Source: Octopus sinensis
Lineage: Eukaryota
Assembly: GCF_006345805.1 (NCBI RefSeq)
Contig: NW_021832167.1
Location: 1 to 31,349, forward strand
Reading direction: 5' to 3'
DNA: 31,349 nt
The position numbers and the translations under genes are program-made. The notes below the pieces were generated by a model. That model saw nothing but the letters and a program-made list of their open reading frames with translations, had not been told where the DNA came from and did no database searches. Position 1 is the stretch's first letter; each line of letters starts with the position of its first letter. Positions 1 to 31,349 of this stretch are shown here, one piece after another.

Positions 1-600
1 AAGGGAACAATACACCAAGGAGTGAAGCTTTGTATTGCCTCTTGCAAGATAGAAATTTGTTTTTTTCTTCTGCGCGTGGTGCGCAGTGTGATCATTGCAA
101 AAAAGCTAAGAAGACAGTAGACCACATGGCTACACGGTGCAACAGAATGCTAAACAGTGACTATGTGAAAAGGCACAATGAGGTTGTGAGATGCATCCAT
201 TTGCACGTATGCAGACAGTTTGGAATAAAGAAAACTGGGAAACTAAAGTCTCATTCAGTACAGTCTAGTTTATCGACTCGAAATGTCGAGATAAGAGTAG
301 ATACACCAATATTGACCGATACACAAGTTCAGTTCAATAAGCCAGATATCTTTATCTATGAGTGGAGCATAGGCATGGAATCCATACGCCTCAAGAGGAA
401 TTCATTACGGCAACCAGTCATTTGGCTGAAGTGGCAAATCAATCTTGCGAGGACCCTTCGGATGAAGCAAACGGGAAAATCTTGTGTTCGGAGAATGAAA
501 GTGCTGATGGTGCCTTGGTGGAAAGCTCTCCCAAGAGGAGAAAAATTCCAGGAGACGAGAATTATTGAGCTAACGTGATTATGAACACATTTTCCAACGA
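1..600 (+). mobile_element. 3' fragment of an R4/Dong-like non-LTR retrotransposon (zinc knuckle + restriction-like endonuclease), internally deleted
   Basis: ORF 30-578 has C-x2-C..TVDH..TRC..DYVKRHNEV and NKPDIFIY (the PD motif of the RLE). The frame then jumps at ~360 to a C-terminal tail (ORF 362-568). The intervening EVGITS..KYDL region, present in the copies at ~18100 and ~28200, is missing. Confidence 0.8.
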
Positions 601-639
601 AACTTAGAATAACTTTTATTGATTTGTATTTTATTTGAT

Positions 640-905
640 GTCTAATCTTGTGGGTCATTTATTAGCCATAAATAATGTGGTAAGAGACTGCGATGAATGC
701 CAGTCTGAAGTCCCGCTGAAACAATATGACGACGTAAGTCATATTTTTGCAGATGTACCGAATGAGAGATTTCAGATTGATCTGATTGACCTAAAAAGAT
801 ATAAAGTTGTGTTATTCCCAAGGTTTGAAAATAATAATTGATCAATTTTCTTGGTTGTTGACTGTGATTGACGTCTATTCGAGATTTTCATTCACCATGA
901 TCTTT
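640..905 (+). mobile_element. Decayed retroviral-like integrase (H2C2 + rve core) fragment; diverged third copy of the element at 13855 and 29772
   Basis: Translates as VVRDCDECQ..NERFQIDLIDLKR then WLLTVIDVYSRF (first D of DDE). The DNA is alignable by eye to 14740-14950. Confidence 0.75.
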
Positions 906-929
906 CTCTCGATAATTTTAAGAACTCTG

Positions 930-1225
930 CCGGATTCTTGTTCAAGTTTAAAAAAAGACATGAATTCCGTCTGAGAAAATTGCATGTGCAGATGAAAACT
1001 GATAAAAAAGTTGACATCGAAAGATTTTTAAATGAATTTCAAAATTTATTCAAGTCCTATACTATCGATGAAATTTATAACCTTGATAAAACAAGGATTT
1101 TCTACAAATTAATTCCACCTAAAAGTATTTGCAAGACTCAGTTTGGACGATATAAAAATTTTAAGGATCAGGTATCTGTAATGTTGTGTGCAAATAATCA
1201 CAAATTAAATCCTGTTTTAGAATAG
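930..1225 (+). mobile_element. pogo/Tigger (CENP-B/DDE_1) transposase fragment
   Basis: GFLFKFKKRH...IYNLDKTRIFYKLIP...KDQVSVMLCAN matches the Tigger pattern WL.RFK.RH...YN.DETGLF...K.R.TV.LCAN. No TIRs found. Confidence 0.8.
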
Positions 1226-1269
1226 AATAGAATAGTGTTTATTGAGCGAAATGAAAAAGAAAAACAAGG

Positions 1270-1700
1270 AAGAAATCATCGGCGGGGAGATAAAAACAAG
1301 GCACCGAAGTGTCTCTTTCCATGCCTATCCCCAATACTAGTCATGTTTGACGACAATTCTCCAAGACCATCCGGATCGTGGGCACAGAGGATTCTTGTGA
1401 GTCTTTTAACCTTCCGTCAAGTTGTACTCCGTAAGCCAATTTCATAGCGAAACGTCTTGTCTTTTCCAACTGTTCGATCAGGTAGTCACTCTCCTCCGTA
1501 CCGTACCAGCCCTCGTAGCCATATGTGAGGACTGGCTCCACACACGTTTTTTATACGTAGATGTACGTTTCCGGATCCAGATGGAACCTGGTTAAGCTTT
1601 TGAGGATCTTCACACTCCTCTTTCTCTGATTTGCTATGTGATCTGCGTACGAGCCACGACAGTTGATGGTTGCTCCCAGGTAATAAAGATTTTTGCTTTT
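1270..1700 (-). mobile_element. 3' fragment of an APE-type LINE, sister of the 2018-4630 element
   Basis: Minus strand reads YLGATINCRGSYADHIANQRKRSVKILKSLTRFHL..VEPVLTYG, versus YLGVTIDARGSYGNHIDTQRKRAVKILRSLTRFHL in the long copy. Both share the 3' motif ggcaccgaagtgtctct (1300-1316 and 2094-2110). Confidence 0.8.
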
Positions 1701-2145
1701 TGAGAGATCCATCACATAACTACTCATCGCATATGCACAAGAAATCCTGTTTTAATTGGAAACTCAAAGATGCCAAGATGTTTCCAAAATTACGACTATC
1801 AATGCTCTGTTTCATATTACAGTTTAAAAAGGGCTTGGTACAAGTTTTATTTGTGTCCCGACAAACTTTTCAATTGTAATTTCTTCCATTAATTTTATCT
1901 AAAATGATTATACTAGAAAATATAAAAATACTAATTACAAATTAATTTAATTTTAAAAGAGATATACGTTTAAAAAGCAACAAACATACTCTTACGTATA
2001 TATTCATTACAATACAATTTATTTATTTTACTAGTTAGGAAGACAGGAAAAAACTAGCCATTACCGACGACGGGAAATTTTAAAAAAGAATGAGGCACCG
2101 AAGTGTCTCTACCTAGCATCATATTTTCCTGATATCTGATGTCCA

Positions 2146-4043
2146 CTAAAAAAGCAACCGCGCCTTCTCCAGGACGGACTGTATTTTATGGACGCAGGAT
2201 TCATATGAGTTATCCAATTTTTCTTTGAGATGAAATCTGGTCAGGCTTCGTAGGATTTTAACGGCTCTCTTCCTTTGGGTATCGATATGATTTCCATAGG
2301 ATCCTCTGGCATCTATTGTAACCCCAAGGTATTGGAGGTTCTGCGAAAGTTTCAAGTCCCCAACTTCAAAGACACGAGCATTTTCGCTCCTCCGCTTCGA
2401 CAGCCTGCACAGGTGCCAGACGCAGTCAAAAGCCTTCGACAAATCCAAGCACACAGCAGTTGTGCAAGATTTATTACGTATTGCCCAAGAAAGTTCCCTT
2501 TCTAGAACCTTCAAGCAGTTTCCCGTGGATTTCCCAGGACGAAAACCCCATTGTACAACGGAAAGCAGATTATTCTTTTCAACATGTAATGAGAGTCTTT
2601 CAAAAATTATTTTCTCCATAATCTTCGAAAAAGCGCAGATCAGGCTTATAAGCCTGTAGTTTTCTGCTAGGAGACTTGTTTTCCCAGGTTTCTGGATCAT
2701 ACGAACGACTGTGCACTTCCAGGTGGGCGGAAGATAACCAAGGATAAAACTAGCGTCGAAAAGCATAGTTAGAGCCCGTAGGAGGATCCTCGGAGCCTTC
2801 TTAAGAAGTAACACAGGTATGTAGTCGAATCCAAGGGCCTTGTTTTTCAGCCCTGCTATCACTTCTTGTGTCTTTTTTCGGTAATAGTCTTGCATAGAGG
2901 TCCACTCACAAGATTTAGAGATTCTAGCCTTGAAGTGACTTTCTCAAAGGTCTTTTGTGGAATAATTGATTCAGGTTCGACTTCTTGGGTTCTACCCAGC
3001 TGCCTTCTTAGTTCATCCGGGACAAGATCGGAGGGGATATACTTTCCATCTTGCCCCTTTAACACAATGTTGTCGCCTTTCCCTTCCGCGTTGTTCAGGC
3101 GCTGATACGCCTTCCAAAACTTTGGATTTCTCTTATCCTGCATTCAGCATTCCTTCCTCCATGATTTTTCTATTTTCTTTTTCCCAATTTCAAGTATCAT
3201 CGTCTTGAGGTGGTCGATTTCAACTTTTAACTGATTTCTGACTCCCACGTTGGAACACCTCCTCGTGCAATTCTCGAGGTCGTCTATATCTTCCATGGTC
3301 CGAAGAGGACCGAGCACGGTAGTATTAAGTGCCAAGCGCATAGAGTACTCAAATAGATGCCAATCCACATTCGACAGAGTATATCCAATAAACACGTCTT
3401 CTGTCAGATTTATTTTCGTCCTTAGTCTCAATGATTGCGGGATGTGATCACTTCCTACATCCACCTCGATTGTCGGACGATCGCAAAGTGGAGTAATAGA
3501 CGCTCTATCCGGATAGTGGTTTAGCTCTTCGGACGTCCATATCGAAAAACCGAGATTTCGAGACAAACTCTCAAGTACCTCTCCGTCCGTATTGGTTGCT
3601 TCACACCTATAGACAACATTCTTTGCGTTCAGGTCACCGGCTAGGATAGCCAGATTGTTCTCTTCAAAAAATGTCCTAACAACTGCCGGGTAGCTTCTCA
3701 AAGCCTTTGAATACATCCCTCCGACAGTAAACCAGCCAACGGCTGTAAGTAGTTCGAACGATATAAGTTCACAGGACTTGTCTTCAATAATCTTTCCGTT
3801 TTTGACTCTCATACTTCTATTATAGAAGACAGAGGTTCCTGTTCCTGCTACTGCGTCAGTTGTCCATGGGATATTAAGGGATTTGTAGCCTTCAAATTCA
3901 ATTTTATTTGGTCCCTTCAGCTTTGTCTCGTTGACAATCAATACTTCCGTTATCGCTGAGGCTAGCAGAAACCTCAGCTCCGTTACCCGTCTCGTGAGTG
4001 AGCGGGCATTTAGAATTGTCAGAACGAGGAATCCTTCCGACAT
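2146..4043 (-). pseudogene. LINE ORF2 (endonuclease-reverse transcriptase), frameshifted and lacking the QG and YADD RT motifs
   Basis: Split over ORFs 3144-4043, 2859-3143 and 2146-2895. The RT jumps from AFDCVWH almost directly to the YLGV region. Confidence 0.88.
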
Positions 4044-4629
4044 GGGTGGCTGACCTCCCGTGGGAGCGCCACCTTTTTCGGTAAAGGGGGTCTGGCTGCT
4101 TTCCGTTTGCTACCCATTTCAGCCGGCTCTAGAGGCGTCCCATCGTCCTCCAGCCGGGCTTCGGGACTTGGCAGCTAAACTCCAGAATTTGCTACCGCAG
4201 TTTTCTTCACTTCTCTCGTCTTCGGGGCGGCGGGTTTTGTTTCTGGGCATGGGTCCGTTTGGATTCCCGTGTTAATTAAGCAGGTCTGAGTTCCGGATTC
4301 GATCCGTTTCTGACAATTTCGTCAGTTTGAACACTAATATCGTATTTCTTTGGGGGTTTGTGGTCAATTAGATGAGTTCCCTTCTGTGTGCTGATAGCAG
4401 CATTCGTGGCAGATTCTGGATCAAGTAACTTCCCCGACCAAGGGGCCTTCATGCCAGACATTTGTATTTCATTTACACGATTTTCCTTAGTGTGAGTCAT
4501 TTCCAGTTTCTTCTTTATCGATTCCGGATCAAGTAACTTCTTCGACCAAGGGTCCTTCATGCCAGACATTTTTATTGCATTTACACGATTATATATTCTC
4601 ACGTTATTAATAATAATTGAAGTTATCAA
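4019..4629 (-). pseudogene. Putative LINE ORF1 (low-complexity, no zinc knuckle), one frameshift and one stop
   Basis: ORF 4276-4629 continues after a frameshift near 4320 as RIESGTQTCLINTGIQTDPCPETKP.. with an internal TAG near 4175. It ends ..SKRKAARPPLPKKV..DSSF* at 4019-4021, overlapping the ORF2 ATG (4043). Confidence 0.55.
4412..4590. repeat. Two ~71-bp direct repeats with 108-bp (36-codon) period inside putative ORF1
   Basis: gattctggatcaagtaacttccccgaccaagggg..ttacacgatt (4412-4482) versus gattccggatcaagtaacttcttcgaccaagggt..ttacacgatt (4520-4590). Encodes NRVN.I.MSGMK.PWS.KLLDPES twice. Confidence 0.9.
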
Positions 4630-4870
4630 AGTTTAAAACGTCAATATTTACATAAAATAAATTAATGAGGTAAAAATTTGTTCAACTTTCTCTGATCGTG
4701 TAAGTATCAGAATTATATGCTAATCCCAATCCGTCAAATATAAAAAAATATTAAAAAAGAAATTTTTAAATTTTCAGAAAAATAGAATTAATTCAGAAAA
4801 TTATTAAGCAAATAAAAAATTTATTAACAAATTAATTTAAATAAAAATTAATTAACATATATTTTATCTG

Positions 4871-5873
4871 ATGTCAAATCATGTATGTCATTATATAGCC
4901 TAAAATAATAGCCTTCTACGAACAGTGAGAATACTGACCAAAAAACCAAGAATATTAAAGGAAAAAGAAACCAAAGGTACTATAAACATTAACTAATAAT
5001 AGCCGATGGTTCCATGAATTACGAGACGAACTAGAAAGAACTCCTACAAGTAAAAAACTATTTATTTCATGACCAACAGCTCCAATTTCCACGACCAATA
5101 CACCAAAGCCCGAAAAAATGAAAAGCTCTAACCCAAATAAGCCATCCATCAGTCAAAATACATTCGAAAAATTTGCAAATTTAAAAAAATTAGTCGAAGA
5201 ATCTCAAGAAGCAGGAACTGAACAATTTCAAGGGTTTGATAAAGAAGATTTCGATTCAATCCCCTATAAGTATTTAAAATTAATTATTTAAGTAATTTGG
5301 ATTGGAATGATTCATCCAGGGACTGTTTTGTCGAAGGAACTGGTACTTATATATTTGTATGTTAGAAATGATTCTCCAACCATGTTACTACAGCAAAAAA
5401 ATTAAAGAAATGGTATTTTGACATTTTTTTGTTAAAAATAGGTCCCACCGTTGAAGTTGGGAAGACACAGTGACACAACTTTGGCACTTATGTTTTATTT
5501 GAACACTCAAAATGAACTCCATGTGAATACAAGCATTGAATTGTAGTTTAGACCTGTCAAAGTTGTTTAGATTTCGTAGGAATTGGCGATACCACAAAGC
5601 CCAGCAAGTTTGGATAACCGGGACAAGCACAAAGACCCAGGAATTGATCGCCAATAAACCGACAGAGTCTTTTACAGAAACATTTACTTATATAAATCCT
5701 AGTGAAATGAAAAAAGTATATTTTAGTGATAAATTGTTTAGTATAAAAAGGAATTTTTTATTAATTCGGAGACTTTGGAGTATATAAACTATTCGGATTT
5801 GTTGAAAGATAAGGGACCAAGTGATGTTCATGAGGCAACTTCAGCCGCATTTAAACAATTTTTAAAAAAGTAA
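4871..5873 (+). CDS. CNOT2: CCR4-NOT complex subunit 2 (NOT box), 262 aa, 9 exons
   Basis: GT-AG introns at 4883-4911, 4977-5002, 5050-5079, 5270-5292, 5343-5365, 5413-5441, 5543-5570 and 5716-5741 (23-30 nt) give one open frame. It contains LKLGRHSDTTLALMFYLNTQNELHVNTSIELFRRNWRYHKAQQVWIT..MKKYKKEFFINSETLE, matching animal NOT2 IKLGRYGEDLLFYLYY..AVELFNRDWRYHKEERVWIT..WRKVAKEFHLEYDKLE. Confidence 0.92.
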
Positions 5874-6437
5874 TTTAGTTTTGAGTTTTTTATTTTTTGG
5901 CTATAGATTAATTTTGTTTTTGTTCATTTTTTATCGTAAATAATAATTTTTTAGCACTTCCTGCTTTACTGTTTAAATTAAAAAACCATAAGTACTTTGC
6001 ATCTTTTTTATTTTGTTCTCTATTAAGTTATTAAGTATTAGACTAAATCGATTGTAAAAAATTGGTTCTTGGAACCTTCATTCAATCCTGTTCAGTTTTA
6101 TCTGATGAACTAGCGTTTTGTTACATTCTATTCAACCTGACTCGATTTTGTGATTTTTGCTTTCAAGTTTTCCATTATCTTTGATTTCAAGAAGATAGTT
6201 TCCAGTTCTTTAGATTAATGTATTTACATTATAGAGTTCTTTAGATGAATGTAGTCGTATAGTAGCTTGAATTCCAAAGTTACTGATAATTTTTTCAAAT
6301 TTAAATTTCACGATTCCACAAAGCAGTATCTAAAAATTAATTTTAAAACTATGCAACTGTTTCTAATATTTTCACCCGATTTATTTGACGCTTATTTTTT
6401 GGAATCGTTCTGAATTTGACAAAGTCATCCCTATGTA

Positions 6438-7472
6438 CAGTGCTCGTCAAAAAAAATTGCTCAGCCATTTTTTCATGCTTTTATTGACAAATTAATAAAA
6501 AAATTAATCTTACGCTTCATTTTTTATTTTAATTCTTAAGTATATTAATTTATTTATGCGATTTTATTTCAATATAAGGAATTTAAAGCATAAAAATTTA
6601 AATCTCGTGACAAAAAACATTGCTCACTTTTCTTGTTATTGCATATGCCACTTTCTCCCAAAAAACAGTTAACTGAATTTAAAAAAGGGATGATTATTGC
6701 GTACTTTAAAGAGGGTAAATCAATCAGAGAAATCTCAAAAATACTTAATTTGCCGTATTCCACAATTTCATTTAATATTCGAAAATTTTGAGAATTTGGA
6801 ACACTGCATCGGAGACCGGGCTCAGATCGTCTTCCGAAACTAAGTTCCCCACAAATACAATTTTTATGTAATGAAACCGAATCACATCCTACATTGTTGG
6901 CAGTGGATTTGTCCAACAAAACTAAAGAAACTTTCAATATTGATGTTTCCCCTAGGACAATTCTGAGAACTTTGAATAAAAATGGGGTATATTGTCGTGT
7001 AGCAAAAAGAAAGCCATTGCTTTCTCAAAAAATATTATTTCGAGATGGTCTGCGTCACTACGATTTTTATCGATATCTGATAGTACATGGAAATCGGTGA
7101 TATTCTCAGATGAGTCAATGTTCGATGTTTTTAACAACAGAAAACATCAGCTTGTTTACAGAAAAAATAAAACGGAGTTAAAAAATGCACATTTGCTGCC
7201 GACTGTTAAGTTCGGAGTAGGGAGAGTTATGATTTGGGGCTGTATATCGTATAGTGGTGTAGGCAATTTGGTTTTTATCAAAGAAACTATGAACTCTGGA
7301 TATTATATAAATTTACTGTCTAATAATCTGGACCAATCAGCTGAAAAAATGGGCTTATCCTCGTTTATTTTTCAATAAAATACTACTTAAAGATGTTTAC
7401 AAAAAAAATAAATCAGAATAATGCTATATAAAGACATAAACATTGGTGAGCAATTTTTTTTGACGACCACTG
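6438..7472 (+). mobile_element. Tc1-family DNA transposon, non-autonomous deletion derivative
   Basis: TIRs cagtgctcgtcaaaaaaaattgctca (6438) and tgagcaatttttttttgacgaccactg-type (to 7472), one mismatch, flanked by TA. Transposase from ATG 6645: HTH, VAKRKPLLS, WKSVIFSDES, VMIWGC, FIFQ*. It has a stop and a frameshift and lacks the QDN..SPDLNPIE part. Confidence 0.93.
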
Positions 7473-7708
7473 TATGTACTATCTTTATTATTATATTAGG
7501 GTTATCAAATTCTCAAATTTTTTTTGATTTTCAATATCTCCGTTTTCAACAATCTATCTTTCATTAAAGATTTTTGAAAAAATTGTACTTCTTACAAAAT
7601 AGATTAAACAAGAAAACTTAAATTATAAAGTCTTAACTATAAAGCAGAATTAATAAATTGAATTTTATTTAGATCAGTTATAACTAATTAAGAATCCTTA
7701 GAAGTCTT

Positions 7709-8743
7709 CTATTTAAGGTTCATTGTTTTGTACAAGTCTACTGATTTTTGCGGCTTTATCCAATTCACATAAACTAATAAATTAAAATATAACCGATTAC
7801 TTTTTCTAAAATTTCCGATAAATATCACAACAATAACTGCCAATGTCACGTATATATACAAATCTACAAATTCACTTTATTAAACTAACATTTTAATTCT
7901 ATTGTCTTTTCGTTCATAAGATTTTCAGGTTTTCTCTCGACATAACTAACAGTAGAGTATTCTTCAAGATGTCCATATGGTAACACAAAAATAACGTTTA
8001 ATAATAATATTTTTAATTTTGAATTTTTTAATTGCATTGAAACTGAATCTAAAAATTAATTAAAATCTGTAAAACTGTTTTCGACTGTCTCACAAAGTCC
8101 GTAATTTATAATACAGAGAACGGCGGATGTAAAATTATTTGTTTTAGTTTTTAATAAAAAATGAAAAAAATAATTATGATAGTAGAAAGTTTTTACTTCC
8201 GATAAAACATGATCAAAATCTATTTTAAATCTTGTTTAAAATACCAAAAAATATATTATTTTCATTTGTTTTTATCCAATATCTGAACGAAAAATTATCG
8301 TGCTTTAAAAGGAATTTTTCTCCTTTGGCAAGGTTTGTAGAATTATTCATATTCTTATTTTCAAAAGCATTAATTATATCTTTTGAAGATTGTACATATT
8401 GTTGGCGATGAAAAGAAACCGAATCCGATTCTTTAAATAGTTTTATATATTTAGCCTTTGGCAGTTCTAATATTTAAAATAGTCCAAAAATTTTGAACCT
8501 TCATACAAAATTTCATATTTTGTTTCTTCACAAAACATTTTCAAAGTTTTCGAACGATTAGCTTTAAATTCATCGTTAATTTCTACAAAATAATTAGAAA
8601 TGCTTGCCAGTTATATTCAAGCAATTTGGTTCATTGAGGAGCGTTCCATTTGACAGAAATATTAATTCTAAAAATAAAATAACCTCAACTCTACCACCTT
8701 TGCTTATTACAACAGTTAAAATTAATAACAGTGAAACGAACAT
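7709..8743 (-). CDS. Orphan type-I membrane glycoprotein, paralog A (~280-290 aa)
   Basis: Signal-like MFVSLLLILTVVISK, N-glycosylation sequons (NGT, NRS, NNS) and TM YLYIYVTLAVIVVIFIG. Six mini-introns (including GC-AG 8583-8607, 8467-8498 and 8049-8075) give an open frame. The exons align with paralog B (SFRYW..FFDFDHVLSEV..YYH..KTNNF.SA..C). Confidence 0.75.
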
Positions 8744-9341
8744 TCCTAAACTTTCTAGATAGAAAATGCCTTATAAGTATCTATAAATAACACTTTCCTT
8801 CCTTTAAGTTTTCAAGAACGTCAAATTTGGATATTATTAAATTTACTGGTTGGTTAATAATTTTTAAATCTAAACTAACCGTCCCGTTTTCAAAATCCAA
8901 AAAAAATTTATTTTATTTTCCTGTGGCTCACTTCAGAGACCGCTAGTTTTTTGGAAAAATAAAAACTAAAGAACTTTTTCTATCATCAGTTCACGTTGCT
9001 GGTTAAATCCCAGATTTTGTGTTTGGTTATACAGCCTTTTTAGAAATTCATTCAAATACAAAAAATAAGGAAACATTTATCGATAGCATTGAAGTCTGCA
9101 TATACACTCCTCGACAAAAAAATGATTCAAAATTCATATTTAGTTTTTCCTAGTAAGCAAATTAACTAGCCCTTTTTCACTAAAGATATAAATTTGGCAA
9201 AGGTAAATAAAAATCCAAAAATGTAAGAATTTCTTTATTAGATTAACAAAAATGATAGAAAATATAAATATAACCCTAAAAGCTAGACATTTAAATGTTT
9301 TTGGTATCAGCTGAGAACAAATATAGTCATTTTGTAATTTT

Positions 9342-9700
9342 CGGGTACTATAAACATATAATGACAATTCAAAGCCAGACAAAGAGCGTTCGGCGTCGTC
9401 TCGACGCACTAAAAAGACTGCTGAACTATTCAGTAGACTGATGGTCGCACATGAAAAAGAAATATTCGAAATCCACGAAAATACCACGAAGAGTCCAAAA
9501 AACTGAACTCTATAGTAAACACAAAAGAAACTAAAATTATATCGGGGACCTACGAGCCGACCGACAAGGAGTCCGTCGACTGGAAGCCCGGCATTTGTCT
9601 CACGGAAAGAGAGTTAAGGTGGTGAAAAAGCGGAAGAACAAGTCCCCGATTACCACGATGGAAGTCAAGCCCGTAAATTCGTTTTTTTAGCATATTTTCC
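9342..9700 (+). pseudogene. Nucleosome assembly protein 1-like fragment, intronless, frameshifted, central domain deleted
   Basis: Pieces IQSQTKSVRRRLDALKRL, HEKEIFEIHE, IISGTYEPTDKE, VDWKPGICLT, KVVKKRKNK and VNSFF resemble NAP1 ESLPRVVKRRVNALK..IINAIYEPTEEE..IDWKKGKNVT..KKKQKHK..DSFFNFF. Confidence 0.65.
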
Positions 9701-9709
9701 GAATTATTG

Positions 9710-10940
9710 AGTATGAGTGGGTCGTGATGTGGTAGGTGACAAGTCGGGTGTGAAACTGGAAGTAAGTGTGTGTGATGAGTGGTAAGGAAGGATGTTTGAG
9801 ATGGACGTAAATGACGTCATTGCCTTAGTCTCCGTAACTCGGTCATCCCCCAAGCAGTCTTGTACTTCCTCGGTCAGAATTAGTTGTGATGATTTCTCTT
9901 TACAAATTCTCATGAGAGCGAGTATCTGCATGCCAAGACTTCTTTATGCTCTAAGGAGCTGCCCTTGCTATGCACAACGAGACAGCCTTTTATTACTTGA
10001 TCAGACACTGAAAGACATGGCCGAAACTATTTTAAATGTTCGTTTTGATGATCTGGGATGGATTCAGTGTAAACTGCCAACAAAATTGGGTGGAGTTGGC
10101 CTCAGGTCCGCATTGGAAGTAGCAGCACCAGCTTATCTCTCGTCGCTCTTGGAAGTAGCAGCACCAGCATGCAGACTAACTAAGATTCGATTTTATGCAA
10201 CGACATCGTCCAAAAATACAAACAGAGGGTCAATCAGCATCGACTCACATGTCTCTTGTCCGGAGCACGCCATCATAGTGGCGCGTGGCTTGATGCTCTC
10301 CCGTGTCCTGCCCTTGGCAATCTATTGGACAATAATTCTATGAGAATCGGTGTAGCACTTCGTCTGGGACTGGATATTTGCCAAGTTCACGGCTGTCGTT
10401 GCGGAGGCCTTGTTGATGCCAAAGGACTGCACCCTCTATCCTGCGGAAGAAGTGCAGGTCGAACCCCTTGACATGCCGCATTGAATGATTTGATACGACG
10501 TGCCCTAGAGGCAGCAGGATTCCCAGCAAGACTGGAACCTGCGGGTCTTAACCGTAATGATGGGAGAAGGCCAGATGGAGTGACTCTTTTCCCCTACTCT
10601 GGGGAAAACCACTAGTTGGAACTCGACATGCGTGGACACTTTCACTCGAAAGAACATCAACATTTCCTTGCGTTCACCTGGATCGGCCGCTAACTTTGCT
10701 GAAAAAGCAAAAATTGCCAAATATTCCACAATCGGGGATTCGTACCGCTTTGTTCCTGTGGCAGTCGAGACTTCGGGTGTCACAGGAACTGTAACTGAGT
10801 CATTCCTTAAAGAAATCGGACGAAAAATTGCTCATGTAAATAACGATTGGAGGGAACCAACATGGCTTCGACAAAGAATAGGTTTGGCCGTTGTTCGCGG
10901 CAATGCCTATTCGATTATGTCGTCAGCCGCGGAAAACTAG
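9710..10940 (+). mobile_element. CRE-clade non-LTR retrotransposon, 3' half (RT thumb, zinc finger, RLE)
   Basis: LPTKLGGVGLRSA..AAPAYLSS; [17 protein letters not shown]...HPLSC; RH..LND...[13 protein letters not shown]; VDT..AE.AK..KY..FVPVAVETSG..LRQRIGLAVVRGNA. Several frameshifts. Confidence 0.9.
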
Positions 10941-11477
10941 CCTGTCTTATAATTAACTCGTTTCATTTAAAATATTGTATATTAGATATGACAGGAGAGT
11001 AAAGAAAAACAATTGAGGGCTGTGGCCAGTTGTCTCTCTAGGGTTGTGGTGTGTTTTAATATCACAGAAATAAGTGAACAATATTAGTTTAGGAGTTTTG
11101 TTTTCGCACTTTATTTTGAGTTATATTCTTTGTGTTGAAAATTTTGGTTCTATCTAATCTATTGGATGATCGATATTTTCAAATATCAGATTTGTAATTT
11201 CATTCCACATTTCATATTTTTCAAGAAATGAAAAAAATACACGTTGAAATCATTGTTTATTTGAATATTTTGATTTATGTTAGAAAATTTAATAATAAAT
11301 TCATAAAATATTGAGTTTAGTTTTCAGGAAGAATTGTTGAATGATTAATTTTTGAATTTAAAAAATCACTGTTTTATTTGATTATTTTAATTTTTTTAGA
11401 AATTTGTTTTAACAATTTCATGAAATTCTGAATTTAGTTTTCAGGTGGGATCCTTTATTATATAATAAAAAAATGAC

Positions 11478-11680
11478 GAAAAATGCGCAAATTCAACATT
11501 TGGTCGAAGAATCGCAAGAAGTAGGTACCGAACAATTTCAAGGCTTTGACAAAGAAGATTTTGATTCATTTGGATTGGAATGATTCATCCAAGGACTGTT
11601 TTATCAAAGGAACTGGTATTTATATATACCAGTCACTACAGCAAAAAAGTAAAAGAATTGGTTCATGACATTTTTTACAT
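11478..11680 (+). pseudogene. Decayed partial duplicate of CNOT2
   Basis: LVEESQEVGTEQFQGFDKEDFDS..ttggattggaatgattcatcc..ggaactggta aligns to ~5168-5430 with two internal deletions. It keeps the start of the 5343 intron, so it is a DNA-level copy. Confidence 0.85.
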
Positions 11681-12898
11681 TTGTTTTTGAATGATTTTCT
11701 AATGTAACATGATAAATCTGTATAAAAATGTAACGTGATAAATTTTGTATGAAATGTAAGTTTTAATAATGCTTTATAATTTACTATTTTTCTTGAGTTC
11801 TCTTTTTTTAATCTGGACAGTTATAATGTTTTAGAATTATCAATTTTAAATCATCCACATTTTAATACATATAATTATCAATTAATTATTCGAGTTTTTA
11901 TATTAAATATTTTGTAATAAAATTACGTAAATTTTATTTAATATTTTTGTAATCATTTTTACTGAACAGACTAATCATGAACTCCATCTTTGACTTCAAT
12001 GTCAAAGAAAAAAACTTATAAAGATTCAAACTCTACTTGCAGCCATTTATCGAAAATCCTTTTTGACTCCTTAAAAAAGACTAAAATATGAATTCGTAAT
12101 AAGGAAAAAGGAGTAACCATAATCAAAAAATTTTTCAAATATTCATGCAATAAACGACTTACGTTTTTTTAAACGAAAGACTAGTCAATTTAAAAACAAT
12201 ATCATATAGTTAAACAAAAAAGATTAGAAAACAAACAATTAAACTATGTTGGATTTTTGAACCGTTTTACTCAATTTAAGGACAGTTCTATCTGCAAAAT
12301 TAAATAAGGATTAAATGCTAGGTGTCATTATGTTTCGGGTTAGATGTTGTAGAGAATTCCAAAGGTGATTTAATGGTAGATATTGGGGGCATAGCCCGTT
12401 CCATTCTAAAAACGTTTTTTTGAAAAATCTGTTAATTTAGTCCGATATGATTGCTCCTCCGACCCTTAAAGATTCCATCTTATATTTATTAATTATTTTT
12501 TAAATGCAATGTCTTTCATATATTTTATCTTATTTATATGTTTGGAAAAGGATTCGTAACTAAAAAATTTATTGTTTTTTCCTAATGATTTATATTTTTT
12601 ATACGGTACGCTTAAAAATGCATTTGATTGAGACCTTTTCTAAAGCTTGTTTTATTACATCAAAAATCTTAATTCTGTTTCATCAGGAACAGAATAAATA
12701 CTGCCAAAAAATATACAGATTTATTACTGTTTTGGTTAATATCAAAGTAGTAAAAAATTTTCATTAAAAAAATTTAATTAATTTATTTATTTAAGACCAA
12801 AAACATTGTCATAATCAAAATAAACTATTTCAGGTGATCCCAGCCTCTTTTAGAAACCTTCGCATATTTTTCTGTGTTCTAAAGCGCATTGTCTAAGA

Positions 12899-13851
12899 CA
12901 GGGGTGTCAAACTCATTTCGCTTTGAGGGCCGCATTTTGTAACAATTTTGCTTCGAGGGCCGCATTTATAATAATTTCTCATTAAGGGAAGATTAGTTCT
13001 GATATTATTATTAAGAGAAACTAAATTATTGAATTATCGCCCTTCAATTTTGGTGAGAGCTGCTTCCAGAGGATTGACATCTTTTTTAGATACAATTTTT
13101 GATATGTCAGGCTGAGCTATTCGTGTAGTTCCGACTTTTATTAAAAAGAATAAATGTTCATCAGTTAGTCTTGTTCTTTGAGCAGTTTTTGTCATTTTCA
13201 TCTTTAAACAAGTGGACGTCGTCTGGACAAATAATATTCGCTGTTTTTACACGGCATTGGTTAATGAAATCACCATCACAATATGATTTTCCATTTACTG
13301 CAAGCATTCTACTGATTTCATAGCTTGCAGTGACTAATGCAGTACTTCGATAATGATTTTTGTGAAATGAGTTTGTAACGCAGATAAATTTTTTCGCAAT
13401 CCATTTAGCTTTGAAACACACATTGGACCTTCTTGGTTAATAAGCAACTTAATACCTTCGAAATAATTGTATGATAGATGATTAGATTGATAATGCCTCT
13501 TTAGGTTGTGTTCTTTCTGTATAGCGATAAACTTGTTACATATCAAACAATGTATTTTTCCATCAACCATTGTGCAAAAATAGAGAAGTTCCCATTTATC
13601 TTGAAACACTCTCCGTTCATCTTTCAAGAAGCGTTTCTTTTTTATTCAAGAAGAAGCACGTGACATTAACAAACACGATTTAAAAATACAATTAAAAATT
13701 TTAATTAAATGTAAAAAAATAAAAAATAATTTTTTGCATTTTATAGCCATTAAATCAGACCACACTTATGTTTGGCAAAGTACGCTGAGGGCCGCACCTA
13801 TGTCTTTCGAGGGCCACATGCGGCCCGCGGGCCGCATGTTTGACACCCCTG
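12899..13851 (-). mobile_element. hAT (Charlie/SPIN-like, GTF2IRD2-type) transposon, internal deletion derivative
   Basis: Perfect 14-bp TIR caggggtgtcaaac / gtttgacacccctg and 8-bp TSD gtctaaga (12891-12898, 13852-13859). Transposase N-terminus FQDKWE..CLIC..KEHNLKRHY..H and ASYEIS..DGDFI is fused to the C-terminus LTDEHL..PDI..KRCQSS. Confidence 0.95.
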
Positions 13852-13854
13852 GTC

Positions 13855-15479
13855 TAAGAGGTCGAAAATCCCGAACATGGACTTTTTTCTTGAGGTTTCC
13901 AAAAAAATTTAATAAGTACTTATCAAACTAGAAATAAAATAATACAAATTACAAATAGACTTATAGCAAATTAACCATTCAAATGGTGTAAAAAGCTGCA
14001 TCTTCTCGCGATAGCCTACAAAACCATAAATTATAAGCAATTTGCGACCAATATTCCTTTTTCCACCCGCATTCGAGACCTCCCGAGCCTTTGACCTCCA
14101 AACATCAAATTTTTTGAAGGACGTCGCTCTCTATTATTTATCAGAGAAAAATCGATGCATGCTAATCTTCTTGACTGCGACAGAAAATTCGCGAGCTATC
14201 GACTTGGTCAGGATCTAACCGATCTCTGGCAATGCACGCAAATCGAGCTTGTTTTTATTTTCAGAACTTTTCTTCAAAAAATTCTAGTAAGGGGGGGGAC
14301 AATGACAGGTGCCAAAAACTTTAATGATAAATGGTAAATTAATCAATACGTAAGTTTTGGAATAATTTGTAAATTTTTATATAATATCATTGATTTTTAC
14401 TAATAAAAATTATTTGAAATAGAAACAATAAACTATTTAAATAATCACGTTGTTCTGATGCCTAACAAAGTTATCATAAAAAATAATGAAGAGTAAAACA
14501 TATTAAAATTCATCCTCGCTCGACAAGAACTGAATATATTAGCTTCTCGGAAGTATAAACTATAAAAGAAGGTTCTTTCGTAGCTATATCTTCAAGATTC
14601 TTTATCTAATCACACGCTTGTTCAACTCACCGAATATGCGGACATTTGCAGAATAGATCCACGACGCTAATTATTGTGAACACAATGCATTAGAAGAATT
14701 TTGTGGAAAATGATTTTATTAAAAGAGATAATATTCATCAGGTGGTAAAAGACTGGAATATATGCCAGTCTGCAGTTCTAATGAAACAATATTACGACAT
14801 AAGTTATATTTTTACGTTTTAATCGAATGAGAGATTTCAGATTGATATGATTCACATAAAAAGGTATAAAATTGTGTTATTTCCAAGGTTTGTAAATGAC
14901 AATGATAAATTTTATTGGCTGTTAACTGTTATTGACGTCTATTCAAGATATAGTGTCATAAAGGAATCTTAGAACTAAAAATTCTATTAGTGTTGTGAAA
15001 AATTAAACGACATCTGCATGAATAATTGCCTTTGCCAATATTTTGACAACGGGACAGAATTCTAAAATATTCGACTTTCTAATTTATGTGAAAAATTCAA
15101 AATTACTCGAATTCATGGAAGGCCTTAGAATCAAGGAATAGTTGAACGATTTAATCAGACAATCACAAGAAGTTTATGAAAATTTATGGCTTTTGACGAT
15201 AAAAAAAAGTGGATAAAACATATTCGAAAGGCTGTATTTTCTACAGTCAAAGAGCTCATTCATTCACATATAAATTGTATTTTTTAATTTTCTAGGCTTT
15301 AGTACGTTTCAAAAATATCGTGGTATTTTTAGATTCAACATTGTTGTTGAATCAAATGTTGAGAAAAATCCAAAAAGTTCTGATATGGAGGAATTAGAAG
15401 TTGTAGAAAATTCCGACATTCATAATAAATGTTTTTTATTGATATTTATTAGTAAATATGATGAGTATTCATGTAATTT
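13855..15479 (+). mobile_element. ~1.6 kb+ integrase-carrying unit, copy 1 (noncoding leader + decayed H2C2-rve integrase)
   Basis: Near-identical to 29772-31349. Integrase motifs IKRDNIHQVVKD..CQ, RFQID, WLLTVIDVYSR, DNGTEF and QGIVERFNQT (D,D,E) lie at ~14650-15250, with stops and frameshifts. Confidence 0.85.
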
Positions 15480-15659
15480 TGAAATCTTAAAATTGCAGTC
15501 TCTGTATTATAGAAGAATGAATAGAATGATGAGTAAACTATTTTTATTTTTAACAATCATTAACATTGATGGATCGCTCGCAGCGCTCGATCACTATCAG
15601 CGCTTACGGAATATTATGATTTCCATCTCATGAAATAGTTTTTATCTGTTCTTTTTTTC

Positions 15660-16236
15660 TCTCCTGGACAATTCGAATTGACTGAATTTTCTTCTGTCCT
15701 CAAAGTTTGGACTGCATCTGGTCTTGCCATTGCCGAGCTGAATCATTCTCAAAAAAGTTGGGATTCCATCCGGTGTAAAGAAATCGTGAAATGCCTGAAA
15801 ACAAGCGCCGATCAAATTGAAATCGCCTCAATGAACGCAGCCGCGCAACCACACCGGGGACTGGTTAAATGCCGTCCCACTATCCTCAGCCGGTTCACTC
15901 TTGAATGATGAGTCAGTTCGACTTAGAATTCCTCTTTGCCATCCCCATCCATGCAAGTGTGGGCAGTTGATAGACTCTGATGGCCTCCACCTTCTTTCCA
16001 GCCGGTTAAGTGCTAAAGGTACTCCGAGATACTCCAGTTTGAACAACGTCGTCAAACTAGGCCTTGCTGCCGCAGGCTTCCCTTTGGTTCTGGAGCCCAC
16101 TGGTCTTGATCGCGAAGACGGTAAGCGTTCGAACGGAATTACGTTTTTCCTATACAGCGAGGGCAAGTGTTTCGTATGGGATGTAACCTGTGCGGACACT
16201 TTTGGTCCGGAGATGGTTACTCAGTCTGCGTCGTAA
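15660..16236 (+). mobile_element. CRE-clade retrotransposon fragment (zinc finger + start of RLE)
   Basis: LRIPLCHPHPCKCGQLIDSDGLHLL..LNNVVKLGLAAAGFPLVLEPTGLDREDGKRSNGITFF..GKCFVWDVTCADT. Confidence 0.85.
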
Positions 16237-16601
16237 TTTTTGTTTTTTAAATAAAATTACTTAGTGTAGACTAATTATGTTTTATAAAATCTATTTAAGT
16301 GTTTAATTAGGAAAATGAATGTGCTTTTTGTTAATTTAAAATATTACCACGAACAAATTAAAAAATGATAATAGTTCTAAGTTTTCAAGGACATTTGAAC
16401 TAAAAGATTTCATAAACATTACTTTTAAGTTTTTTTGTATTAGTTAATATGCATAAAGGTAAGATTTACATATAATCCTCTGTTGCGATTTAGTCAGCTA
16501 GCGATGCTCGACTGCTTACTCTCAAAGGTCTATCGAGTCAGAGAAGAGGAAGAAGAGGAAAAGGAGTTGTATGATATGTATTTAATAAAGAATGTTAATA
16601 A

Positions 16602-17705
16602 CTAAATAAATTCCTGAACATTATTCCGATCAACTGTTTTAGGAAAACCAACGGATCTTTTTGATCTCAAACAACCTAATATATTAAGATATATTTGATT
16701 ACATTCTACGAAGATGCAGAAGAAAATCACTAACAATATGATTAATCCCACATACATGTACAAAACTAAAATTTCATTAAATTAACTCAACATTTTTTTT
16801 GTTCATTATTAAATTCAATTTTAACTTTATTAATTTCTTTTGGTTTTAACCATGTTATTTTTATAAAATCAGTCTCATTAAGCACTTCGTTTGACTCCTC
16901 GACATAACTATTTATGTAATATATTTCTTGATGTTTATATGGTAGCTCAATAAACACAGTTAATGATATAATTTTTGATTTTAAATTCTCTAACTCGATA
17001 GTTACATAATCTAAAAATAAAATAAAACATCCAACTTTTTTCGGTGTGTCCACATAGATTGTATTCGTCGACACACACAGTGGCGGATCTAAAATTATTT
17101 GTTTTTGTTATTAAATTGAATTTTAAAAAATATCTGTGATAATAAGTGGTTTGGACTTCTGATAAAACGTGATCAAAATCTATTTTCAATATCGTATTAT
17201 ATACCAAAAAATATTGTTTTTATGTGTGTTTCTAGCCAATATCTAAATGAATAATCAACATGGTTTAAATTGTATTCAATGTTTGGCTTTAAGTCTCCAT
17301 GATTACTACGATTTCTCAGCTATTAATTATGGATCAAAAAATTAACTATTTCTATACTTTCTCTTGTTTGTAATGCAGATGTTTGTCTTAAAAAAATAAC
17401 AGAATCCGATTTATTAATTGGTTTTCTAAATTCAGCCTTTGGCAATTCTATATTAGATTATTAAAATCTTAAACCATAAAACCAAACGTGAAATTTTCTA
17501 TGTTTCATCCACAATCCAATACCAATCACATCTTTTGTGTTATATGCCATGTTTACATCTAAAAATAAACTTTTTTAAAATCCTTGCCCCATAATTCAAA
17601 AAATTCTGGAGCATCAATAAGTGTTCCGTTTGACAAAAACATTAATTCTAGCACCTTATCGTTTAAGCGTATTACAGTTGCAAACAATAATAGTAATGCA
17701 AACAT
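16602..17705 (-). CDS. Orphan type-I membrane glycoprotein, paralog B (~305 aa)
   Basis: Signal-like MFALLLLFATVI and TM FLYMYVGLIILLVIFFCIFV. Seven introns of 25-29 nt (including GC-AG 17559-17587, 17448-17474 and 17320-17346) leave a 918-nt open frame joining ORFs 16947-17207 and 16787-17074. Confidence 0.78.
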
Positions 17706-17871
17706 TTCAAAGCGTTCACGATAGCTACATTTTATTATTATTTATGGATTTTAATAACGTTTTCCTTCCTTGTTGCTCTTATAAATGCTAATTTAAGAAT
17801 AATCCATATTTTGGTAACTTTTAGTTAACAGTTTTGAATAATAATTTATTTATTAAAGCTGACAAAATATT

Positions 17872-17975
17872 CCGCACTTTTGGATGAGTTTTTCGTGATG
17901 CCGATAGCGGTGGAGACGTCGGATGCTCTTGGTTTAATGACGGAAAACTTCCTCTGCAAGCTCGGGATCAATTTA
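17872..17975 (+). mobile_element. Short CRE RLE fragment
   Basis: gatgagtttttcgtgatgccgatagcggtggagacgtcggatgctcttgg aligns with 29367-29460 (DEFF.V.PIAVET). Confidence 0.75.
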
Positions 17976-18700
17976 AATTCTGTAGCATGCTTTCCAATGT
18001 TTTTCTGATGACCACACACTGGATGGAAGCTTGTGTGGGTCTTTTGAGACCAAATGAGTTGCAGTGATGTTTATAGAAATTACTCACAGCACAGTTTATT
18101 TTAGTACAAGTGGTACTATAGTTACCTTTCCGTTGTCGATTACTTCCAGCTCAGTGGCAAGCAAATCGTACTTTTAGAGCTTTTCCACCTCAACTTGCTT
18201 TAGGTTTTTTAGGAGGTGATCCCAATCTCAATATAAAAACTCGCACCGAATTGAATAATATTTTATCATTATTTGAATAGACCTGAGCCTCGCATTTTTA
18301 GCCAATTTTTTGAAATGAGTAATTTCCAATGGCAAAACTAATAGCCCAAAAACTTTTTTGTGGCAATTTAAACATTTGAACCTCTAAGAAACGGGTCTTG
18401 CTTCAGGCACATAATTAGATATGTCACAAGATAGTATCCAGCTTTTTCTAATGAATAATCGATAGGAGGTCATACGATTAATGAGACGTCCCAACTGGTC
18501 TTGGTGATTTACCGCATTTGATACCAAAGCTGTATAAGCAGATTTCGTACTGAAAGTATCAAGACGTCTATAAAATCAAGGATTTGATATTTCTTTGCCT
18601 CTCCAGCTTGTTCCCCAGCGTTATGTAACCATTAAGATTTTATGTTAAAAGAGTCAGCATTCTTACTGCAATGCGATAAAGCGAAATTTCTAGCATGATA
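17975..18700 (-). mobile_element. Decayed R4/Dong-like RLE retrotransposon 3' region
   Basis: Minus strand gives YIEIGITS..LKQVEVEKL*KYDLLATEL..IVPLVL..FYKHH..QASIQCVVIRK, with a decayed C-x2-C knuckle upstream. Confidence 0.7.
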
Positions 18701-19799
18701 GATCAGCATTTTATTTGCCCAAAAGGAGAAGAAATTTGGATTATTAATTTGATTTGTGTACGATTTTGTATAAATTTGTCTAGATTTAAAAAATATGGTT
18801 TCCCAAACAGTTTTCCTATCCACACTTTGTCCAACAATTAAATTTAGCCCTGAAATTATATCAAATTTGACCTGTGCCTATCTTTCTACACAGAATAAAA
18901 AACTCTTCACTAAAAATGAACACGCGCCAACTCTGTTTGTCGACGCATAAAGTCAGACAAATGAAAACTTTAATCTTGTTAATAAAAAAATTATCATAAT
19001 AAGAAGGGAAAACAATCAGGATTCCCCAGTGACTTCACCGCGAATAGCAAACGAGTTACCTCGCAAGATTCCTATAAATATTCTCTGGTACGGCCAGCTT
19101 TCCGATCAGTTTCCCAATTGTAAACAAAATCCTCTTCCCAGCCAAGTAAGAATCTTATTTGAAATTATGACAAACAAGATTAAGATCATCCACGGTTGAT
19201 GGATACCCTCTAAATATATGCCATTTTGAATGTTTCTTCTTAGAAATTAGTTTAAGCTAGGAAATTTTAGAATATTTGGAATATTTTTTGAATTCTAAAT
19301 TAAAAAAATCATAAAATTTCTTTTTTAAGTTTTTTGTATTTTTGAACTTTTATATATTTTTGTATTTTTGAACTAATTAAATTTATTTATGTATTAATTC
19401 TAATGTCTGGATCCCGACTAGTTGTTATAAATTAGTCTTTACAACCGACTTCTCACATTATGCTATATTTATGCTTGAAAATACCGATTTGAATGCAATA
19501 TTAAAACTTAAAAATTATAAAGTAAATTTATTTTAAAAAATATCGTTAGTACGATCTAGCTAATTTTGAAACATATGATTATTTTTCTACTTTTTCTCGA
19601 AATAAACTACAAAATGGGGAAGACCTGTGCTTGCTCATTGATTGCGAAAATAACTTGCTTTAAATTGATCTTTCGATTCGTTAATCCACTAACCATTCGG
19701 CTTCTTCATTTTAAATAATTTTCATAATTTTATTAAAAATCTATAAAAATAATATTAAAAAACGATGATACGTTTCTAAAATTAAGAAATACTTTATGA

Positions 19800-19910
19800 C
19801 TCATTCCTCAACGGGCAGTCCATCAGGAGGAGGCTTAAGGATCCGAGAGAGGGCCTCTGGCATCAGTCTGGCCATCGTTCACTGCAACGCGTACTGCGTC
19901 CTTGCCGCTG
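19800..19910 (+). mobile_element. Tiny CRE 3'-end remnant
   Basis: ..GISLAIVHCNAYCVLAA resembles QRISLAIVRGNAYS at the end of the other CRE copies. Confidence 0.45.
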
Positions 19911-19999
19911 GCACATAACTTTCTATTGGTGCTTATTTTGTTTAAAATGCATCATTTATCAAAAAAAAACTTTAAAAGACCATTAGAACTTTTGGGACA

Positions 20000-20190
20000 T
20001 CTTCGCCGCAGCACGATGCACTTACCGTGGAAACAAATTTTTCCGGACGAAATTCACCAGCCTATAGAAGTGCTGCAAACCGACTAGTCGTCCGCTGCGG
20101 TCTTGTTTCGCTTCATGAAAAGATTACTGAACAAGGATGAGGTCGCTCGCGAAGTGCATCGAAATCACGGATTAGTTAATTCGGTTTTAA
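20000..20190 (+). mobile_element. Retroelement-like 3' fragment, homolog of 27560-27770
   Basis: RPLRSCFAS*KDY*TRMRSLAKCIEIT versus RPLRSCVDSWKDHRAKMRSLVDSIGIT at ~27640-27720, with synonymous-type differences. Family not identified. Confidence 0.5.
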
Positions 20191-20215
20191 CTGCGGTTGT
20201 GACAATAAATTTTTT

Positions 20216-20810
20216 GGTGACCGAGTTGCTATCGAGCCTTTAGAAACGTGCAAAAAAATGTCAATTTTGTAAACAAGGAAAGGGAAATATGTGTTCTAAT
20301 CTTGCATATTTGAGTGCACACGACACTCACGGAGCCATAACCGAGTTTCACATACAGCAGGCGACCTCCTGTTATAAGTACATCAAAAAATAACTCAAAA
20401 AACAAGAATTTCTGACTCTATGTCTTTCGATGAAGCAGCAATGGTCCAACCTCTTTCCGTCGCAGTAGGAATATGCAAAAGAGCAGGAAATTTATTAGGA
20501 AAAAAAGTAGTAATTGGCGGAACAGGTGTCTTAATATTATAACAATACATCCAGGGGCGATTGGAAGCTTGTGTTTGATGGTTCTTAAGGCTAGTGGAGT
20601 CTTGAGAATTTGTGTGACTGGTAGGGTACTTTCAGTAACAAGCCTACAGACATTCTCAAAGAAAGGATTGATTTTTCTCTTAAAAATTGGGCGGATTGTG
20701 GAGTACTAGTTGGGGAGGGTGACAGTCCTGGGGTGATCTCGGACAATATTATTAATAAATTAGAGGATATGGCAGATGTTTGTCTCGACTGTTGTGGAAT
20801 TAGTTCTAAT
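20216..20810 (+). pseudogene. SORD: Sorbitol dehydrogenase (zinc MDR) internal fragment with three 29-nt introns
   Basis: GDRVAIEP..C..CQFCKQGKGNMC..CYK|ISDSMSFDEAAMVQPLSVAVGICKRA..KKVVIGGTG|AIG..VLKASG..CVT|D. Introns at 20378-20406, 20526-20554 and 20621-20649. There is a +1 A in the run 20252-20258. No N- or C-terminal exons were found. Confidence 0.85.
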
Positions 20811-20991
20811 AACAATTTAATTTAACTAATATTTAAATAATAATTGTATAATAAAAAAATTTCAAGTAATGAAAATTGAATAAACTTTTTTTAGAATAAT
20901 TAAATTTATTTTAATTAAATATGAATTAAAATTTTTATTTAAAATTAAATTATATAAATAAATTAATAAATCGAAGCAACAGAGAGACCAA

Positions 20992-21285
20992 CAATAGAGT
21001 CAGGGAACGTAAGCTTGGCGCTCGTCCCGTAGCCACTACCAACCAAACCGTTGACAGGTTGGTTGGCAAGGGGGAAAAGTTGGTTCTGTTTGTTGCTGAT
21101 GTGAAATCAGCATCCAATCGTCTCCACGAGAAGGTGAACCACCGCCTTCTACTTCCTCGGAACACCGGATCACGATCGGGGATCTTTGGGAGCGTCCGAC
21201 ATTGGCCCTAACGTTCTTGTTAGCCACCGGCTTCCTTCAATTGAAGGGGCCGGGGGTAAATAAATAAATAAATAAATAAATAATA
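20992..21285 (+). mobile_element. 5'-truncated LINE (or SINE) insertion with (TAAA)n tail and 11-bp TSD
   Basis: TSD agagagaccaa at 20981-20991 and 21286-21296. A GC-rich open frame ends ..SVRHWP*, followed by a 3' hairpin and (taaa)n at ~21257-21285. Confidence 0.8.
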
Positions 21286-21404
21286 AGAGAGACCAAATAT
21301 ACCACCAAAAAACCCCCTCAATTACATAATCAACGAAGAAGAAAAAATACTCCAAATGGAAAGGCAAAGAATAGCCGAAAAGGAAGCAGCAAAAAAGAAG
21401 AAAA

Positions 21405-21520
21405 TCGGGTTCCAATGCAATATTGCACATTTAATGGGTCTCATAGATGCTTAGTTTGTAAGTCAAAGATTTGCCGTAATATAAGAAAATTTGCAATAAA
21501 TGTTGTGCAAGACCACATTA
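21405..21520 (+). mobile_element. Possible piggyBac-like C-terminal cysteine-rich domain remnant
   Basis: YCTFNGSHRCLVCKSKICR + (frameshift) KKICNKCC resembles the C-x2-C..IC..H..C-x2-C cysteine-rich domain. No TIR or TTAA found. Confidence 0.3.
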
Positions 21521-21787
21521 GACGTACTTTAAATTGAATTAATTTCTATTTATTGGATTATATATTTTTAAATAAGTCGGTGACAATTAATTGGACATCA
21601 TAGACCGCCGCAGGAAAGTCCGTCATAATTAAAAATGTCAATTGTGTCAGTTTTCAAATGGAAAACAATCGGGAATACCAAAGTGCTAAGTAGAATCACA
21701 GTCATTGCCGTCTAACCACAAAAACCAACATCATTTAGAGATCATGAATCTTTGACAATATTAAAATAAATAATTAGGTTAGTTAAT

Positions 21788-22077
21788 AAGTGATATTCGA
21801 ATTTTGAGTGAAAGACAAAAACAAAATTAGATGATTGCCAGGAAAGTAGTCAAAAGGCTAATGGTCAGGTCAACGGCAACACTCATCTATCCTCGCGGCC
21901 GTAGTCTTTTGGCAGGATACCGGTACTCGGATTGGTCGCCGGTGACCCTTTCCAAAAATGTGTTTAAACAATACTACTTAAATGAAGTTAATAGCAATTG
22001 CATCACTTGTGCAAGTTTGCCTTTAATTCTGACTAGTGCATGTAACAATAAAGAAAAGTGGAAACAAGAAATATCAG
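21788..22077 (-). mobile_element. Probable truncated CRE insertion flanked by a 23-bp direct repeat
   Basis: Identical aataaataattaggttagttaat at 21765-21787 and 22078-22100. The GC-rich core reads LERVTGDQSEYRY.. on the minus strand, weakly like the CRE end LA..TGDPRE..WL.QR. Confidence 0.55.
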
Positions 22078-22106
22078 AATAAATAATTAGGTTAGTTAAT
22101 GAATAC

Positions 22107-22927
22107 CGTTAGAATATTTTTTCTGTTAAATTCACTTGTGCAGATCATATTATTTGGGATTGGGTGGTCATAGAAGTTGCAATCTAATGTGAGTATAAAA
22201 ACACACCAAATTCTTCTTTCATAGTTAGTGTTGTCTTTTGATTTTGATCTAATTTTATTTCCACATTGTTGTCGGCTAATAAGATTTTTGTTACATTAAT
22301 CACTGTCGTAATTCTTATATGAGAATAACAAAGTATACAGTGTGGGTTGGGACCCGTTTGTGAACATGCACATTTTCTGGTCTTTATAAAAACTACACAG
22401 TCAGTAATTTAAAATACTAAAGCCTGACAGGACGACTGATTTTTGGCGACTGAAAGATGGTTTTTGATGGCATGTGACTTTAATGTTAGAATAAGATTTG
22501 TACAGTTGTGATAATGCGGATAGACGTGCAAAACTATCTACATTCACGTAACGAAGATTATCACAGTAATACAGATTTCTAATAATTCGAAATATTTAAA
22601 TATACATATAGTATAATTTATCCAACCCATCAAATGAGTTGTTTAGTATTTTCTTTAGCGAGTCTCCAACACACTTACTAGTATTAATAAAATATTGATT
22701 ACAATTTGTTCAAATTTTCTAGATGGGAGAATATTTCTCCATTAGGAAATGTAACATTTCTCTTAATGTAAATAAATGTTGAATCTCCCGAGGCATTTTC
22801 TCGATTGAAAATACAGTTGTATAAATTAAGAAATCTTTTAAAATAAGCAATTCTTCAATTACCCTCCTGTCAAATCACAGTCTTTTTGTATCACAAAGCA
22901 AACAAAAAATAGGACAAGTGTCACCAT
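22107..22927 (-). CDS. Secreted or membrane leucine-rich-repeat protein, 5' part (3' end unresolved)
   Basis: Signal MVTLVLFFVCFVIQK. Introns at 22835-22862, 22678-22702, 22579-22605, 22393-22417 and 22184-22206. Phase-2 LRR exon of 72 nt (LKKILNNSFDGLDKLYYI), then a 75-nt LRR unit (NLYYCDNLRYVNVDSFARLSALSQL) and IFSHLENLNKL. Confidence 0.75.
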
Positions 22928-24079
22928 TATAATTTCAGGTCATATTTTATTGTGAATAACTCATTGGTTAGACATTAAATTGATATATTTATTAAACTGT
23001 TTTTTGTTAATATATATTACTTTGCACGTATATTTCGAGGCGTAATGAAAACAATATTTTTTAATCCTGGATGTACAAATATTTCACCTCTCGAGCATTT
23101 TGGACCAATCACTGGACACTAATATCAAGTCCGTAAATAAATCACAATTATTTATAAATTAAACAAAAATTGGCTAACTTAATACTATTTATAAGATATC
23201 GCAAATAAGAAAATTTGTGAACTTATATAATGATAAGTCGATGGCAAGCTAAAAAAAACTTAAATTAGTAGATTATATTGAAGTAAATCCAATTTAAATT
23301 CTTTACTGCATCCGCCTTCTAAAACTTCCAAATAACGATGGCTATTTAGTCCATCCTCTAATGAAGCACTATACCTTAATAAATAAAAAATTTTTGCTGA
23401 TTTCTCAAAATGATTCTCTAATCCAGCTAGTCTAAAGTAAATATTCACATTCTACAATTTTCACGTTTCCTACTCCACAGTAAAAAGTTTTAAATCATCA
23501 ATTAATAAAACATAATTTTTAGATTTCCATCAATAAAAATTTTTAAAGACGTATAATTGTTAGGTTATTTGGAATTTTTAGTACATAATAAGCAAATAAA
23601 ATAGTTGATTTGTGAATTTTTTTAATTAGCGTTTTTTATAAATCTCTAGGAGTCGTCTAAAATGCCGGTTTGTTTCTTGATATCAGGCTTATTAATAAAG
23701 TCAGAATAAATAACAAATAGGTTAGTTTACTCTCTGATTTGATGAATAAATATATTATGAATTAATAGCTTATTGTAAACCCCTATGATTTTAGGAATCT
23801 TAAACTAATAAAATTTGGAAAAATATTTTGAATTTACTTCAAAAGACAAATTTCTGTTAAAATAAAAAAACTTGTTTAAAAATAAAAATATATTAAATCA
23901 TCAATTCATAAAATAATATTAATAAAAGTCCAAATAAAAAGAAACCAAAGAAGTAAGAATTAGTAATTGGAAAATTGAAAAAACCAATATCAAGAAGCAC
24001 ATTAAATATTTATTTTTATTATTTAAATTAATACTTATTATTATTATGAAAATTGAAAGTTTAAACAGAATATAAATTT

Positions 24080-24267
24080 CGGAGATCGGTTTGATGATCT
24101 CGAAGAAGAGTCACAAGAGACGTGAATCTAGCTGGCTTTTTCAGCGCATTTCGCCCGCGATATTGCGCGGAAACTGCCTGTCTATACGCTCGTCCTCTCA
24201 ACCAAAGAATTAAAGTGGATGAATTAGAATTTAATTTTATAACAATAATTGATTAAAAATATATAAA
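24080..24267 (+). mobile_element. Tiny CRE 3'-end insertion with degenerate ~20-bp flanking repeat
   Basis: RRESSWLFQRISPAILRGNCLSIRS. Flanks are tttaaacagaatataaattt (~24060) and tttaaactgaatctatagtt (~24268), 16/20 identical by eye. Confidence 0.7.
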
Positions 24268-25316
24268 TTTAAACTGAATCTATAGTTGCAACATACAGTT
24301 CTATTATTTTAACGGAGTTAATATTTTGACCGCAATTATTAATTAAAGTCAAATAGAATTTAATTTTTTAAAAAATTTGTTATCAGACGATTTAACATAA
24401 AATTACAAAAGCAGAAAACTGTAAAATCTGTTTTTACAATTTTGATATCTTTTCAACATATAAAATAGTTTTTTATGTAGAAAATAACACTTCTTTAATA
24501 ATCATTTTGCTTATAGTTTAAGAAATGTCAATTACTTCTGGAATATTAATTTGAATGCCATTTGTTAACAATTTAGATTTGACTAACGATAACAAAAATA
24601 CAAAAATCCTACCTGTCTTTTATAAAATTATTTTTAGTTAAGTATAGTCGTTTTTAATGCAGTCTAGTTGCTATTAATTTTATCATCGAATATATTTACA
24701 TAAAATTCCCTGCCGAGACATTTGTCATTTTATAATATTTATTTTGACAAAATCGATTTTAAAATAAAATTCGAATATTTTTTTGAATTTTTTTCAAACC
24801 ATCTAGGCTCGGTAACGTACCATGCTCGTGACATATTTGATGAATCTAAAGCATTCATAGTTCTCCTTATTTTTTAGAAAAAACAACAAGAACTTATTCA
24901 CCAATCTAATAAATTCAAAAACTACTTATTGTAAAATAAGTTGACAAGATAAAACATTAATTTTGTTAAAATGAATTGGATCTCAAACATTGTTCACTTG
25001 TTGTAAATTCAGCATATAATAGTTATTTTGGACGTATAGAATATCGATAATATGAGTATCAAATTATACACAATTCGCTGTCTTTCTATGGACAGTTTAC
25101 TCCATATATTCCTAAATATGAAACAGATATAAGACACCTATTTGATTTGACTTTAAATTAAATTTATTATTATTAAAAACAGTATTGCGACCTGTAGGTT
25201 CCTAACTAGCGATTTTGAGGTATATGAACACTCAGTCCTTACATAACGGATATCCACCACTCTTCCATGCAATAAGTCAGCCATAAAAACAAATAAACTC
25301 AAGTAAAATTATTAGA

Positions 25317-25714
25317 TTAAGATTCCATATAATTTATTATATTTGTATTAATATCTTCAAATCTTTGATCCAATTTTTTGATCCAGGAAATTCTAATTCG
25401 TCGTTTAATGTCATATTCATTTAAATTAGATGTAAATCCGCTTTCTATATAAATAGATAATAATAAACAAAACCTGTACAAGATTGACTGATGTAGTCAA
25501 TTTGTTCTTTAAGAGTAACTTGAATATGATTAATGAGATTATAAAAGTCCATGCTGTACTGTTCACAAGAATTATAATTAACATGTTCATTTGACATTTC
25601 ATTTATTAGCTTTGCTTTAATTTAAATAAAAAATTTACCGGCACATTTTAAAGACTCTACTAAATTTTTTTCTATTGAATCAATCATTTTTATCCTTTCT
25701 AAAGTAGCTGACAT
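25317..25714 (-). CDS. MED11: Mediator subunit 11, 114 aa, 3 exons
   Basis: Introns at 25615-25638 (24 nt) and 25445-25473 (29 nt), both phase 1. The product MSATLERIKMIDSIEKNLVESLKCAAKLINEMSNEHVN..FYNLINHIQVTLKEQIDYISQSCT matches [57 protein letters not shown]. Confidence 0.88.
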
Positions 25715-26539
25715 TTTACACCAAAACAGATATTTAAAATATTTAAAAATAAAATATTTATTAATAACAAATTTATAAATTATATTTTTTGTAGAAATAC
25801 TATTTAGAAATGGTTTCTCAAAAATTCTTAGTTCATTAATTGATAAATTCAAAACACGTTTTAAATATTTTAAGCAAGCTCTACATATCATTGAAATATT
25901 TTGAAAATATGTGTTTCAAGAACAGTTTAAAAAATATATCTTAATTATATGTTTTTTTATTTTAATATTTTTGACTTTATAATTATAAAATACAAGCGAC
26001 ACATGGTTCTATAATTTATGTTGTTATGTATTGAATGTTTTTGCTCTTATATGTTATTTTAAGCAGTCTAAAACAGTTTGGTATTATTACTGAGCTCCCT
26101 ATCTACTGCAATATCATCTGGCGTTATTTATTAATTAACTGCCTACATTTGAATCATTAATCAGAAATTAATCTTATATAAAAATGTTATACAAATATTA
26201 CTAAGAAAATTGAATTTAACAAATAATTGAAAGTTGAATAATGTCTTGATGTTGTACAGCCATTTTCCTGTCTTTCTCCACAAAATTTTTTAGTTTGAAT
26301 TTTGCTGATAGAGATGATCTATAAGGTCGGCGTCTTCCACCCTGATAGGGATGTTTTTTAAGATAAAGCATGCAGTTCTAACTACTGCAGATCCAGCAGT
26401 ATACTCGTTAATATCAAACCTATTAATTGAATTTATGTCATAATAAAAAGATGTCAGATTTTATTCGATTTGAACTTTAAAGTTTAATTTAGTTCAATTC
26501 CCTGTACACAAAGAACTGTAGAATTCTTCAATAAAACAA

Positions 26540-27000
26540 TCACGAGAAACGCTTGAAAATAATAGAAATCGATGAACAAAATGTTGGAGATTTTGAAAAT
26601 GCAGTGTTCTGTTATAAAAAGGCTGCCCGCTCATTTTTGAATTCTTACAAAAAATATTGAGAGATAAACGGAATAAACCCTGTTGTTGAAGGTTATATCA
26701 AACTATGTTTAAAGGTAATAATAAAAATAAATTTGAAGATTCAGAGATTTTTGAGCTCAATTAATAATTCAAGTATTTTAATTCGTAATTCTAGTCTAAA
26801 CGGAGTTTTCATTGGTCAAAGATATGCCAAGTCCATTTACGTCTCCCCAATTGATCTTCTAAGATTCATTTTAGAAAATTGGACGTGAAAATAAATCTCA
26901 GCAAAAAGAGTTATTTACAAATTATGCGGTCACCCTCCAAGAAATGACGAAAAATAGAGGTATATAAAATACGAAGATTATTAATTGAAGATTTGAAGGA
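26540..27000 (+). pseudogene. Possible decayed host gene with MIT/TPR-like N-terminus
   Basis: IEIDEQNVGDFENAVFCYKKAARSFL resembles MIT A...DE.G.Y..A...Y..A. It has a plausible 24-nt intron at ~26715 and in-frame stops. Confidence 0.3.
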
Positions 27001-27559
27001 TATTAACAAAAAATATTGCATTTTTTGAATTATATCAGGCCAACAGTCGTCGCAGGGTCAAATTTTGTTCATCAAAGATATGAATACTTGGTCTTTGGAT
27101 AGACATTGAAGCCACTTCTAAAACTTCTAAAAATCCACACTTGTTGAGGCAGAAAGTCGTATTCAAGTTTTGCATGGACTGTTGTAATAGTAATATTATA
27201 ACTGTTTTATTAAAATATCTATTCGATTAATTTTGTATTTTTATTAAAATATGGTGTTTCTATTCGCTGGAGTTTTCTAATAATGCATTGATAACCCAAA
27301 TAGGTTGGAATTTTGTCCAATTACTTGTCAATGTTTTCCCGACTCGAACCATTAATAAAAATTTAACAAAAAATGATTATTTAACGAGAAATGTGAATAA
27401 AAATAGTAATTCATTAGTTATTATTTCTTGCATAGAACATCAATATTGTCGGCAGCTTTCATTTAAACTATCGTACTCAAAATGTAAGGTTGCAATTGTA
27501 TTAAATTATCTAAACATATTTTCAAAAATGCCAAAAAATCATCTACTTTTGGAATCAAA

Positions 27560-27770
27560 CTACAATCCAGCTTCTCTGGAAGACCCTATCAAGTTGAACC
27601 TCGGTCCGTCAGCAAATGCCCCGTCAAAAACGGCCTGCCGCCCGCTGCGTTCTTGTGTGGACTCGTGGAAAGATCACCGAGCGAAGATGAGGTCCCTGGT
27701 CGACTCCATCGGGATCACGTGACTTTTGTTTGATTTTTACCGTCGTCTTGGCGGTTAAATAAAATAAAAA
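27560..27770 (+). mobile_element. Retroelement-like 3' fragment with aaataaaataaaaa tail, homolog of 20000-20190
   Basis: GC-rich island alignable to 20085-20170, ending in an A-rich tail. Confidence 0.5.
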
Positions 27771-28099
27771 TCCATACAATACGCGTTTTGTTTGTCGATC
27801 GGATATGTATAAAATGTATTTGATTGTTGAAATCTAGGCGATTCAAATGTAACTACAACTTAACAGTATTGATTTCGGACTATATGTGAATGGACTGAAG
27901 TATTTGTCCTTTGGCATAGTATTATTAGTGATTAATTCAACATTATAGACGCTTTATAACAATACAAGATTCATCAGAATGTTCACATAGATGTAGACGA
28001 GATTAATGCATTCGTTCTAATCCCTACAAGAATTATACTCACAAAGTTTGTAGTGGGATAAAGATATCGCCATTCCCAAAACTGACATCTTTGAATTAA

Positions 28100-28410
28100 A
28101 TCAATTTTGAGTTGTACAAGTTCTAGAGACAATAAAAAAGTTATCGAACAAAAGAACTTTGAGACAACCCCATCCTATGTCAAGACAATTGGAATAATAT
28201 TACTTTTGCTTTATAGAAAGTCGTATTTGTGAAATTTCTCCACTTCAACTTGTTTTAAACCATCTTGTGAGGTGATAGCCACTTCGATTAGATTTATTTC
28301 TTTTTGTCATACACAAAAATGGCAGGTTTATTGAATTAGACTTTCGTTTCAGTCACAATTGACGTGCCAACTCTAATTTCGACATTTCGAGTCGATATTT
28401 TTGACAAAAC
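28100..28410 (-). mobile_element. R4/Dong-like RLE fragment (third copy)
   Basis: STRNVEIRVGTSIVTETKV*FNKPAIFVYDK..LIEVAITSQDGLKQVEVEKFHKYDFL..IIPIVLT*DGVVSKF. The first part matches ORF 30-578 (STRNVEIRVDTPILTDTQVQFNKPDIFIY). Confidence 0.85.
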
Positions 28411-28436
28411 CAAATTTCTTTTCAATTTACTGCTTC

Positions 28437-28770
28437 GGAATGACAATCTTTCTTTTTCGGGAGGGCAAGTGCCTTGTCTGGGATCCTATGTGCATCGACT
28501 CTTTCTGTCCATCGGCAATCATGTCATCTGCCACTTCCCCGGGTCCGCTGCGGAAAAGGCTGAGACGGCCAAAATTAAAAAATACCAAGAACTTGGACGC
28601 CGTTTTATATTCGTACCAATCGCTTTGGAGACATCGGGCGTCGCAGGGCCTCTAACCTCGGCCTTCATCAGCGACATCGGGAGGAAATTGGCCCACAGGA
28701 CGAAAGAGCCACGCGAGGTTTCGTGGCTATTGCAGCGGATATCCATCGCCATTCTCCGGGGCAACACACG
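28437..28770 (+). mobile_element. CRE RLE fragment
   Basis: GMTIFLFREGKCLVWD.MCIDSF + SAAEKAETAKIKKYQELGRRFIFVPIALETSG..SWLLQRISIAILRGN. Confidence 0.88.
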
Positions 28771-29270
28771 GTACTTTCCGCAGGAGGGTGCGATCTTTAG
28801 CCCCCCAGAATTTCCCCTCTGTACATTCCTAACTTATCGGAGCTTGATCGCCAAAGTTGGTCTGCCAGACTTTTTGAGTTGGATCCTTTCTTTTTCTAGG
28901 CGTGCCTTGCCAACCTTTTTGGAGAATTTTTTGTGATGTTTTGGAGTAGACATAGAATAAGCCTCCAGTATAGAACTGTTGACGTCGGCAATTATTTTAT
29001 CCAGTTTGTTTATCCAGAAAAAGATTCCTGATTTGCGATAATAGTTGATTCCCTCTTGAGTCCGACGTTTGTCGAGCAAACCAAAGGGGGTACTTACGCC
29101 CTTGAATAAACAAACTGAAAAAATGTAAGATCACGACATAGCGAAAATGACATGTGTAATAATAATTCAGTTTTAAAATTGCAAATTATAATTATGCAAT
29201 AATGAGAAAATTTTTATAAAAAGAAAAAGTTCCCAATGAGAATATGCAATTAACCAATTTATGCAATTAA

Positions 29271-29649
29271 CTGATATATTTTAAATGGAATGCATATAAA
29301 TTATGGTTTTAAATGTGCTGCTAAGAAGCCTGAAGATTTAAAGATGTCCAAATATTCTTTCCTTTCGGATGAGTTTTTTGTGGTGCCGATAGCGGTGAAG
29401 ACGTCATGTGCTCTTGGTCCAAAGACGGAAAAATTCCTCCGCAAGCTTGGGGCCAAAATCTCCATTCGCACTTACGATCTTCGGGAGGTGGACTGGCTTT
29501 TTCAGCGGTTTTCGATCGCCGTTATCCGGGGGAACAGTTTGGCGATCCGCCAGGCTGCTGGGCCTTCCTTTGATTAATCTTTTATCACTTTTGCTCGAAC
29601 TAAAAAAATTGAAAAAGAAAATTTCAAGTTTTAAACATAAATTTATGGC
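29271..29649 (+). mobile_element. 5'-truncated CRE insertion with 22-bp TSD
   Basis: AAKKPEDLKMSKY..FFVVPIAVKTS..DWLFQRFSIAVIRGNSLAI. Perfect repeat attaaccaatttatgcaattaa at 29249-29270 and 29650-29671. Confidence 0.88.
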
Positions 29650-29771
29650 ATTAACCAATTTATGCAATTAATCGACATGCAATAAACCAATGTTTACTGT
29701 ACTCCAGATTTGGAAGAAAAATGATTTTTCTCTCAGTTGAGAAGGGAAACGGGCAAATTGATATATAACTA

Positions 29772-31349
29772 TAAGAGGTCGAGAATCCCGAACATGGATT
29801 TGTTTCCTGAGGTTTCCAAAAAAAATTTAATAAGTACTTATCAAACTAGAAATAAAATAATACAAATTACAAATAGACTTATAGCAAATTAACCATTCAA
29901 ATTGTGTAAAAAGCTGCATCTTCTCGCGAAAGCCCACAAAACCATAAAGTATAAGCAATTTGCCGACCAACATCTTTTTTCCCCCGGCATTCAAGACCTC
30001 CTGAGCCTTCGGCCTCCAAACATCAAAATTTTTGAAGGACGTTGCTCTCTATTATTGATCTGAAAAAAATCGATGCATGCTAATCTTCTTGACTGCGACA
30101 GAAAATTCGCGAGCTATCGACTTGGTCAGGATCTAACCGATTCTTGGCAATGCACGCAAATCGAGCTTGTTTTTATTTTCAGAACTTTTCTTTAAAAAAT
30201 TCTAGTAAGGGGGGGGGCAATGACAGGTGCCAAAAACTTTAATGATAAATGGTAAATTAATCAATACGTAAGTTTTGGAATAATTTGTGAATTTTTATAT
30301 AATATCATTGATTTTTACTAATAGAAATTATTTGAAATAGAAACAATAAACTATTTAAATAATCACGTTCTTTGATGCCTAACAAAGTTATTATAAAAAA
30401 TAATGAAGAGTAAAACATATTAAAATTCATCCTCGCTCGATAAGAACTGAATATATTAGCTTCTCGGAAGTATAAACTAAAAAAGAAGGTTCTTTCGTAG
30501 CTATATGCGGACATTTGCAGAATGGATTCACGACGCTAATTATTGTGAACACAATTCATTAGAAGAATTTTGTGGAAAATGATTTTATTAAAAGAGATAA
30601 TATTCATCAGGTGGTAAAAGACTGGAATATATGCCAGTCTGCAGTTCTAATGAAACAATATCACGACATAAGTCATATTTTTTACGTTTTTATCGAATGA
30701 TAGATTTCAGATTGATATGATTCACATAAAAAGGTATAAAATTGTGTTATTTCCAAGGTTTGTAAATGACAATGATAAATTTTGTTGGCTGTTAACTGTT
30801 ATTGACGTCTATTCAAGATATAGTGTCATAAAGGAATCTTAGAACTAAAAATTCTATTAGTGTTGTGAAAAATTAAACGACATCTGCATGACTAATTGCC
30901 TTTGCCAATATTTTGACAACGGGACAGAATTCTAAAATATTCGACTTTCTAATTTATGTGAAAAATTCAAAATTACTCGAATTCATGGAAGGCCTTAGAA
31001 TCAAGGAATAGTTGAACGATTTAATCAGACAATCACAAGAAGTTTATGAAAATTTATGGCTTTTGACGATAAAAAAAAGTGGATAAAACATATTCGAAAG
31101 GCTGTATTTTCTACAGTCAAAGAGCTCATTCATTCACATATAAATTGTATTTTTTAATTTTCTAGGCTTTAGTACGTTTCAAAAATATCGTGGTATTTTT
31201 AGATTCAACATTGTTGTTGAATCTAATGTTGAGAAAAATCCAAAAAGTTCTGATATGGAGGAATTAGAAGTTGTAGAAAATTCCGACATTCATAATAAAT
31301 GTTTTTTATTGATATTTATTAGTAAATATGATGAGTATTCATGTAATTT
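29772..31349 (+). mobile_element. Integrase-carrying unit, copy 2 (runs off the window end)
   Basis: Colinear with 13855-15479, with scattered substitutions and a ~50-bp deletion at ~30508 between atat microhomologies. Upstream flanks differ. Confidence 0.85.

What the first reader, a model, noticed from the sequence alone, without database searches (positions are those of the whole stretch)
13855..15479. Recently duplicated integrase element with termini that do not fit known integrase-type transposons
Two near-identical copies 15.9 kb apart share a sharp left boundary, (TAA)GAGGTCGAAAATCCCGAAC, with unrelated upstream flanks. A ~450-bp noncoding leader precedes an H2C2 + DDE integrase. I see no gag, protease, RT or LTR/PBS. 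Ginger-type elements and LTRs start TG; this unit starts GAG after TAA. It could be an undescribed DDE transposon type, or a composite of a separate element (13855-14300) and an integrase element beginning near taaggggggggacaatg (~14288). The right end is not visible in the window.
Basis: partly seen in the sequence, partly recalled or inferred. Interest (0 to 1): 0.7.

Follow-up and report, generated by a model that had tools for sequence, protein, structure and literature searches.

The report
Duplicated dead Ginger2-like integrase relic
Two copies of a 1.6-kb stretch carry the same decayed integrase gene of a known transposon kind (Ginger2-like), so this is an ordinary duplication of dead transposon DNA, not a new type of mobile element.

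Summary
The repeat is real. 13855-15479 matches 29772-31349 on the same strand, 15,917 bp apart: 94.2% identity with gaps, 96.9% without. The left edge is sharp (TAAGAGGTCG) and the left flanks are unrelated.

What is repeated is not a live element. A ~600-bp non-coding leader is followed by a decayed stand-alone integrase gene with its own start codon at 14458 and an rve core at 14718-15242. Copy 1 has 11 in-frame stops and at least two frame changes. Eight stops and both frame changes are shared with copy 2, so the DNA was copied after the gene had died.

Relatives are 400-470-aa integrase-only proteins (rve + H2C2, no RT, no YPYY or GPY/F), nearest in microsporidia. Intact relatives sit in 2.2-3.3-kb units with terminal inverted repeats, and several have TGT ends and 4-bp target duplications. 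That is Ginger2/TDD-like.

The window copies have no terminal inverted or direct repeat, and the right end lies outside the window. The "odd terminus" is therefore only the edge of a two-copy duplication. Known integrase-type transposons also include TA ends (GingerRoot) and AG ends (Polinton).

Most likely this is a local segmental duplication of a dead relic, or an assembly haplotype duplication. Interest is low.

The parts
13855..15479 (+). Copy 1 of the duplicated unit (the part that has a partner in the window)
   Evidence: Self-BLAST 94.2% to 29772-31349; alignment A2; per-100-nt identity profile.
29772..31349 (+). Copy 2 of the duplicated unit, cut by the end of the window
   Evidence: Relative to copy 1 it has one extra 48-nt deletion and one extra 1-nt insertion in the integrase part.
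13855..14457 (+). Non-coding leader of copy 1 (copy 2: 29772-30374)
   Evidence: No Pfam family in any + frame, no family-profile match, no Rfam family or tRNA. No other direct or inverted copy in the window. 6% mismatches between the copies against 1.3% in the integrase part.
14458..15525 (+). Integrase pseudogene, copy 1: stand-alone H2C2-vestige + DDE (rve) gene, broken by 11 in-frame stops and at least 2 frame changes; 3' end uncertain
   Evidence: The start codon aligns with residue 1 of relatives. The family profile matches 14718-15242 at E=8e-40, profile positions 108-279 of 477. Pfam rve E=6.5e-5. Weak C-terminal similarity runs to 15525. The three DDE positions are occupied.
30375..31349 (+). 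Integrase pseudogene, copy 2 (cut by window end): shares 8 of copy 1's 11 stops and its frame changes, plus one more deletion and one more frameshifting insertion
536..896 (+). Third, older fragment of the same integrase family, truncated on both sides by other transposon remnants
   Evidence: Profile hits at 536-808 (E=2e-13) and 840-896. 82.8% DNA identity to 14742-14949.
12899..13851 (.). 953-bp hAT-like non-autonomous element inserted exactly at the left edge of copy 1 (TIR CAGGGGTGTCAAAC / GTTTGACACCCCTG; BED-finger remnant on the - strand)
   Evidence: Pfam zf-BED E=2.3e-4 for 13337-13645(-).
12891..12898 (.). Left 8-bp target-site duplication GTCTAAGA of the hAT-like element
13852..13859 (.). 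Right 8-bp target-site duplication GTCTAAGA; its last 5 nt are the first 5 nt of the duplicated unit
15835..16233 (+). Remnant of an unrelated repeated coding element ('X'), downstream of the integrase remnant of copy 1; the composition switch from AT-rich to GC-richer DNA is at ~15568
   Evidence: blastp to the fuller X copy at 10184-10468, E=9e-16. Sequence and composition. No Pfam family and no database homologue were found.
29275..29574 (+). Tail of another X-family remnant, 197 bp upstream of copy 2 (part of its unrelated left flank)
   Evidence: blastp to 10584-10937 (E=8e-22) and to 17838-18005 (E=2e-15); DNA match 17853-17966 / 29338-29451 at 82%.

Best explanation
The unit is a relic, not a working element.

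Shown:
- It holds a stand-alone integrase-type transposase gene of the Ginger2/TDD-like kind. Intact relatives of this gene sit between terminal inverted repeats. The ends start with TGT in at least three such loci, and a 4-bp target duplication is visible in two.
- The gene had already lost its reading frame, through many stops and at least two frame changes, before the 1.6-kb-plus stretch containing it was copied.

Inferred:
- The copying was a local, non-transpositional event: a direct (tandem-type) segmental duplication of up to 15.9 kb. Its left breakpoint is at 13855 and its junction is at 29771/29772.
- The 'sharp terminus' is therefore a duplication breakpoint.
- The original right part of the integrase element (C-terminal end, 3' region, right inverted repeat) was lost or displaced in copy 1, where an unrelated repeat remnant begins at about 15568.
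- After the duplication, a hAT-like element landed on the edge of copy 1, and the two copies diverged unevenly, possibly through gene conversion.
For: Identity of the gene:
- The rve core is detected by Pfam and by the family profile at E=8e-40.
- Its start codon is homologous to Met1 of relatives.
- An exhaustive HMMER search with the nearest intact relative finds mainly 230-600-aa integrase-only proteins whose match starts at residue ~1-10.
- All 72 mid-length members hit rve, 34 hit Integrase_H2C2, and none hits RT, RNase H or the GPY/F-type C-terminal domains.
- The YPYY and GPY/F motifs occur in 0 of 72.
- In the NJ tree the window copies fall in a 6-member clade with the Dictyocoela proteins. 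That clade lies inside a 23-member clade with P0007 and P0008. Gypsy-type Pol proteins are the most distant, ranks 131-140 of 140.

Ends of relatives:
- P0007 has two independent insertions (L002, L003). The inverted repeats are 45-48 nt, the ends read TGTGG and TGTCG, and L002 has a 4-bp duplication TTAA.
- P0008's contig ends in a perfect 30-nt inverted repeat.
- Metagenome relatives L053 (43-nt repeat, TGTTC ends, TGGT duplication), L037, L050, L039, L086 and L087 carry inverted repeats spanning 2.4-3.3 kb; L021's span 5.1 kb.
- These features match the published Ginger2 description (PMC2836005).

Copied after death:
- 8 of copy 1's 11 stops, and its frame changes, are shared with copy 2.

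No transposon ends on the window copies:
- The best inverted match between 13855-14577 and the 3.3 kb downstream of the integrase core is reached by 75 of 200 shuffles.
- The leader has no other direct or inverted copy in 31 kb.
- The terminal 19-mer never occurs on the - strand.

Geometry fits a tandem-type duplication: same strand, 15.9 kb apart, left flanks unrelated, and copy 2 still matching at 100% where the window ends.
Against: - The right end of copy 2 is outside the window, so the length of the duplicated block is unknown and transposition of a discrete unit cannot be excluded.
- A third fragment of the same family (536-896) shows that the family was multi-copy in this genome.
- The divergence is patchy, 11.5% to 0.5% (chi-square p=3e-13). 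A single simple duplication does not predict this, and CpG decay does not explain it.
- The hAT-like insertion sits exactly on the edge of copy 1. This is an unexplained coincidence.
- The link to Ginger2 rests on shared features of relatives. No reference Ginger2 sequence could be fetched for a direct phylogeny.
- Full ends (a TGT terminus plus a target duplication) were read in only one member of the close 23-member clade (P0007); a second (P0008) shows the inverted repeat but not its ends.
Confidence: 0.5

Rival explanations
1. The unit is a discrete non-autonomous mobile element, or one end of a larger repeat family. Its true left terminus is at 13855-13858, and it was moved in trans after its own integrase had died.
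For: - Both copies begin at exactly the same base, with unrelated flanks.
- The family is multi-copy in the window.
- The 603-nt distance from the edge to the start codon lies within the range seen in relatives, roughly 185-760 nt.
- A TA start would fit GingerRoot-type ends and an AG start would fit Polinton-type ends.
Against: - Only two copies are visible, and both could descend from one truncated copy.
- No inverted or direct terminal repeat was found.
- There is no TGT end like those of the relatives.
- No candidate target duplication of the left flank was found downstream.
- Close spacing on the same strand favours local duplication.
Confidence: 0.22
2. Assembly artefact: the two copies are the two haplotypes of one locus, placed one after the other in the contig (a false tandem duplication).
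For: - The geometry is the same as for a real tandem duplication.
- The differences look like alleles of a highly heterozygous invertebrate: patchy 0-11% divergence, a 48-nt indel, and presence or absence of a 953-bp transposon.
Against: - There is no run of N or other gap mark in the window.
- The 14 kb between the copies would have to be part of the mis-joined block.
- Nothing in the window tests this idea directly.
Confidence: 0.15
3. Chimeric retro-copy: a transcript of the dead integrase element, starting at its transcription start (= the sharp left edge), was joined to a 5'-truncated retroelement ('X', from ~15568) by template switching, and the product was copied again through X's 3' end.
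For: - In copy 1 the integrase remnant runs directly into the X-family remnant on the same strand.
- A sharp 5' edge with no terminal repeat is what a transcript start would give.
Against: - X could not be classified at all: no Pfam family and no database homologue.
- No flanking target duplication was found.
- An intron-like stretch is retained in the leader. This is my own reading of the sequence and was not tested.
- Whether copy 2 also continues into X cannot be seen.
Confidence: 0.05
4. A truly new type of integrase (DDE) transposon with GAG or TAA-GAG termini.
For: The edge does not start with TG, and the unit holds no RT, gag or LTR.
Against: - The integrase is an ordinary member of a clade whose intact members have TGT-ended inverted repeats.
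- No second end is visible.
- Both copies are dead and share their lesions.
- Two copies cannot define a terminus.
Confidence: 0.03
5. The unit is part of a larger known element: the internal part or LTR of an LTR retrotransposon, or the end of a Maverick/Polinton.
For: - The two copies are direct and 15.9 kb apart, as LTRs of a giant element would be.
- Polintons carry an rve integrase near an end that starts with AG.
Against: - The integrase has its own start codon and no RT or RNase H upstream.
- It is most distant from Pol-type integrases.
- No Pfam family was found in any of the 16 longest open segments between the copies, so no polymerase, capsid, ATPase, RT or gag.
- A Polinton would need an inverted repeat, not a direct one, and none is present within 17.5 kb.
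- Relatives carry H2C2, which Polinton integrases are reported to lack (PMC2836005).
Confidence: 0.03

Closest known systems
Ginger2/TDD DNA transposons (Bao, Kapitonov & Jurka 2010, PMC2836005)
   Same: - A single stand-alone integrase-type transposase with an H2C2 finger and a DDE (rve) core, and without the YPYY and GPY/F motifs.
- Relatives of the window's gene lie in 2.2-3.3-kb units with 30-166-nt terminal inverted repeats. Several have TGT(NR) ends, two have a visible 4-bp target duplication, and L002 sits in an AT-rich target.
   Different: - The window copies are dead.
- They show no inverted repeat and no TGT end, and no target duplication can be read.
- Grouping with reference Ginger2 transposases could not be tested because no reference sequence could be fetched.
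- The nearest relatives are microsporidian proteins annotated as 'Gag-Pol polyprotein'.
GingerRoot DNA transposons (PMC6839031)
   Same: An integrase-related DDE transposase in a TIR element. Most ends are TA..TA, which the first two shared bases of the unit (TA) would fit.
   Different: GingerRoot has 100-150-bp inverted repeats, a 6-bp target duplication and elements of 3.9-12.9 kb. None of these features is visible here. The protein relationship was not tested.
Ginger1 DNA transposons and the host genes derived from them (vertebrate host genes reported in PMC2836005)
   Same: A Gypsy-integrase-like transposase outside an LTR element.
   Different: Ginger1 proteins carry YPYY and GPY/F motifs and often OTU or Ulp1 protease domains, and they target CCGG or CCGT. 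None of 72 relatives has these motifs or domains. A domesticated host gene would not carry 11 stops.
Ty3/Gypsy LTR-retrotransposon integrase
   Same: The same domain pair (Integrase_H2C2 + rve) and the same DDE chemistry.
   Different: Here the gene starts at its own Met, with no RT or RNase H upstream and no LTR. Gypsy-type Pol proteins are the most distant sequences in the tree.
Maverick/Polinton
   Same: An rve integrase close to an element end, with ends reported as AG..TC.
   Different: A Polinton needs long inverted repeats and polymerase B, capsid, ATPase and protease genes. None was found.

Membership tests
Ginger2/TDD | Single stand-alone integrase-type transposase (H2C2 + DDE/rve), not part of a gag-pol polyprotein | tested here: met
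   Own start codon homologous to Met1 of relatives. rve core. No RT or gag in the unit. Relatives are integrase-only. H2C2 is only vestigial in the window copies.
Ginger2/TDD | Transposase lacks the YPYY and GPY/F motifs | tested here: met
   0 of 72 stand-alone relatives have either motif or a GPY/F-type Pfam domain. In the window copies the C-terminal part is too decayed to judge.
Ginger2/TDD | Terminal inverted repeats of about 45-300 bp | tested here: not met
   Window: no inverted match above shuffles, no inverted copy of the leader or of the terminal 19-mer. Relatives: met in L002/L003, L089, L053, L037, L050, L086, L087. The right end of the window unit may simply be missing.
Ginger2/TDD | Element ends 5'-TGTNR ... 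YNACA-3' | tested here: not met
   The shared sequence starts TAAGAGGTCG. Relatives start TGTGG / TGTCG (L002/L003) and TGTTC (L053, L037).
Ginger2/TDD | 4-bp target-site duplication (5 bp in TDD-4/5), AT-rich target | not testable with these tools
   The right end of both copies is not identifiable in the window. No repeat of the left flank was found downstream. Relatives: TTAA (L002) and TGGT (L053).
Ginger2/TDD | Transposase groups with reference Ginger2/TDD transposases in a phylogeny | not testable with these tools
   No reference Ginger2 sequence can be fetched by name or accession. Source annotations of relatives are uninformative: 'Gag-Pol polyprotein', 'transposase InsO family protein', 'hypothetical protein'.
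Ginger1 | YPYY and GPY/F motifs; OTU or Ulp1 protease domain; CCGG/CCGT target duplication | tested here: not met
   Motifs in 0 of 72 relatives, no protease domain among their Pfam hits.
GingerRoot | 100-150-bp inverted repeats, TA..TA ends, 6-bp target duplication | tested here: inconclusive
   The unit's first two shared bases are TA, but there is no inverted repeat and no readable right end. Features are taken from PMC6839031.
LTR retrotransposon (Ty3/Gypsy), internal part | Integrase is the C-terminal part of a Pol with RT/RNase H upstream; LTRs flank the element | tested here: not met
   No RT or RNase H in any + frame of 13600-17600. The flanks upstream of the two copies are unrelated. 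Own Met. No direct repeat of the leader apart from copy 2. Most distant from Pol-type integrases.
Maverick/Polinton | Long inverted terminal repeats (AG..TC), 6-bp duplication, polymerase B, capsid, ATPase and protease genes | tested here: not met
   No inverted copy within 17.5 kb. No Pfam family in the 16 longest open segments between the copies. The full six-frame translation of that interval was not scanned.

The most novel reading that the evidence does not exclude
The 13855 edge is a genuine element terminus. On this reading the unit is a non-autonomous derivative of a Ginger2-like transposon that has acquired non-TG ends. Alternatively it is a transcript-derived chimera whose 5' edge marks a promoter start and which is still copied by another element's machinery. 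Either would be a new variant of integrase-type mobile DNA.
Probability: 0.07. Interest if true: 0.5.

Novelty: new member of a known kind. Interest (0 to 1): 0.15.

Why it matters
It matters little for mobile-element biology. The case shows how a two-copy duplication of a dead transposon relic can mimic a 'new terminus'.

Two minor points may be useful:
1. A sizeable, mostly unannotated clade of stand-alone integrase genes with Ginger2-type ends exists in public data. Its named members are in microsporidia, where they are labelled 'Gag-Pol polyprotein' although they carry no gag, RT or protease.
2. The window is a dense transposon graveyard in which local duplication, nested insertion and uneven divergence can be read directly.

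Tried and rejected
1. Finding the source contig in order to read past the window end. Exact look-ups of two window ORFs found nothing.
2. Host identification. The intact endonuclease ORF has only one hit, 59% identical, in Octopus sinensis, so the host remains unknown.
3. A weak tblastn similarity of 14013-14111 (in the leader) to integrase residues ~210-238 of several relatives. The family profile did not support it, so it was dropped.
4. A candidate inverted repeat, 14383-14415 / 15535-15567 (33 nt, 76%). Its right arm abuts the composition switch and reads TGTTA in reverse complement. It is reached by 16 of 200 shuffles and has no target duplication, so it is treated as chance.
5. A search for a target duplication of the pre-insertion left flank downstream of copy 1 found nothing meaningful.
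6. CpG decay as the cause of the patchy divergence. CpG observed/expected is ~1 and only 7 of 36 leader mismatches are in a CpG context. Rejected.
7. Rfam and tRNA scans of the window found nothing.
8. The left-end 24-mer has no match in the viral contig collection.
9. Naming the 'X' repeat downstream of the integrase failed: no Pfam family and no database homologue.
10. The Polinton and giant-LTR readings. There are no protein families in the open segments between the copies.
The nearest intact relative was used instead.
Full report
**1. The observation.**
A self-comparison of the window gives one long alignment, 13855-15479 against 29772-31349. Both copies are on the + strand and their starts lie 15,917 bp apart. 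Identity is 94.2% over 1628 columns, and copy 2 ends only because the window ends.

Without gap columns the identity is 96.9%, with 49 mismatches. The copies also differ by four indel events, two in the leader and two in the integrase part.

The alignment with 100 nt of extra flank shows that the shared sequence begins at T13855 / T29772 (TAAGAGGTCG). The upstream sequences do not align. The 19-mer GAGGTCGARAATCCCGAAC occurs exactly twice, even with three mismatches allowed, and never on the minus strand. None is expected by chance.

**2. The left flank of copy 1 is a later insertion, but this does not move the edge.**
Directly upstream of copy 1 lies a 953-bp element, 12899-13851.
- It has terminal inverted repeats CAGGGGTGTCAAAC / GTTTGACACCCCTG.
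- It has a perfect 8-bp target duplication, GTCTAAGA, at 12891-12898 and 13852-13859.
- It carries a BED-finger remnant on the minus strand (Pfam zf-BED E=2.3e-4).
- It is therefore a hAT-like non-autonomous element.

The last five bases of its target duplication are the first five bases of the duplicated unit. If the two flanks are read as the empty site, the sequence upstream of the unit in copy 1 (...GCGCATTGTC) is still unrelated to that of copy 2 (...ATATATAACTA). The edge is real, and the insertion on top of it is an unexplained coincidence.

**3. What the unit contains.**
- *Core:* in one + frame, Pfam finds an rve integrase core at E=6.5e-5, below the gathering score because of decay. 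A profile built from 72 relatives matches 14718-15242 (E=8e-40, profile positions 108-279 of 477) and 30693-31112 in copy 2.
- *Start:* residues 1-35 of a relative align to 14458-14562, beginning at an ATG. The gene therefore starts at 14458, like its stand-alone relatives, and the non-coding leader is 603 bp (13855-14457), not ~450.
- *End:* weak similarity to the C-terminal half of relatives continues to about 15525. At about 15568 the AT-rich sequence gives way to GC-richer DNA. That DNA belongs to an unrelated repeated coding remnant, called 'X' here (15835-16233).
- *Catalytic and zinc positions:* the three DDE positions are occupied, and three of the four zinc-ligand positions survive in the alignment. 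Pfam does not detect an H2C2 finger in the window copies.
- *Third fragment:* an older fragment of the same family lies at 536-896. It is 82.8% identical at DNA level and truncated on both sides by other transposon remnants.

**4. The gene is dead, and it was dead before it was copied.**
Over its frame pieces, copy 1 has 11 in-frame stop codons and at least two frame changes. Eight of the stops are present at the homologous triplet of copy 2.

The copies differ by only two indel events inside the gene: one 48-nt deletion and one 1-nt insertion, both in copy 2. Copy 1's frame changes are therefore shared as well. Whatever copied this DNA copied a pseudogene. The element did not copy itself with its own enzyme.

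**5. What family the integrase belongs to.**
- *Nearest relative:* the word-indexed protein search found a single relative, a 261-aa protein of the microsporidian Dictyocoela muelleri. It is annotated 'Gag-Pol polyprotein', is 40% identical, and has rve + H2C2 only.
- *The wider family:* an exhaustive HMMER search with that protein found 84 representatives at E<=1e-30. Most listed hits are 230-600-aa proteins whose match begins at residue ~1-10, that is, integrase-only proteins.
- *Domains:* of 72 mid-length members, 72 hit rve, 34 hit Integrase_H2C2 and one hits a chromodomain. None hits RT, RNase H, protease or the GPY/F-type C-terminal domains. None contains a YPYY or GPY/F motif.
- *Outgroup:* four of the six longer hits that were scanned are true Gypsy-type Pol proteins with RT and RNase H, and they serve as an outgroup.
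- *Tree:* in a neighbour-joining tree of the core, the two window copies sit in a 6-member clade with the Dictyocoela proteins. That clade lies inside a 23-member clade containing P0007 and P0008. The Pol-type proteins are the most distant of 140 sequences.

**6. What intact relatives look like.**
- *P0007* was found on two contigs from different samples, with different flanks. In both, the sequence becomes common exactly at TGTGGCGCGCG. In L002 a 45-48-nt inverted repeat closes the unit 2.2 kb downstream, with the end TGTCG, and both flanks read TTAA.
- *P0008's* contig begins and ends with a perfect 30-nt inverted repeat.
- *A scan of metagenome contigs* with an alignment of the 14 closest relatives returned 80 loci.
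  - L037, L039, L050, L053, L086 and L087 have 43-166-nt inverted repeats bracketing the integrase gene, with spans of 2.4-3.3 kb. L021's 128-nt repeats span 5.1 kb.
  - L053 has TGTTC ends and a 4-bp duplication, TGGT. L037 also starts with TGTTC after TA.
- *Comparison with the published description:* these features match Ginger2/TDD. That family has one H2C2 + DDE transposase without YPYY or GPY/F, inverted repeats of 45-297 bp, TGTNR ends, 4-bp duplications in animals and elements from 2.7 kb upward (PMC2836005).
- *Limits:* I could not fetch a reference Ginger2 sequence, so this is a feature-based assignment, not a tested phylogenetic one.

**7. The window copies do not show such ends.**
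- The best inverted match between 13855-14577 and the 1 kb or 3.3 kb downstream of the integrase core is reached by 16 and by 75 of 200 dinucleotide shuffles.
- The leader has no other direct or inverted copy anywhere in the 31 kb.
- The terminal 19-mer has no minus-strand match.
- No repeat of the left flank that could serve as a target duplication was found downstream.
- None of the 16 longest open segments between the copies (16.8-29.1 kb) hits any Pfam family. This argues against a Polinton or a giant LTR element whose ends the two copies would be.

**8. How the pair most likely arose.**
The pattern is two direct copies 15.9 kb apart, with unrelated left flanks. Copy 2 is still 100% identical over the last 125 nt, where the window ends. 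A tandem-type segmental duplication gives exactly this: the left edge is the breakpoint and 29771/29772 is the junction. The same picture would arise if an assembler placed two haplotypes in tandem.

A trans-mobilised non-autonomous unit cannot be excluded, because both copies start at the same base and the family was multi-copy here. It lacks positive support, however: no second end, no terminal repeat and no target duplication. A transcript-derived chimera with the X remnant is a further, weakly supported possibility.

I put about 0.5 on a real local duplication, 0.15 on an assembly duplication, 0.22 on a mobile non-autonomous unit, and a few per cent each on the remainder.

**9. Unexplained.**
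Divergence between the copies is strongly uneven:

| Region | Mismatches / aligned positions |
|---|---|
| 13855-13954 | 4/100 |
| 13955-14154 | 23/200 |
| 14155-14854 | 19/651 |
| 14855-15479 | 3/625 |

The heterogeneity is significant (chi-square p=3e-13). CpG observed/expected is about 1 across the window, and only 7 of 36 leader mismatches are in a CpG context. Methylation-driven decay is therefore not the cause. Gene conversion, allelic mosaicism or a composite origin of leader and gene remain open. The hAT-like insertion exactly on the edge of copy 1 is also unexplained.

**10.
The argument 'known integrase-type transposons start with TG, this one does not' is weaker than stated.
- GingerRoot elements mostly end TA..TA and Polintons end AG..TC (PMC6839031).
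- With only two copies, the first base of the unit cannot be fixed within TAAGAGG.
- More importantly, an edge shared by two copies of dead DNA is not evidence of a terminus.

**11. Verdict.**
This is an ordinary finding: a decayed member of a known kind of transposon (Ginger2/TDD-like stand-alone integrase), duplicated after its decay in a region dense with transposon remnants. It is a new member of a known kind, of low interest.

Noticed in passing
window 12899-13851 (target duplications 12891-12898 and 13852-13859): A 953-bp hAT-like non-autonomous element with 14-nt terminal inverted repeats, a perfect 8-bp target duplication GTCTAAGA and a BED-finger remnant on the minus strand. It sits exactly on the left edge of copy 1 and is absent from copy 2.
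   Followed up: yes
window 13855-15479 vs 29772-31349: Divergence between the two copies is patchy: 11.5% in 13955-14154, ~3% in 14155-14854 and 0.5% in 14855-15479 (p=3e-13). CpG decay does not explain it.
   Followed up: partly
window 2149-4109 (-): A non-LTR retrotransposon with largely open endonuclease and reverse-transcriptase reading frames (299-aa and 249-aa ORFs; Pfam RVT_1 E=6e-13, Exo_endo_phos_2 E=1e-3). The only database hit of the endonuclease ORF is an Octopus sinensis protein at 59% identity.
   Followed up: partly
window 10184-10937, 15835-16233, 17838-18005, 28340-28933, 29275-29574 (all +): Five remnants of one unclassified coding repeat family ('X'). They are related to one another at 40-64% protein identity but have no Pfam family and no database homologue. 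By my reading it looks like the zinc-knuckle plus nuclease-like tail of a retroelement, but this was not tested.
   Followed up: partly
window 3-575 (+) and 872-1222 (+): The third integrase fragment (536-896) is boxed in on both sides. On the left is a 191-aa open segment that looks like the C-terminal tail of another retroelement (no Pfam hit). On the right is a pogo/Tigger-like remnant (Pfam HTH_Tnp_Tc5 E=1.3e-4).
   Followed up: partly
window 6792-7375 (+): A Tc1/mariner-type transposase remnant (Pfam HTH_Tnp_Tc3_2 E=7e-9 for 6792-7097).
   Followed up: no
window 7936-8670 and 16898-17650: An AT-rich repeat pair of about 750 bp at 67% identity, of unknown nature. One copy lies between the two X pieces downstream of integrase copy 1.
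   Followed up: no
window 4412-4482 and 4520-4590: A 71-nt direct repeat (92%) at 108-nt spacing, lying inside a 117-aa minus-strand ORF.
   Followed up: no
P0001, P0002 (Dictyocoela), P0042/P0154/P0155 (Enteropsectra breve); loci L001, L008: The few named relatives of this integrase are microsporidian. The two Dictyocoela proteins are labelled 'Gag-Pol polyprotein', although they carry only rve and H2C2 domains. This is probably a mis-annotation of Ginger2-like transposases. The link between a parasite and an animal host might reflect horizontal transfer.
   Followed up: partly
locus L006 68-1324: In a metagenome contig, a complete Tc1/mariner element (perfect 26-nt inverted repeats, 344-aa DDE_3 transposase) lies immediately upstream of an intact stand-alone integrase gene (P0017). 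This looks like a nested insertion into the integrase element's 5' region.
   Followed up: no
window, whole: CpG observed/expected is about 1.0 at 32.7% G+C, so this host genome shows no sign of CpG depletion in this region.
   Followed up: no
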